Shown piece by piece: positions 1 to 64,000 of a stretch of DNA of 64,000 bases. Within the stretch, counting starts at the first letter, position 1, and the number at the start of each line of letters is the position of its first letter. The translations under genes and the position numbers were made by a program. The stretch spans positions 11,879 to 75,878 of the forward strand of contig CACIOP010000004.1 of NCBI GenBank assembly GCA_902588315.1. The letters are read 5' to 3'. Below the pieces are notes generated by a model that was not told where the DNA came from, made no database searches, and saw nothing but the letters and a program-made list of their open reading frames with translations. The DNA comes from an uncultured Pelagibacteraceae bacterium (GTDB lineage: Bacteria; Pseudomonadota; Alphaproteobacteria; Pelagibacterales; Pelagibacteraceae).

Positions 1-1222
1 CGGTAAATATATTGTATTAATGCCAAACACTCCTAAAGGTGGAGGTATATCAAGAAAAATATTTAATCCTGCTGATAGAAAAAAAATAAGAACAATTTTA
101 AATGAAATTGAAATACCTAAGGAGATGGGATTAATTGTTAGAACTGCTGGGAGTAATAAAACAAAAAATGAAATAAATAATGATTTAACAACATTGATCA
201 ATACTTGGGATCAAATAAAAGAAAATGCGATTAACTCTATTGCTCCGTCGTTAATACATCAAGAAAGCGAGATAATTAAAAGAACTTTGAGAGATATGTT
301 TGACGACAATACACAAAATATAATCGTAGAAGGTAACGAAGGTTATAAAAAAGCACAATCTTTCATAAAAACCATGTTGCCATCAAGTGTGAAAAAAGTA
401 AAAAAATATAGAGGAAAAATTCCACTATTTATACAAGAAAATATTGAGCAAAAGTTAAATCAAATTTTTGACTCTGAAATTAAACTCAAGTCAGGAGGAT
501 ATTTAGTTATTAACCCCACGGAGGCTTTAGTATCAATTGATATAAATTCTGGAAGCTCAATAAAAGGAAAAAATGTTGAAAGTACCGCTTTAGATACAAA
601 TATCGAAGCTGCAGAGGAAATTGCTAGACAAATAAAAATAAGAGATTTGTCTGGTTTAATCATTATAGATTTTATTGATATGCTAAGCTATGGAAACAGA
701 AGATTGGTAGAAAGAAAACTTAAAGAAAAATGTAGGTCAGATAGAGCAAGAATTCAAATTGGGAGAATAAGTAATTTTGGTCTTTTAGAGATGTCTAGAC
801 AAAGACTCAGAGAAAGTGCTATTAAATGGAAAGTTACATTAACAGACGAGTCTTTCGCACAAAAACTCTTAAAAATTGTTGAGTTAAAAGCAGTAATTAA
901 TAAAGCTAAATTTGTTGAATTAAAAGTTTGTGAAAAAATTTCAGACTTTATTAAAGAAAATTTTGTTAATGACTTAACTTATTTTGAAAAAAAAAACAAA
1001 ATAACTATAGATATTATTAGTGATAATTCACTAATTATACCTGAGTACATAATTGATATTAAAAATAAATCAAAAAAAACGATCGAATTAATTGAATATT
1101 ATGAAAAATTAAAAAATTTAGAAATTCAAATAAAGGATGACAAAGTTACTGAAAAAAAAGGAATTAAAAAAATTAATAAAAAAATATATAAGAAAAAAAA
1201 ATTTTTTAAAAAAACTAAATAA
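1..1222 (+). CDS. rne: Ribonuclease E/G family endoribonuclease, 5' part outside the window
   Basis: Motifs GGYLVINPTEALVSIDINSG, IRDLSGLIIIDFIDM and ISNFGLLEMSRQR. The frame is open to the window edge, so the true start lies upstream. Confidence 0.93.
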   Translation, partial: GKYIVLMPNTPKGGGISRKIFNPADRKKIRTILNEIEIPKEMGLIVRTAGSNKTKNEINNDLTTLINTWDQIKENAINSIAPSLIHQESEIIKRTLRDMFDDNTQNIIVEGNEGYKKAQSFIKTMLPSSVKKVKKYRGKIPLFIQENIEQKLNQIFDSEIKLKSGGYLVINPTEALVSIDINSGSSIKGKNVESTALDTNIEAAEEIARQIKIRDLSGLIIIDFIDMLSYGNRRLVERKLKEKCRSDRARIQIGRISNFGLLEMSRQRLRESAIKWKVTLTDESFAQKLLKIVELKAVINKAKFVELKVCEKISDFIKENFVNDLTYFEKKNKITIDIISDNSLIIPEYIIDIKNKSKKTIELIEYYEKLKNLEIQIKDDKVTEKKGIKKINKKIYKKKKFFKKTK

Positions 1223-1988
1223 TTCCTTTTGATGGAGATGACGGGTTGCCCATCAAAATTCTATCTATTCTTCCAGATTTAAAAGATTGTCTTCCAGCAA
1301 TAACTGCATTTTTAAATGCAAGTGCCATTTCAAAAGGTTTTTTTGCTTTTGCAATAGCAGTGTTAACAAGCACTCCATCACATCCTAATTCCATTGCAAT
1401 TGTAGCGTCTGAAGCTTGACCCAAACCAGCATCAATAATTAAAGGGAGTTTAGTTTGTTTTCTAATTATTTGAATATTGATTTTATTTTGAATTCCCAGA
1501 CCTGACCCAATAGGTGCAGCTAAAGGCATAATTGCATCAGCACCTGAATTCTCTAAACGCTTAGCCATTAAAGGATCATCATTGCAATAAACCATAACTC
1601 TAAACCCTTCTTTGGCGAGAACTTCTGTTGATTTTAAAGTTTCTATCATATCAGGGAATAAATTTTTTTTATCTCCTAAAACTTCTAACTTAACTAGCTT
1701 CCAACCACCTATTTCTCTTGCTAATCGTAGAGTTCTTAAAGCTTCTTTTGAATTAAAACATCCAGCAGTATTAGGCAAATATGTGATTTTTTTGGGATCA
1801 ATATAATCCATCAATAAAGGTTTATTTTTATCAGAAATATTTACTCTTCTAACAGCAACAGTAACGATTTCTGCTCCTGAAAGCTTAATTGCTTTTGCGC
1901 ATTCTGACATACTTTTGTATTTTCCAGTTCCCACAATTAATCTTGAATTAAATTTCTTCTTAGCAATAATTAATTTATCTTTTTTCAA
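1215..1988 (-). CDS. thiG: Thiazole synthase
   Basis: SRLIVGTGKY, LPNTAGC, KLEV, MPLAAPIGSGLG, DAG and NTAIA. A TTG start at 1988, just after the thiS stop, is likelier than the ORF-track start at 2003. Confidence 0.95.
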   Translation of the reverse strand: MKKDKLIIAKKKFNSRLIVGTGKYKSMSECAKAIKLSGAEIVTVAVRRVNISDKNKPLLMDYIDPKKITYLPNTAGCFNSKEALRTLRLAREIGGWKLVKLEVLGDKKNLFPDMIETLKSTEVLAKEGFRVMVYCNDDPLMAKRLENSGADAIMPLAAPIGSGLGIQNKINIQIIRKQTKLPLIIDAGLGQASDATIAMELGCDGVLVNTAIAKAKKPFEMALAFKNAVIAGRQSFKSGRIDRILMGNPSSPSKGII

Positions 1989-1989
1989 G

Positions 1990-2208
1990 TTACCCACCTC
2001 CAATGAAATGAACTATTTCAATTTTATCATTTTTATTTAATTTTATTAGATTAATTTTTTTTTTATCTATTATTTCCTCGTTAAGCTCAATAGCTACTTT
2101 ATTTAACGGTATTTTTAGATTTTTTATTACTATAGAGAGCTTAGAATCTTGAGTTATAGATTTGATTTTACCATTTATTTTAATTTTTATTTTTTTTATT
2201 TTTTTCAT
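1990..2208 (-). CDS. thiS: Sulfur carrier protein ThiS
   Basis: 72 aa, VAIELNEEI, C-terminal EIVHFIGGG; directly upstream of thiG. Confidence 0.93.
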   Translation of the reverse strand: MKKIKKIKIKINGKIKSITQDSKLSIVIKNLKIPLNKVAIELNEEIIDKKKINLIKLNKNDKIEIVHFIGGG

Positions 2209-2224
2209 CGTATATAAGTGCTGA

Positions 2225-2674
2225 ATGAATAATAAAATAATTATTATTAATGGTCCAAATCTTAATCTATTAGGAGAAAGAGAACAATCACAATATGGAT
2301 CAACTACGTTTGATAAACTTAAAGAGAATTGCTCTAAAAAAGCACAAGAAATTGGTCTTCATGTTGATTTTGCCCAATCTAATGTTGAAGGAGAACTTGT
2401 TAATATAATTCAAGATGCCAGGAAAAAGTTTGATGGTATGATTATAAATGCTGCTGCATTTACTCATACTTCTGTGGCCATAAGAGATGCTTTAGATCTA
2501 TTTAAAAAACCAATAATCGAGCTACATTTATCTAATATTTATAAAAGAGAGGAATTTAGACATAAATCACTTATAAGTGGTGTTGTAACTGGTGGAATTT
2601 TTGGATTAGGTGCTGAAGGATATATTTTGGCCATAATTTCATTACAAAAGACTTTTCAAAATGAAAATAGATAA
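2225..2674 (+). CDS. aroQ: Type II 3-dehydroquinate dehydratase
   Basis: NGPNLNLLGERE..YG, INAAAFTHTSVAIRDA, ELHLSN; aroQ-accB-accC order. Confidence 0.96.
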   Translation: MNNKIIIINGPNLNLLGEREQSQYGSTTFDKLKENCSKKAQEIGLHVDFAQSNVEGELVNIIQDARKKFDGMIINAAAFTHTSVAIRDALDLFKKPIIELHLSNIYKREEFRHKSLISGVVTGGIFGLGAEGYILAIISLQKTFQNENR

Positions 2675-3095
2675 AAAGATAATTGAAGAATTAAGTGATT
2701 ATTTAGAAGAATTTAATCTTACTGAAATAGAGATAACTGAAAAGGATACAAAAATTAAAGTTTCAAAAAGTAATGTTTCAATTAGTAATCAACCACAAGT
2801 TATTTCGCACTCATCACCAGAAACAAGTTCTGAACCTACTCAAACTCAAAATATAAAATCAGGAACTGAAATTACTTCACCTATAATTGGAACCGCCTAT
2901 CACGCCCCAGAACCTGGTGCTAAAAAGTTTGTTGAGATTGGAAAAAAAATTAAAAAAGGTGATACAATAATGATTGTTGAGGCAATGAAAACAATGAACC
3001 ATGTTCCCTCAACTGCTGATGGTGTGGTAAAAGAAATTTGTGTTGAAGATGGCCAACCTGTAGAATTTGGTCAAACTATTATTATCCTAGAATAA
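2661..3095 (+). CDS. accB: Biotin carboxyl carrier protein of acetyl-CoA carboxylase
   Basis: EAMKTMN biotinylation motif, PVEFGQ. Confidence 0.96.
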   Translation: MKIDKKIIEELSDYLEEFNLTEIEITEKDTKIKVSKSNVSISNQPQVISHSSPETSSEPTQTQNIKSGTEITSPIIGTAYHAPEPGAKKFVEIGKKIKKGDTIMIVEAMKTMNHVPSTADGVVKEICVEDGQPVEFGQTIIILE

Positions 3096-3098
3096 ATA

Positions 3099-4436
3099 AT
3101 GTTTAAAAAAATTTTAATTGCAAACCGTGGGGAAATTGCAGTTAGAATTATTAGAGCATGTAAAGAATGGGGAATTTCTACTGTTGCTGTTCATTCCGAT
3201 GTAGATAGAGAAAGTATGCATGTAAGAATGGCTGATGAAAGCGTATGTATTGGTTCTCATCAACCAGCAAATAGTTACTTAAATATTCCAGCATTAATGT
3301 CAGCAATAGAACTTACAAATGCTGATGCTGTTCATCCTGGTTATGGTTTTCTTTCTGAAAATGCAAATTTTGCAAGAATTTTAGAAGAGAACAAAATTAA
3401 TTTTATTGGAGCCTCATCAAAACATATTGAAATGATGGGTGATAAAATCCAAGCAAAAAGAATAGCTAAAGAAAATGGATTGCCCGTTATTGAAGGATCT
3501 GAAGGAGGTGTAAAAGATATTTCTGAAGCAAAAGAACTTTGTAAAAAAATTGGTTTTCCAGTTTTAATTAAAGCCTCAGGTGGAGGTGGAGGCAAAGGTA
3601 TGAAAATAGTTTATAAAGAAGAAGAATTTGAATCTTTGTTTTCAACAGCAAAATCTGAAGCACAAAAATATTTTGGTAATGATGAAGTCTATATTGAAAA
3701 ATTTTTTCAAAATCCAAGACATATTGAAGTTCAAATATTAGCTGGAAAAAATAGAGTTGTTCATCTTCATGAAAGAGATTGTTCAGTTCAAAGAAGACAT
3801 CAAAAATTAATAGAGGAAACACCAAGTCCAGTTTTAAATGATGAAATAAGAAAAGATTTATTTGAGAGAACAGTAAAAATGGTAGCTAAAATAGGTTATA
3901 TGGGAGCTGGAACTGTTGAGTTTATATATGAGGATGGGAAATTTTATTTCCTTGAAATGAATACAAGAGTTCAAGTTGAACATCCGGTAACAGAAATGGT
4001 TACAGGAATCGATATAATCAAAGAACAAATTTGGATTGCTTTTTCAGGAGAGACAGCTTTGAAACAAAGTGATATAAATCCTAGAGGACATGCAATTGAA
4101 TGTAGAATAAATGCTGAGGATGCTAGTAAAAATTTTCAGCCTTCACCTGGAATTATTACTATGTGTCATCAACCATCTGGTTTTAGAACAAGAGTAGATG
4201 GTGCAATATTTCAAGGATATAAGGTAACACCTTATTACGACAGTATGGTTTGTAAGTTAATTTGTCATGGAAGAAACAGAACAGAAGCAATTCAAAGAAT
4301 GAATAGATCTTTGGATGAATTTGTAATTGAAGGAATAACTACAACAATTCCTCTGCATAAAAAATTACTTAATCATAAAAAATTCATCAATTCAGATTTC
4401 AATGTTAGTTGGCTAGATAAAGATTCAATTGTTTAA
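3099..4436 (+). CDS. accC: Biotin carboxylase
   Basis: ILIANRGEIA, HPGYGFLSEN, GGGGKGM, ERDCSVQRRHQK, EMNTRVQVEHPVTE. Confidence 0.97.
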   Translation: MFKKILIANRGEIAVRIIRACKEWGISTVAVHSDVDRESMHVRMADESVCIGSHQPANSYLNIPALMSAIELTNADAVHPGYGFLSENANFARILEENKINFIGASSKHIEMMGDKIQAKRIAKENGLPVIEGSEGGVKDISEAKELCKKIGFPVLIKASGGGGGKGMKIVYKEEEFESLFSTAKSEAQKYFGNDEVYIEKFFQNPRHIEVQILAGKNRVVHLHERDCSVQRRHQKLIEETPSPVLNDEIRKDLFERTVKMVAKIGYMGAGTVEFIYEDGKFYFLEMNTRVQVEHPVTEMVTGIDIIKEQIWIAFSGETALKQSDINPRGHAIECRINAEDASKNFQPSPGIITMCHQPSGFRTRVDGAIFQGYKVTPYYDSMVCKLICHGRNRTEAIQRMNRSLDEFVIEGITTTIPLHKKLLNHKKFINSDFNVSWLDKDSIV

Positions 4437-4840
4437 TAGCATCTCACAAGCCAAACATCGTAAACAGGATGATCAAAAGGTGTGATCGATGGACTTGATG
4501 AAAACATCCAGCCATTAAAAACAAAAACTTCATCATTATTTTTATTAGTCAAATCGCGAACTTGTATATAAGCAGTTATTTCTGGATTATCATCAAATTC
4601 TGAATTTTTACATTTCAGGCTTTTAATTGATAAATCTTTGAACTTTATTAATTCTCCATTTTTAATTTTAAGTAAAGTATTTTTAGAGCTTATTTTATCT
4701 AAAATTTTTATATCAGTAAAAGCTCCCTCTAAATTACTTTTTGCATTTGAGTTTAAAACTAAACAAAAATATAATAAAAAAACTAAATTGATTAATTTAA
4801 AATTATTCTTTCCAACTTGAGTATTTCTTTTTAATACCAT
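4433..4840 (-). CDS. DUF2155 family exported protein
   Basis: LDKI, FNGWMFSSSP and FDHPVYDVW motifs; hydrophobic N-terminus; start uncertain. Confidence 0.8.
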   Translation of the reverse strand: MVLKRNTQVGKNNFKLINLVFLLYFCLVLNSNAKSNLEGAFTDIKILDKISSKNTLLKIKNGELIKFKDLSIKSLKCKNSEFDDNPEITAYIQVRDLTNKNNDEVFVFNGWMFSSSPSITPFDHPVYDVWLVRCY

Positions 4841-5162
4841 CTTTATTTTTATTTGGATAATATGCTGAGTCAGTCCCAGTTAAATTTTCTTGATGTGGTT
4901 TTTGCCATTTATATTTTTCTAAGGTATGTTTTTTTTCAATTTTATTTGGTGTGAAATGTATCCAAGAATACCATTCAACAGGAATTTTTGATGCATCAAT
5001 TGTGTTTGAATAGATAACCCATCTTTTTCCGTTTTTACTCTCATAGTATTTATTACCTAGTTCATCAGTGCCAACTAGTTTTCCAAAAAAAATAGTTTTT
5101 AGTCTTGTTCCAAAAGTATCCTGATTCCACCATGTGAAAATTTTTCTTAAGAGTGTCAACAT
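4803..5162 (-). CDS. NADH:ubiquinone oxidoreductase NDUFA12 (17.2 kDa) family protein
   Basis: VGTDELGNKYYE, RWVIY, ASKIPVEWYSW, KPHQENLTGT. Confidence 0.92.
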   Translation of the reverse strand: MLTLLRKIFTWWNQDTFGTRLKTIFFGKLVGTDELGNKYYESKNGKRWVIYSNTIDASKIPVEWYSWIHFTPNKIEKKHTLEKYKWQKPHQENLTGTDSAYYPNKNKDGIKKKYSSWKE

Positions 5163-5276
5163 AATATTTTTTTATTTATTCAATTAAAAATTGTAAAATT
5201 TAAATTAGACTAAAATATGAATATGTATATAAATTAATTGATTCATTATTCAAATTAAAATTTAAATTGAGGTCAA

Positions 5277-6101
5277 ATGGCAAAGTATTTAGTTGAAACT
5301 TATTATACCTGTACCTTTAAAGTAAATCATTATTTAGATGATATTAATGAGGCAGAGTTAAAAAATTTAGAAAAAAGAGATGATGGTAAATTCGAGGTTT
5401 TAGACGTAAAACTTGATAATAGAAAAACAAAAAGTCTAGATCCTAAAAACAATAAAGTCATTGAAAACAACAAAGTGGACGTAGTTACAGAAACGGATAA
5501 AAAAAACCCTATAAATAAAGAGAGTATAATAACAAATATAAATTCAGCTAACGAGAAGTCAGGTAAAAGGTTTAGCATGCCTGACAGAAGAAAAGGATAT
5601 ATTCAAAAAGCTACTATTGGTGACCACAAAGTTTACCTACATACTGGAGAATATGAAGACGGAAAAATTGGAGAAATATTTATTGATACCAGTAAAGAGG
5701 GTGAACTTGTTAAAGCTTTAATGAATAACTTTGCAATTGCTGTTTCTTTAGGCCTTCAATACGGTGTTCCGTTAGATGAGTTTATAAGTGCATTCATTGG
5801 TACAAAATTTGAACCATCAGGGAAAGTCCATGGTAATGATAGAATTTTAAGTGCTACATCAATTTTGGATTATATTTTCAGAGAATTAGCTATTTCATAT
5901 CAAAATAGAGAAGATCTGGCCCACACTCCATCTATTGGAGGAAATGATGCCATCAATGCAGAAGATCAAAGCTCTGAAGATCAAAACCAATTATTAAAAA
6001 TTGTAAAAGATATTACTAGCAAAGGTTTTGTAAGAAATAATTATAAAAAAAATCTAGTTGATCTTTCAGATGTAAAAATAAGTTTAAAAGGTAAAAAATA
6101 A
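5277..6101 (+). CDS. Stand-alone C-terminal (TSCPD-like) domain of class II ribonucleotide reductase NrdJ with an unrecognised N-terminal extension
   Basis: [46 protein letters not shown] and [13 protein letters not shown] match the alphaproteobacterial NrdJ C-terminal region. At 274 aa it cannot hold the catalytic barrel. Confidence 0.8.
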
Positions 6102-6102
6102 G

Positions 6103-7887
6103 TTATTTTTTAGTTTTTAAAACTAGATTTAATTCTTTCAATTGATCTTGATTTACCTCAGATGGTGCATTCATCATTAAATCTTGTGCGTTTTGGTTCA
6201 TTGGAAACATAGTAACTTCCCTAATATTTTTCTCATTAGCAATTAACATTACGATTCTATCAATACCAGGTGCTATTCCTCCGTGTGGTGGTGCGCCATA
6301 ACTGAGTGCATTAATCATGCCGCTAAATTTTTTATCTACTTGATTTTTATCATATCCTGCAATCGAGAAAAGTTTATACATAAGTTCTGGTTTATGATTT
6401 CTGATTGCTCCTGAAGATAATTCTATACCATTACAAACTATGTCGTATTGATAAGCAAGTATATCTAATGGGTTTTCAAAATCTTTTTCACTTAAATTAC
6501 CTTGAGGCATTGAAAATGGATTGTGACTAAATTTAATCTTGTTTGTTGTTTCATCTTTTTCGAACATTGGATAGTCTACAATCCAGCAAAATGCGAAAAC
6601 ATTTTCATCAATTAAATCTAGATCTTTTGCAATTTTATCTCTTGCTAGTGCAGTAATTTTTTCTAATTCCTCTTGTTTTCCACAAGCCATGAAAATACTA
6701 TCTCCTATTTCACAGTTTGTTTTTTTCATGATTTCAGCCAATGCTACTTGAGAAAAAAATTTTCCTATAGGGCCTTTTGCTGAAATATCTTTATCTTTTT
6801 CAAAAGTAAAATAAGCTAAACCAGAAGCACCTTCTTCTTTTGCCCATTTATCAATATTATCAAAAAAACTTCTTGGCTTATCTTTAGTATTTTTTGTAAT
6901 AATACATCTTACTTTAGATCCAGATTTTACTAATTTTTTAAATATTTCAAATGAAACATCTTCTCTTATAAAAATTTCAGTTATATCATTTACAACGAGA
7001 GGGTTTCTTAAATCTGGTTTATCAGTACCATATTTGAGCATTGCTTCCTTGTATGAAATCTTTGGAAATTTATCAAACAACAGTTTTTTTTTTGAAAAAT
7101 TTTTAAATGTATTAACCATTAACTTTTCAACTACATTAAATACATCTTCCTGCTCAACAAATGACATTTCTAAATCTAATTGATAAAATTCTCCAGGACT
7201 TCTGTCAGCTCTTGCATCTTCATCCCTGAAACAAGGTGCAATTTGGAAGTATCTATCAAAGCCTGAAACCATTATTAATTGTTTAAATTGCTGAGGAGCT
7301 TGAGGTAATGCATAAAATTTTCCTGGATTTAAACGACTCGGTACTAAAAAATCTCTAGCTCCCTCTGGACTAGATGAGGTTAAAATTGGCGTTTGAAATT
7401 CTAAAAAACCTAATTTAATCATTTCATTTCGGATGTATGAAATAACTTTAGATCTTAAAATAATATTTTCATGAATTTTTTTTCTTCTTAAATCTAAGAA
7501 TCTATATTTTAATCTTATTTCTTCTGCGTATTCTTGATCACTAAAGATTGGCATAGGTAGCTCTTTACAGGTACCTAAAACTTCATAATTCTCAATAACA
7601 AGCTCTATTTCACCAGTATCAATTTCAGAATTAATTGTTTCTTTAGATCTGTTAACAACTTTACCCTCAACTTTAATTACTGTTTCTAATTGCATTTTTT
7701 CTAAATCGGAAAAGTATTTATTATCTTTATCAATTATACATTGGGTCATGCCGTAATTATCTCTTAAATCAATAAATAATAAATTCCCATGGTCCCTCTT
7801 TTTATTTATCCAGCCTGCAAGAGAAATTTTTTTATCTACATCTTCTTTTCTTAATTCATTACATTTATGTGTTCTATATTTATTCAA
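6103..7887 (-). CDS. aspS: Aspartate--tRNA ligase (probably non-discriminating Asp/Asn)
   Basis: YRTH, RDHG..FIDLRD, PEGARDF, LPQAPQQFKQ, CFRDED, GAPPHGGIAPGIDR; TTG start. Confidence 0.96.
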   Translation of the reverse strand: MNKYRTHKCNELRKEDVDKKISLAGWINKKRDHGNLLFIDLRDNYGMTQCIIDKDNKYFSDLEKMQLETVIKVEGKVVNRSKETINSEIDTGEIELVIENYEVLGTCKELPMPIFSDQEYAEEIRLKYRFLDLRRKKIHENIILRSKVISYIRNEMIKLGFLEFQTPILTSSSPEGARDFLVPSRLNPGKFYALPQAPQQFKQLIMVSGFDRYFQIAPCFRDEDARADRSPGEFYQLDLEMSFVEQEDVFNVVEKLMVNTFKNFSKKKLLFDKFPKISYKEAMLKYGTDKPDLRNPLVVNDITEIFIREDVSFEIFKKLVKSGSKVRCIITKNTKDKPRSFFDNIDKWAKEEGASGLAYFTFEKDKDISAKGPIGKFFSQVALAEIMKKTNCEIGDSIFMACGKQEELEKITALARDKIAKDLDLIDENVFAFCWIVDYPMFEKDETTNKIKFSHNPFSMPQGNLSEKDFENPLDILAYQYDIVCNGIELSSGAIRNHKPELMYKLFSIAGYDKNQVDKKFSGMINALSYGAPPHGGIAPGIDRIVMLIANEKNIREVTMFPMNQNAQDLMMNAPSEVNQDQLKELNLVLKTKK

Positions 7888-8550
7888 TTAAACCTCTAAT
7901 GCTTCTTTAATAATTTTAAAATCGATTGATTTCTTTCTTTTTAAACTAATTTCGTCGATTTTATATATGAAATCGGAAATTTTACCATAACTTCTATCAA
8001 TTCTCTTAATTATAAATTCAATTAGTTTTTGGTCTATTGAAATTTGACGATCAGAAAGATTTTTTAATATTAGTGCATAAATTAAATCGTCACCAGGTTT
8101 TTCAATTTGAGATAAAATAAAATTAGTAGATCTTGAATTAAGATCATTTAAATTAAATTTTAAGTCAACTATTGGTATTTTTGAGGTTACTATTAAATAC
8201 TTATTATCCTGATCTATTATATTAATAAGTGTAAATAATAAATTTTCATTTATTTTTTCAGTTAAATCCTCAACAATAATGTTTTCATATGTTTTAATTT
8301 GTTGAAGAAAGTCATTATTAATATCTTCTGCATTAATTTTAATTCCTTTATGCTTTTCTAAAAATATATTTATTAAATGACTTTTTCCTGAAAATTTTTC
8401 ACCTATTAAGTTTATAAAATTCTTATCCCATTTTGGCCAACTATTTAAAAGGCTAAAAGAGTGTTCGTTGCTGTTTGAAACATAAAAATCCTGATCTTTG
8501 AAATTTTGATCATAATCAAATTTAAGTATTTGCTGATTAAGATTTGTCAT
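7888..8550 (-). CDS. hda: DnaA-like/Hda family ATPase
   Basis: Walker-A-like GEKFSGKSHL, LNDLNSR, IDRS; divergent from purM as in other Alphaproteobacteria. Confidence 0.8.
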   Translation of the reverse strand: MTNLNQQILKFDYDQNFKDQDFYVSNSNEHSFSLLNSWPKWDKNFINLIGEKFSGKSHLINIFLEKHKGIKINAEDINNDFLQQIKTYENIIVEDLTEKINENLLFTLINIIDQDNKYLIVTSKIPIVDLKFNLNDLNSRSTNFILSQIEKPGDDLIYALILKNLSDRQISIDQKLIEFIIKRIDRSYGKISDFIYKIDEISLKRKKSIDFKIIKEALEV

Positions 8551-9625
8551 TTAAAACCCAAATTTTATTTTTAATTTTGAAATCATAATTTTGATCGCTC
8601 ATAACTTCTAAAAACTTGTCAGGTGTTCCATTAAAAATAACTTTATAAAAATTGTTTTGATTATTGAACTTATAAATTGAAAAATTATATACCAAATCCA
8701 TATCAGATAAAATATTTTCAAATTTATTAACTTTTATATTATTAGAATTATCAATAGAAATATTTAATGGTAACTTTACAGAAGTATTGATTTGATTTTG
8801 TGATTTCCAAAAATCTTCATAGACTAACTTTAAACTATCAATAAATTCAAATAACTCCTCTTCATCATCAAAATTAATTTTGGTGTAATTTAAATTTTTT
8901 AAATTTTTATTTTGATTAAAAAAAATTTTGTTAAATACTCTAATTTTATTATTATCCTTAAACAATATCATAATGATATAGTCATTTATATTGTATTTAT
9001 TTATAATCTCTTTGAAGTCATAATTTTCTAAAATATTAATATTTTGTTTTATCAATCTGAAATCATCTAAATCTTCAGTAGGTAAAATATAATTTAAAAG
9101 ACTGTATTTTTTACTATTTAAATTCCAACTAGAAAATAACTTATTCTCAGAGAACATTAAAACTTGATTTTTATTTTGATCAACAAATATTGGGATGAAT
9201 AAAAAATCCTTTTTAACAGGTAAAGCTGGAAAAATATTTTTCGTTTCTAATAAATCAAATATATTTTTTTTATTAAATGAAACATTTAGAGCAAGATAAT
9301 AAATTTCATCAATAAACTTTTCTTCTTTAATTGAGAAAGTTTCTATCATTCCTTTTATTTGATTAATTGATGTATTTTTTAATTTGACCTGATCTTTACT
9401 TTGGACAATCGACAAAATTAGTTCATTAAATGCCTTTACAAATCCTTCATCGATAATTTCATTTTTATTAAAATTTATTTCAAAAGGTGTTGATATTTCA
9501 ATATCGTTTATAGAAAATGTCTTTGCATGACTTTTTCCTGTGGAAAAGAAAATATTTATTAAAGCAAGAAATAAAAAAAAATTATATAAAAGCCTTAAAT
9601 TACTAAGTAGAGAAATAAATTTCAT
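8537..9625 (-). CDS. Exported protein, probably DUF2066 family
   Basis: Signal-peptide-like N-terminus, FSIKEEKF..Y.LNVSFN; conserved position between purM and hda. Confidence 0.6.
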   Translation of the reverse strand: MKFISLLSNLRLLYNFFLFLALINIFFSTGKSHAKTFSINDIEISTPFEINFNKNEIIDEGFVKAFNELILSIVQSKDQVKLKNTSINQIKGMIETFSIKEEKFIDEIYYLALNVSFNKKNIFDLLETKNIFPALPVKKDFLFIPIFVDQNKNQVLMFSENKLFSSWNLNSKKYSLLNYILPTEDLDDFRLIKQNINILENYDFKEIINKYNINDYIIMILFKDNNKIRVFNKIFFNQNKNLKNLNYTKINFDDEEELFEFIDSLKLVYEDFWKSQNQINTSVKLPLNISIDNSNNIKVNKFENILSDMDLVYNFSIYKFNNQNNFYKVIFNGTPDKFLEVMSDQNYDFKIKNKIWVLNDKS

Positions 9626-9636
9626 AAAACATATTA

Positions 9637-10668
9637 ATGAATAAAAAAAAATTTACCTATAAAAAAAGTGGAGTTAATATTAAAGCTGCAGACAAGTTTG
9701 TTGATTTCATTTCTACAGTTTCAGCAAAAAAAAGAGGCAAAAAAAAGTTCTCTAATATAGGAGGTTTTGGTTCAATCACAAATATACCAGGTAATATTAA
9801 ACAACCAAGAGTCGTTGCTTGTACTGATGGTGTGGGAACTAAAATTGAAATTGCTAACACATTAAATAAATTTGATACTATTGGTATTGATCTAGTTGCT
9901 ATGAGTGTAAATGATTTAATTGTTCAAGGAGCTAAACCTTTGCTTTTTTTAGATTATATTTCAATAAATAAAATCGATCTTAAAAAACTTAAAGCAATTA
10001 TAAAAGGAATTAACAATGGCTGCAATCAATCAGAATGTGAACTCGTTGGTGGAGAAACTGCTGAAATGCCAGGAACGTATGAAAAAGGCAAATTTGATAT
10101 CGCAGGTTTTGCTGTAGGAGTTGTAGGAAAAAATAGAATTTTAAATAAAAATAAAATAAAAAAAAATAATTTAATAGTTGCAGTTCCTTCTAGTGGTTTA
10201 CATTCTAATGGATATTCTCTTATAAGATATTTATTAAAACAAAAAAAAATAAATATTAAAAAAAATAAATTTTTAAAATCTGAGCTTCTAAAACCAACTA
10301 AAATATACGTTAAAGAAATAATGAATTTGATAAACAACAACTTAATAAATGGCTGTGCAAATATAACTGGAGGAGGTTTGTCTGATAATATTAAAAGAGT
10401 TATACCAGATAAACTCACTGCACATATAAGTTTAGATAAAATTAAAACTTCTAAAATATTTAATTGGCTTAAAAATAATGGAATTTCTGATAAAGAAATG
10501 CTGAAAACATTTAACTGTGGAGTTGGTTTTTGTCTTATTGTTGAAAGTAAAAATTTTAAAAAAATAAGTAAATTTTTTTCAAAAGAATACAAACCATATG
10601 TTATTGGAAAAATTTTAAACGGTAAAAACAAAGTTAAGTTAAATGGTTCTATCAACTGGTATCAATAG
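9637..10668 (+). CDS. purM: Phosphoribosylformylglycinamidine cyclo-ligase
   Basis: IGGFG, TDGVGTK, GIDLVAMSVND, GGETAEMPG, SSGLHSNGYSL, TFNCGVG. Confidence 0.97.
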   Translation: MNKKKFTYKKSGVNIKAADKFVDFISTVSAKKRGKKKFSNIGGFGSITNIPGNIKQPRVVACTDGVGTKIEIANTLNKFDTIGIDLVAMSVNDLIVQGAKPLLFLDYISINKIDLKKLKAIIKGINNGCNQSECELVGGETAEMPGTYEKGKFDIAGFAVGVVGKNRILNKNKIKKNNLIVAVPSSGLHSNGYSLIRYLLKQKKINIKKNKFLKSELLKPTKIYVKEIMNLINNNLINGCANITGGGLSDNIKRVIPDKLTAHISLDKIKTSKIFNWLKNNGISDKEMLKTFNCGVGFCLIVESKNFKKISKFFSKEYKPYVIGKILNGKNKVKLNGSINWYQ

Positions 10669-11224
10669 AATTAGAACAGCTGTATTTATTTCAGGGACAG
10701 GCAGTAATTTAAAATCTTTAGTTAAATTTTCTAAAACTAGATTATCTCCTATATCAATTAACTTTATTATTTCAAATAACTCTAAGGCAAAGGGTTTAAA
10801 TTATGCCAAAAAATTTAAGATTAAAAAAAAAATTTTAAATTTTAAAAACAAAAAATTAAGTGAAAAAAATCTACTCTCTATTTTAAAAAAAAATAATATT
10901 GAAATGATTTGTCTAGCTGGATTTATGAAAATTTTGTCAAAAAATTTTATAAAAAAATTTAAAGGAAAAATTTTAAATATACATCCTTCTTTACTACCTA
11001 AATATAAAGGATTAAATACTCACCAAAGAGTATTAAATAATAAGGAAAAATACTCAGGATGCACTGTTCATTTTGTAAATGCTAGATTAGACTCGGGTAA
11101 GATTATTCTACAAAAGAAAGTAAAAATTTTAAAAAAAGATACTGAGTCCTCTCTTGCTAAAAAAATTTTAGTTCAAGAGCATAAACTGTACCCAAAAGCT
11201 ATTTTAAAAGTTTTTAATCTTTAA
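10643..11224 (+). CDS. purN: Phosphoribosylglycinamide formyltransferase
   Basis: ISGTGSNL, LAGFMKIL, NIHPSLLPKYKG, GCTVHFV. Confidence 0.96.
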   Translation: MVLSTGINRIRTAVFISGTGSNLKSLVKFSKTRLSPISINFIISNNSKAKGLNYAKKFKIKKKILNFKNKKLSEKNLLSILKKNNIEMICLAGFMKILSKNFIKKFKGKILNIHPSLLPKYKGLNTHQRVLNNKEKYSGCTVHFVNARLDSGKIILQKKVKILKKDTESSLAKKILVQEHKLYPKAILKVFNL

Positions 11225-11624
11225 AGAAAAAATCTATTTCAATTTTAGCATTTTCAACACTATCTGATCCATGCACAGAGTTTTTATCTATAGAAATCCC
11301 ATATTTTTTTCTAATAGTGCCTTCTTTTGCATCTTCTGGATTTGTGGCACCCATTAATTCTCTATTTCCTAAAACTGCGTTATCTTTTTCAAGAACCATC
11401 ACAACAATCGGACCTGATGATAAATAAGCGCATAAATCATTATAAAATGGTTTGGTTTCATGAACTTTATAAAACTTTTCAGCTTCTGATTTTTCAATTT
11501 GGATTTTTTTTTCTTTTAAAATTGTAAAACCTTTAGATTTAAACATTTCTTTAATTTCGTTCTCTATATTTCTCTCCACTGCATCTGGTTTTATAATTGA
11601 TAATGTTTGTTCTAAATTACTCAT
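11214..11624 (-). CDS. ndk: Nucleoside diphosphate kinase
   Basis: TLSIIKPDAV, GATNP, NSVHGSDS. Confidence 0.97.
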   Translation of the reverse strand: MSNLEQTLSIIKPDAVERNIENEIKEMFKSKGFTILKEKKIQIEKSEAEKFYKVHETKPFYNDLCAYLSSGPIVVMVLEKDNAVLGNRELMGATNPEDAKEGTIRKKYGISIDKNSVHGSDSVENAKIEIDFFFKD

Positions 11625-13071
11625 AATTATCCTCTATTAGCTTGTTTAATAATCTTACTCCGTAACCTGTTGCACCACCAGAATTCAATGCCCCTCCATA
11701 TTTAGAAAATGCCATTCCTGCTATATCTAAGTGTGCCCAAGGTGTTTTATTTAAAATAAATCTTTGCAAAAATTGAGCAGCTGTTGTTGAACCTGCTCCA
11801 CCAACATAATTAATATTTTGCATATCTGCATTTTTTGAGTCAATTAATTTGTCAAAATTTTTATTCAAAGGCATTCTCCAAACTTTTTCTTCCACTTTCT
11901 CCCCAGCATTAATTAATTGTTTCGATAAATTTTCATCATTTGAAAATAAACCTGCATATTCAGAACCTAATGATACAATTATAGCTCCAGTTAATGTTGC
12001 TAAATCTACTATAAATTTTGGTTTAAACTTCTCTTCTGTATATGTTAAAGCATCGGCTAAAACCAATCTCCCTTCAGCATCGGTATTTAAAATTTCAACT
12101 GTCTTACCACTGTATGACTTTACAATATCACCTGGTCTCTGTGCATTGCCTCCAGGCATATTTTCTACAAGTCCAACTACGCCAACTGCATTCACTTTTG
12201 CTTTTCTTAAAGCTAAACTTTTCATTAATCCTACTACAACTGCAGAACCAGCCATATCATATGTCATATCTTCCATAAATTTTGCAGGCTTTAAGGATAT
12301 TCCTCCAGTGTCAAAACACACTCCTTTTCCAACAAATGCCAATGGTTTAGTTTTTTTATCTAAACCATTCCATTCCATAGTAACAAGATATGATCCTCTA
12401 ATACTTCCCTGCCCAACACCGAGCAAAGTATTCATTCCAAGTTTTTTTAACTTTTTTTCATCATAAACAGTAACTTTTAATCCATACTTTCTTAAAGAAT
12501 TTAATCGTTTTGCATATTCATCAGGGTGAAGGACATTACCTGGCTCAGAGACCAAATCCCTTGTATAAAAAGTACCTTGTTCAATTGATTTAAATTTTAT
12601 TTGATCTTTAGTAGATGGTTGATTTTTACCAGTTATATTTACTAGAAAAATTTTTTTGTCTTTTTTTGTTTTATATTTCTCAAATGAATAAGATTTTAAT
12701 TTAACTCCATGTGCAAAATAACCTACATAGCTTTTATTTTTACTTGATAAAGTTTCTGAATTAAAATTGAACTCGCTTATTTTTGTATTTTTAAATTGAT
12801 TATAAAAACTTGCACCTAAATTTTCTATATCAGAAATAGTAATATTTTTTTTAATTGAAACTAATATAATTTTCTTTTTTGAGCTTATTTCGAAAGCAAC
12901 AATTTTCTTTTTTTCATCTCTGGTTTTGATCAAATCAGAAATTAAAGCAAATTCTGAGCTTGAAATATGCTTTTTTAATGACGAAATATTGAACTTTTCA
13001 TCAACAAATAAAACCAAATTATAAGGGCTTTTTTTTGGTATTTTATTTTTATAAATAATTTGTACTGTCAT
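11617..13071 (-). CDS. pepA: Leucyl aminopeptidase (M17)
   Basis: VGKGVCFDTGG, DMAGSA, NTDAEGRLVLAD, ATLTGA, WAHLDIAG. Confidence 0.96.
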   Translation of the reverse strand: MTVQIIYKNKIPKKSPYNLVLFVDEKFNISSLKKHISSSEFALISDLIKTRDEKKKIVAFEISSKKKIILVSIKKNITISDIENLGASFYNQFKNTKISEFNFNSETLSSKNKSYVGYFAHGVKLKSYSFEKYKTKKDKKIFLVNITGKNQPSTKDQIKFKSIEQGTFYTRDLVSEPGNVLHPDEYAKRLNSLRKYGLKVTVYDEKKLKKLGMNTLLGVGQGSIRGSYLVTMEWNGLDKKTKPLAFVGKGVCFDTGGISLKPAKFMEDMTYDMAGSAVVVGLMKSLALRKAKVNAVGVVGLVENMPGGNAQRPGDIVKSYSGKTVEILNTDAEGRLVLADALTYTEEKFKPKFIVDLATLTGAIIVSLGSEYAGLFSNDENLSKQLINAGEKVEEKVWRMPLNKNFDKLIDSKNADMQNINYVGGAGSTTAAQFLQRFILNKTPWAHLDIAGMAFSKYGGALNSGGATGYGVRLLNKLIEDNYE

Positions 13072-13130
13072 ATATTTTAATACAATCTCTAGTAGATGAT
13101 GCTATATATGAATAAAAACAGTATATTTCA

Positions 13131-14270
13131 ATGAAAAAAATTTTATTTAGAAAACTATTAGTTGATTATTTAACCTTTTTTTTTATAGCTCTTTTTAGTT
13201 CTAGTATAATTATTTGGGTTTTCCAGGCAGTCAATTTTCTTGATATAATGATTGAGGATGGAAGAGACTATTTAATTTATATTAATTACTCAATTTTACA
13301 TTTTCCAAAAACTTTAAGTAAACTATTTCCATTTGTTTTATTTTTCACATTATTTTATGTAACAATAAAATATGAAATGAACAATGAGTTAATAATTTAT
13401 TGGAACTTTGGAGTACACAAAATTGAAATAATAAATTTTATATTTAAGGTATCTATAATTATGACATTGTTTCAATTAATTTTAACAATGTTAATTGTTC
13501 CTAAATCTCAAGATCTATCTAGGTCATTTTTAAGAAATTCAACAATAAACTTTTATGGAAATTTTATTAAACCACAAAGATTTAATGATACAATTTCAGG
13601 AGTGACAATTTTTAGTGAAAAAAAAGATGCCGATGGAAATCTCTATAATATTTATGTTAAGAAAGAAATTAATAAAGATGAATTTCAAATAACTTATGCC
13701 AAGAAAGGATTTTTCAAAGATATAAAAAAAAATCCTTATTTAGTATTAATTGATGGTGAAACAATTTCTGGAAAAGAAAATAATATTACAAATTTAAGAT
13801 TTTCAAAATCTGACTTTTCATTGCAAAATATGGATGCAAACACAACAACCTATAAAAAAACACAAGAAATATCATCACATAATCTACTAATATGCTTGAA
13901 AGATGTTTTTGAATCTAAAATCAATATTAATTTTTTTCACGAGAACATTGAAAATTGTTCTTCAACAAATTTCAGATCATTAATTAAAGAATTTTATAAA
14001 AGATTAATCATACCCTTTTATATTCCGATTCTTATGCTTGTGCCACTTATTCTAATAACTTCATCAAAAGAAAATTCAAAATATTCTAAATTAAGATTTT
14101 CAACATTTTTAATTGGAATATTTTTAATTATATTTTCTGAGACAACAATAAGATTTATTTCGGAGGATATGGCTAGAAACTTAATTATTTTTTCGATGCC
14201 TATTTTAATTTTAATTTCTTTATATATGATTTTTATATCCAAGTTTAATTTTAAGAAAAAATTAATATGA
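13131..14270 (+). CDS. lptF: LPS export ABC transporter permease LptF
   Basis: Three TM + periplasmic domain + three TM; NNEL motif; divergent from pepA, first gene of lptFGD. Confidence 0.85.
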   Translation: MKKILFRKLLVDYLTFFFIALFSSSIIIWVFQAVNFLDIMIEDGRDYLIYINYSILHFPKTLSKLFPFVLFFTLFYVTIKYEMNNELIIYWNFGVHKIEIINFIFKVSIIMTLFQLILTMLIVPKSQDLSRSFLRNSTINFYGNFIKPQRFNDTISGVTIFSEKKDADGNLYNIYVKKEINKDEFQITYAKKGFFKDIKKNPYLVLIDGETISGKENNITNLRFSKSDFSLQNMDANTTTYKKTQEISSHNLLICLKDVFESKININFFHENIENCSSTNFRSLIKEFYKRLIIPFYIPILMLVPLILITSSKENSKYSKLRFSTFLIGIFLIIFSETTIRFISEDMARNLIIFSMPILILISLYMIFISKFNFKKKLI

Positions 14271-15340
14271 AAACATACATAAAATTTTTGACAATTATTT
14301 TTTATAAATCATTACTATTTGTATCTACAATAATGTTTAGCTTGGTATTTATTTTAAATTTATTATCCGAATTAGAATTTTTTAAAGATTTAAATGTAAA
14401 TAATTTTTTTTTAATTTTTTTATCTTTTTTAAATTCCCCAGATATGATTTTTCAAATGTTTCCATTTATTTTTTTATTAACTACTCAATTATTTTTTATA
14501 AAACTTTTTAACAACAACGAAATTGAAATTTTCAAATATTCAGGGTTAAAAAACTCAAAAATTCTAATTATCATTAGTTTACTTTCAATTATCACAGGAA
14601 TATTAATTTCTATTTTATTTTATAATTTGTCTTCTAATTTAAAAAATTTATACCTTGAATTGAAGTCTCCATATGCAACAGATGGAAAATATTTGGCAGT
14701 CATAACTAAAAATGGATTGTGGATAAAAGATGAAATAAATGACAAAATAATAATTACAAACTCATCTGAGATAAATAACACCTTTTTAATAAACAATTTC
14801 ATTACTGAATTTGACAAAAATTATAGCGTTTTAAGAAATTTGAAGAGTGAAAAAATAGATATATCTACAAATGAATGGGAAGTTTTAAACGTAAAAATTT
14901 TTAAAAATAATGATTATGAAATAAAAGATTTAATAAAAATAAAAACAAATTTTGACTATAAACGAATAAATTCTTTGTATTCAGATTTATCATCTTTAAA
15001 TATGCTTCAACTTTACGAGCTAAGAAATAATTATAAAAAATTAAATTACTCTCTCACAGAAATTGATTTACAATTCTTAAAATTGTTATCATTTCCTTTA
15101 TTCTTGTTATTAATAACAATATTTTCATCTTTACTTATGTTTAGAGTAAAAAGATACAGTAGTTCAACATTTCAGATATCTTTAGGATTATTTTTATCTG
15201 TAATTATATATTATGCTAATAATTTCTTTTATGTATTGGGTAGTACAGAAAAATTATCTTTAATGACCTCAGTATTTACTCCTTTGCTAGCTTTAATAAT
15301 AATAAATTCACTTATGCTTAATAGAATAAATGAAAAATAA
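14267..15340 (+). CDS. lptG: LPS export ABC transporter permease LptG
   Basis: Same topology, NNEIEIFKYSG, GLWIKD; follows lptF. Confidence 0.85.
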   Translation: MKTYIKFLTIIFYKSLLFVSTIMFSLVFILNLLSELEFFKDLNVNNFFLIFLSFLNSPDMIFQMFPFIFLLTTQLFFIKLFNNNEIEIFKYSGLKNSKILIIISLLSIITGILISILFYNLSSNLKNLYLELKSPYATDGKYLAVITKNGLWIKDEINDKIIITNSSEINNTFLINNFITEFDKNYSVLRNLKSEKIDISTNEWEVLNVKIFKNNDYEIKDLIKIKTNFDYKRINSLYSDLSSLNMLQLYELRNNYKKLNYSLTEIDLQFLKLLSFPLFLLLITIFSSLLMFRVKRYSSSTFQISLGLFLSVIIYYANNFFYVLGSTEKLSLMTSVFTPLLALIIINSLMLNRINEK

Positions 15341-17762
15341 TTACCTCTATATAATTCTCTTTTTTTTAATAAGTAATTTCATTTGCTTGAAAGCCATTAG
15401 TGAAGAGCAATTTAACTTTGATGTTACAGAAATAGAAATATTAGAAAAAGGAAATATAATTAAAGGTATTAAAAAAGGAACTGTTACCACAAATGATGGT
15501 ATATTGATTAGTGCCAATCAATTTGAATATGATAAAAGAAAAAATACTCTTAAAGCCAGTGGTAATGTCAAGTTTGAAGATACAGAAAAAAATTATTTAA
15601 TTTTTTCAGATGAAATAAATTATTTTAAAAATATTGAGAAGCTAAATACTATTGGAGAAAGTATTTTTTTTATAAATCAAAAATACGAAATACAATCTAA
15701 AAATGTTATTTTTTTTGAGGAAAAAGGAATAATAAATTCATCAGAAAAAACCAGGATAAAAGATAATAAATCTAACGTCTATATCTTGGATAAATTTAAT
15801 TATGAAATCAAAAATGAATTATTAAAAGGTGAAAATATAATAATAATTTCTAATTATGGCCTCCCTAAAAGTGATCAATTATTTTTGTCAAATGCAATGA
15901 TAAATTTAAAGAATAAAGAATTTAAAGCAAAAGATACTGAGTTTAAAATTCATAAAGATGTTTTTAATAATAGTAATAATGACCCAAGATTAATTGGCAT
16001 TTCTTCGTCTGGAGATGAAAATATAAAAGTTATAAATAAAGGGATTTTTACAAGTTGTAGAAAAACCGACAAATGTCCGCCATGGTCACTTGAAGCAGAA
16101 AAAATAACTCATGATAAGAATAAAAAACAAATACTTTATAACAATGCGAAATTGAGGGTATATGACATCCCAATTTTATACTTTCCAAAATTCTTTCATC
16201 CTGACCCGACAGTAGAAAGACAATCGGGTCTATTAAAACCTCAAATAAATAATTCAAATATTTTGGGAAATTCAGTTAGTATTCCTTATTATAACGTAAT
16301 TTCAGATAATAAAGATTTAACGTTTACAACTCACGTTTTTGAAAACAATCTTAGAATGATTGAAAATGAATATAGACAGGTTAGTAAAAACTCTGATTTT
16401 CAATTAAATTTTGGATTTGTTAATGGATACAAATCATCTTTAGATTCAAAAAAGAAAAATATTTTTAATTTTTTTTCAAAATATAAACAAAAACTTAACT
16501 TAGAAAAATTTACTTCAAGTGATTTAATCATCTCGATTGAAAGAGTCACAAATGATACCTTTCTAAAAGTATTTGACCAAAACATACAAGATAGTGGTTT
16601 AAAACCAAAAAATTCTAATATTTTAGAAAGTAAAGCGGAATTATTTTTAAATCATGAAAATTATAATTTTGATACAGGATTAATTGTTTATGAGAATTTA
16701 CAAAAAAAAAGTAGTGATAGGTACCAATATGTATTACCATATTATAATTATAACAAAATATTTTCTGAAAATATTTTTTATGGAAGCTTAAATGTCTCCT
16801 CGACAGGAAATAATAATTTAATTGATACTAATGTCCTACAGTCAACTGTTACCAACGATTTAAATTATGTGAGTAATGATTTTATCTTAAACATAGGTTT
16901 TAAAAATAATTTTGAAATTGATGTAAAAAATCTAAATTCAATTGGTAGAAATAGTTCACAATATAAATCTAGTCCCCAAGTGGAACTAATGAGTATAATA
17001 AGTTTTAACTCAAGCCTTCCTTTAATTAAAAAACAACAAAGTTATAATAATTATCTCACACCTAAGTTATCTTTAAAGATCAATCCAAGTGATATGAAAA
17101 ATTATAAAGAAACTGAAAAAAATATTAACGTAAATAATATTTTTAATAATAATAGATTGTCACTATCAGACTCATTAGAGTCTGGAAAATCTTTATCTGT
17201 TGGTGTCGATTATAAAAAAGAAAATGCTAAAAATTCAAATAATTACATGGAAATAAACTTGGCAAAAATTTTTAGAGACCAAGAAGAAACTTTTATTCCG
17301 CAAAATACTACAATCAACAAAAAAGAATCGAATTTATTTGGTTCCATTAAAACAAGTTTTGATGAGTTATTAAAATTTGAGTACAATTTTGCTTTGGATA
17401 AGAATTATAAAAATACTGAATATAATGAACTAAATACATCTATAAATTTTAAAAATCTGAAATCAGAGTTTAATTTTATTAAAGAGAGTGGAATAATGGG
17501 TGATGATAATATCTTTGAAAATTCAACTAAATATGAATTAAATGAGGATAATTCTATAAGTTTTAATACTAGAAGAAATAGAAAACTTAATTTAACAGAA
17601 TATTACAATTTAGTTTATGAATATAAAAATGATTGTTTGACTGCAGGTATCAAATACAACAAAACATTTTATGAAGATAGAGAACTTAAACCATCAGAAA
17701 ATTTATTCTTTTCTTTAACTTTAATACCACTAGCTGAATATGAGCAAAAAGTTTCAAACTAA
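15330..17762 (+). CDS. lptD: LPS-assembly protein LptD (OstA)
   Basis: FTSC..CPPWSLEA, PILYFPKFFHPDP..RQSGLL, YEYKNDCL; 810 aa. Confidence 0.92.
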   Translation: MKNNYLYIILFFLISNFICLKAISEEQFNFDVTEIEILEKGNIIKGIKKGTVTTNDGILISANQFEYDKRKNTLKASGNVKFEDTEKNYLIFSDEINYFKNIEKLNTIGESIFFINQKYEIQSKNVIFFEEKGIINSSEKTRIKDNKSNVYILDKFNYEIKNELLKGENIIIISNYGLPKSDQLFLSNAMINLKNKEFKAKDTEFKIHKDVFNNSNNDPRLIGISSSGDENIKVINKGIFTSCRKTDKCPPWSLEAEKITHDKNKKQILYNNAKLRVYDIPILYFPKFFHPDPTVERQSGLLKPQINNSNILGNSVSIPYYNVISDNKDLTFTTHVFENNLRMIENEYRQVSKNSDFQLNFGFVNGYKSSLDSKKKNIFNFFSKYKQKLNLEKFTSSDLIISIERVTNDTFLKVFDQNIQDSGLKPKNSNILESKAELFLNHENYNFDTGLIVYENLQKKSSDRYQYVLPYYNYNKIFSENIFYGSLNVSSTGNNNLIDTNVLQSTVTNDLNYVSNDFILNIGFKNNFEIDVKNLNSIGRNSSQYKSSPQVELMSIISFNSSLPLIKKQQSYNNYLTPKLSLKINPSDMKNYKETEKNINVNNIFNNNRLSLSDSLESGKSLSVGVDYKKENAKNSNNYMEINLAKIFRDQEETFIPQNTTINKKESNLFGSIKTSFDELLKFEYNFALDKNYKNTEYNELNTSINFKNLKSEFNFIKESGIMGDDNIFENSTKYELNEDNSISFNTRRNRKLNLTEYYNLVYEYKNDCLTAGIKYNKTFYEDRELKPSENLFFSLTLIPLAEYEQKVSN

Positions 17763-18696
17763 AAAGATTTTTAAATTTACGAAATTTATATTATTACTAT
17801 TTTTTTTTGCATATTTTATTGGTTTTCCTGCAAAAGCTTTGGAGAACAAAATAGAAATAAAAATCAATAACAAAATCATAACATCTATTGATATTTTAAA
17901 TGAAATAAAAATTCTTAAACTTATTAACAAAAATCTAAAAAATTTTCCAAATAAAGAAATAAGAGAAATTGCAAAAAAATCATTAATTAAAAACACAATT
18001 CAAGAAATTGAATTACTAAATTATTATAAGAATTTTGATATACCTGAAGAGAATTACAAGCCCTATCTTGATACATACATTAAAAAATTAGGATTTAATT
18101 CTTTTTTAGATTTTCAGGCATACAACAAGGCCAACGAAATTGATGATAATCAAATAAAAAAAAAAATTATAATAGAGTTGTTATGGAGACAACTTATCTA
18201 TGAAAAATATTTTAAAAATGTGAAAATAGATGAAAAATCAATAAAAAAAGAGATTTTAAAAAATGAATTTCAAAATGAGTACTTATTATCCGAGCTAGTA
18301 TTTAATATAGAGAAAAAAAAAGATTATACTAAAAAATTAAATTTAATTAAAAAAGATATTGAGATAAAAGGTTTTGAAAATGCTGCTATAACTCACAGTG
18401 TGTCTGAAACATCAAGCAATGGTGGTTACTTGGGATGGATTAAAGAAACATCTTTGTCTCCTAAAGTAAAAAGCATGTTAAGTAATACTAAATTAAATAG
18501 AACAACTGAACCACTACAAATACCTGGTGGTTTTTTAATACTTAAAATTTTAGAAATACGTAAAATAAAAAATGACATTAATTTAGAAAAAGAAATCAAA
18601 CAATCAATTAGACAAAAAACAAATGAACAACTTGGCCAATATTCAAATATATATTTAAATAAAATAAAAAAAGATATTAAAATAAATGTACTCTAA
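17740..18696 (+). CDS. surA: SurA-like periplasmic chaperone/peptidyl-prolyl isomerase
   Basis: Signal peptide, INNKIITSIDI, parvulin motif HS..SNGGYLGW; lptD-surA-pdxA-rsmA order. Confidence 0.85.
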   Translation: MSKKFQTKKIFKFTKFILLLFFFAYFIGFPAKALENKIEIKINNKIITSIDILNEIKILKLINKNLKNFPNKEIREIAKKSLIKNTIQEIELLNYYKNFDIPEENYKPYLDTYIKKLGFNSFLDFQAYNKANEIDDNQIKKKIIIELLWRQLIYEKYFKNVKIDEKSIKKEILKNEFQNEYLLSELVFNIEKKKDYTKKLNLIKKDIEIKGFENAAITHSVSETSSNGGYLGWIKETSLSPKVKSMLSNTKLNRTTEPLQIPGGFLILKILEIRKIKNDINLEKEIKQSIRQKTNEQLGQYSNIYLNKIKKDIKINVL

Positions 18697-19651
18697 ACCA
18701 ATATTAATAATAGCTGGTGAACCAAAAAGTATTTTTTTAGAAATCTTTTTTAAAACTTTAAAATTAAAAAACTTTAAAACACCTCTAATACTTATTTGCT
18801 CAAAAAAGTTATTAATTTCTCAAATGAGGAAGTTGAAATTTAAAATGAATATTTTAGATTTAGATCTTAATAAATTAGATGCTTATAAATTAAACAATCA
18901 ATCTATAAATATCATAGATATAAATTTAAATTCAAACAACTTAAATATAATTAAACCTATTATTTCTAATTCATATATTCAAAATTCATTTGATGTGGCA
19001 TTTAAACTAATTAAAAAAAAATTTACATATAAATTGATTAATGGACCTATTTCAAAAAAAACCTTTTTAAATGGAAAATTTCCTGGTGTTACTGAAATGC
19101 TTGGAAAAAAATTTAAAACAGAAAAAATTGCTATGCTTATATACAACAAGAAACTCTCAGTTTGCCCTATCACAACACATTTACCATTAAAATTAGTGAG
19201 CAAAAAATTAAGTAAAAATTTAATAATTGAAAAAATTATTTTAGTTAATAATTTTTATAAAAAAATGTTTAAATATAAACCTAAAATTGCTGTTTTGGGC
19301 CTTAACCCTCATTGTGAATCTTTCAATAAAATTAGAGAAGATGAAATTATTATAAAGCCAGCTATAAATAAATTGAAGAAATTAAGATATAATGTAAGTG
19401 GACCTTTTTCTGCTGATACGATGTTTATTAAACAAAATAGAATGAGTTATGATGTGATTGTTGGAATGTATCATGATCAAGTTCTTACACCAATCAAAAC
19501 TTTGTTTGAATATGATGCTATAAATATTACAATTGGACTCCCTTTTATAAGAATTTCACCTGACCACGGACCAAATACAATTATGTATGGAAAAAATATG
19601 TCAAATCCATCTAGTTTACTAAGTGCAATAAATTTTTTAAATAAAAATTGA
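18686..19651 (+). CDS. pdxA: 4-hydroxythreonine-4-phosphate dehydrogenase
   Basis: TTHLPL, LNPHCE, MYHDQ, GLPFIRISPDHG. Confidence 0.94.
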   Translation: MYSKPILIIAGEPKSIFLEIFFKTLKLKNFKTPLILICSKKLLISQMRKLKFKMNILDLDLNKLDAYKLNNQSINIIDINLNSNNLNIIKPIISNSYIQNSFDVAFKLIKKKFTYKLINGPISKKTFLNGKFPGVTEMLGKKFKTEKIAMLIYNKKLSVCPITTHLPLKLVSKKLSKNLIIEKIILVNNFYKKMFKYKPKIAVLGLNPHCESFNKIREDEIIIKPAINKLKKLRYNVSGPFSADTMFIKQNRMSYDVIVGMYHDQVLTPIKTLFEYDAINITIGLPFIRISPDHGPNTIMYGKNMSNPSSLLSAINFLNKN

Positions 19652-20433
19652 TAAAAGCAAAAAAAAGTCTGGGTCAAAATTTTTTAATAGATAAAAATAT
19701 TCTTGAAAAAATTTCTAATATAACAATCATCAAAAACAAAAACATCTTGGAAATTGGTCCAGGCACTGGAAATCTAACTTCGTATATACTTAAAAAAAAT
19801 CCAAAAAAATTAATTGTAATTGAAAAAGATAATGAATTATCAATTAATCTAGAAAACAAATTCAAAGATAAGCTAACAATCTTAAATGATGACATTCTAA
19901 AAATAGAAGAAGCAAATCTTTTTAAAGATAATGTAACAGTATTCGGTAATTTACCTTATAATATTTCAACTGAAATTCTAAGCAAATGGATAGTTAATCT
20001 AAAAGATAATTTTTGGTTTGAGGTTCTGGTTTTAATGTTTCAGAAAGAAGTTGCTGACAGAATAATTGCTGAATTTAATACCCCAAATTACGGAAGATTA
20101 TCAATTATTTGTAATTGGAAACTTAATATAAAAAAAATATGTGATATTGGACCAGAGGCATTCTTTCCTAAACCAAAAATAGATAGCTCATTATTATGTT
20201 TCTATCCTAAAAAAAATTTTATCAAAATTAAGGACCCAAATAACTTAGAAAAAATCACGAGAATTTTTTTTAATCAAAGAAGAAAGATGTTAAAAAAACC
20301 TTTTAATCAACTTTTTAATGGAAATAAAAAAATTTTAGATAAACTAAAAATTGATTTAACTATGAGGCCACAAAATATAGATTTAGAGACTTACTATCAA
20401 CTTGCTTGTGAATATGAGAATTTAAGAAGTTAA
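19648..20433 (+). CDS. rsmA: 16S rRNA adenine dimethyltransferase
   Basis: [31 protein letters not shown]; TTG start overlapping the pdxA stop. Confidence 0.96.
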
Positions 20434-21054
20434 CTTATCAATATGACTTCTGATGTAATTTATATCATAATCTTTTGAGCCATTATTTATTACAGCATCT
20501 ATCAAATTTGTAATTTTATTATGACATTCGTTTAAATCATTATTTATAACCACATAATCATAGTTTATCCAATGTAATACATCTCTTTCAAATTGATTCA
20601 TTCTTTCTTCAGCGATTAATTGGTCGTTTGAATGTCTTTTAGATAATCTTTCAAACAAAATCTCTTTGCTAGGGGGAAGTATAAAAAAAGTAATTAATTT
20701 ATAATCTAATTTTTTATTCTTGATTTGATCTGCTCCTTGCCAATCAATGTCAAAAAGAACGTTTTTTTTTTTATTCAACTTGTCTATAACTGGTGTTCTT
20801 GTTGTTCCATAAAAGTTATTAAACACTTTTGCGTATTCAAGAAACTCTTCATTCTTGATTAATCTTTTAAATTCTGACTCATCAACAAAATAATAATCTT
20901 CGTTTTGGTTCTCGTTTGGTCTGGGTTTCCTAGTTGTATGAGAAATAGATATTTCAAAATTATTTTTTTCAGATAATTTTTTAACCAAAGTAGTTTTTCC
21001 GGCTCCTGAAGGAGAGGATAAAATTATCATCACTCCATCTTTTTCTGATGGCAT
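20422..21054 (-). CDS. gmk: Guanylate kinase
   Basis: [29 protein letters not shown]. Confidence 0.96.
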
Positions 21055-21061
21055 TGAAATT

Positions 21062-21301
21062 TTAGTTAGCTTTTCCTTCGATAAATTTTACCGCATCACC
21101 TACAGTCAAAATTTTCTCGGCTTCGCTGTCTGAAATTTCAGATCCGAATTCTTCCTCGAAAGCCATCACCAATTCAACTGTATCTAAGCTATCAGCACCT
21201 AAATCATCTATAAAACTAGACTCTTCAGTTACTTTTGCTTCATCAATACCTAGGTGATCTGCTACAATTTTTTTAACTTTGCTTGAAACGTCTTCTGACA
21301 T
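21062..21301 (-). CDS. acpP: Acyl carrier protein
   Basis: [20 protein letters not shown]. Confidence 0.98.
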
Positions 21302-21349
21302 ATTGATCCTTTTTGTTATAAATTCTTAATAGTTTAAAAAGCTATTTTG

Positions 21350-22087
21350 TCAAGCCATATACATGCCTCCATTAACATGCAGAGTTTCACCATTTATGTA
21401 ACTAGATTGACTTGAGCATAAAAAAAGTACTGCATTTGCAATATCATCTGGCTCTCCCAGTCGAGCAGATGGAATTTTTGATATTATAGCATCCTTAAAT
21501 TTATCATCTAGTTTATCAGTCATTGCTGTCTTAATAAATCCTGGTGATATACAATTTATATTAATATTTTTTTTAGCATATTCTATTGCTAAACTTTTCG
21601 ACATCGCAATTATACCTGCTTTAGATGCGGTATAATTTGATTGCCCTAAATTGCCAGTGTGACCAACTACAGATGTGATATTTACAATTTTACCAGATTT
21701 ATTTTTAAGCATTTTTTTAATTGCTGATTTGCTCATTAAAAAGGTTGATGTTAAATTAATACTAATTACTTTCTGCCATTCTTCTAAACTCATCCTAATC
21801 GCTAAGTTGTCTTTAGTGATGCCAGCGTTGTTTACTAAACAATCTAAATTACCACCAAGTTCTTTGGTTGCTTTTTCAACAAATTCTTCAATTTTGTCAC
21901 TTTGAGAAATATCAAACTTCAATGTTTTAATATTTGCATATTTTTTTTTTAACTCATCTAATTTTTCAATTTTTGTTCCAGAAGCCAAAATATTTGCTCC
22001 AGCTTGATTTAATTTTTCAATTATTGAATTTCCAATTCCACCTGAAGCACCTGTAACTATAATATTTTTACCTTTCAAATCTATCAT
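21350..22087 (-). CDS. fabG: 3-oxoacyl-ACP reductase
   Basis: TGASGGIG, NNAGITKD, NYTASKAG, LHVNGGM. Confidence 0.96.
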   Translation of the reverse strand: MIDLKGKNIIVTGASGGIGNSIIEKLNQAGANILASGTKIEKLDELKKKYANIKTLKFDISQSDKIEEFVEKATKELGGNLDCLVNNAGITKDNLAIRMSLEEWQKVISINLTSTFLMSKSAIKKMLKNKSGKIVNITSVVGHTGNLGQSNYTASKAGIIAMSKSLAIEYAKKNININCISPGFIKTAMTDKLDDKFKDAIISKIPSARLGEPDDIANAVLFLCSSQSSYINGETLHVNGGMYMA

Positions 22088-23010
22088 ATTTTTAAACTCT
22101 CAATATCACTTAGGCTATTAACTGTATTAATCTTAACATCTCTATTAATTCTTTTTACCAAACCTGACAAAACTTTCCCAGGCCCAATTTCAATAAAATG
22201 GTTTACATTATTTTTTATCATATTAATCACACTTTCTCTCCATCTAACTCTATTCTCTATTTGTTTAATCAATAGGTTTTTTAGCTCATCTGGATCTTTA
22301 ATTTCATTAGCAGTCACATTTGAAATCAATTTATTTAGTCCATTTTTAAAATTAAGTTTATTTAGCTCTTCTGTCATAATTTTTGTTGCATTATTCATCA
22401 AATCACTGTGAAAGGGTGCGCTTACAGGAAGCATAATATTTTTGATTGAATTTTCTTTTAAAATTTCAATTAAATTTTTTAAATCCTCAGTTTTTCCACT
22501 TAAAACAATTTGACCGTCAGAGTTATCATTTGCAATTTGTGCTCTTAAACTTTCTTTGTTTTCTTTCAAAATTTCTTCGATTTTTTCAACTGTAGAGCCT
22601 AATACTGCAACCATTCCTCCCTGCCCTTTAGGGACAGAGTTTTGCATAGCATCTCCTCTTATTCTTAGTATTTTTAAAGTTTGTGAAAAATCTAAATATC
22701 CTGCGCATGATAAAGCTGAATATTCACCTAAGGAGTGTCCAGCAAAATATTTTGCTTTATTTAAATCTAAGTTAAATTCTTTCTTAACTAAATTAAATAT
22801 TGAATAACTAATTAAAAATATTGCTGGCTGTGTATTCACTGTTAGATCTAACTCCTCTTTTGGGCCTTCCAGAATTAGCTTGGAAATAGAAAAATTTAAT
22901 GTGTTGTCTGCATCTTTGAAAAGGTTTTTGACTAAATCAAATCTATCATACAGCTCTTTTCCCATTCCCACTATTTGGGATCCTTGACCTGGAAATATTA
23001 CTGAAAACAT
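22084..23010 (-). CDS. fabD: Malonyl-CoA:ACP transacylase
   Basis: FPGQGSQ, GHSLGEYSAL, LPVSAPFHS, EIGPGKVL. Confidence 0.97.
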   Translation of the reverse strand: MFSVIFPGQGSQIVGMGKELYDRFDLVKNLFKDADNTLNFSISKLILEGPKEELDLTVNTQPAIFLISYSIFNLVKKEFNLDLNKAKYFAGHSLGEYSALSCAGYLDFSQTLKILRIRGDAMQNSVPKGQGGMVAVLGSTVEKIEEILKENKESLRAQIANDNSDGQIVLSGKTEDLKNLIEILKENSIKNIMLPVSAPFHSDLMNNATKIMTEELNKLNFKNGLNKLISNVTANEIKDPDELKNLLIKQIENRVRWRESVINMIKNNVNHFIEIGPGKVLSGLVKRINRDVKINTVNSLSDIESLKI

Positions 23011-23097
23011 ATAAAAAAAACTAATATTTTTGCCTTTTTAACTATTGTAATTGAACTTTTATAATAGTATATCCTCATTTTTTATTAAAGAACTTAA

Positions 23098-23457
23098 ATG
23101 AATTTATACGAACATACTATTATAGCTAGGCAGGATACTTCACCGAGTGAATTAAAGCAACTAACAGAAAAATATTCTAAAATTGTTGAAAAAAATGATG
23201 GTGAAGTTGTTAAAACAGAAAACTGGGGATTATTAAACTTATCTTATCTTATTAAAAAAAATAAGAAAGGAAGTTATATACACTTCAAAATAAAAGGTAA
23301 AGGAAATGTGATTGATGAGTTAGAAAAAAATGAAGCTATAGATAAAAAATTACTAAGATGTCTAACAGTTAGAGTTAAAAAATTTGATTTAGAAACAAAC
23401 TATTTTGTAAAAAAAGAAGTTAATGAAAAAAAAGAGAGTATAAAAACTAATGCCTAA
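23098..23457 (+). CDS. rpsF: 30S ribosomal protein S6
   Basis: YEH..IARQD, ENWG..LSY.IKK; start of rpsF-rpsR-rplI. Confidence 0.94.
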
Positions 23458-23722
23458 AAGACAAAGTGGAAATAAAAAAGGTAAACAAAGTAACTTTTCA
23501 AAGCTAAGTATTTTCCAACCAAACAAATATAAATTCAAAAAAACTTGCCCATTATCAGTTAAAGGTGCTCCTGAGGTTAATTATAAAAATATAAAACTTT
23601 TAAAAAAATATGTTTCTGAAAATGGTAAAATTTTACCATCAAGAATTACAAATGTATCTCAGAAAAAACAAAGGGAGCTATCTCTTTCAATCAAAAGAGC
23701 AAGAAACTTAGCATTAATATAA
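23450..23722 (+). CDS. rpsR: 30S ribosomal protein S18
   Basis: [28 protein letters not shown]. Confidence 0.96.
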
Positions 23723-23723
23723 A

Positions 23724-24182
23724 ATGAAAGTAATTTTATTAGAAAACGTAAAAAGAATTGGATCAATTGGTGAAGTAATAGATGTGAAAAGAGGTTTCGC
23801 TAGAAACTTCCTAATTGCAAACAAAAAAGCACTTTATGCATCAAAAGAAAATATAAAAGAAGTTGAAAAAATTAAATCTGATTTGTCTAAAAAAGATAAT
23901 GAAAAGAAAAATGAAGCTTCAAAAATTGCTGAACAAATTAATGGTAAACAGTATTCTGTCAAAAAACTAAGTACAGAAAATAATGAATTATATGGTTCAG
24001 TTAAACCAACTGAAATTTCAAAACTTATTCAGGAAGAAAACAAAATTGATATAAAGCCTTCAATGATACAACCAGTTGAAGAAATAAAAGCTTTAGGAAA
24101 ATTTAGGGTTAAAATTTCTTTACACTCTGAAGTTGATGCTGAAATTACAATCAATGTTTCTTCATCTGATACAATTCAATAA
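23724..24182 (+). CDS. rplI: 50S ribosomal protein L9
   Basis: MKVILLE..G..VKRGFARNFL, LYGSV. Confidence 0.96.
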   Translation: MKVILLENVKRIGSIGEVIDVKRGFARNFLIANKKALYASKENIKEVEKIKSDLSKKDNEKKNEASKIAEQINGKQYSVKKLSTENNELYGSVKPTEISKLIQEENKIDIKPSMIQPVEEIKALGKFRVKISLHSEVDAEITINVSSSDTIQ

Positions 24183-24250
24183 TTATACATTCTTTTCCCC
24201 AGTAACAATTTACAATTTGATTTAATAAATTTTCATGTAAATTTATTTTC

Positions 24251-25669
24251 ATGGAAAACAATTTAAGTATAGTAAAAGATCAATTTAAAGAATTGCCAAA
24301 CAACATTGAGGCGGAGCAAGCAGTTATAGGATCTATCCTTGTAAGCAATGATATTTTTGATGAAATAAATACGATAATTTCTAGTATAAACTTTTATGAT
24401 CCAATGCATCAAAAAATATTTGAAGCAGTGGAAAGTCTTATCTACAAAGGTATGTTAGCTAACCCAATTACTTTAAAAAATTATTTTCAAGATGAAAAAG
24501 ATGATTTAGATATTCCTGAATATTTAGTTAAGATCACAAAATTTTCTACATCAGTTAGGCAAGCAATAGAATATTCAAAAATAATTTACGATATGTTTGT
24601 AAGAAGGGAATTAATCAAAATTTCTGAACAAACTATTGATAGTGCAAAATTAAATGATCTTGATACTAATGGACAATCTATAATCGAAAGTTCTGAAAGA
24701 TTACTATTTGATTTAGCTGAAAAAGGTTCTTTCAATTCTTCTTTAGTAAAATTTGATGAAGCAATGAAACAAACAATTGAAATGGCTTCAGCTGCTTACA
24801 AAAATGAAGAAGGAATAGTTGGTGTTCCAACTGGTTTAAGAGACTTAGATGATAAGCTTGGTGGTTTACATCAATCAGATTTAATTATTATTGCTGGTCG
24901 ACCATCAATGGGTAAAACCTCACTAGCAACAAATATTGCATTTAATGCTGCTCAAAAATTACAAGAGAGTGGTAAAAAATCATCTATAGCTTTCTTTTCA
25001 CTTGAGATGTCTTCAGAACAATTATCTACAAGAATTATTTCTGAACAAGCTAGAATTAGTTCTAATGATATAAGAAGGGGAAGAATATCTGATGATCAAT
25101 TTGATAAGTTTTTAGAAACTTCAAAAAATATTTCTGAACTACCACTTTATATTGATGAAACTCCAGCAATAAGTATTGCTGCTCTTAGTAATCGAGCAAG
25201 ACGTATTAAAAGACTTTTTGGTCTCGATATGATCGTGGTTGATTACATTCAATTAATGAGAGGAACTACATTTAACAAAGATGGAAGAGTTCAAGAAATA
25301 TCACAAATTACTCAAGGACTTAAAGCAATAGCCAAGGAACTCTCTGTTCCTGTTGTTGCTCTTTCACAGTTGTCTCGACAAGTAGAACAGAGAGATGATC
25401 ATAAGCCTCAATTGGCAGATTTAAGAGAGTCTGGTTCTATTGAACAAGATGCTGATGTTGTAATGTTTGTTTATAGAGAAGGATATTATTTACAGAGAAA
25501 AGAGCCAAGAGAAGCAACTGTTGAGCATGCAGAGTGGCAAGCAAAAATGAATGAAGTTGCTCATTTGGCGCAAATTATTATCGGAAAACAAAGGCATGGT
25601 CCTATAGGTAATGTAACTCTTGAATTTGAAGAAAGATTTACAAAATTTAAGGATACTCAATTAAGTTAA
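24251..25669 (+). CDS. dnaB: Replicative DNA helicase
   Basis: EAEQAVIG, AGRPSMGKT, FSLEMS, VDYIQLM, LSQLSR, DLRESGSIEQDAD; normal length, no intein. Confidence 0.97.
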   Translation: MENNLSIVKDQFKELPNNIEAEQAVIGSILVSNDIFDEINTIISSINFYDPMHQKIFEAVESLIYKGMLANPITLKNYFQDEKDDLDIPEYLVKITKFSTSVRQAIEYSKIIYDMFVRRELIKISEQTIDSAKLNDLDTNGQSIIESSERLLFDLAEKGSFNSSLVKFDEAMKQTIEMASAAYKNEEGIVGVPTGLRDLDDKLGGLHQSDLIIIAGRPSMGKTSLATNIAFNAAQKLQESGKKSSIAFFSLEMSSEQLSTRIISEQARISSNDIRRGRISDDQFDKFLETSKNISELPLYIDETPAISIAALSNRARRIKRLFGLDMIVVDYIQLMRGTTFNKDGRVQEISQITQGLKAIAKELSVPVVALSQLSRQVEQRDDHKPQLADLRESGSIEQDADVVMFVYREGYYLQRKEPREATVEHAEWQAKMNEVAHLAQIIIGKQRHGPIGNVTLEFEERFTKFKDTQLS

Positions 25670-25690
25670 ATTCCAATATAAAGAGCTTGA

Positions 25691-28087
25691 ATGATAGCTC
25701 ATTTTTATCAAAACGTTATCCTCAAAAACCCCAAAGCAATATTAGTATTGTTAATTATTGCTATTTTAAGTTTTGGATACTATTCAAAAAATTTTAGGCT
25801 AGATGCTTCATCAGAAACCCTATTAATAGAAGGTGACCCTGATTTAGCATATTTAAAAAAAGTCTCTGAAAGATATGGATCTAAAGAATTTTTAATTCTT
25901 ACATATACTCCAAATGAGGGAATGGTAACCGACTCATCAATTAATAATTTATTAAGTTTAAAATATAAAATTCAGAGCCTCAACTGGGTCCATAGTGTAA
26001 TTACCTTGTTAGATATTCCTCTATTGAATAATTCAGATGCTCCCCTTCAAGAGAGATTAGAAAGCTTTAAGACATTAAAAGATGAAGATGTTGATAGAAA
26101 TCGAGGTTTTAAGGAAATTTTAAATAGTCCTGTTTTTAGAAATTTTGTCATTAGCGAAGATGGTAAAACTAGTGGAATTATTGTTAACATTAAACAGTCT
26201 CAAAAATTAGAAGATATAGAAAATAAATCAAAAGAAGAAGCTGAACTAATTAAAGATCAAATCAAAAAACAAAACCACCAGAATATTTTAGAAATTAGAC
26301 AAGTCATTCAAAGTTATGGTGATGTTGGAAAAATTTACCTTGGTGGAATACCAATGATTGCTGATGACATGATGACTTTTATAAAAAGTGATATAATAGT
26401 TTTTGGTTTGGGGGTTCTATTATTTATAATTGTCACTTTATGGTTTGTTTTTAGAAATCTTCTTTGGATTATAGTCCCTATAAGTAGTTGTCTTTTTTCT
26501 GTGATAATAATGACGGGATTGCTTGGATTGCTAGGATGGAAAGTTACAGTCATCTCATCAAATTTTATTGCACTGATGTTGATTTTAACAATGGCAATGA
26601 ATATTCATATGAGTACAAGGTTTCTTCAGATTAAAAAAGATTTTCCATCAAAAAATAATTTTGAAATAATTTACTTAACCACTTCAAAAATGTTTTGGCC
26701 AATTTTATATACTGTTCTAACAACAATTTTTGCATTCTTATCTTTAATTTTTAGTGAAATAAAACCTATTATTGATTTTGGTTGGATGATGACTTTTGGT
26801 TTGATTACATCATTTATCATTTCATTTACTTTACTACCTACCCTTTTAAACTTCGCACCCACAAATAATATTACCGTTAAAAAAGAACAGAAATCTAAAA
26901 TTACAAATTTACTTAGTCTAATTTCTATTAATAATAAAAACTCTATCTTCTTAGTAACTGGAATAGTTATAATATTCAGTGTTATTGGAATAAGTAAGCT
27001 TGAAGTTGAAAATAGTTTTATAAATTACTTTGATAAAAATACTGAAATTTATAAGGGTATGAAGCTTATAGATGAGGAGCTAGGTGGAACTACTCCTTTA
27101 GAGGTTATTATAAAATTTCCTGAGAAAAAAAAAGTAAAAAAATCTGAAGAAGATGACGAGTTTGAAGATTGGGGTGATGAAGAAGATACTAATGATGAAA
27201 AATACTGGTTTACCAAAGATAAAATTGATCTAATTACATCTGTTCATAATTACTTAGATAGCTTACCTGAAATTGGCAAAGTTCTATCTTTTTCATCTAT
27301 TATTGAGGTTGCTACTCAATTAAACAACAATAAACCTCTAGGTACTTTAGAAATGGGAGTGCTTTACTCTAAAATTCCTGAGAGCATTAAAACTGAAATT
27401 ATCGATCCTTATCTTTCTATCAAAGATAATGAGGCTCGAATTAGTTTGAGAATTATAGACTCACAGGAAGATTTAAGAAGAAATGATTTAATTAACAAAA
27501 TTAATTTTGATCTAAAAGATAAATTTGGTTTAGAAGAAAAAGATTACAAGTTAGCAGGTGTATTAATATTATTTAATAACTTATTACAAAGCTTATTTAA
27601 ATCTCAAATTTTAACATTAGGATTAGTTATGATTGGAATATTTTCAATGTTCATAATATTATTTAGAAATATCAAGCTTTCGTTGATTGGTGTTGTTCCA
27701 AATTTTATTGCAGCCTTTTTTATACTGGGAATAATTGGATTGTTAGGAATACCTTTGGACATGATGACAATCACAATTGCAGCAATTACAATAGGAATTG
27801 CTGTAGATAATAGCATTCACTATATTTATAGATTTAAAGAAGAGTTTAATAAAATAAATGATTATAAAAAAACATTAAAAACGTGTCATTCAACTGTTGG
27901 TGTTGCTATACTAAATACTTCAATTACGATTGTTTTTGGATTTTCAATTTTGGTGTTATCAAAGTTTATCCCAACAATTTATTTTGGTGTGTTTACAGGA
28001 CTAGCTATGTTATTAGCTATGATATCGGTATTAACTTTACTTCCCGCATTAATCTTAATTATTAAACCTTTTAGCAAATCATCTTAA
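25691..28087 (+). CDS. MMPL/RND family transporter
   Basis: Two repeats of TM + periplasmic loop + five TM; GIAVDNSIH motif; 798 aa. Confidence 0.88.
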   Translation: MIAHFYQNVILKNPKAILVLLIIAILSFGYYSKNFRLDASSETLLIEGDPDLAYLKKVSERYGSKEFLILTYTPNEGMVTDSSINNLLSLKYKIQSLNWVHSVITLLDIPLLNNSDAPLQERLESFKTLKDEDVDRNRGFKEILNSPVFRNFVISEDGKTSGIIVNIKQSQKLEDIENKSKEEAELIKDQIKKQNHQNILEIRQVIQSYGDVGKIYLGGIPMIADDMMTFIKSDIIVFGLGVLLFIIVTLWFVFRNLLWIIVPISSCLFSVIIMTGLLGLLGWKVTVISSNFIALMLILTMAMNIHMSTRFLQIKKDFPSKNNFEIIYLTTSKMFWPILYTVLTTIFAFLSLIFSEIKPIIDFGWMMTFGLITSFIISFTLLPTLLNFAPTNNITVKKEQKSKITNLLSLISINNKNSIFLVTGIVIIFSVIGISKLEVENSFINYFDKNTEIYKGMKLIDEELGGTTPLEVIIKFPEKKKVKKSEEDDEFEDWGDEEDTNDEKYWFTKDKIDLITSVHNYLDSLPEIGKVLSFSSIIEVATQLNNNKPLGTLEMGVLYSKIPESIKTEIIDPYLSIKDNEARISLRIIDSQEDLRRNDLINKINFDLKDKFGLEEKDYKLAGVLILFNNLLQSLFKSQILTLGLVMIGIFSMFIILFRNIKLSLIGVVPNFIAAFFILGIIGLLGIPLDMMTITIAAITIGIAVDNSIHYIYRFKEEFNKINDYKKTLKTCHSTVGVAILNTSITIVFGFSILVLSKFIPTIYFGVFTGLAMLLAMISVLTLLPALILIIKPFSKSS

Positions 28088-28632
28088 TGTTAGAAATCAT
28101 AAATGATTTTTATAAAGCAATATCGATAATTGATTTAATTTATTTAATTTTAACAATTCTTTCTTTGATAAATTGTTACAAAAAAGGCTTCATTTTAAGT
28201 ATTCTCTCAATGGCTAAATGGTTGTTTGCATATATAATTACATTAATTCTATTTCCAAAAATTAAACCCTATGTAAAAGACATAATAGATAATGAGTATG
28301 TTCTTGATGTAGGTTTAGGAATAGTAATATTTGTGGTTGTTATCTTTTTGGTTCTATTAGTTAATAAAGGCATCAGTAAAGCCGTCAGATATACAGGAAT
28401 CGGTGGCTTAGATACGACATTTGGATTCTTTTTTGGTTTTATAAGAGCTTACATTATTTCTGTATGTATCTTTTCGGGTATTCATATCGTTTATAACTAT
28501 GATAAATGGCCAATAAATTTTGACAAATCATACGTCTTTCAATATTTAGAAAAAGGTAGTAGTTATCTGATAAAAGAATTTCCTAATGAAAAAACATATC
28601 AAGATTCTAAAGAAAAAATTACAGAGCTATAA
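28087..28632 (+). CDS. cvpA: CvpA family membrane protein
   Basis: Four TM, KKGFI, LDTTFGFFFGFIRA; directly upstream of purF. Confidence 0.88.
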   Translation: MLEIINDFYKAISIIDLIYLILTILSLINCYKKGFILSILSMAKWLFAYIITLILFPKIKPYVKDIIDNEYVLDVGLGIVIFVVVIFLVLLVNKGISKAVRYTGIGGLDTTFGFFFGFIRAYIISVCIFSGIHIVYNYDKWPINFDKSYVFQYLEKGSSYLIKEFPNEKTYQDSKEKITEL

Positions 28633-30067
28633 TCCAAGACTAAAGGAAGAATGTGGAGTTTTTGGTATTAGTAATGCAAAAGATGCTTCAGCTCTAACAG
28701 CACTTGGGCTACACGCTCTACAACACAGAGGTCAAGAAGGTTGTGGAATAGTTACTTTTGATGGGGAAAAATATTATTCTGAAAAAAGATTTGGTTTCGT
28801 AGGTGATAATTTCAACAAAGAAAAAGTGCTTAACAATCTTAAGGGAAATTATGCAATTGGCCATAACAGATACAGTACGACTGGGAACAATATATTAAGA
28901 AACATACAACCTTTTTTCGCTGACACCAATGCAGGTGGAATTGGAGTTGCACACAATGGAAATCTTACTAATTCAATAGCTTTAAGAAATAAACTAGTTG
29001 AAAATGGAGCTATATTTTACACTACGTCAGATACTGAGACGATTGTTCAATTAATTGCTAAATCAAAGAGAACAAAAACAATTGATAAAGTAATTGATGC
29101 AATTTTTCAAATTCAAGGTGGCTATGCATTGGTAATGTTAACTCAAAACTCTTTAATTGGAGTTAGAGATCCTTATGGAATTAGACCATTAGTAATTGGT
29201 AAGCTTGGCAATAGTTATGTCTTAGCATCTGAAACTTGTGCCTTTGATATAATTGGTGCAAAGTTTGTAAGAGAAGTTGAAAATGGCGAGATAGTTTTAA
29301 TTGAAAACAATGAACTGAAAAGTATTAAGCCCTTCCCTGCTAAAAAAGTTAGGCCTTGTGTTTTTGAGTATATTTATTTTTCAAGACCAGACAGTCTAAT
29401 AGGAGGAAAGACCGCATATGAACATAGAAAAAACATTGGTAGAGAACTTGCAAAAGAAAATGATACTGATGCCGATATAGTGGTTCCAGTCCCAGACTCT
29501 GGAAATGCTGCTGCTATGGGTTTTGCTCAAGAATTAAAAATGAACTTTGAACATGGATTAATTAGAAATCATTATGTTGGAAGAACTTTCATAGAGCCAA
29601 GCCAAAAAATTAGGAGCTTAGGTGTCAAATTAAAATTAAATGCTAATCAAACAACAATTAAAAATAAAAAGATAATTCTAATTGATGACTCACTTGTTCG
29701 GGGAACAACGTCATACAAAATTGTTAAAATGCTTTATGATGCTGGTGCGAAAGAAGTTCATGTTAAAATTGCATGCCCCGAAATAAGATACCCAGATTTC
29801 TATGGTGTAGATACACCTACAAAAAAAGAATTGTTAGCAGCAAATAAAACAAATGATGAAATTTGCGAATATATTGGAGCTAAAACTTTGAGATTTTTAT
29901 CAATAGAAGGATTGTATAAAGCTATTGGTTTTGAAAAAAGAAACGAAACATATCCACAATTAACAGACCATTATTTTACAGGTGAATATCCTGTTAAATT
30001 AGTGGATGAATTAGGAGATAATAAAATAACTCAGTTATCTTTACTAAGTACCAGATCAAATAATTAA
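28586..30067 (+). CDS. purF: Amidophosphoribosyltransferase
   Basis: EECGVFG, LQHRGQE, GHNRYST, AHNGN, PVPDSG, DDSLVRGTT; exact start uncertain. Confidence 0.97.
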   Translation: MKKHIKILKKKLQSYNPRLKEECGVFGISNAKDASALTALGLHALQHRGQEGCGIVTFDGEKYYSEKRFGFVGDNFNKEKVLNNLKGNYAIGHNRYSTTGNNILRNIQPFFADTNAGGIGVAHNGNLTNSIALRNKLVENGAIFYTTSDTETIVQLIAKSKRTKTIDKVIDAIFQIQGGYALVMLTQNSLIGVRDPYGIRPLVIGKLGNSYVLASETCAFDIIGAKFVREVENGEIVLIENNELKSIKPFPAKKVRPCVFEYIYFSRPDSLIGGKTAYEHRKNIGRELAKENDTDADIVVPVPDSGNAAAMGFAQELKMNFEHGLIRNHYVGRTFIEPSQKIRSLGVKLKLNANQTTIKNKKIILIDDSLVRGTTSYKIVKMLYDAGAKEVHVKIACPEIRYPDFYGVDTPTKKELLAANKTNDEICEYIGAKTLRFLSIEGLYKAIGFEKRNETYPQLTDHYFTGEYPVKLVDELGDNKITQLSLLSTRSNN

Positions 30068-30070
30068 AAT

Positions 30071-30628
30071 ATGAAAACAGTAAATTTTACTGAAATGAAA
30101 AACGGAACTAAGGAAGATTATGAGCTTCTTGAAAAATTTGAAAAAAACTTTGAAAGACAAACAGCTGAGAGAATTTTAAGTTATTTATCAAAACAAACTA
30201 CTACTTTAGAAGGTTATAAAATCACTAGACTAGAACACTCCTTACAAGCAGCAACAAGAGCTTTTAAAAATAAAGAAAGTGATGAAATGGTTGTTGCAAC
30301 TTTATTACATGATATTGGAGATGATTTAGCACCAATGAATCATTCTCAGTATGCTGCATCTATACTAAGACCTTATGTTTCAGAAAGAACTTATTGGATT
30401 GTTCTGCATCATGGTCTTTTTCAAACTTACTACAGCGCTCATCATTTAGGTGGTGACAGAAATGTAAGAGATAAATTTAAAGACCACAAATACTATCAAG
30501 ATACCATAGATTTTTGTGAAAAATATGATCAGTGTTCTTTTGATCCTGATTATAAAAGTATGTCTTTGGATGATTTTAAGCCATTAGTTAAAAAAATATT
30601 CGCAAAAGAGCCTTATTATTATCTTTAA
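30071..30628 (+). CDS. HD-domain metalloprotein
   Basis: RLEH..LLHDIGD..NH..HH..YD pattern. Confidence 0.85.
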   Translation: MKTVNFTEMKNGTKEDYELLEKFEKNFERQTAERILSYLSKQTTTLEGYKITRLEHSLQAATRAFKNKESDEMVVATLLHDIGDDLAPMNHSQYAASILRPYVSERTYWIVLHHGLFQTYYSAHHLGGDRNVRDKFKDHKYYQDTIDFCEKYDQCSFDPDYKSMSLDDFKPLVKKIFAKEPYYYL

Positions 30629-30657
30629 ATTTAGGTATAAATCACTACTTACAGCGC

Positions 30658-31953
30658 ATGATTGATTCAAAAGAAAAAATTATAAATTATTTTAAATCAG
30701 GTATTAAAGAGCCCAAAAATTTCAAAATTGGGATCGAACATGAAAAGTTTTTATTTAATAATTCAAACAATAAAAGGATTGATTATTCAAAAATAAAAGA
30801 AATGTTTACAGCCCTGCTTGAATTTGGCTGGAATGCAGTTTTTGAAAAAGAAAATATCATTGCTCTTAATAAAGGTGGTAAAAATATAACTCTTGAACCA
30901 GGCAATCAGATAGAATTATCAGGAGATAAATTAAATCATATGCACGAAGCTTGTGCAGAGTCACAAGACTATTTGTTTGAATTAAAACAAGTTTCAAAAA
31001 AATTAGATATTAAAATTGTTAGTGCGGGGTTCGATCCTATATCCAAATTAAGTGAAATCCCAAACAATCCTAAACAACGATATGAATTGATGACTAAGGA
31101 TATGCCTCTAGGTGGCGAACTTAGTTTGGACATGATGTATCGAACATGTGGTACACAATTAAATATAGATTATAGTTCGGAAGAAGATTTTATTAAAAAG
31201 TTCAGAGTAGCTAACTCAATTGTACCTATTGCAATCGCTTTATTTGCGAATTCCTCAATTGTGGAGAAAAAAAATAGTAACTATTTATCTTATAGATCTA
31301 AAGTATGGCAAAGTACTTCTAGAGGTGGATTGCCTAAATTATTTTTTGAAAATATGAATTTTGAAAAATATGCAGATTTTGTAATTAATTTTCCTATATT
31401 ATTTATACAAAATAAAGATCAGTATATTTCAGGTAGAAAATATATTTTTAAAGATTTTATGGAGGGAAAAATTCAAGAAATTGGAAATAGACTTCCAACT
31501 GAAGCAGACTTAACAACTCACTTAAGTACAATATTTACTGAAAACAGAGTTAAGAAATATATTGAATTGAGATCTATGGATACCTGTGGTTGGGATTGTT
31601 TATGCGCAGGACCAGCTTTCAATATAGGTATGCTTTATGGAAATTTAGACGAAGTTCATGAATTAATTTCAACATGGGACAACAATAAAATAATTAACGC
31701 TTATCTAGAAGCACCACAAAAGGGATTTAATACTCAATTAATGGGTAAAGATCTTCTTTATTGGTCATCTACACTTTTAGATCTTTCAAGAAAAGGTTTA
31801 GAGAATAGAGATGTTTTAAGTAAAAAAGGTAATAACGAGACTCTATTCCTAAACCATCTACAAAAAGTAATTGATAATAAGACAACAAACGCAGATCATA
31901 TGATTAGTAAATTTTCAAAAAACGAAAATTTAGACGAATTATATGATAAATAA
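30658..31953 (+). CDS. gshA: Glutamate--cysteine ligase (alphaproteobacterial/plant type)
   Basis: IGIEHEKF, TLEPGNQIELSG, PKQRY..M, MMYRTCGTQ.N.DYSSE, HLSTIF.E.R; adjacent to gshB. Confidence 0.92.
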   Translation: MIDSKEKIINYFKSGIKEPKNFKIGIEHEKFLFNNSNNKRIDYSKIKEMFTALLEFGWNAVFEKENIIALNKGGKNITLEPGNQIELSGDKLNHMHEACAESQDYLFELKQVSKKLDIKIVSAGFDPISKLSEIPNNPKQRYELMTKDMPLGGELSLDMMYRTCGTQLNIDYSSEEDFIKKFRVANSIVPIAIALFANSSIVEKKNSNYLSYRSKVWQSTSRGGLPKLFFENMNFEKYADFVINFPILFIQNKDQYISGRKYIFKDFMEGKIQEIGNRLPTEADLTTHLSTIFTENRVKKYIELRSMDTCGWDCLCAGPAFNIGMLYGNLDEVHELISTWDNNKIINAYLEAPQKGFNTQLMGKDLLYWSSTLLDLSRKGLENRDVLSKKGNNETLFLNHLQKVIDNKTTNADHMISKFSKNENLDELYDK

Positions 31954-32869
31954 AATTGTTGCTGTTCAAGGAAACCATCCTTCTAAACTAAATCCTTTAA
32001 CGGATACAAGTGTTTTTTTAGCAAACGAAATTCAAAACAAAAAATATAAAATTTTCTATTATGATCCAAAAGACTTGTCAGTTGTTAATTCGAAAGTTAC
32101 AGCTAAAGGTTTTTTTATTAAATTTAATTATAGTAATAAAAAATTCTATAAAATCATAAAAAAACAAAATCTAGACTTAAGTAAATGTAAATTTATTCTT
32201 ATTCGTCAAGATCCACCATTTAATCTTGAGTATATTTCGACAACATACATTTTGGATACAATAAAGAGTAAAGTTAAAATAATCAACAATCCTACCTCGG
32301 TAAGAAATATTTCTGAAAAATTGTATTCCTCAAAATATCAAAAATATATGCCAGTTACTATTTTTACTCAAAATATGGATGAAATAAAAAAATTTTTCAA
32401 AAAAAACAAAAAAGTCATTTTAAAGCCCATCCATAGTTTCAGTGGAAATGATATTCATTTACAAACTAAATTTAATTCAAAATTGGTTAATAAATTTATA
32501 AAAAAACATGATCATATCATGTGCCAAAAATTTCTTCCCAAAATAAGTAAGGGAGACAAAAGGGTTTTTATTATAAATGGGAAAGTATGTGGTGCAATTT
32601 CAAGGGTCCCAAAGAAAGGTTCATTTTTAAGTAATATGAGTAAAGGAGCAAAACCAACTAATATAAAATTAACAAGTAAAGAAATTAAAATTTCAAAATT
32701 AATTGCAAAAGATTTAAAAAAAGAAAATATTTTTTTTGCAGGAATTGATTTTATAGATCAAAAACTCAATGGAGATATTAATGTTACCTCTCCAACTGGA
32801 CTTAAAACACTTTACGATCTATCAGGAAAAAATTTAGCTAAAACTTTTTGGAAAGAGCTTAAAGCGTGA
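31943..32869 (+). CDS. gshB: Glutathione synthetase
   Basis: DTS, IRQDPPFN..Y, GDKR, INVTSPTG. Confidence 0.93.
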   Translation: MINKIVAVQGNHPSKLNPLTDTSVFLANEIQNKKYKIFYYDPKDLSVVNSKVTAKGFFIKFNYSNKKFYKIIKKQNLDLSKCKFILIRQDPPFNLEYISTTYILDTIKSKVKIINNPTSVRNISEKLYSSKYQKYMPVTIFTQNMDEIKKFFKKNKKVILKPIHSFSGNDIHLQTKFNSKLVNKFIKKHDHIMCQKFLPKISKGDKRVFIINGKVCGAISRVPKKGSFLSNMSKGAKPTNIKLTSKEIKISKLIAKDLKKENIFFAGIDFIDQKLNGDINVTSPTGLKTLYDLSGKNLAKTFWKELKA

Positions 32870-33741
32870 ATAATTTAAGCGACCAACAAAAAGGTTCTTT
32901 AATGGCTTTTGTGGCAGTGATGTTTCTCACTCCAGATAGTTTGTTTATTAGATTATCAAACGTAGATACTTGGGGCTTAGTTTTTTACAGAGGAATGATT
33001 CCTTTTGTCACTGTATTTATTGGAATGTTAATTATTTATAGATCTAATTTTTTTAAATTACTTTATGGAAATTCAATTTATGGAGTGGCTTATATTGTAA
33101 CTTTTTCAATTACAAATATCACATTTGTTTTATCTATTCAGAATACAAATGTGGCTAATACTTTAGTGATGGTAGCTCTTGCTCCAATGTTATCAGCTAT
33201 CTTTGGAGCAATATTTTTAAAAGAAAAACCAGATAGAAATACATTAATTGCAATTGTGATCACTTTTTTAAGTGTGCTTTATATTTTTTACGACTCTGTA
33301 AAATTAGGAAATATATATGGTGATATTCTAGGATTTGTTACCTCTGCTGGTCTTGCAGCTGGTGCAACAATAATAAGAGCTGGAAAAAGTTTGAATTTAG
33401 TGCCATCCGCTGTAGTTGGTAAGTTAGTGGTGGCTTTAGTTGCTTTATTTTTTATTGATAGTTTTGAGTTAAAAAATAATGATATTTATATAATTCCAGC
33501 TATGTGTATTTTATGCGTAGCAATTCCTTTTGTACTCGTAACGCTAGCGCCAAGATATATAACTGGAGCAGAAGTAAATTTATTCTTCTTAATGGAGACT
33601 GTTTTAGGTCCTATTTGGGTTTGGATGGTTGTCAAAGAACAGCCTTCAATAGAGACAATCCAAGGAGGGATTGTGATCATACTTACTATCGCAATTCACT
33701 CCTTCTTAGCCATAAAAAAAACACAAACCAAAACTACTTAG
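32866..33741 (+). CDS. DMT/EamA family transporter
   Basis: About 10 TM, FLKEK, ETVLGPIWVW..E.P; GTG start. Confidence 0.88.
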   Translation: MNNLSDQQKGSLMAFVAVMFLTPDSLFIRLSNVDTWGLVFYRGMIPFVTVFIGMLIIYRSNFFKLLYGNSIYGVAYIVTFSITNITFVLSIQNTNVANTLVMVALAPMLSAIFGAIFLKEKPDRNTLIAIVITFLSVLYIFYDSVKLGNIYGDILGFVTSAGLAAGATIIRAGKSLNLVPSAVVGKLVVALVALFFIDSFELKNNDIYIIPAMCILCVAIPFVLVTLAPRYITGAEVNLFFLMETVLGPIWVWMVVKEQPSIETIQGGIVIILTIAIHSFLAIKKTQTKTT

Positions 33742-33771
33742 CCAGCAATTATTTAAAATTAGAAATTACAA

Positions 33772-35076
33772 ATGCAAAAAGAAGTAAAAAAATCCTGGGC
33801 CCTTTTTATAGGTATTGGAACCATGATGATAGCTCATGGATTACAAATGCAGATAATGGGTATTCGTTCTGTACTTGAGGACTTTAGTGTTTTTACAACT
33901 GGTATATTAATGTCTGGATATTATGTTGGTTACTTTGTGGGCTCAAGAACTACTCCTAATTTTGTTTCAAAAGTTGGTCATATAAGAGTATTTGCTGCAT
34001 TTGCTTCTCTTGCATCTTTAAGTGCATTAATCGCTGTAGTTTATATTAATCCCTTCATGTGGACAATTAGTAGGTTCATAACAGGTATAAGTTTAGTTAG
34101 TTGTTACGTTGTTACTGAAAGTTGGCTCAATGATAGAGCAACTAACAAAAATAGAGGGCAACTATTGTCAGCTTACATGATGGTAATTTATTTTGGTTTA
34201 GCCCTAGGTATGCTTCTACTTAATGTAAGTGAACCTGAAGATTATGAACCATTTATTTTGGTTTCTATTTTGCTTTCTGTTGCTCTAGTTCCAATTTTAT
34301 TAACAAAAAGACCTGCCCCTAAATTTAAAAAAATAGAAACAATAAGTATCTTAGAACTTTATAAAATCTCACCCCTTGGTTCTTTAAGTTCTTTCTTTAC
34401 TGGAATAATTCATGCAGCTTTCTTTTCTTTAATTTCTGTTTATTCAACAATCGCAAAATTTACTTTATTAGAGACATCTATACTTTTGTTTACAGCAACG
34501 ATTGCTGGAGTTGCAGGTCAAGGTCCAATTGGTTATTTTTCAGATATTTTTGATAGAAGGAAAGTAATAGTCATCACTACTTTTGGAAGTTCGTTGCTAG
34601 CATTAATTGCAATTTTAACTTCGAATGATCCTATTCAAAATATTTATTATATGAATGAATTTGCTTTCAGGAAAATAATATTTTTTATTGCAGTTGGGCT
34701 TTATACTAGTTTTTGTTTACCACTATTCTCTCTTAATCTTGCACATACAAATGACTTTGTTCCAAAATCTAAGTTTGTTGCTGCGGGTGGTGGATTACAA
34801 TTAATATTTGGAGTTGGAGCAATTAGCGGTCCAATTTTATGTGCTATTTTTATGGAATGGTTCGGATTGAATGGTTTGTTTGTTTTTTTAATTATTGCAC
34901 ACGCGATAATCGGAATATTTGGGTTGTATAGAATGAAAGTTAGAGAAACTGTTGAGAACCCAGATTCAACATTTACACCAGTTCCAGCAACAATTACACC
35001 AGCTGGATTAGAACTAGATCCAGATGCACCTGCAACACTTGATGAAAACCCAGTTAATGAAACTGTAAAAACTTAA
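33772..35076 (+). CDS. MFS transporter (YcaD-like)
   Basis: About 12 TM, VGHIRVFAAFAS, ESWLN..NRG, SDIFDRRKV. Confidence 0.88.
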   Translation: MQKEVKKSWALFIGIGTMMIAHGLQMQIMGIRSVLEDFSVFTTGILMSGYYVGYFVGSRTTPNFVSKVGHIRVFAAFASLASLSALIAVVYINPFMWTISRFITGISLVSCYVVTESWLNDRATNKNRGQLLSAYMMVIYFGLALGMLLLNVSEPEDYEPFILVSILLSVALVPILLTKRPAPKFKKIETISILELYKISPLGSLSSFFTGIIHAAFFSLISVYSTIAKFTLLETSILLFTATIAGVAGQGPIGYFSDIFDRRKVIVITTFGSSLLALIAILTSNDPIQNIYYMNEFAFRKIIFFIAVGLYTSFCLPLFSLNLAHTNDFVPKSKFVAAGGGLQLIFGVGAISGPILCAIFMEWFGLNGLFVFLIIAHAIIGIFGLYRMKVRETVENPDSTFTPVPATITPAGLELDPDAPATLDENPVNETVKT

Positions 35077-35519
35077 TTAATTATTTCAATTTTATCACCA
35101 ACATTAATTTTGGAAGATGAAAGAATTTGGCATCTAAGACCACCTTTTCTCATAAATTCTTTAAGGATATTTTTTTGATCGAGCATTTCAGTCAAATGTC
35201 GACACGGACGACATAATTCTATTCCCTCTAATTCAACATTTCCTATCTTTAATTTTTTTCCAATTAAATCATTTAATTCAATACCTTTTGTAACAATATT
35301 CCTTCTAAAATTGATGTAAGGTATATCGAGCCCAAATTTAATATTATATTCATCAATATTCTCAGCCTCTATTAAAGATAATTGATTGTAAGGATCATTA
35401 AAGTCATGAAAATGTCGATCGCCTACTATTCCTTTATTTGCTAAAACTTCAATTGAATTCACTTCCTTGATTGGTTGATTGTTGTTAGCGGTAAGACCTA
35501 ATTTAAATACTTTCGCCAT
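35073..35519 (-). CDS. MOSC domain protein
   Basis: GIVGDRH, QLSLIE, RRNIVT, CRPC, GGLR. Confidence 0.88.
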   Translation of the reverse strand: MAKVFKLGLTANNNQPIKEVNSIEVLANKGIVGDRHFHDFNDPYNQLSLIEAENIDEYNIKFGLDIPYINFRRNIVTKGIELNDLIGKKLKIGNVELEGIELCRPCRHLTEMLDQKNILKEFMRKGGLRCQILSSSKINVGDKIEIIN

Positions 35520-35566
35520 AAATTATTGAAGAAATAGTTGAGCTCATATAATCTTTTCAAAATAAT

Positions 35567-36391
35567 ATGACTTATCTATCATCAAATCAACTTAAACAGT
35601 ATGAAGATCAAGGATACATATCCCCTATTGAAGTTTTGTCTAGTAGTGAAGCATTAGAGGCAAGAGAAGAAATAGAATTGATTGAAAAAAAAATGCCAAA
35701 TGAAATTGATAAATCGGGAAGATATAATGTTCATTTAATTTCACCAAAACTTGATTCGATTGTTCATAATTCAAAAATTTTAGATGCAGTTGAAAGTATT
35801 ATTGGAAAAAACATATTAGTTTGCAGTACTACTTTGTTTATTAAAAACCCTAAAGAACAAGGTTTTGTAAGTTATCACCAAGATGCAAAGTACATAGGAT
35901 TAGAACCACTCAATTGAGTTACAGCATGGGTAGCATTAACAGATTCAAACGAAAACAACGGATGTATGAAAATGTGGCCTAAATCACATTTAAATATTAA
36001 AGATCACAATGAGAAATTTAATGAAGGCAATTTGCTTACTAGAGGACAAACAGTAGAGAATGTACCTGAAGACGAAGTTAAATCTATAGAACTAAAAGCT
36101 GGTCAAATGTCTTTACATCATCCAAGAGTAGTACATGGGTCAGGTATTAACAAAAGTAATGACAGAAGAATAGGATTTGTTATCCAAAGCTATATAGGGA
36201 CAAATGTAAAACAGATCTTAGGCAAAAATAGTGTTCAAATTGCAAGAGGAGAGGATAACTATCATCATCATGAAATTATAAATAGAACTAAAGCTCTTAT
36301 GAATAAAGAAAGTATTTTTCTTCGAAAAAAAGAAAATGATTACTTGCAAGAAATTTTTTATAAAGGTGCAAAACAAAAAGGTTCTTATTAG
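35567..36391 (+). pseudogene. Phytanoyl-CoA dioxygenase (PhyH) family Fe/2OG oxygenase interrupted by one in-frame TGA at 35915-35917
   Basis: ORFs 35567..35917 and 35966..36391 share a frame. Reading through gives HQD..LEPLN*VTAWVALTDSNENNGCM..LKAGQ..HH..VHGSG.N..RR. Confidence 0.8.
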
Positions 36392-36394
36392 TTT

Positions 36395-37405
36395 ATGAAA
36401 AAAGCACTTAACCTTGGAGTAATTGGAATAGATCATGGTCATATTTTCGATATGCTAGATGAAATGATCAAAGAAGGTTGTAGCTGTAATTATTTCTGGA
36501 CAGATGGAGATCCTTTTACTCTTCAAGAATTTAATAAAAAGTATCCAAATATTAAAAGAAAAGAAAATAAAGAGGAAATATTAAATGACTCATCTATTGA
36601 TATGATTTTAATATCTTCGATCCCTGTAGATAGAGCTCGTCATTCAATAGATGCTTTAAAAGCTGGTAAAGATGTTATGGTAGATAAACCGGGCTGTACT
36701 ACCCTAGATCAATTAAATAATTTGAAAAACACAGTTAAAGAAACTGGAAAAATCTGGTCTGTGAATTTTTCTGAAAGATTTCACGTTGCTGCAGTTGCTA
36801 AAGCTGAAGAATTAGTAAATGAAGGCAAAATAGGAAAAGTAAAACAAACTATTGGCACAGGTCCACATAGGCAAGGAAACTATGAGAGACCGGATTGGTT
36901 TTATAATCGTCAAAGTTATGGAGGAATTATTACCGATATTGGTTCCCACCAAATTCATCAATTTTTAGTTTTTACAAATTCAAATCAAGCAATAATCAAC
37001 CATGCATTAGTAGAAAATACAACAAAGAAAGATATGCCTGGTTTTCAAGACTTTGGTGAAGTGAACCTTACTGGTAATGGTGGGCACGGATATGTACGCC
37101 TAGATTGGTTTACTCCAGATGCCCTTCCAACTTGGGGAGATGGAAGATTATTAATACTTGGAGACAAAGGTTTTATTGAAATAAGAAAATATACAGATTT
37201 AGCAAAATCGAAAAAAGGTAATCATTTATTTTTAGCAAATAATGAAGAAGTGAAACACATTGACTGCTCTAATGTTAAGCTGCCATACTTTAGTAATTTA
37301 ATTAATGATGTTTTAAACAGAACAGAAACTGCATGTCCTCAAGATCTTACTTATCTTTCGATGGAACTTGCTATTAAAGCTCAAGAGCAATCTGAAAAAA
37401 AATGA
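36395..37405 (+). CDS. Gfo/Idh/MocA family oxidoreductase
   Basis: GVIGIDHGH, AGKDVMVDKP, GGIITDIGSHQ. Confidence 0.88.
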   Translation: MKKALNLGVIGIDHGHIFDMLDEMIKEGCSCNYFWTDGDPFTLQEFNKKYPNIKRKENKEEILNDSSIDMILISSIPVDRARHSIDALKAGKDVMVDKPGCTTLDQLNNLKNTVKETGKIWSVNFSERFHVAAVAKAEELVNEGKIGKVKQTIGTGPHRQGNYERPDWFYNRQSYGGIITDIGSHQIHQFLVFTNSNQAIINHALVENTTKKDMPGFQDFGEVNLTGNGGHGYVRLDWFTPDALPTWGDGRLLILGDKGFIEIRKYTDLAKSKKGNHLFLANNEEVKHIDCSNVKLPYFSNLINDVLNRTETACPQDLTYLSMELAIKAQEQSEKK

Positions 37406-38475
37406 AAAAATATCAAGTAGCAATAATTGGAACCAATATAGGAGCAAAACATTTCGAAGATTTTCAAAAAGTATCTGGGAGATTTAATGTTCATACATTA
37501 TGTGGTTTAACACGGGAGGCTATTGATAAAATACTACAATCAAATAATGAGACAAAAGTTTCTTTAAATTTTGAAGATTTATTAAAAGTTAAAGAAATTG
37601 ATATCATTGATATTTGTCTTCCACCCCATTTACATTTTTCTGCTTGTAAAAAAGCTATGGAAGCTGGAAAGCATGTGATTTGTGAAAAACCATTAGTTTC
37701 AAGTCTTAAAGAAGTAGATGAATTAGAAAAAATTAGTGAAGAAACTGGTAAGATTATTTTCCCAGTATTTCAATATCGATATGGTCTAGGATTTTCGAAG
37801 TTAAAAGCATTAATCAAATCTGGTTTAGCAAGAAAACCGTTAGTTGCTTCTTTAGAAACTCATTGGAATAGAGGTAAAGATTACTATTCAAAACCTTGGA
37901 GAGGAACTTGGGAAGGTGAACAAGGTGGAGCTATTTTAAGTCACTCTATTCATATTCATGATTTAGTTAGTATGATCCTAGGTCCTGTTTCAAATGTTTT
38001 TGCTAAGCTATCAACTAGAGTAAATGATATTGAGGTTGAGGATTGTGCTGCCCTTTCAATTGAAATGGAAAATGGAACTCTTGTTACAAGCTCTATCACA
38101 TTGGGAGCTGCAAACGATACTAGTAGACTTCGATTTTGTTTTGAGGGACTCACTGCCGAGTCTGCTGCTTCTCCTGAAAAACCTTATAGCCCAGCTGACG
38201 ATGAGTGGACTTTTTTACCAAGAACGCCAACTACACAAAGTCAAATTGAAGATGTAATATCTAAAGTAAAACAAAGCAAATCATGGTACGCTGGAATGTT
38301 TGAGGAAATAGCAAATAAACTTAGCGGTTTACCTAGTGATGAGGTAACCCTAAGAGATGCTCGAAATTCTTTAGAATTTGTTACTGCTGTCTATGCTTCA
38401 TCTAGGCAAAATAAAATTATTGAAATTCCAATAGATAAAAAAAATAAACTTTATAATTCCTGGCTCCCATATTAA
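37402..38475 (+). CDS. Gfo/Idh/MocA family oxidoreductase
   Basis: CLPPHLH, AGKHVICEKP, WRG.W..GG....IH..D. Confidence 0.88.
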   Translation: MKKYQVAIIGTNIGAKHFEDFQKVSGRFNVHTLCGLTREAIDKILQSNNETKVSLNFEDLLKVKEIDIIDICLPPHLHFSACKKAMEAGKHVICEKPLVSSLKEVDELEKISEETGKIIFPVFQYRYGLGFSKLKALIKSGLARKPLVASLETHWNRGKDYYSKPWRGTWEGEQGGAILSHSIHIHDLVSMILGPVSNVFAKLSTRVNDIEVEDCAALSIEMENGTLVTSSITLGAANDTSRLRFCFEGLTAESAASPEKPYSPADDEWTFLPRTPTTQSQIEDVISKVKQSKSWYAGMFEEIANKLSGLPSDEVTLRDARNSLEFVTAVYASSRQNKIIEIPIDKKNKLYNSWLPY

Positions 38476-38480
38476 ATAAA

Positions 38481-39218
38481 TTAATTTCTAAATGTTTTAA
38501 AAATACTTACAGATATAAAATAAATATTTGAAACAACCCATAAAAACATAAAGAAAAACTCATATACCGAGCTTATGTTTAGGTCCTTTATTAAAATAAG
38601 TAAAATCGAGGTGATAAACCAAAATATCGCAAAAAAAATTGATAAATTTTTAAATTTTTTAACCCTTAAAGGATGAATACATTTTAAAGGAGAAAATTTT
38701 AGTAATATTAATAAAATTAAAAATATCAAATTAAAATTTTGGCTAGTACCAAAAATATAAAAGTAAAGTACAATTACATTCCAAATAGCAGGGAAGCCAT
38801 TATAGTAGTTATCATTTGTTAAAATATTCAAGTTCACATAAGAATAAATAGAAATAAAAATTAAAATTACAGGAATTAATAAAATAAACTGGTCAGGTAC
38901 ATACCTAAACCAATAAATCATTACCGATGGTATTATAACATAGTTAAAAAAATCAATTATACTATCCAGCATTTTACCATCAATATGTGGTAAATTTTTT
39001 TTCACATTAAATTTTCTAGCTAAAGTTCCATCAACACTGTCTATTAAAAATGCAAACCCAAGCCAAAGAAAAGCCGCTTTTTGGTTGTTATTCATAACAG
39101 CAATTAAAGCAAAAAAACCAGCAACGATTCCTAATCCAGTCAATAAATGAACAAGAATACCAAGAAATCTATCTTGTTTAATAAGTTCATAAGTTTTAAT
39201 ATTTTTTTCTTTACTCAT
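38481..39218 (-). CDS. pcs: Phosphatidylcholine synthase-like CDP-alcohol phosphatidyltransferase
   Basis: VHLLTGLG; DGTLAR-x8-P-x3-G-x3-D-x3-D (Pcs-type spacing); GFPAIWN; HPLRV. Confidence 0.8.
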   Translation of the reverse strand: MSKEKNIKTYELIKQDRFLGILVHLLTGLGIVAGFFALIAVMNNNQKAAFLWLGFAFLIDSVDGTLARKFNVKKNLPHIDGKMLDSIIDFFNYVIIPSVMIYWFRYVPDQFILLIPVILIFISIYSYVNLNILTNDNYYNGFPAIWNVIVLYFYIFGTSQNFNLIFLILLILLKFSPLKCIHPLRVKKFKNLSIFFAIFWFITSILLILIKDLNISSVYEFFFMFLWVVSNIYFISVSIFKTFRN

Positions 39219-39231
39219 TTTGTTTCTAAAA

Positions 39232-39924
39232 TTATCTAGCCAATTTTATGAAAATATCTCCCATTCCACTTTGTAATTGTTCATCAGGCGTATTGTTTCT
39301 AAATTCACAAAATAAACCAGTCACTTGATGATTATCTATTTTGACAATTTCGGATTTATCACAAGATTTAGCTTGATGGAATAATCCAATAACTAGCCTA
39401 TTATTTAGTTCTACAACTTGATGTTTTGATATACTTACACCGTCACAAAAATAATCTCTATTTACTTGATTAGGAAAATTTTTTTTACCACACGGGTTTT
39501 TAATGGTTAAAACATAAAACTCTTTTTCTACATCTTTAAATTTATGTTTCATTTTGTCAACTTTTGAATATTTCATTAAATCACATGAACATGGAATGCA
39601 GCACCTATAATAATCACCACAAACTTTTTTATTTGTACCAACTTCTTCTAAATATACTTTTTCAGGATCAGCATTAGGATCTATTAATGAACCAGATACA
39701 GCACAATAAAGTTTATTAAACTCAACAAATTCTTGATAAGTAATATCTTTGTTTAATATATGTTTAAAAAATTTTGGACCAGCAGCATTTCTATTTCTAT
39801 CTGGGAATATTTTACTCCATTCATTTACTAACTCTTGATAATAATTTCTTTCTTGTGCTTCTAAACTTGAGTTATGAAAAAAAACTAAAAATACGGTAAA
39901 TATTATAAAAAAAAATTTTTTCAT
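39232..39924 (-). CDS. Secreted cysteine-rich hypothetical protein
   Basis: Signal peptide MKKFFFIIF..LEA; 10 Cys including CCIPCSC. Confidence 0.75.
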   Translation of the reverse strand: MKKFFFIIFTVFLVFFHNSSLEAQERNYYQELVNEWSKIFPDRNRNAAGPKFFKHILNKDITYQEFVEFNKLYCAVSGSLIDPNADPEKVYLEEVGTNKKVCGDYYRCCIPCSCDLMKYSKVDKMKHKFKDVEKEFYVLTIKNPCGKKNFPNQVNRDYFCDGVSISKHQVVELNNRLVIGLFHQAKSCDKSEIVKIDNHQVTGLFCEFRNNTPDEQLQSGMGDIFIKLAR

Positions 39925-39931
39925 AAAAACA

Positions 39932-41359
39932 TTAATTATTTTGTTTAATTTCCAATGTTTTATTTAATTCATTAATTTCAAAAGTGTTTTCTTCTCCATT
40001 TGTCCAAGTAACAACAATTTTAATATTTCTCTCATTTTTTCGAATTCCGTAATGTGCCACTGGCTCCATTTGACACAAGTATCCTGAGCCTGAATCTATT
40101 GTTTTAGAATGAGTTCTTAAATTTGAAACAAGAGTTACAGTAGCGCCTCTTGCTGGAGCACCGTGCATATTAATTGGCTTAATCCTTAAGAAATTATTTT
40201 TTTTTGAATTTGCCTTATATAAAGTTAAAGGCTGATAACCAGATTCTCCGTGAGATATTAAAAGCTCAAGTATTCCATCACCATCTATATCGGCTACTGC
40301 AGCTCCTGTTCCTAATCCATTAGTTTCTAAAGCATTTCCAATATTTATTTCTTTGAACTCACCATTATCTAAAATTTTAAATAATTTATTTGGCTCGCCA
40401 ATATTATTCATGAATACTTCGTCATAACCATCATTATCAAAATCAGCAGAGATTACTGTTCTAATTCTCGATGGGGCGCTAAATTGTTTGTCAGCTATAT
40501 CTACAAACTTATTATTTTTTAAAACAAATGCTCGATGAGGCCCTTCCCAATTTGAAGTTAATATATCTAATCTACCTCTATAATAAATATCACTTAGCGC
40601 AGTTCCACGACCGTTTTGAAAGGTATCATCAACTGCATAATCTTTTGCAAGTTCAACAAAATTTCCATTATTATTATAATATAAAAAATTCTCCCCTCTT
40701 TCATTTGCAGCAAAAATATCAGATCTTCCAGATAAAATATTACCTGAAATAACCGCTCTACCTCCAGTAATTTTATCAATACCTAGCTCTGAAGCTTTGT
40801 CTATTATTTCATTTCCATCTTTTTCATAAAATCTTGTAGGCCCACCATAATTTGCAACATATATTCCATAAGCTCCATTTCCATTTCTATCTACACATAC
40901 AACTGATCTACCTGCTGTAAGATTTAAATTTTTTTGGTTTATTTCTAATTCAAATAAATCAAAAAATTTATTTCCATCAAAATCTAACAACCTATCTGAA
41001 TATCTTTTGTTTCCACTATATGTGTCTGTATTTAAAAAATATATTTCCTCATAACCATCCTGATCAATATCACACGATGCTACTCCTATAGTTTTACGAT
41101 TTTTGTCTATAAATACACTCTGGTTAATTGAATTAAACAAAATACCCTTTTTATGAGCTAAGGCTAAATTGTTAAATCCAAATCCAGTTACAATAAATTC
41201 AAAATTTCCATCGTTGTTTACATCTGAAACGGACACTCCATAACTTAATCTAGGTTGATTTTCTAATATTTGATAAGTTATATCTTCAAAGAAATCGTCT
41301 GACTTGGAATAATTAACAATATTTAAAAATATAAATAAAAATATAAATAATTTTTTCAT
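39932..41359 (-). CDS. CRTAC1-like FG-GAP beta-propeller protein with ASPIC/UnbV domain
   Basis: Signal peptide; DxDxDG-like repeats (DVNNDG, DIDQDG, DFDNDG, DIDGDG); C-terminal GSGYLCQMEPVAHYG. Confidence 0.88.
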   Translation of the reverse strand: MKKLFIFLFIFLNIVNYSKSDDFFEDITYQILENQPRLSYGVSVSDVNNDGNFEFIVTGFGFNNLALAHKKGILFNSINQSVFIDKNRKTIGVASCDIDQDGYEEIYFLNTDTYSGNKRYSDRLLDFDGNKFFDLFELEINQKNLNLTAGRSVVCVDRNGNGAYGIYVANYGGPTRFYEKDGNEIIDKASELGIDKITGGRAVISGNILSGRSDIFAANERGENFLYYNNNGNFVELAKDYAVDDTFQNGRGTALSDIYYRGRLDILTSNWEGPHRAFVLKNNKFVDIADKQFSAPSRIRTVISADFDNDGYDEVFMNNIGEPNKLFKILDNGEFKEINIGNALETNGLGTGAAVADIDGDGILELLISHGESGYQPLTLYKANSKKNNFLRIKPINMHGAPARGATVTLVSNLRTHSKTIDSGSGYLCQMEPVAHYGIRKNERNIKIVVTWTNGEENTFEINELNKTLEIKQNN

Positions 41360-41459
41360 TTAATTTTCACTAGACTAAAAATTTAAAATTAAAACTGTTA
41401 ATATTGGCATAGTTAATTTAGTGTAATTTTAATAGTAAATTTAAAAAATTTAATTAACT

Positions 41460-41927
41460 ATGAGTGATATTAACAAAGCACCAAATGATTTTTTCAATAA
41501 TTGGAATAAAATTAATTCTATGTCATATAGAAATGTTATTGAACTACATGTTAAGAGAAGTAGCGAAAAAAAAATATTAGCTTTAATTCAATTTGAATTA
41601 AATCAGTTTTCAGAAAATGTTCAAAAAGATTTGTTTATTTCTGAAACAAGTTCTTTTTATCAAGAAATATCTAATCTTTTCAAAGACTCAAGCTGGTGGT
41701 CAACCGCTACAGTAACAGATGCTTGTAAATATTATTTAAACTGTGCAAGAAATAATATTTCTCATTTTAAAGACTATGTAGAGGCAGATAGTGATTTATC
41801 CCAAAATGAAAAAAATGAGATATTTGCCCTGTATCAATTGTGTACTTTATTTGTTTCTTGGAATGCTATTAAAGAAAAAAAGATCAGAGAAATTATAGAT
41901 ATTAGAAAAAGTTTATTTTTTAGATAA
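41460..41927 (+). CDS. Hypothetical protein
   Basis: 155-aa ORF filling an otherwise empty interval; no motif recognised. Confidence 0.6.
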   Translation: MSDINKAPNDFFNNWNKINSMSYRNVIELHVKRSSEKKILALIQFELNQFSENVQKDLFISETSSFYQEISNLFKDSSWWSTATVTDACKYYLNCARNNISHFKDYVEADSDLSQNEKNEIFALYQLCTLFVSWNAIKEKKIREIIDIRKSLFFR

Positions 41928-41938
41928 AAATCATCAAT

Positions 41939-42166
41939 ATGAATAAAGAAAATGCAAGTAAACTCTGGAAAATTATTCAGGAAGCTGGCGATTATTTGGT
42001 AGGACAATTACCGGACCATCCAAATCATCCTAAGGGAAGAAACCCATATGCTCATGTTGCCATATGTGTAAAAAGTAAATTCAATGCAAGCTACAAAGAT
42101 ATCCCTGATAAAAAATATAATGACGTTATTGAATATATTGAATTTTTAAAACAAAATCCAAGTTAA
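41939..42166 (+). CDS. Small hypothetical protein (ORF6C-like C-terminus)
   Basis: 75 aa, LPDHPNHPKGRNPYAH then F.ASYKDIP..Y...I. Confidence 0.7.
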   Translation: MNKENASKLWKIIQEAGDYLVGQLPDHPNHPKGRNPYAHVAICVKSKFNASYKDIPDKKYNDVIEYIEFLKQNPS

Positions 42167-43282
42167 TTATTGTTTTGGAAAATAATCTTTTAACTCACCT
42201 TCTCGGTAAACATCAGCAGTACAACAATGTAAACCTCCGCCAAAAGCATAGGCATCTCTAAGTTCTACTGGTATAACTTCCATTCCTAATTTATTCAACT
42301 GTTCAGCTTGATATGTTTCACTTTTTTCCACACATACAGTCTTAGGGTCTAATACTAAAACATTCATTGATAGCCAAGTTGATGAATAACATAATGGAGG
42401 TGGTTCGTTATGTGCTGGTTGAGCACTATCAACAATTTCCCAACCATTGTCCTCAAATAATTTTCTTTGTTCCTTAGGAAGTCTTCTTTGTGGGTTATTG
42501 ATAATTAAACCCTCTTTAATTGGGGTAAAAGTTGCATCAATGTGAATTGGATAAGGATCACCTGGAAAGTTAACCGCATGAACTCTGTGATCTTTATAAT
42601 GTCTCTTTAGCCAATCAATTCCTTTTAAATTTGTTGTAAAACCATGTTGAACAACTAAATCTTTTCCAAATCTCAATACATCTGCTGCATCAAATAAAGG
42701 TTCTTCTTCAGTGGTTACAAAATATTTTTTTTCAGTCCACTCTAACCTTTTTTGAACACCAATTTTATCTGAAAGATAATCTTTTCTGTAATCTGCATCC
42801 GTTAATCTTGGTTTTGGAGCAGATTCGTGTCTCATATTAGGATCTTGATTATAATAATCTTTTAGAAGTGGTCGGTAACATAAGTATTCAAACCAACGAC
42901 AACGATAACTCATTGTAGCTTCTAAAATTTCGTTTCCTACTGTTAACAAAACATCTCTTGGAGGCATACAACCAAACATGGTTTCTGCTTCCCAATCAGG
43001 TGTAGATGTTTTTTGATTAAAATCTATTGGTGTTGGTCGATCAACTTTAATACCTCTTTTTTCAAGCATGTTTGAAAAGTTATCTAATAATTCATTTGCT
43101 TTATCGACTGTGTCTTTTGTTCTTGGTCCAAACTGACCTCTCATATCACTGTCTTCTGGAACTTTTGCATCTAATGCTGGTTCTGGTGCTGGTATACAAG
43201 TACCATCCGCTCTGCCAACAATTACATGTTTTAACGGATCCCACTCATTCCAACTATTAACAATAGTTTTATTTTCGCTCAT
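42167..43282 (-). CDS. Glycine amidinotransferase (AGAT)-like amidinotransferase
   Basis: VNSWNEWDPL..VIVG, PRD, SKPR-like SAPKP, EPLFDAAD, HIDATF, WLSMNVL, GGGLHC (Asp-His-Cys triad). Confidence 0.92.
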   Translation of the reverse strand: MSENKTIVNSWNEWDPLKHVIVGRADGTCIPAPEPALDAKVPEDSDMRGQFGPRTKDTVDKANELLDNFSNMLEKRGIKVDRPTPIDFNQKTSTPDWEAETMFGCMPPRDVLLTVGNEILEATMSYRCRWFEYLCYRPLLKDYYNQDPNMRHESAPKPRLTDADYRKDYLSDKIGVQKRLEWTEKKYFVTTEEEPLFDAADVLRFGKDLVVQHGFTTNLKGIDWLKRHYKDHRVHAVNFPGDPYPIHIDATFTPIKEGLIINNPQRRLPKEQRKLFEDNGWEIVDSAQPAHNEPPPLCYSSTWLSMNVLVLDPKTVCVEKSETYQAEQLNKLGMEVIPVELRDAYAFGGGLHCCTADVYREGELKDYFPKQ

Positions 43283-43287
43283 AAAGA

Positions 43288-44505
43288 TTAGTTTTTTATA
43301 ATATTATGCTCAGGGCCGAAAGGAAATTTTGTAATATTTTCTGCTCCATCTTTACCAATCACTAAAATATCGTGTTCTCTATATCCACCTGCACCAGGAT
43401 TACCTTCTGGGATCATTATCATTGGTTCCATAGACACCACCATATTTTCCTCAAGAACAGTATCAATATCTTCTCTTAATTCTAAACCAGCTTCTCTTCC
43501 ATAAAAGTGAGAAAGCATACCAAATGAATGTCCGTAACCAAAAGTTCGATACTGAAGATAACCAAGTTCAGCAAAAAGTTCGTTAAGCTCATGACAAATA
43601 TCAGAACATTTAACACCTGGTTTAATTAATTCTAATCCACGTTTGTGAACTTTAACATTTGCCTCCCAAGCTTTAAGAGAAGCATCATCGGCATGATCTA
43701 AAAATAAAGTTCGCTCAAGTGCAGTGTAGTAGCCTGAGATCATTGGAAAAGTATTTAAAGATAAAATATCTCCTTTAACTAATTTTCTATTAGTCTTTGG
43801 ATTGTGAGCCCCATCTGTATTGATACCCGATTGAAACCATACCCAAGTGTCCATGTACTCTGCACCTGGATAGCTTTTAACAATCTCTCTTTCCATTCTA
43901 TCTCTTGCTGCTATTGCTACTTCAATCTCCGTATTATCCTCTCTAATATTTTTAACTATTTCTTCACCGCCAATGTCTGCAATTCTTGCACCATTTCTAA
44001 TGATCTCAATTTCTTCGTTTGATTTAATCATTCTAAGTTTCATTAGATCTTTTGAAACATCGCTAAACACAGAGAAAGTAAAAATAGACCCTATTTTTTC
44101 TCGCATGTCTAAAGTGACATGATCATTTTCAATTCCAATATTTTTTGGAGGTTCATCCCTTCCAATAATTGAGACAATAGCTCTTAAAAAATTATCTCTT
44201 TTCCAATCAGTATAAATAACGTTATCACAATGGGATCTGCGCCATGGTTGGCTTGCATCAATGTTGGCTGAAATTGTTGAGATTTTATTTTGAGTGATCA
44301 CACATCCGTATGGTCTTCCAAAAGAACAATAAATAAAACCTGTGTAATATGCAACGTTATGCATAGATGTTAAGATAACCATATCTAAATTATTTTTATT
44401 CATCACTGATCTAAGTTTACTTACTCGATCGTTATATTCTTTATCAGTAAATGGTAATTTTACTTTTTCACCGTTTTTAAGTTCAAAAAAATCTGGTCGT
44501 TCCAT
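43288..44505 (-). CDS. Creatinase (creatine amidinohydrolase, M24 fold)
   Basis: NGEK..PF..EY..R, YCSFGRPY, QPWRR, WFQSGINTDGAHNP, GYYTALERT, YGHSFG..YGREAGLELRED, SMEPM, GYREHD, PEHNII. Confidence 0.95.
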   Translation of the reverse strand: MERPDFFELKNGEKVKLPFTDKEYNDRVSKLRSVMNKNNLDMVILTSMHNVAYYTGFIYCSFGRPYGCVITQNKISTISANIDASQPWRRSHCDNVIYTDWKRDNFLRAIVSIIGRDEPPKNIGIENDHVTLDMREKIGSIFTFSVFSDVSKDLMKLRMIKSNEEIEIIRNGARIADIGGEEIVKNIREDNTEIEVAIAARDRMEREIVKSYPGAEYMDTWVWFQSGINTDGAHNPKTNRKLVKGDILSLNTFPMISGYYTALERTLFLDHADDASLKAWEANVKVHKRGLELIKPGVKCSDICHELNELFAELGYLQYRTFGYGHSFGMLSHFYGREAGLELREDIDTVLEENMVVSMEPMIMIPEGNPGAGGYREHDILVIGKDGAENITKFPFGPEHNIIKN

Positions 44506-44506
44506 A

Positions 44507-45412
44507 TTAATTTAATGCTATATATCTTTTGTTCCATCTCATTATTAAACTGTAATAAAATATAGATACAAAAAGAAAAAAACCACCGATTATTGTATTT
44601 GTGGATGGTACTTCATTAATTCCAAATAATGGCAACCAAACCCAAAAAATTCCACCTACAACTTCAGTTAAAGATAAAAGTGTCAATTCTGCTGCTGGTA
44701 TCGCTTTAGATCCAATTGAATATAAAATTAAACCAAAACAAACTAGTGTCCCATGCAAAGAAAATAAAGCTCCGTTATAGCTAGATGAAAAGAAAACTAA
44801 GTTGTTTGATAAAATCATAATTGTTGCAAACACAAAACAAAAGAAACCAGCAAAAGCTACCGTTGTGAATTTTGGTGTTTCTTTTCTCCATCTAAGAGTT
44901 ACAGAAAAAACTGAGAAACCAATTGAGGAAGTTAAACCAAATACAAAACCAATTAATGATTTTTCACCAGTATTTCCAAGTGCCATAATAATAATACCAA
45001 CTGTTGCAATTATTATTGATATCCAAACATTGAGAGAAATTTTTTCTTTTAAAAATAAAAATGCTAATAATGCTGTAAAAAAAGGCATTGCTGCCAAACA
45101 AAGTAAAGTAACTGCGGCGCTAGTATTTGTAATTGAATAAATAAATGTAATCATGGCGATCCCCAATCCAGATCCACCAATTACCCCTGATAATCCTATT
45201 TTATAATAGTTTTTGTAAAAATTTTTTCCTTCCTCGAAAAATAAATAAAGATTTAATAAGATGAAAATTGTTAAACCTCTGCCAAAAATATACTGCCAAG
45301 GTACCAATTGCGGATTATCCATGTATCGAACCACTAATGGGCCAAACGACCACAATAGACCAGCAAAAAGTACAACGGGAATAGCTACTCTTGGATTTCT
45401 CAACTCTAACAT
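44507..45412 (-). CDS. DMT/EamA family transporter
   Basis: About 10 TM, FLKEKI, AAELTLLSLTEVV..WVW..E.P; ends 1 nt before the creatinase start. Confidence 0.88.
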   Translation of the reverse strand: MLELRNPRVAIPVVLFAGLLWSFGPLVVRYMDNPQLVPWQYIFGRGLTIFILLNLYLFFEEGKNFYKNYYKIGLSGVIGGSGLGIAMITFIYSITNTSAAVTLLCLAAMPFFTALLAFLFLKEKISLNVWISIIIATVGIIIMALGNTGEKSLIGFVFGLTSSIGFSVFSVTLRWRKETPKFTTVAFAGFFCFVFATIMILSNNLVFFSSSYNGALFSLHGTLVCFGLILYSIGSKAIPAAELTLLSLTEVVGGIFWVWLPLFGINEVPSTNTIIGGFFLFVSIFYYSLIMRWNKRYIALN

Positions 45413-45461
45413 ATTCAGAAATCTAATTGTAAATAGAATTTTCTACAACAAAAATACGTTT

Positions 45462-46706
45462 CTAAACTAAATTTTGATTTGAAAGGTTGGGGAAAAAACA
45501 ATCAACGATATCTCCCTTTTTAAATTTTGATTTACCTGCTGGTAACAAAACCCAAATATTTGATTTTACAAATGATTTAATTCTAAAAGACTCTTGACCT
45601 TTTAAAATTTCAACATTTATTTTTCCATTCTTAGTTGTGCTTAATTGGCTTTTTACAAATCTTGTAAAATTCTTTTTTTTATCAAAACTATTTGTCAAAA
45701 TAGCTTTAATTGATTTTTCTTCTGATAATCCTAAAGCATTTAAAATATATGGAATTACAAAAAATCTAAAACATGCAGCCGAAGAAATTGGATTTCCAGG
45801 GAGTCCGAATATCGCCTTTTCTTTCCCTTTAATTTTTGCAAACATTATTGGTTTTCCTGGCCTTATTGCAGCACTTTTAAAGTAGCTTGATAACTTAAAT
45901 TTTTTAACAACATCAGGTATAAAATCAAACTTGCCTGCAGACACTGCACCTGACGTAATAATAATATCATCTTTAGATTTAATTAATTTATTTATTTTTT
46001 GTTTAAAAATATTTTGGTGATTATCTCTTAAAATACTTCCACTTTTAAAATTAAATAAAAAATTTTGATTTAAGTTTTTAATATAATGTGTGTTAGAATT
46101 TCTTACCATCCAATTTGGAATATTGTCTTTGTTTGATATTTCGTTTCCAGTTGAAAAAAATAATATATTAATTTTTTTTTTTACTTTAATTTGTTTTATT
46201 CCTAAACTTTTAAAAGCTAAAATATGATTTGGTTGAACAATTGTATTTTTTTTTATTACAACCTCTCCTTTTCTATAATCTGAACCTACAAACCTAACAT
46301 GATTAAATTTTTTTATTTTTTGATCAATTAAAATATATTTTTTATTAGGCGCAAAAATTATTTGTTCTATAGGAATAATTGTATCAAAACCCTTTGGTAT
46401 AATTCCTCCAGTCATTATTTCGGCAGTATCAAACTTTTTTGTTTTTTTTTTAAATGGTTTCATTCCTGCAGCAATTGAACCAATTATTTTAAATTTTTTC
46501 GGGAATTTTTTTTTTAAACCATTAGTGTCTTTTGAATTAATTGCAAACCCATCAAATGCAGCATTATTACCTGCTGGATAATTTATATTAGAATAAATAT
46601 TGGTAGAAACTACTCTATTTAGAGAATTTACACTCTTTATAGTTTCATCTTTAATTTTAATTTTTGCTTTTTTTAAAATTGTCTTTGATTTTTCGTAACT
46701 AATCAT
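45462..46706 (-). CDS. moeA: Molybdopterin molybdotransferase
   Basis: NAAFDGFA, IMTGG, STGNE, TSGAVSAGKFD, RPGKP, GLPGNP. Confidence 0.94.
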   Translation of the reverse strand: MISYEKSKTILKKAKIKIKDETIKSVNSLNRVVSTNIYSNINYPAGNNAAFDGFAINSKDTNGLKKKFPKKFKIIGSIAAGMKPFKKKTKKFDTAEIMTGGIIPKGFDTIIPIEQIIFAPNKKYILIDQKIKKFNHVRFVGSDYRKGEVVIKKNTIVQPNHILAFKSLGIKQIKVKKKINILFFSTGNEISNKDNIPNWMVRNSNTHYIKNLNQNFLFNFKSGSILRDNHQNIFKQKINKLIKSKDDIIITSGAVSAGKFDFIPDVVKKFKLSSYFKSAAIRPGKPIMFAKIKGKEKAIFGLPGNPISSAACFRFFVIPYILNALGLSEEKSIKAILTNSFDKKKNFTRFVKSQLSTTKNGKINVEILKGQESFRIKSFVKSNIWVLLPAGKSKFKKGDIVDCFFPNLSNQNLV

Positions 46707-47307
46707 TTTTGAATATTTCTTCTGCTTTTTTTAAATCTTCTTTTGTATTTATATTAAAGAAAGGATCATTATTTGAAAACTCCATATTAATTATTTTTAC
46801 CCCAATATTATTAGCCCACAACTCTACTTTTCTTTGTCCATTTTTTAGATCCTTCTCTAACTTATCTATTAAATTAATCGACCATAAGCCAAATATATTA
46901 TGTCGTGTGTTGTTTGACTTAATAAAAAATAAATCACTTTCATTGAAATTAATATTGTGAATAAAATCTTTAAGTATTTGTCTTTTAAAAAAAGGTGTAT
47001 CTACAGGGAAAGTTGCTATCCATTTGTAGTCTTTTTGATTTTCTTTTATCCATTTCATAGCTGATAAAACTCCACCTAACGGACCAAGACCTTTTTCAAA
47101 ATCTTCAATTATTGAAATTTTTTCTGAATTATGAAAATTAATTTTATTATTTGATACTATTAAGAGTTCCTTGAATTCATCAATAATTTCAGTCAACATA
47201 TGATCAATTAACAATTTACCAGCTAACTTTACTTGGGATTTGTCTTCTCCAAATCTTTGTGACTTACCGCCTGCTAGCACAGTGCCTAAAATATTGTTAT
47301 GATCCAT
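46699..47307 (-). CDS. mobA: Molybdenum cofactor guanylyltransferase
   Basis: LAGGKSQRFGEDK, GPLGG, PVDTPF, FFNINT..D. Confidence 0.94.
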   Translation of the reverse strand: MDHNNILGTVLAGGKSQRFGEDKSQVKLAGKLLIDHMLTEIIDEFKELLIVSNNKINFHNSEKISIIEDFEKGLGPLGGVLSAMKWIKENQKDYKWIATFPVDTPFFKRQILKDFIHNINFNESDLFFIKSNNTRHNIFGLWSINLIDKLEKDLKNGQRKVELWANNIGVKIINMEFSNNDPFFNINTKEDLKKAEEIFKND

Positions 47308-47349
47308 CTATAAAATATAAAACATTCAAAGTTGAATTAAAGAAATTAA
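47308..47349. promoter_or_regulatory. Putative divergent promoter region between the mobA-moeA arm and the fdh arm
   Basis: 42-nt AT-rich gap between head-to-head starts. Inferred from gene geometry; no specific box identified. Confidence 0.4.
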
Positions 47350-47748
47350 ATGGATTTAAGAATTTTAGAAATAGCAGCCCATACCGAAAATAATAAAGTT
47401 GTTGAAAACTACACTCATAAGTCAAAACACAAAAATCCATTATGTGGTGATGAGATGGAAATAAGCTTAATTGTCAAAGAAGATGTTGTAAAAGATATGG
47501 GTTATCAGTGTAAATCGTGTGTTTATTGTCAGGCATCAGTCAGTCTATTATCCAGAAAAATTAAGGAAAAAAAAGTTGATGATGTTAAAAAATTTATAAA
47601 AGTTGGTGAGCAACTTTTTGAGGACGCAAAAGTAAGTATGGAAAAACATTGGAAAGATTTTAAAGAAATTTTAGATAAAAAAAATCTTTCAAGGAAAGAG
47701 TGTTTGCTTTTACCTTTAAGAACTATTGCAAAAGCGTTAAAAATATAA
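47350..47748 (+). CDS. NifU-N/IscU/SufU-like scaffold or sulfur-transfer protein
   Basis: NPLCGDE, CKSCVYCQAS, RKECLLLP. Confidence 0.82.
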   Translation: MDLRILEIAAHTENNKVVENYTHKSKHKNPLCGDEMEISLIVKEDVVKDMGYQCKSCVYCQASVSLLSRKIKEKKVDDVKKFIKVGEQLFEDAKVSMEKHWKDFKEILDKKNLSRKECLLLPLRTIAKALKI

Positions 47749-48225
47749 ATGATCAAAATTACAAAACCATTATTGCAAAAAGCATTAATTGCAGGTTTTT
47801 TTTCTGCATTTACAATTGGTGTGCTAACAATCCTTACTTATAAAAGTACACTCGGATATTTTATTGCAGCCTCTTTTGGTTCTTCAATGGTTTTACTATT
47901 TGGTTTTCCTGAAAGCCCGTTTGCACAACCAAAAAATGTTTTTTTTGGACATTTGGTAACTGCTTTAGTAGGAGTAATTTTTGTAAACTATATTCCGTTA
48001 CCTATTTATATCAGTATTGCAATTGCTGTTGGAGCTGGAGTTTTTTTAATGATTTTATTTAATGTTGTCCATCCACCTGCTGGTGGAAATCCAATCATAG
48101 TTATTATTGGAAGTGCTTCTTATGATTATTTAATTAATCCAATAATTTTTGGTAGTATAATTATATTGTTAATAGCAATCATAATTAACAAATATTTATT
48201 AAAAAAAAACTATCCTCTAAAATAA
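47749..48225 (+). CDS. HPP family membrane protein
   Basis: ASFGSS.VL.F..PESPFAQP.N..GH, HPPAG. Confidence 0.92.
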   Translation: MIKITKPLLQKALIAGFFSAFTIGVLTILTYKSTLGYFIAASFGSSMVLLFGFPESPFAQPKNVFFGHLVTALVGVIFVNYIPLPIYISIAIAVGAGVFLMILFNVVHPPAGGNPIIVIIGSASYDYLINPIIFGSIIILLIAIIINKYLLKKNYPLK

Positions 48226-48229
48226 TTTT

Positions 48230-49069
48230 ATGAATTCCAAATACAAAGTTTTAAAATATTCATCTAACGAGTTTGAAAATATAGATGATTTAATTTCAAT
48301 TGAAGAACCATTGGAGATTTCATTAAAGTATAAAGAAACTGATAAATGGATAAATCAAAGTTTATCTATAACAATGAGAACTCCAGGTGATGATGAGGAT
48401 CTTGTAAGAGGATTTTTATATAATGAACAAATTATAACAAATATTGGTGATATTGACTCAATAGAAAGTTATGGAGATAAAGTTGGTCAATACAATATTC
48501 AAAATAAAATATTAGCAACTTTAAATAATTCTGAAAATGTGAATATTTCAAAAATAAAAAGAGATTTTTTAACTAATTCATCGTGTGGTGTATGTGGAAA
48601 ATCTTCACTTGATGCTCTAGAAATAATTAAAAAAAACAAAACACATTCATCAGAACCCAAAATCAAAAAAGAGGTAATTGTTAAATCGCCAGATACATTG
48701 AGAGAAGGTCAATCAGAATTTAGTAAAACAGGTGGAATTCATGCAAGTGGTCTTTTTACTAGCAATGGAGAATTGGTTGCTGTCAGAGAGGATGTAGGAA
48801 GGCACAATGCTTTAGATAAACTTATTGGTTGTGCATTAAAGAGCAATCAAATTGATCCGAAAACCCAATTTATAACATGCTCAGGTAGACTAAATTTTGA
48901 ATTGGTTCAAAAGGTCTTGATGACGGATATAGGTATAATGATAGGAGTTGGTGCGCCAACTAGTCTTGCTATCGATTTAGCGAATAAATTTGACATTACC
49001 CTTGTTGGTTTCGTAAAGAGGGACAGTTTTAATATTTACACAAATAACAAAAAAGTTATTGTGGGCTAA
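48230..49069 (+). CDS. fdhD: Formate dehydrogenase accessory sulfurtransferase
   Basis: EEPLEI, TMRTPG, SSCGVCGK, TGGIHA, EDVGRHNALDK, SGR, APTSLA. Confidence 0.95.
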   Translation: MNSKYKVLKYSSNEFENIDDLISIEEPLEISLKYKETDKWINQSLSITMRTPGDDEDLVRGFLYNEQIITNIGDIDSIESYGDKVGQYNIQNKILATLNNSENVNISKIKRDFLTNSSCGVCGKSSLDALEIIKKNKTHSSEPKIKKEVIVKSPDTLREGQSEFSKTGGIHASGLFTSNGELVAVREDVGRHNALDKLIGCALKSNQIDPKTQFITCSGRLNFELVQKVLMTDIGIMIGVGAPTSLAIDLANKFDITLVGFVKRDSFNIYTNNKKVIVG

Positions 49070-49087
49070 ATTAATAAAAGGGTATTT

Positions 49088-50743
49088 GTGTCAAAAAATA
49101 TAAGTAATTTATCAGGAAGAATAGGCTTAAAAGACAACCTATTTAAGCAAATCTCAGAAAATACCTTAAGCGATAATCCACAAGATATTAAAGAAATTGC
49201 CAAAAAACATAACCTAGGTGTTTCAACTCTTCATGGTGCAGAATCCTTTTATGAGTTTTTAAGACCCTCTCATAGAGAAAAGAAAGCTTTTGTTTGTAAC
49301 GGTAGTGCATGCATGTGCGCAGGTACTCAAGACAAATTAAAAGATAAATTAAAAGAAAAACTAGGTGATGACAAAGTTGGAGAAATGTTCTGCTTAGGTC
49401 ATTGTTATGAAAACCATGCTTTCCATTATGATGGAGAAAATTATGCTGGTAAAGATATAGAAAAAATTGACCAAATAATTAAAGGTGAGGAAATTAAGCA
49501 AGAAAAATTTTTCTCAAAAAGTTTTGCTACAACAAGTTTTTTAATGGATGACAAATTATCATCAACAGATCAATTCAAAGAGCAATTAAGTAAATTTATA
49601 AAAACAGATAAAAAAGAAATAATAAAATCATTATTAGATTCAAATTTAACAGGAAGAGGTGGTGCAGGTTTTCCAACAGGAATGAAATGGGATTTCTGTA
49701 GCAAAGCAAAAGGAGATAAAAAATATGTTATCTGTAATGCGGATGAGGGTGACTCTGGAGCTTTCTCAGACAGATACTTATTAGAGGACCAACCTTTAAA
49801 AGTTATTTTTGGAATGGTAATTTGTGGTTATGTGATAGGAAGCAATGAAGGAGTTTTATACATTAGAGGTGAATATCCTAAATCTATTGAAGCAATTAAT
49901 GGCTGCATCAATGAACTTAAAAAAATAAATTTACTAGGTGAAAATATTTTAGGAACTGATTTTTCTTTTGATCTTGGAATTTGTATAGGACAAGGTGCTT
50001 ATATTTGTGGAGAAGAAACAGCTTTGATTGCATCTATTGAAGGAAGAAGAGCAGAAGTTGATGTTAGACCTCCGTTTCCTGTAACAGAAGGGTTATATAA
50101 AAAACCAACTGTGGTTAATAATGTTGAAACATTGGCTGCTGCAACTGGAATTTTATTAAATGGATCAGAAAAATTTTCTTCAGTTGGAAATAAAAAATCA
50201 GCTGGAACAAAATTAGTTTGTTTAGATAGTTTCTTTAACAACCCAGGCGTTTATGAAATTGATATGGGTACACCAATGAAAAAAATATTTAATGAAATTG
50301 GTGGTGGATATAAAGAGCCTGTTAAAGCTTTTCAAATAGGAGGCCCATTAGGTGGGGTTGTTCCTTTAAGTGAAATAGAAAATTTAAATTTAGATTTTCA
50401 AGAGTTCACAGCAAAAGGTTTTATGTTAGGTCACGCAAGTGTAGTTAGTATTCCAAAAGATTTTCCAATGGCTGAATATATTCATCACTTGTTTGAATTC
50501 TCAGCTGAAGAATCATGTGGGAAATGTTTCCCAGGAAGACTTGGATCTTACAGAGGTAAGGAGATGTTTGATCAAGCTAAGAAGAAAACAGCTAAAATTC
50601 CTTTAAAATTACTAGAAGAATTGTTGGTTACAATGCAAAAAGGATGCTTATGTGCTCTTTGTGGAGCAATCCCAACTCCAATTCAGAACATTCTAAAATA
50701 CTTTGGTGATGAAATGAAAAATGATATGGTGAAAGATAATTAA
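49088..50743 (+). CDS. NAD-dependent formate dehydrogenase diaphorase subunit (NuoE-like + NuoF-like fusion, FdsG/FdsB type)
   Basis: N-terminal SFY..VCNGSAC..CLGHC; GRGGAGFPTG, NADEGDSG, GAYICGEETAL, NNVET, ESCGKC; GTG start. Confidence 0.9.
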   Translation: MSKNISNLSGRIGLKDNLFKQISENTLSDNPQDIKEIAKKHNLGVSTLHGAESFYEFLRPSHREKKAFVCNGSACMCAGTQDKLKDKLKEKLGDDKVGEMFCLGHCYENHAFHYDGENYAGKDIEKIDQIIKGEEIKQEKFFSKSFATTSFLMDDKLSSTDQFKEQLSKFIKTDKKEIIKSLLDSNLTGRGGAGFPTGMKWDFCSKAKGDKKYVICNADEGDSGAFSDRYLLEDQPLKVIFGMVICGYVIGSNEGVLYIRGEYPKSIEAINGCINELKKINLLGENILGTDFSFDLGICIGQGAYICGEETALIASIEGRRAEVDVRPPFPVTEGLYKKPTVVNNVETLAAATGILLNGSEKFSSVGNKKSAGTKLVCLDSFFNNPGVYEIDMGTPMKKIFNEIGGGYKEPVKAFQIGGPLGGVVPLSEIENLNLDFQEFTAKGFMLGHASVVSIPKDFPMAEYIHHLFEFSAEESCGKCFPGRLGSYRGKEMFDQAKKKTAKIPLKLLEELLVTMQKGCLCALCGAIPTPIQNILKYFGDEMKNDMVKDN

Positions 50744-53511
50744 TGAGCTCAGAAAAAAGAAAAATTGCTTATATTGATGGAAAACCATACGAAATTGGTC
50801 CTAAACACACATCTATTTTAAAATTTGTAAAAAGCTATGTAGGTGAAAAAAAAGTACCTACTTTATGTGATGATCCTAACCTAGCTCCTTATGGTGCTTG
50901 CAGAGTTTGCTCGGTAGAAGTTGCTTTAGAAAAAGATGGTCCAACAAGAGTGGTTGCATCTTGTCATACTCCGGTTGCTGAAAACCAACATATCTTTACT
51001 TCAAATGAAACTTTAACAAATCTAAGAAAAAATATTGTTGAATTAGTTTTAACAGACCATTCAATGGAATGTGATACTTGTGAGGTAAATAATAATTGTG
51101 AATTACAAACAGTAGCAAACGATTTAGGAGTTGCTGATCACAGATACAACAGTCCTAAACAGCATAAAGGTATACCAAGAGATACTTCTCACGATTACAT
51201 GAGAATGAATTTAGACAATTGTATTAATTGTGGAAGATGTGTCAGAGCTTGTGATGAAATTCAAGGATCATTTGTACTAACGATGAGCGGAAGAGGTTTT
51301 GAATCTAGAATAACAACTGATAATGATATGATGTTTGGAGATAGTTCATGTGTATCTTGTGGAGCATGTGCACATACATGTCCAACGGATGCAATTTCAG
51401 ATGTTTTCCAATCTAAATCTGCAGCTGTAGATAAAAAAGTTAGAACAACTTGTTCATACTGTGGTGTTGGATGTAATTTAGAAGCATCAATAAAAGATGA
51501 TAAAGTTGTTGCAATAGATACTCCAAAGCAAACAGAGGTAAACGCTGGTCATACATGTATTAAAGGAAGATATGCATTTAGTTTTTATGACCATCCAGAC
51601 AGATTAAAAACACCTTTAATTAAAAAAAATGGAAAGTTTGAAGAAGCTTCTTGGGATGAAGCTTATGATTTTATTAAAAAAGAAATGAACAGAATTACAA
51701 AAGATAACGGTCCAGATGCCTTTGCTGGAATTTCTTCTGCAAGATGTACGAATGAAGAAAATTATGTTTTTCAAAAAATGATTAGAGCGGCTGTGGGAAC
51801 TAACAGTGTAGATTGTTGTGCAAGAATTTGTCATTCACCAACAGCTTGGGGAATGCAACAAACTTTTGGGACTGGAGCAGCAACTAACTCTACAGAAGAT
51901 ATCTATCATGCAGATTTATTTTTGGTAATTGGAGCTAATCCAACAAATGCTCATCCTGTAACAGGTGCAAAAATAAAACAGCAAGTTATGAAAGGTAAAA
52001 AATTAATTGTACTTGATCCAGTCACAACTGAACTTGCAAAACTTGCTGATTATCATATTAAACTAAGACCAGGAACTAATGTTGCAGTTCTAAATATGAT
52101 GTTGCACTTTATTATCAAATCAAAACTTTATAATGCAGATTTTGTAAGAGATAGAACTGAAGGTTTTGATAATTTCTTAAAAGAAATTGAAAGACAAGAT
52201 GTAGATCACTTAGCAAAAATAGCTGGCGTAGATAAACAATTAGTTAAAGAAGCAGCAATTGCATATGCTACTGCAAGAAATTCAATGGAGTTCCATGGTT
52301 TAGGAGTTACTGAACACGAACAGGGATCTAAAACAGTAATGTTAATTGCAGATCTAGCAATGATCACTGGAAACATTGGACGAAAAGGTGTCGGAGTTAA
52401 TCCTTTAAGAGGTCAAAACAATGTTCAAGGTGCAGCGGATATGGGATGTCAACCACACCAAGGTGCCGGATATTTTCCTGTAGCTGATGAAAAGCATCAA
52501 GAATTCTACACAGAAAAATACGGAGTAACGCACCCAACTAAGCCAGGATTAAAAATTCCTCAAATGTTTGAAGCTGCAATAAACAAGGAATTAAAAGGTT
52601 TATGGATCATTGGAGAAGATATTGTTCAAACAGATCCTAATAGCGCACATGTTATTGAGGCTATGAACTCTTTAGAACTTTTAGTTGTTCAAGAAATATT
52701 TATGAGTGAAACAGCAAAATTAGCAACTGTTGTTCTTCCAGGTACAACGTTCTTAGAAAAAGATGGAACTTTTACGAACACTGAGAGAAGAATTCAAAGA
52801 GTGAACAGAGCTGTAACTCCTTTACCAGGCACTAAACCTGATGGATTAATTGTAACTGAGATGATGCAAAAATTAGGATTTGATCAGCCAACTTATGATG
52901 CAGATCAAGTTCTAGCAGAAATTGCTGATATCGTTCCTTTCTTTAAAGGAGTTACTAGAGAGAGACTCGGAAAATTTGGATTACAGTGGCCAGTCCAAGA
53001 AGATGGAACCGATACAAAAATTTTACATACAGAAACATTTAAACTAGGTAAAGGCCGATTAAAAAACTTTGATTGGAAAGAATCATCAGAAATAGAAGCT
53101 AATCAAAAAGACTACCCTTTGATTTTAACAACTAGTAGAGTTTTACAACATTACAACGCAGCAACAATGACTAGAAGAACAAAAAATATAAATATTGTTG
53201 ATGAAGATGTTTTGTTAATTCATCCTAAAGATGCAGCTCATAGAGATCTAAATACTGGTGATATTGGAAGACTTTATTCAGGTAGAGGTGAGGTTGCTCT
53301 TAAAGTTGAGGTTACAGATAAAGTTAAAGAAGGAATTGTGTTTACTACGTTCCATTTCCCAGAGCATATGGTTAATATGGTAACAGGTCATGGTAAAGAT
53401 GAAGAAACAATGTGTGCTGAATACAAAGTATCTTCTGTTGAAGTACAAAAAATCTCCAATCAATTTAAAACAGAAGTTAAACCAAAAGAAAATCAAGCTG
53501 AAGTTGGTTAA
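50743..53511 (+). CDS. fdhF: Formate dehydrogenase alpha subunit (Mo/W-bisPGD, Cys ligand)
   Basis: 2Fe-2S and 4Fe-4S motifs (GACRVC, HxxxCxxC, CINCGRC, CVSCGAC, CSYCGVGC); active site RICHSPT; LRGQNNVQG. Confidence 0.95.
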   Translation: MSSEKRKIAYIDGKPYEIGPKHTSILKFVKSYVGEKKVPTLCDDPNLAPYGACRVCSVEVALEKDGPTRVVASCHTPVAENQHIFTSNETLTNLRKNIVELVLTDHSMECDTCEVNNNCELQTVANDLGVADHRYNSPKQHKGIPRDTSHDYMRMNLDNCINCGRCVRACDEIQGSFVLTMSGRGFESRITTDNDMMFGDSSCVSCGACAHTCPTDAISDVFQSKSAAVDKKVRTTCSYCGVGCNLEASIKDDKVVAIDTPKQTEVNAGHTCIKGRYAFSFYDHPDRLKTPLIKKNGKFEEASWDEAYDFIKKEMNRITKDNGPDAFAGISSARCTNEENYVFQKMIRAAVGTNSVDCCARICHSPTAWGMQQTFGTGAATNSTEDIYHADLFLVIGANPTNAHPVTGAKIKQQVMKGKKLIVLDPVTTELAKLADYHIKLRPGTNVAVLNMMLHFIIKSKLYNADFVRDRTEGFDNFLKEIERQDVDHLAKIAGVDKQLVKEAAIAYATARNSMEFHGLGVTEHEQGSKTVMLIADLAMITGNIGRKGVGVNPLRGQNNVQGAADMGCQPHQGAGYFPVADEKHQEFYTEKYGVTHPTKPGLKIPQMFEAAINKELKGLWIIGEDIVQTDPNSAHVIEAMNSLELLVVQEIFMSETAKLATVVLPGTTFLEKDGTFTNTERRIQRVNRAVTPLPGTKPDGLIVTEMMQKLGFDQPTYDADQVLAEIADIVPFFKGVTRERLGKFGLQWPVQEDGTDTKILHTETFKLGKGRLKNFDWKESSEIEANQKDYPLILTTSRVLQHYNAATMTRRTKNINIVDEDVLLIHPKDAAHRDLNTGDIGRLYSGRGEVALKVEVTDKVKEGIVFTTFHFPEHMVNMVTGHGKDEETMCAEYKVSSVEVQKISNQFKTEVKPKENQAEVG

Positions 53512-53516
53512 TTAAA

Positions 53517-54962
53517 ATGACCATTGGTTGGCATTTTGATAATACTTATTCAAAGTTATCAGATACTTTTAAAGAAAATATTAAACCAACTCCTGTTCAT
53601 GATCCAGAATTAGTAATTTTAAACGAGGAACTAGCTTCTACTTTAAATTTAGATTTTACAAAAACAGACAAAAAAAAATTAGCAGAAATATTTTCTGGAA
53701 ACTCTATACCAGAAGAAACTAATACCATTGCGCAAGCATATGCGGGTCATCAATTTGGACACTTTACAATGTTAGGAGATGGTAGAGCAGTTTTATTAGG
53801 TGAGCATTTAGTTAAAAATGATAATCGTTTTGACATTCAGTTTAAAGGTTCAGGAAGAACTTCTTTTTCTAGAGGTGGTGATGGAAGAGCAGCACTAGGA
53901 CCTATGCTTAGAGAATATATTATCAGTGAAGCGATACATTCATTAAATATTCCAACCACTAGAAGTCTTGCTGTAGTCAAAACAGGAGAGAAAGTTGTAA
54001 GAGAAAATCTTTTACAGGGCGCTATATTAACAAGAGTTGCATCAAGTCACCTTCGGGTTGGAACATTTCAATACATAGCTGCAACTCAAAATATTGAAAA
54101 TTTAAATACTTTAGTCGACTACACAATAAAGAGACATTATCCAGAAATTAAAACATCAAATTCAAAAGCATTAGACTTGTTAAATCTTGTAATGGAAAAG
54201 CAATGCCAGCTAGTAATCAATTGGATGCGAGTTGGATTCGTTCATGGGGTTATGAATACTGATAATATGACAATTTCAGGTGAAACCATTGATTATGGTC
54301 CTTGCGCATTTATGGATCATTATGATCCAAAAACTGTCTTTAGCTCAATCGATAAATTTGGAAGATATGCCTTTTCTAATCAACCACCAATTACAAAGTG
54401 GAATTTAGCAAGATTTGCAGAATGTTTAATCCCTCTAATTCATAAAAATGAAGAAACTGCAATTAAATTAGCAACAGATTTAATAGATAATTTCCAAAAT
54501 ATTTATGAAAATAAATGGTTAAATATGATGAGAGATAAACTAGGTCTATTTGGTGAGGATAAAAATGATAAAAAATTAATTAATGATTTGTTTAATTGGA
54601 TGGAAAAAAATAAAGCAGATTACACAAATACTTTTTGTAATCTAATGGATATCAACTCTGATGAAATTTACAAAAATAATGATTTTATCAATTGGAAAAA
54701 TGAATGGAAAAAAAGATCTGAGTTAAATAATTCAACTAAGAAAAAACAAAGCAAACTTATGAAATCAAATAATCCAATTGTAATTCCTAGAAATCATAAA
54801 GTAGAGAAAGCTTTAGCTGAAGCAGACAAAGGAAGTCTAGATGAAATGAAAAAGTTATTAGCTATTTTAAAAAATCCTTATGACAATCAGAATAATATTA
54901 AAGAATATCAAGCGCCTGCTCCATCGAACAATGAAAAATATCAAACTTTTTGTGGAACTTAA
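53517..54962 (+). CDS. selO: Protein adenylyltransferase SelO/YdiU
   Basis: YAGHQFG, LGDGRA, KGSG.T..SR.GDGRA, GFVHGVMNTDN, DYGP, C-terminal TFCGT. Confidence 0.94.
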   Translation: MTIGWHFDNTYSKLSDTFKENIKPTPVHDPELVILNEELASTLNLDFTKTDKKKLAEIFSGNSIPEETNTIAQAYAGHQFGHFTMLGDGRAVLLGEHLVKNDNRFDIQFKGSGRTSFSRGGDGRAALGPMLREYIISEAIHSLNIPTTRSLAVVKTGEKVVRENLLQGAILTRVASSHLRVGTFQYIAATQNIENLNTLVDYTIKRHYPEIKTSNSKALDLLNLVMEKQCQLVINWMRVGFVHGVMNTDNMTISGETIDYGPCAFMDHYDPKTVFSSIDKFGRYAFSNQPPITKWNLARFAECLIPLIHKNEETAIKLATDLIDNFQNIYENKWLNMMRDKLGLFGEDKNDKKLINDLFNWMEKNKADYTNTFCNLMDINSDEIYKNNDFINWKNEWKKRSELNNSTKKKQSKLMKSNNPIVIPRNHKVEKALAEADKGSLDEMKKLLAILKNPYDNQNNIKEYQAPAPSNNEKYQTFCGT

Positions 54963-54963
54963 T

Positions 54964-56067
54964 TTATAGAACGTAGGGCTCTGGCCTAGCTGTTTTACCC
55001 AAAACTCTCTCTACTGCAAAATCACTTATATCAATTGTTTGGTATGATCCTGTTGTGATTAACTCAGTTAAGGCTCTCCCGATACCTGGTGCCTGCATTA
55101 ATCCCCGGCCTGTAAATCCAGAAGCCATGTAAACATTATCATATTTTGGATGCTTACCAACAACTGCATTATTGTCTAATCTATTACAATCATAGTAACC
55201 TGCCCATCCACCAGTTAACTTCAATTCTTCAAAGGCAGGTATTCTCTTTGCAAGAGCTGGCCAAACTAATTCCTCAAAATCATTCCAAGCTGGTTCCAAA
55301 TTATCTGCATCAAATACAGAAATAGGTGATCCTGCTAAATATTCCCCTCCTTCTGGTCTCCAATAAACACCAGTTGTTAAGTCTCCACTTAGTGGCATCT
55401 CTTTTATATATGTTGGACATTTTACTCTAAACACAGTGTGCTTTTGAGGAACAACAGGAATATCTTCTAACAACTCTTTTGTCCAACAACCAGCTGCAGA
55501 AACTATTGTTTTAGCATTTATTTCAGAAATACTTTTAACTTCACCTTTAATAAATTCTGCTCCAAGCTCTATTGCTTTACTTTTAAGAGCGCTATGAAAC
55601 ATAAATGGATCAATCCATCCTTCACTTTGATTATCCGTATAAGTTACTGTCTCTATCCCTTCGCTATTCACATAAGGGAAAACCTTAGATAATTCTGACC
55701 CTTTAATATTTTTTGTTCCTGCATCACATTCTTTATGATTTTCTAATGCTCTATATTGTTCTTGAGCATGTTCAGGACCAAACATTAATAGATATCCATT
55801 GGTTACCATACTAGCTGTTGGGTTAGGATTTTTTTCTGTTTTTAATAATTCTGGTATTTGGAAAATAAATTCTCTTGCAAATTTTCCTAATAAAATATTT
55901 TCTTTTTGGAAAAATTGCCTTCTAAAACCACCTAGAGATAATGGGAATGAAGCTGTTTTATAAGTAGGATCTCTTTCAATAACTTTAACTTTTCTTCCCT
56001 CTTTGGATAAAAAATAAGCAGTTGCCGCCCCTATTATCCCACCACCAATTACTACAACATCATCCAT
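54964..56067 (-). CDS. FAD-dependent oxidoreductase (DAO/sarcosine oxidase/FOXRED1-like)
   Basis: VIGGGIIG, ERDPTY, GGFRRQF, EGWIDP, WAGYYD, GFTGRGLMQAPGIG. Confidence 0.88.
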   Translation of the reverse strand: MDDVVVIGGGIIGAATAYFLSKEGRKVKVIERDPTYKTASFPLSLGGFRRQFFQKENILLGKFAREFIFQIPELLKTEKNPNPTASMVTNGYLLMFGPEHAQEQYRALENHKECDAGTKNIKGSELSKVFPYVNSEGIETVTYTDNQSEGWIDPFMFHSALKSKAIELGAEFIKGEVKSISEINAKTIVSAAGCWTKELLEDIPVVPQKHTVFRVKCPTYIKEMPLSGDLTTGVYWRPEGGEYLAGSPISVFDADNLEPAWNDFEELVWPALAKRIPAFEELKLTGGWAGYYDCNRLDNNAVVGKHPKYDNVYMASGFTGRGLMQAPGIGRALTELITTGSYQTIDISDFAVERVLGKTARPEPYVL

Positions 56068-56069
56068 AT

Positions 56070-56552
56070 CTAATTTAACAAAATTAAGCTTGTATTCAGA
56101 ATTAGTGCAAAGCTACACCAAAGTAAATATGGAATCATTAGATAAGCGCTCAACATCTTGACGCGTTTAAACCTTAAAATAAGATTAATTATCAATGCTA
56201 TTAGTATGATTAATATTAAAAGAGCCAAAACCATATTGTGAAAAACAAAAAAAACTACACTCCAAGTTGTATTGAATACTAAATGGATAAAATAAATATA
56301 AACAGTATTAATATCTCTATCTTTTGTATGCCAGTAAAGCCATATTGAAATTGTCATCAATGTATACAAGGTGGTCCAAACAGGTCCGAATATCCAATCT
56401 GGTGGATTAAATGATGGTTTATTTAGTAATGAGTACCATGGTTCTTTAAATGTAACGGTAGCTAAACCGCCAATTAATGAAGCAGAGAATGTAATAGCAA
56501 GAAACAATATAAATGTTAAAGATTTATTTTTAAACATGTTAGATATAAACAT
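56070..56552 (-). CDS. tspO: Tryptophan-rich sensory protein TspO/MBR
   Basis: WY..LNKPSFNPPDWIFGPVWTTLY, WS..FF, PYLLW..FA..LN. Confidence 0.94.
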   Translation of the reverse strand: MFISNMFKNKSLTFILFLAITFSASLIGGLATVTFKEPWYSLLNKPSFNPPDWIFGPVWTTLYTLMTISIWLYWHTKDRDINTVYIYFIHLVFNTTWSVVFFVFHNMVLALLILIILIALIINLILRFKRVKMLSAYLMIPYLLWCSFALILNTSLILLN

Positions 56553-56560
56553 AACAAAAA

Positions 56561-57319
56561 ATGACTAAAAAAACTATTTGGATTACTGGCGGTAGTACTG
56601 GTATTGGAAAAGCTTTAGCAATTAAATTTGCAAGTAAGGGATGGAACGTTGCTATATCTGCAAGAAGAGTTGAATTACTAAATGAGATTTCAAATTCTTA
56701 TGAAAATATTGCAGGTTTTCCTTTAGATGTAACAGATAAAGAAAAATGCAAAGAAGTATTTAATGATATTAAAAACAAATATGAAAATATAGATATTTGT
56801 TTTTTTTCAACTGGAACATGGGATCCCAAAAAAGAAAAAAATATAGATGTCGAACAAATGGAAGATGTCTTTAGAGTAAATTTTTTTGGAACCGTGAATA
56901 GCATCAAAGCAGTTGAACAATACTTTAGAGATAAAAAAAACGGTATAATTACTATTGTTTCGTCAATTGCAGGATATAGGGGATTACCTAATTCAACTGG
57001 CTATGGACCATCTAAATCTGCATTAAATAACTTAGCTGAAAGTTTGTACTTTGATTTTAAAAGATATAACGTACGTGTTTGTTTAGTATCTCCTGGATTT
57101 ATCAAAACACCAATGACAGATAAAAATGACTTTAAAATGCCTTTTTTAAAAACTCCCGAGTATGCTGCAGATCAAATTTATGAAGGTTTAGTAAACAAAA
57201 ATACATTTGAAATACATTTTCCAAAATCACTTACAATAACGTTAAAGCTGCTTAGTTTTTTACCAAGTAAAATTTATTTTGGATTAGTTGGAAAGCTCAC
57301 AAAATATCAAAAAAAATAG
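56561..57319 (+). CDS. Short-chain dehydrogenase/reductase
   Basis: TGGSTGIG, GYRGLP..YGPSK, PGFIKTPMTDKNDFKMPF. Confidence 0.92.
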   Translation: MTKKTIWITGGSTGIGKALAIKFASKGWNVAISARRVELLNEISNSYENIAGFPLDVTDKEKCKEVFNDIKNKYENIDICFFSTGTWDPKKEKNIDVEQMEDVFRVNFFGTVNSIKAVEQYFRDKKNGIITIVSSIAGYRGLPNSTGYGPSKSALNNLAESLYFDFKRYNVRVCLVSPGFIKTPMTDKNDFKMPFLKTPEYAADQIYEGLVNKNTFEIHFPKSLTITLKLLSFLPSKIYFGLVGKLTKYQKK

Positions 57320-57880
57320 TTAATCTTTTACAAATACGACTGTTAATTCTGCTACTTTAAAACCAAACTTTGTCATAGTTGCTCTATTTATTGCAACTCT
57401 ATCATCTTGTTTAAAAATCCAATCATCAAAAGTGATTTTTATCTCTTTACCTTTGACTGGAACTAATAAAACATATTCAAATTTAAATGCAGGTCCATAA
57501 GAATAACCTTTCGCTTTACCAACAACATCACCTGCTGTACCTTCATAATTGTTTTCATCAATTTTATTAATTTTCCATTCTCGGTCTTGAACTTCACCAT
57601 CATCCCAATTAAATTTTTCTTTAAGAATTAACTGCTTTCCATCCCAAGTTCCATTTAAGTCTGCAGAAAATTGTCTTGTAACTTTTCCTGATCTATTTTG
57701 TAGAACACCCCAAGCCTTAACATTTCCAGATAAATATTCTTCAATGATTAATCTTGGTTCTTTATTTTTAAAATCTTCTGGTTTCATAGCGCTATTATTC
57801 GAGCAACTTGTAGTTAAGAATAATAAAATTATCAACGAAATTGGCTTAATAATTTTTATATGTCGCATAAATATCTCCAT
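57320..57880 (-). CDS. DUF3833 family lipoprotein
   Basis: Lipobox LTTSC; AWG..Q.RSG..RQF, E.F..DDGE...R.W, FDDW, KFGF. Confidence 0.85.
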   Translation of the reverse strand: MEIFMRHIKIIKPISLIILLFLTTSCSNNSAMKPEDFKNKEPRLIIEEYLSGNVKAWGVLQNRSGKVTRQFSADLNGTWDGKQLILKEKFNWDDGEVQDREWKINKIDENNYEGTAGDVVGKAKGYSYGPAFKFEYVLLVPVKGKEIKITFDDWIFKQDDRVAINRATMTKFGFKVAELTVVFVKD

Positions 57881-57884
57881 TATT

Positions 57885-59063
57885 TTATTTATTTTGCATT
57901 GAAAACTGAATTAGATCTATATTTTTTGACTTAAATCCAGCCTCACAATAAGAAAGGTAAAACTCCCACATTCTTTTAAATGTTAGATCAAAACCTTGAT
58001 TTTTTATTAAATCCCATTTTTTTAAAAACTCATTTCTCCATATAGCCAATGTATTTGCATAATGATCAGCATAAGAAATATATGAATTAACAGTTAAACC
58101 GTTGTCAGAAACATATCGATTAATGCTATTTTTATTTGGCAAAAAACCACCTGGAAAAATATATTTTTGAATAAAATCTTGTTTGTTTTTATATCTATCA
58201 AATAACCTATCATCTATAGTAATTGCTTGAATAGCTGCTTTGCCACCATCAGATAAGTTAGTTTTTATAGTTTTAAAATAACCTTCTAAATAATTTTGAC
58301 CAACTGCCTCAATCATCTCTATAGAAGCAATTGAATTGTATTTACCTTTAAGATCTCTGTAATCTTTTATTTCAATATTTACTTTTTCGTTTAAACCACA
58401 ATTAAAAATTCTTTCTTTTGCGTATTCAAATTGTTTTTTTGATATTGTAATACAGTCTAGTTTAACATCGTATTTTTTACCTAGATACTCAGCAAAACCT
58501 CCCCAACCACATCCTATTTCTAAAACTTTGTCGCCATTATTTGGGTTAATTAAATCAATTAATTTTTGATATTTGTTATTTTGAGCATCAGATAGATTTT
58601 TCGAGTCATCATCAAAAATAGCGCTAGAGTATGTAAGTGTGTCATCTAACCAAAGAGAAAAAAAATCATTACCTAGATCATAATGTTTAGCAATATTTTC
58701 TTTGCTTCTACTTTTTGTATTTTTGATTATTTTATTTTTTATAAAATTAATTATTGGAAAATCGAGAAGGCCTGAGAATTTATATATTACTTCTATATTT
58801 CTTGCAGTTAATTCAATTAAATTTGATAAGTTATTAGTTTCAAATTCACCTCTCATGTAGCTTTCAGCAAATCCAATACTGCCACCTCTAATTAAGTTAT
58901 AATTAAAATCTGGTTTTTTAATAGAAATATTTGCTTGTAATTTTTCATATGGATTTCCAAACTTTAAAACTTTTCCGTCATATGTAGTAAGCTCTAGATA
59001 ACCATGATTTATTTTATTAAGAAAATTAAATACTATTCTATCTGCGGCTTTATTTAAAAACAT
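57885..59063 (-). CDS. cfa: Cyclopropane-fatty-acyl-phospholipid synthase family SAM methyltransferase (CfaS/UfaM-like)
   Basis: HYDLGNDFF..WLD...YSSA, LEIGCGWGG, DYRD, SIEMIEAVG, YIFPGG, W.FYL.YCEAGF. Confidence 0.92.
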   Translation of the reverse strand: MFLNKAADRIVFNFLNKINHGYLELTTYDGKVLKFGNPYEKLQANISIKKPDFNYNLIRGGSIGFAESYMRGEFETNNLSNLIELTARNIEVIYKFSGLLDFPIINFIKNKIIKNTKSRSKENIAKHYDLGNDFFSLWLDDTLTYSSAIFDDDSKNLSDAQNNKYQKLIDLINPNNGDKVLEIGCGWGGFAEYLGKKYDVKLDCITISKKQFEYAKERIFNCGLNEKVNIEIKDYRDLKGKYNSIASIEMIEAVGQNYLEGYFKTIKTNLSDGGKAAIQAITIDDRLFDRYKNKQDFIQKYIFPGGFLPNKNSINRYVSDNGLTVNSYISYADHYANTLAIWRNEFLKKWDLIKNQGFDLTFKRMWEFYLSYCEAGFKSKNIDLIQFSMQNK

Positions 59064-59827
59064 TAATTTTCTACAGTTATATTATTTTTAATTTTAAATT
59101 TTTTTTTAATAAATTTAATTCCTTTAATCCATAATTTAAACGCTTCAAAATGTATCGCAGAAATAATTTTAAATGTCATTAAAGGGTGTTTAAGATAAGA
59201 ATTCATTAAGTTTTTGCTTGTCAAATCAGATCTTTCACCATCTTGAGATGCAAAAAGAATTTTTCCCTCTTGATCATATTGATCAATTACAACTAATAAC
59301 TTCTGCTCTGGATTTAATATTCTAAAAAAATAATTACAATCCATTTCAATAAATGGCGAAACATGAAATTTCTTTGAGCAATTATTTTGAATTAATTTAT
59401 TTTGTCCCTCTACTTTAAAAACATATGTGTGTTGCTCACCAAATGTATTCTTAACCTCATATAAAATTGAAATTAGATTATCATTTCTATCATACACAAA
59501 AAAAATACTTAGTGGATTAAAAACATAACCTAGTATTCTTGGATAGCATAAAAGTTTAACTTTTATATTGTCTGTACTGATTTCATTATTAATTAGATTT
59601 TTTTTTACCCACTCAAAAAGAGATGAACCATCACGATCACCATGATCTTTCTCATAAAAACTAATAAGATTAAATTTATTCAATGAAAAAAATCGTAATT
59701 TATCATTAAGCTCATTTAGCTCTGATAGATCTATAAATAATGAAAATACTTTATATTTAAAAAAATGTTCTTTTGGTTTAAATCTCTTATGGATTACATT
59801 TCCATTATATATACAAGAACTAATCAT
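59063..59827 (-). CDS. DUF1365 family protein (UfaO-like)
   Basis: H.R..P..H.F.Y, PRILGYVFNPLS, EVKNTFGE.H.Y, K.FHVSPF, IH.EA..LW.KG. Confidence 0.9.
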   Translation of the reverse strand: MISSCIYNGNVIHKRFKPKEHFFKYKVFSLFIDLSELNELNDKLRFFSLNKFNLISFYEKDHGDRDGSSLFEWVKKNLINNEISTDNIKVKLLCYPRILGYVFNPLSIFFVYDRNDNLISILYEVKNTFGEQHTYVFKVEGQNKLIQNNCSKKFHVSPFIEMDCNYFFRILNPEQKLLVVIDQYDQEGKILFASQDGERSDLTSKNLMNSYLKHPLMTFKIISAIHFEAFKLWIKGIKFIKKKFKIKNNITVEN

Positions 59828-61058
59828 TAAGGTTTTTCAGCATTTCAATTGATGATTTTATTCCATCTTCATGAAATCCGTAACCAAAATAACTACCACA
59901 AAAAAGTAAATCTTTTTGATTTTGTATTTTAATAAGCTCTGATTGAGCATCTAATGCTTTTTGATCGTAATATGGATGTGTAAATTTTACTTTTCTCAAT
60001 ATTTTTTTCTCATCAATATTGAAGTAAGGATTTAGCGTTAAGAAAATATTTTCATCACACTTTAAATTTTGTAATAAATTTAACCAGTAGCTTATTGAAT
60101 TTTTCTCTAAATTCTTGTCATCTATTGATGAATTCCAAGAAGACCAAGCTTTTTTATTTTTTGGCATGGCTCGCTGATCTGTATGTATGTAAGCTATATT
60201 TTCTTTGTAGCTAAAATTCGAAAGAATATTTCTCTCATTCTCCGTTGGATTTTCAATTAACTTTAAGGCTTCATCAGCATGTGTTGCCAAAACCACTTTA
60301 TCATAATCAAAAAATTCGCTTTCTCCACCATAGTACAGGTCTAATCCTGATGATTTTCGTTTAACTCTTGTAACTTTGTAATTTTTATAGTGTTCACCAC
60401 TTATTTGGGAAAGTATTTTACTAACATAAGTTCTACTTCTATTGGTTACTGTGTACCACTGCGGTCTATTTTTTAATTTAAACAAACCATGATTTTGGAA
60501 AAATCTAAGAAAAAAACTAATTGGCATTTTACTTGCTTCATAAGGAGGCATAGACCATATTGCAGATACCATTGGTATTATATGATAATCAACAAATGTT
60601 TTGGATAATTTATTAATCTTTAAATATTCACCTAAGGTAATTTTGTCATTGGATATGATTGCTTGATCACTTTTTTTATAAAATTTAATTATATCAAAAA
60701 ACATTTTTAAGAAATCAATGTTAAATAGATTTGATTTATTGCAGAAAATCCCACTCAATCCTTTTCCACAATATTCAAATTTCGTATTATCTACTGAAAC
60801 TGAAAAAGACATGTTGCTTTTTTCAATTTGAATATCATTTTCGTTAAAAAGATTAATTAAATTTGGATAAGTTTGAAAATTAAAAACAATAAAGCCAATA
60901 TCAACTGATACTTTTTTTTCATCAAAAAACAAATCTATAGTATGAGAATGTCCACCAAAATGGTCTTCTCTTTCGAAAAGATCTACATGATGTTTTTTAG
61001 ATAAATAATAAGCAGCACTTAGTCCAGAAATACCTGACCCAACGACAGCAATTTTCAT
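59820..61058 (-). CDS. FAD-dependent oxidoreductase (UfaD-like, amine oxidase family)
   Basis: VGSGISGL, GGHSHT, VDIGFIVFN..TYPN, F.NHGL, AWSSWN, GYGFHEDG. Confidence 0.88.
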   Translation of the reverse strand: MKIAVVGSGISGLSAAYYLSKKHHVDLFEREDHFGGHSHTIDLFFDEKKVSVDIGFIVFNFQTYPNLINLFNENDIQIEKSNMSFSVSVDNTKFEYCGKGLSGIFCNKSNLFNIDFLKMFFDIIKFYKKSDQAIISNDKITLGEYLKINKLSKTFVDYHIIPMVSAIWSMPPYEASKMPISFFLRFFQNHGLFKLKNRPQWYTVTNRSRTYVSKILSQISGEHYKNYKVTRVKRKSSGLDLYYGGESEFFDYDKVVLATHADEALKLIENPTENERNILSNFSYKENIAYIHTDQRAMPKNKKAWSSWNSSIDDKNLEKNSISYWLNLLQNLKCDENIFLTLNPYFNIDEKKILRKVKFTHPYYDQKALDAQSELIKIQNQKDLLFCGSYFGYGFHEDGIKSSIEMLKNLND

Positions 61059-61064
61059 TAATTA

Positions 61065-63935
61065 TTATGCTGCATCTTCTTTAAACTCATCCATACTTGG
61101 ACAAGTACAAAAAATATTTTTATCTCCATACACGTTATCAACTCTTGCAACCGGAGGCCAAAATTTATTTGCTTTTAAGAATTTTGCAGGATATGCAGCT
61201 TGCTCTCTTGAATATTTATGATTCCATTCATCTGAAGCTAATTCAATATCGGTGTGAGGTGCATTTTTAATAGGATTATCTACTTTGTCAAACTTACCGG
61301 ACTTAACCATATCTATTTCCTCTTTAACGCTAATCAATGTGTCACAAAATCTATCCAGTTCAGATAAACTCTCACTCTCTGTTGGTTCAATCATCATTGT
61401 TCCAGCAACTGGCCATGACATTGTTGGCGCATGAAATCCATAATCAATTAATCTTTTAGCTATATCTTCTTCTGAAATACCTGTTTCGCTTTTAATTGAT
61501 CTAATATCAATAATACACTCATGAGCAACATTGCCATTTGAACCTTTATAAAGAATTGGGTAATGGTCTTTTAATCTATTTGCTATGTAATTTGCATTTA
61601 GGATTGCAATTTGTGTTGCAAGTTTTACACCTTCGGATCCCATCATCTTAATGTACATCCAAGAAATTGATAAAATACTTGAGCTTCCCCAAGGAGCTGC
61701 TGAAACGGCACCTATTCCACTTGCAGGTCCACAATCTTTTACGACTGGATGATTAGGCAGATAAACCTGTAAATGTCTTTTACATGCGATAGGTCCCATT
61801 CCAGGTCCTCCTCCACCATGTGGAATACAAAATGTTTTATGCAAATTTATATGACAAACGTCAGGACCAAAATTTCCTGGTTTTGCAACTCCAACAAGTG
61901 CGTTTAGGTTTGCTCCATCCATATAAACTTGACCACCATGTTCATGAATTACTTCACATATATCTTTAATTTTTTCCTCAAATACGCCATGGGTTGATGG
62001 GTAAGTTACCATTAATGCACCAAGATTCTCTGAATGCAATTCTGCTTTTTTCTTTAAATCCTCAAAATCAACATTTCCTTCTTTGTCACAATTAACAACG
62101 ACAACTTTCATTCCAACCATCTGTGCACTTGCTGGATTAGTTCCATGTGCTGAGCTTGGAATTAAACATATATTTCTATTTCCATCCCCTCTATCTAAAT
62201 GGTACTTTCTTATTACCATTAAGCCAGCATACTCACCTTGGGCTCCCGCATTTGGCTGAAGTGAAACACCAGAAAAACCAGTAATAGATCTTAACCAATT
62301 TTTAAGATCTGTGAACATTTCTCTATATCCCTCCATCTGTTCGACAGGTACGAATGGGTGGGGCTCAGCCAATTCTCTCCATGAAATAGGTATCATTTCT
62401 GCAGTAGCATTTAATTTCATAGTACATGAACCTAGAGCAATCATTGTTCTATTAAGAGCTATATCCTTATCCTCTAACTTTTTAAGATATCTAAGCATTT
62501 CTGTCTCTGAATGATATGAATTAAAAACAGGGTGTTCTAAATATTTTGAAGTTCTTAATAAATTTTTTGGTAGATTTGGTAAACTAACAGTTGGATCCTC
62601 TTTTTTAATTGACTCTGCAGCATTAAATATTTTTAGTAGTTGGTTTACTCTATAAACATTTTTTCTTTCGTCGAAAGAAACAGCCAGCATCTCTGAATTT
62701 ACTTTTCTTATATTAACTTTTTGGTCTAAAGCATTTTTGAAAATCTGATCTGTCTTTTCTTTGGTTATAATAGTTACTGTATCAAAAAAATAATCTGAGT
62801 ATAATTCATATCCAGATTGTTTTATTTTATCTGCAAAATTTTTTGCTAGTTGAGATACTCTTTCGGAAATACTTTTAATTCCATCAGGGCCGTGATAAAT
62901 GGCATATGCTGCTGAAACAATCGCTAGTAAGGCTTGAGCAGTACAAATATTACTTGTAGCTTTGTCTCTTCTAATATGTTGCTCTCTAGTTTGTAATGAC
63001 AACCTATAGGCCTGGTTTCCATGCCTGTCCACTGAAACCCCAACAATTCTACCTGGCATAGATCGTTTGTATTCATCTTTTGTTGCAAAAAAGGCTGCAT
63101 GAGGTCCTCCATAACCCATTGGAATACCAAATCTTTGGGAACTACCAACTGCAATATCTGCTCCAAGCTCTCTTGGTGTTTTTAGCATAGAAAGTGCAAG
63201 GAGATCACAAACTAAAATTGCTTTTCCATTTTTTTTATGAATTTTACTTATGGCCTCACTAGGATCTTTAATATCACCTAAAGTTCCTGGATATTGTAAA
63301 ACTCCGCAAACAATATCCTCTTTTAACTGCTCTAGAACTTTATCCTCGTTTCCAACAAGTACTTTAAGACCCATTGGCTCTGCTCTAGTTTGAATAACGT
63401 CAATTGTTTGTGGGTGGCAGTTCTCAGAAACAAAAACTAATTTACTATCACTTTTATCAAGTCTATGACTTAAACCCATAGCTTCGGCAGCTGCTGTTCC
63501 TTCATCAAGTAAAGACGCGTTTGCTATATCCATTCCTGTAAAATCAACAATCATTTGTTGAAAGTTTAATAGCATCTCTAATCTACCTTGTGCTACTTCA
63601 GGCTGATAAGGTGTGTATGATGTGTACCATCCAGGATTTTCTAATATATTTCTTAAAATTACATAAGGTGTGTAGGTTCCATAATAACCCATGCCTATAA
63701 AATTTGAGTAAATTTGGTTTTTTTTTGAAATTGCTTTTAATTTTCTTAAAGCTTCATATTCTGAATTTGGTTCACCGATATTTAATTCACCTTTAAACTG
63801 AATCTTTTCTGGTATGGTACTATTTATAAACTCATCTAATGACTTAAAGTTAAGATCTTTAAGCATTTTTTCTTGGTCCTTTTCAGATGGACCTATGTGT
63901 CTTCTAATAAAATCTTTTTGTGAATTATGTAACAT
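61065..63935 (-). CDS. gcvP: Glycine dehydrogenase (decarboxylating), P protein
   Basis: RRHIGP, YTPYQPEVAQGRLE, NASLLDE, LGSCTMKLN, HINLHKTFCIPHGGGGPG. Confidence 0.98.
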   Translation of the reverse strand: MLHNSQKDFIRRHIGPSEKDQEKMLKDLNFKSLDEFINSTIPEKIQFKGELNIGEPNSEYEALRKLKAISKKNQIYSNFIGMGYYGTYTPYVILRNILENPGWYTSYTPYQPEVAQGRLEMLLNFQQMIVDFTGMDIANASLLDEGTAAAEAMGLSHRLDKSDSKLVFVSENCHPQTIDVIQTRAEPMGLKVLVGNEDKVLEQLKEDIVCGVLQYPGTLGDIKDPSEAISKIHKKNGKAILVCDLLALSMLKTPRELGADIAVGSSQRFGIPMGYGGPHAAFFATKDEYKRSMPGRIVGVSVDRHGNQAYRLSLQTREQHIRRDKATSNICTAQALLAIVSAAYAIYHGPDGIKSISERVSQLAKNFADKIKQSGYELYSDYFFDTVTIITKEKTDQIFKNALDQKVNIRKVNSEMLAVSFDERKNVYRVNQLLKIFNAAESIKKEDPTVSLPNLPKNLLRTSKYLEHPVFNSYHSETEMLRYLKKLEDKDIALNRTMIALGSCTMKLNATAEMIPISWRELAEPHPFVPVEQMEGYREMFTDLKNWLRSITGFSGVSLQPNAGAQGEYAGLMVIRKYHLDRGDGNRNICLIPSSAHGTNPASAQMVGMKVVVVNCDKEGNVDFEDLKKKAELHSENLGALMVTYPSTHGVFEEKIKDICEVIHEHGGQVYMDGANLNALVGVAKPGNFGPDVCHINLHKTFCIPHGGGGPGMGPIACKRHLQVYLPNHPVVKDCGPASGIGAVSAAPWGSSSILSISWMYIKMMGSEGVKLATQIAILNANYIANRLKDHYPILYKGSNGNVAHECIIDIRSIKSETGISEEDIAKRLIDYGFHAPTMSWPVAGTMMIEPTESESLSELDRFCDTLISVKEEIDMVKSGKFDKVDNPIKNAPHTDIELASDEWNHKYSREQAAYPAKFLKANKFWPPVARVDNVYGDKNIFCTCPSMDEFKEDAA

Positions 63936-64000
63936 TAGCTTGATGTCTCCTTTGCAAATTTATCGTATTCTTCTTTGTTCATTAAAGTATCTAGCTCAGA
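63935..64000 (-). CDS. gcvH: Glycine cleavage H protein, C-terminal end only
   Basis: Minus-strand read SELDTLMNKEEYDKFAKETSS*; its TAA overlaps the gcvP ATG (TAATG); fits gcvT-gcvH-gcvP order. Confidence 0.75.
   Translation of the reverse strand, partial: SELDTLMNKEEYDKFAKETSS

Follow-up and report, generated by a model that had tools for sequence, protein, structure and literature searches.

The AGAT-like amidinotransferase (AT) encoded in this 64,000-nucleotide stretch of Pelagibacteraceae DNA (hereafter the window) is best explained, tentatively and with a probability of about 0.38, as a creatine:ornithine amidinotransferase that would release sarcosine and arginine and act as a nitrogen-saving counterpart to the creatinase encoded next to it. 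In other SAR11 genera, either enzyme can take the place of the other in a single operon slot. Arginine/ornithine would form one substrate pair of AT and creatine/sarcosine the other; we infer these pairs, as well as the direction of the reaction and whatever role the adjoining EamA/DMT transporter (DMT) may have.

In the proposed mechanism, the amidino group of creatine would first be bound by the active-site cysteine of AT and then be handed to ornithine, leaving sarcosine and arginine. Creatinase acting on that creatine would yield sarcosine and urea, and the urea nitrogen would be beyond recovery for most Pelagibacter. Sarcosine would then be converted by sarcosine oxidase to glycine and one-carbon energy. 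Should AT follow a reversible ping-pong mechanism, as AGAT does, free sarcosine would also be exchanged into creatine, and guanidinoacetate may be a substrate as well.

Organization of the Locus

AT (42167..43282, 371 aa; syntenic with HTCC1062 gatM, C134_0688), the creatinase (creatine amidinohydrolase; 43288..44505, 405 aa) and the DMT (44507..45412, 301 aa) are all on the minus strand. A single nt (44506) separates the DMT from the creatinase and 5 nt (43283-43287) separate the creatinase from AT. The first-pass annotation had described such a one-strand run and two enzymes with their catalytic residues kept; the ORF calls and the alignments to human AGAT and to Pseudomonas putida creatinase bear this out. 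A 49-nt gap upstream of the DMT is followed by moeA (45462..46706, minus), which may share the transcript, and by an overlapping mobA-like gene (46699..47307, minus) that was named by eye from its sequence. Because both genes are on the same strand, the run may comprise more than three genes. On the plus strand, a 75-aa convergent ORF (41939..42166) abuts the AT stop; it takes the place of a threonine-aldolase-like gene that is located 3′ of AT in many relatives and is absent here. An Rfam search of the window gave no match and thus no known riboswitch, and a promoter/terminator scan found 23 sites versus 31 expected, at or below chance.

The Amidinotransferase

By both sequence and structure, AT is nearer the transferases than the DDAH/ADI hydrolases. 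Its sequence matches human AGAT (E 4e−87) ahead of SxtG (2e−65), HsvA (9e−61) and StrB1 (9e−52). The AlphaFold model (pLDDT 92.5) has the AGAT fold (TM 0.90 to 4jdw), whereas its TM to DDAH/ADI is at most 0.62 among the matches listed. Foldseek returned transferases at E 2e−44 to 1e−35 and hydrolases at 1e−13 or weaker, and the NCBIfam DDAH and ADI scores are far under cut-off. The name "serine/threonine protein kinase" that AT homologs carry at NCBI is contradicted by the fold and the motifs.

AT is 42% identical to vertebrate AGAT/GATM (EC 2.1.4.1; PDB 1jdw, 4jdw) and shares its Asp-His-Cys triad. D198, H247, and C353 align to human D254, H303, and C407 and are kept in 159/160, 158/160, and 160/160 sequences of the clade. 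R266, S300, S301, D110, and D249 align to human R322, S354, S355, D170, and D305, positions that we take to bind Arg/Orn. D110 is retained in 159/160 clade sequences, which counts against the creatine reading; its human equivalent presumably binds the N-H that is methylated in creatine. Unlike vertebrate AGAT, with Asn300 and Met302 in its 300-flap, AT has Tyr244 and Ile246 (each in 157/160), carries the clade-specific motifs FG[CT]MPPRD, QHGFTTN, and CYSS, is located among catabolic genes and has no detected GAMT or phosphagen kinase partner. Its clade is marine, alphaproteobacterial and tight, bears an active-site signature of its own, and is ~77–86% identical across three alphaproteobacterial lineages. 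An apparent extra residue preceding the PRD motif, in comparison with human AGAT, was considered as a clue to specificity and dropped, as it is common to other relatives. The acceptor cannot be predicted from flap residues: AmtA mutants given Pro/Asn still do not use glycine, and CyrA uses glycine with Phe/Ser (PMC4887976). The Y244/I246 signature can therefore be read neither way.

The prokaryotic amidinotransferases CyrA/AoaA (cyanobacterial), SxtG, Pseudomonas AmtA, Erwinia HsvA, and Streptomyces StrB1 have the same triad but serve secondary-metabolite synthesis. AT, in contrast, is a Pelagibacter core gene, present in 36/36 other genomes of the genus, among central and catabolic genes.

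The reading that ranks next, which we consider unlikely, is ordinary AGAT chemistry in reverse: guanidinoacetate and ornithine would give glycine and arginine, creatine would be no substrate, and creatinase would serve a co-occurring compound in parallel. Human AGAT is indeed the closest solved structure, and the glycine-using CyrA/AoaA likewise have an aromatic residue, Phe245, where human AGAT has Asn300 (PMC3684758, PMC4887976). Marine-type eukaryotic AGAT-GAMT fusions (P0274 of the Gymnodinium smaydae transcriptome; P0275, P0277, P0138), whose AGAT domains are 40–45% identical to AT, share its larger branch in a tree made with FastTree only, from a set excluding the human and CyrA sequences. 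They differ from AT in having Ala at position 300 and in falling outside the bacterial clade. Being fused to a guanidinoacetate methyltransferase (PDB match of the P0274 GAMT part, E 5e−43), they likely make creatine. A glycine product would also meet the SAR11 glycine need, and the threonine-aldolase-like gene is found 3′ of AT in 49/80 loci; the rarity of urease and the protein rise under nitrogen limitation (both below) fit equally well. Reversed AGAT chemistry leaves two things unexplained, namely the exchange of AT and creatinase in one slot and the sarcosine-labeled creatine described in PMC9321204. Literature on guanidinoacetate use by Pelagibacter was not found.

The Creatinase

The middle gene is a full-length, two-domain match to known creatinases (EC 3.5.3.3; PDB 1chm, 7yto, and 1kp0, E 1e−148 to 1e−162). 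The match to 1chm is at E 5.6e−162 and the best prolidase is at merely 7e−26. The creatinase-specific active-site residues F62, R64, H234, Y260, E264, R337, and E360, which we take to be catalytic, match the P. putida sequence, and no difference from known creatinase was seen in the protein. Judging by this homology, it would hydrolyze creatine to sarcosine and urea. Creatinase has been noted among the core genes of SAR11 subgroup Ia (PMC3686209). No fusion of AT with creatinase occurred among seven longer homologs, which is weak evidence, or among 22 long or odd matches scanned.

Distribution and Gene Neighborhoods

Creatinase is present in 34/36 other genomes of the genus and always adjoins AT. 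The three genes do not form a fixed operon: 35/80 SAR11 AT loci have no creatinase, and AT is alone behind the DMT there, while creatinase is alone behind the DMT at L240 and L241. In other Pelagibacteraceae genera, the slot directly upstream of an EutA-like gene is occupied by AT alone (L112, L113, L114, L248, L249), by creatinase alone (L242–L247) or by both (L117, L118). We did not find the pairing or the slot exchange in the literature searched. The shared slot may instead belong to a cassette of osmolyte-catabolic genes that act independently of each other.

Outside SAR11, creatinase adjoins AT in 4/44 Rhodobacteraceae-like loci and in 4/21 loci of another order, where it occurs in 22/33 AT-positive versus 7/47 AT-negative genomes (kin that are not independent). 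AT is apart from creatinase in the other 40/44 Rhodobacteraceae-like loci and genome-level co-occurrence is not enriched there (39/53 versus 131/198, p 0.33), both of which count against the creatine reading. The linkage on which the first-pass annotation relied is thus conserved in the genus and recurs in two other lineages, but it breaks down at the SAR11 loci without creatinase and in Rhodobacteraceae-like genomes, where AT is mostly alone.

In the other order the commoner neighbor of AT is not creatinase but an agmatinase-like ureohydrolase (10/21 loci), a further point against creatine. This gene is directly upstream of AT in L108, and the surroundings of AT repeatedly include polyamine-type ABC and ectoine-hydrolase-like genes. 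Such neighbors suggest that AT might strip or transfer the amidino group of taurocyamine, 4-guanidinobutyrate, agmatine or a guanidino polyamine in osmolyte/polyamine catabolic cassettes. The active-site motifs unlike those of human AGAT point the same way, and a bioRxiv preprint links taurocyamine to marine gatm solely on the basis of KEGG annotation. We regard these donors as improbable: taurine/GABA pathway genes do not recur beside AT among the annotated neighbor clusters, the polyamine amidinotransferase HsvA scores under human AGAT, and the creatinase link would be left unexplained. Single loci place AT beside a DMG-dehydrogenase-like gene and BetI (L189), a GbdR-like regulator (L188), a homocysteine methyltransferase (L187), a urease cluster named by eye (L217) and an operon ending in soxB (L239).

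The DMT (Pfam EamA, E 5e−17) had been proposed as part of the salvage unit, an idea that its distribution weakens. In other genera it is not dedicated to AT or creatinase: it is the last gene of molybdenum-cofactor or dimethylglycine-oxidation gene runs, and at 11 Pelagibacteraceae loci (L319–L322, L324–L330) neither enzyme is behind it. A fixed core of DMT and AT likewise fails outside the genus. RNA-library contigs span the DMT-creatinase junction, although such contigs cannot show one transcript. Across 12 HTCC1062 arrays, gatM mRNA correlates with creatinase at r 0.50 and with the DMT at r 0.11; the lack of co-variation with the DMT weakens the first-pass reading.

Partner Pathways and Direction of Flux

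Urease is present in 4/36 genomes of the genus, urea carboxylase over cut-off in 0/5 genomes and soxB in 5/5. No GAMT-like gene was found in the window's own assembly (best E 0.73) or at 231 loci, and GAMT was found in 0/5 genomes of a set with no positive control; an AGAT plus GAMT route of creatine biosynthesis was accordingly not found. A search for a phosphagen kinase partner of AT also found none. The earlier statement that the window holds neither GAMT nor NRPS/PKS stands for GAMT across the assembly and, for NRPS/PKS families, among the 14 window ORFs scanned beyond the immediate neighbors of the three genes.

According to PMC9321204, labeled glycine betaine added to North Pacific water gave sarcosine-labeled 13C3,15N1-creatine, which made up 2% of the pool by 4.5 h and 8–10% by 36–50 h in the north and 5–8% in the south. 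Its authors invoke an "unidentified enzyme" from sarcosine to creatine, or a reversible creatinase. AT may be the enzyme behind this creatine. The authors also report SAR11 dominance among bhmt transcripts. The creatine data are community-wide and name no organism. For one untargeted creatine feature, Table S2 gives a 13C2,15N1 trend in addition, as well as a 13C5,15N1 trend that is impossible. The supplements of PMC11485210 (all but one scanned file) and PMC5069961 were searched and nothing was found; the main text of PMC3160333 mentions neither creatine nor amidino.

In HTCC1062, GatM protein (a KEGG-type annotation) was 1.44-fold higher in N-limited than in N-replete stationary phase (q 0.006), and creatinase was 0.89-fold (PMC3870248, Table S2). 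The rise is modest, under the authors' 1.5-fold line and with mRNA unchanged.

The isotope data would be explained directly by net flux in the forward direction, from arginine and sarcosine (or glycine) to ornithine and creatine (or guanidinoacetate). Together with creatinase, AT would then bypass arginase in two steps; where creatinase is missing, the product would be stored or exported by the DMT. Searches of five genomes for rocF-type arginase, arginine deiminase, AstA, and SpeA gave nothing over cut-off, with ureohydrolase typing confined to the two of the window's genome, and argG is kept in 4/4 near-complete genomes. The HTCC1062 proteins were made with ammonium as sole N source (PMC3870248), and AT is the most conserved of nine neighboring genes (median 94.6%, with creatinase at 87.4% and the DMT at 84.1%, in loci chosen by AT identity). 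Forward flux is nevertheless the least probable of the readings. It would waste two N per arginine in mostly urease-free cells, yet the protein goes up under N limitation; AT-only lineages would lose the glycine or sarcosine carbon; and one SAR11 ureohydrolase is labeled arginase (PMC8437039).

For the creatine:ornithine reading we counted the slot exchange, the recurrent pairing, the single-locus neighbors, the rare urease together with soxB, the aligned residues, the isotope data and the GatM rise. Besides the points against it given above, we counted the small size of that rise, the organism-free isotope data and the lack of a linked dedicated importer. We also know of no amidinotransferase that uses a secondary amine such as sarcosine. 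The conserved and recurrent linkage, the lack of GAMT and phosphagen kinase, the rare urease and the HTCC1062 protein rise under N limitation fit amidino salvage.

Significance

Since creatinase is near-universal and urease rare in Pelagibacter, splitting creatine would discard two of its three N. AT acting on creatine would keep that N in the form of arginine, sparing the cell the costly final steps in the synthesis of this amino acid. With AT in every same-genus genome searched and 77–86% identity across three lineages, the flux could be ocean-wide. Even a plain AGAT run backwards would be a still unstudied use of the amidinotransferase family in primary metabolism. AT is also a concrete candidate for the sarcosine-to-creatine enzyme of seawater that is invoked in PMC9321204. 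It is possible, if doubtful, that the clade is an undescribed L-arginine:sarcosine (creatine:ornithine) amidinotransferase that made the labeled creatine of the North Pacific. In the most abundant bacteria of the ocean, this would connect glycine betaine demethylation through creatine to arginine with no methyltransferase involved, and the amidino N would be recovered without urease.

Gene Identities and the Amidinotransferase Clade

The three open reading frames lie on the minus strand with gaps of 1 and 5 nt, as the first-pass annotation had placed them: an EamA/DMT transporter (DMT, 44507-45412), a creatinase (43288-44505) and an AGAT-like amidinotransferase (AT, 42167-43282). A moeA gene on the same strand ends 49 nt upstream of DMT; on the opposite side, a 75-aa ORF lies directly against the stop of AT. 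In the structure database, the protein in the middle scores E-values of 1e-148 to 1e-162 against solved creatinases and no better than 7e-26 against prolidases. The best AT match is human AGAT (E 4e-87), before SxtG, HsvA and StrB1, and the predicted AT model (pLDDT 92.5) superposes on AGAT with a TM score of 0.90. Its catalytic motif is indeed retained, D198/H247/C353 aligning to the human triad given in PMC3684758. The gene already carries the annotation gatM, and its closest named relatives are from Pelagibacteraceae (93-99% identity). The finding is real, and AT is a variant of a known enzyme family with a predicted chemistry.

An alignment of 172 sequences included 160 that are >58% identical to the query, here called the AT clade, in which FG[CT]MPPRD, QHGFTTN, FPGDPYPIHID, CYSS and GGGLHC are near-invariant. 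The clade differs from human AGAT in having Tyr for N300 and Ile for M302, but retains the equivalents of R322, S354 and S355. We take these residues to bind arginine/ornithine, and since they are kept, we read arginine/ornithine as still one substrate pair. The acceptor is not predictable from the flap residues (PMC4887976), thus the second substrate is not readable from sequence. We consider a guanidino donor other than creatine or guanidinoacetate improbable.

A FastTree phylogeny of 99 rows (no human or CyrA row) recovered 23 clade rows with a support of 97. Its close sister group consists of proteins of ~1070 aa (P0271-P0273), 53-56% identical to the query, in which a glycosyltransferase-2 region is fused to an amidinotransferase. 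Two Pelagibacteraceae genomes have a second, distant amidinotransferase of 33-34% identity (L122, G185:C1:244199-245023; G009:C3:92869-93693). In a genome outside the class (L111, G395:C63:1-9632), a 63%-identical AT is first in a biosynthetic-looking run, followed by a radical SAM protein, two 2OG-Fe oxygenases, an EPSP-synthase-like protein and an aminotransferase. An IMG/VR contig with a giant-virus bin label encodes a 44%-identical amidinotransferase (L235:4657-5799) beside PLP enzymes.

Distribution and Gene Neighborhoods

AT is present in 36/36 other genomes of the genus, in 6/19 genera of the family, in 53/251 genomes of a second family (f8), in 33/81 genomes of the order of G961, and in only 4/300 genomes of an even class-wide sample. 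Family f8 is probably Rhodobacteraceae-like, because the named homologues P0072 and P0097 sit in the same branch. Across 17 loci selected by an AT identity of 96% or less, AT is the most conserved of nine neighboring genes (median 94.6%; creatinase 87.4, DMT 84.1, moeA 68.0).

Linkage of creatinase and AT is conserved in the genus and infrequent in f8: creatinase directly precedes AT in 34/36 near-complete same-genus genomes (the other 2 have no creatinase), and 40/44 f8 AT loci have none in the stretch covered. Of the 80 best loci out of 582, 43 have creatinase adjacent to AT, 35 lack it and have DMT abutting AT, one has it farther away and one is undetermined. In 49 of these 80, AT is followed by a threonine-aldolase-like gene (absent in 25, undetermined in 6). 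In other Pelagibacteraceae genera, AT and creatinase exchange places. Directly upstream of a EutA-like gene there is AT alone in five loci (L112-L114, L248, L249), creatinase alone in six (L242-L247) and both in two (L117, L118), among loci chosen for holding either gene in genomes 55-91% complete. Creatinase alone follows DMT in L240 and L241. The EutA/EutD-like slot (L108, L112, L114, L118, L119, L243, L246, L249) adjoins a luciferase-like monooxygenase, a PF06684 protein, an alpha/beta hydrolase and an aldehyde dehydrogenase, a neighborhood that presumably resembles the trigonelline degradation cluster.

The four f8 loci with a creatinase have it <1.2 kb from AT, and three share other neighbors and so may represent one event; genome-level co-occurrence in f8 is not enriched (creatinase in 39/53 AT-positive vs. 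131/198 AT-negative genomes, p 0.33). In the order of G961, creatinase adjoins AT in 4/21 wide loci, and an agmatinase-like ureohydrolase lies within 6.5 kb in 10/21. Creatinase occurs there in 22/33 AT-positive (one of the 22 with in-frame stops) vs. 7/47 AT-negative genomes, one AT-negative genome being omitted and the kin not being independent. AT faces arginase and ornithine cyclodeaminase in L184. Single loci place it beside betaine-pathway genes: a homocysteine methyltransferase (L187), a GbdR-like regulator (L188), a DMG-dehydrogenase-like gene with BetI (L189), and an operon with soxB last (L239).

DMT is not tied to either enzyme. In seven loci (L324-L330) it closes a molybdenum-cofactor gene run and neither enzyme follows. 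In four loci of another genus (L319-L322) it comes after ETF-QO and etf genes, and three of these four have a DMG-dehydrogenase-like gene and genes for sarcosine oxidase close by. The latter context hints that DMT may carry a betaine-pathway intermediate.

Downstream of AT is a variable block (38481-41927) with a phosphatidylcholine-synthase-like gene, a Cys-rich 230-aa protein without family and an FG-GAP/ASPIC repeat protein, all three also found together in L017 and L039. The block further contains a 155-aa protein without family present in 14 loci. At 35567-36391, the match of a 141-aa ORF to PhyH is confined to the C-terminal part, and a 116-aa ORF just precedes it; relatives have a single 274-aa PhyH gene at this position, so the gene may be split in this assembly.

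Expression

One HTCC1062 study (PMC3870248) lists a syntenic run of moeA, C134_0686 (at the DMT position), creatinase, gatM and threonine aldolase (Table S2), orthologous to the window genes by gene order and annotation. With ammonium as the sole nitrogen source, GatM protein was 1.44-fold up (q 0.006) and creatinase 0.89-fold (q 0.023) in N-limited vs. N-replete stationary phase, with neither mRNA changing. Over its 12 arrays gatM mRNA is flat, correlating at 0.11 with DMT, 0.18 with moeA and 0.50 with creatinase, vs. 0.65-0.85 for creatinase with the other three genes. Such a pattern speaks against a simple single transcript, or for an additional promoter. In 4/4 marine RNA runs (4 of 24 listed, from three studies, selected for containing the stretch), all three genes are covered by contigs, some of which span the junction of DMT and creatinase; carried-over DNA may contribute.

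Metabolic Setting and Predicted Reaction

The own genome encodes a urease (G000:C3:88095-89792), as do 4/36 other same-genus genomes; HTCC1062 and HTCC7211 lack one according to PMC8437039. At cut-off, urea carboxylase was found in 0/5 genomes and soxB in 5/5 same-genus genomes and 1/5 representatives of AT-less genera. ArcA, AstA and SpeA were found at cut-off in 0/5 genomes. argG is in 4/4 near-complete genomes and was missing from the own assembly, which is 83% complete. Both ureohydrolases of the own genome reach the cut-off for agmatinase and neither that for arginase; PMC8437039 labels one 'arginase'.

The isotope data come from PMC9321204, where labelled glycine betaine added to North Pacific water gave 13C3,15N1-creatine; the data name no organism. 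In the north, labelled creatine started at 0.04% of the pool and reached 2.2% at 4.5 h and 8-10% at 36-50 h; in the south it went from 0.08% to 5-8%. Label was not detected in glycine, and one untargeted feature lists odd isotopologues. The authors concluded that creatine formed from sarcosine via an unidentified enzyme or reversible creatinase (PMC9321204). We infer that a ping-pong amidinotransferase accepting creatine would swap labelled sarcosine in, whatever its net direction. Creatinase forms no covalent amidino-enzyme and would need urea for the reverse direction. A route from glycine and labelled SAM in a small population is also possible. The lack of GAMT that the first-pass annotation saw in the window extends to the own assembly, to 231 loci and to five genomes (0/5); phosphagen kinase was likewise found in 0/5.

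We tentatively predict that AT is a creatine:ornithine amidinotransferase (probability roughly 0.38), which would convert creatine and ornithine to sarcosine and arginine, beside a creatinase that would convert creatine to sarcosine and urea. We prefer this reading because, of those considered, it best ties together the exchange of slots, the repeated pairing of the two genes, the scarcity of urease, the increase in GatM under N limitation and the labelled creatine. The chief objection comes from structure: D110 (human D170) is retained, and we know of no family member that accepts an N-methylated partner. We regard a plain AGAT run backwards on guanidinoacetate as rather unlikely, and net forward arginine breakdown through AT as quite improbable. 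The broader first-pass idea, that the amidino group of creatine or guanidinoacetate is saved as arginine, is probable as a prediction. A SAR11 creatinase has already been noted in PMC3686209; among the matches listed, in a literature with few subscription papers, we found no paper on an AT-creatinase link or an arginine:sarcosine amidinotransferase.

Eukaryotic AGAT-GAMT fusions, in both domain orders (P0138, P0274, P0275, P0277), fall outside the AT clade, within the same larger FastTree branch. One of them, P0274 from a Gymnodinium smaydae transcriptome, has a match to a solved GAMT (E 5e-43). Through such fusion proteins, protists may contribute creatine to seawater.
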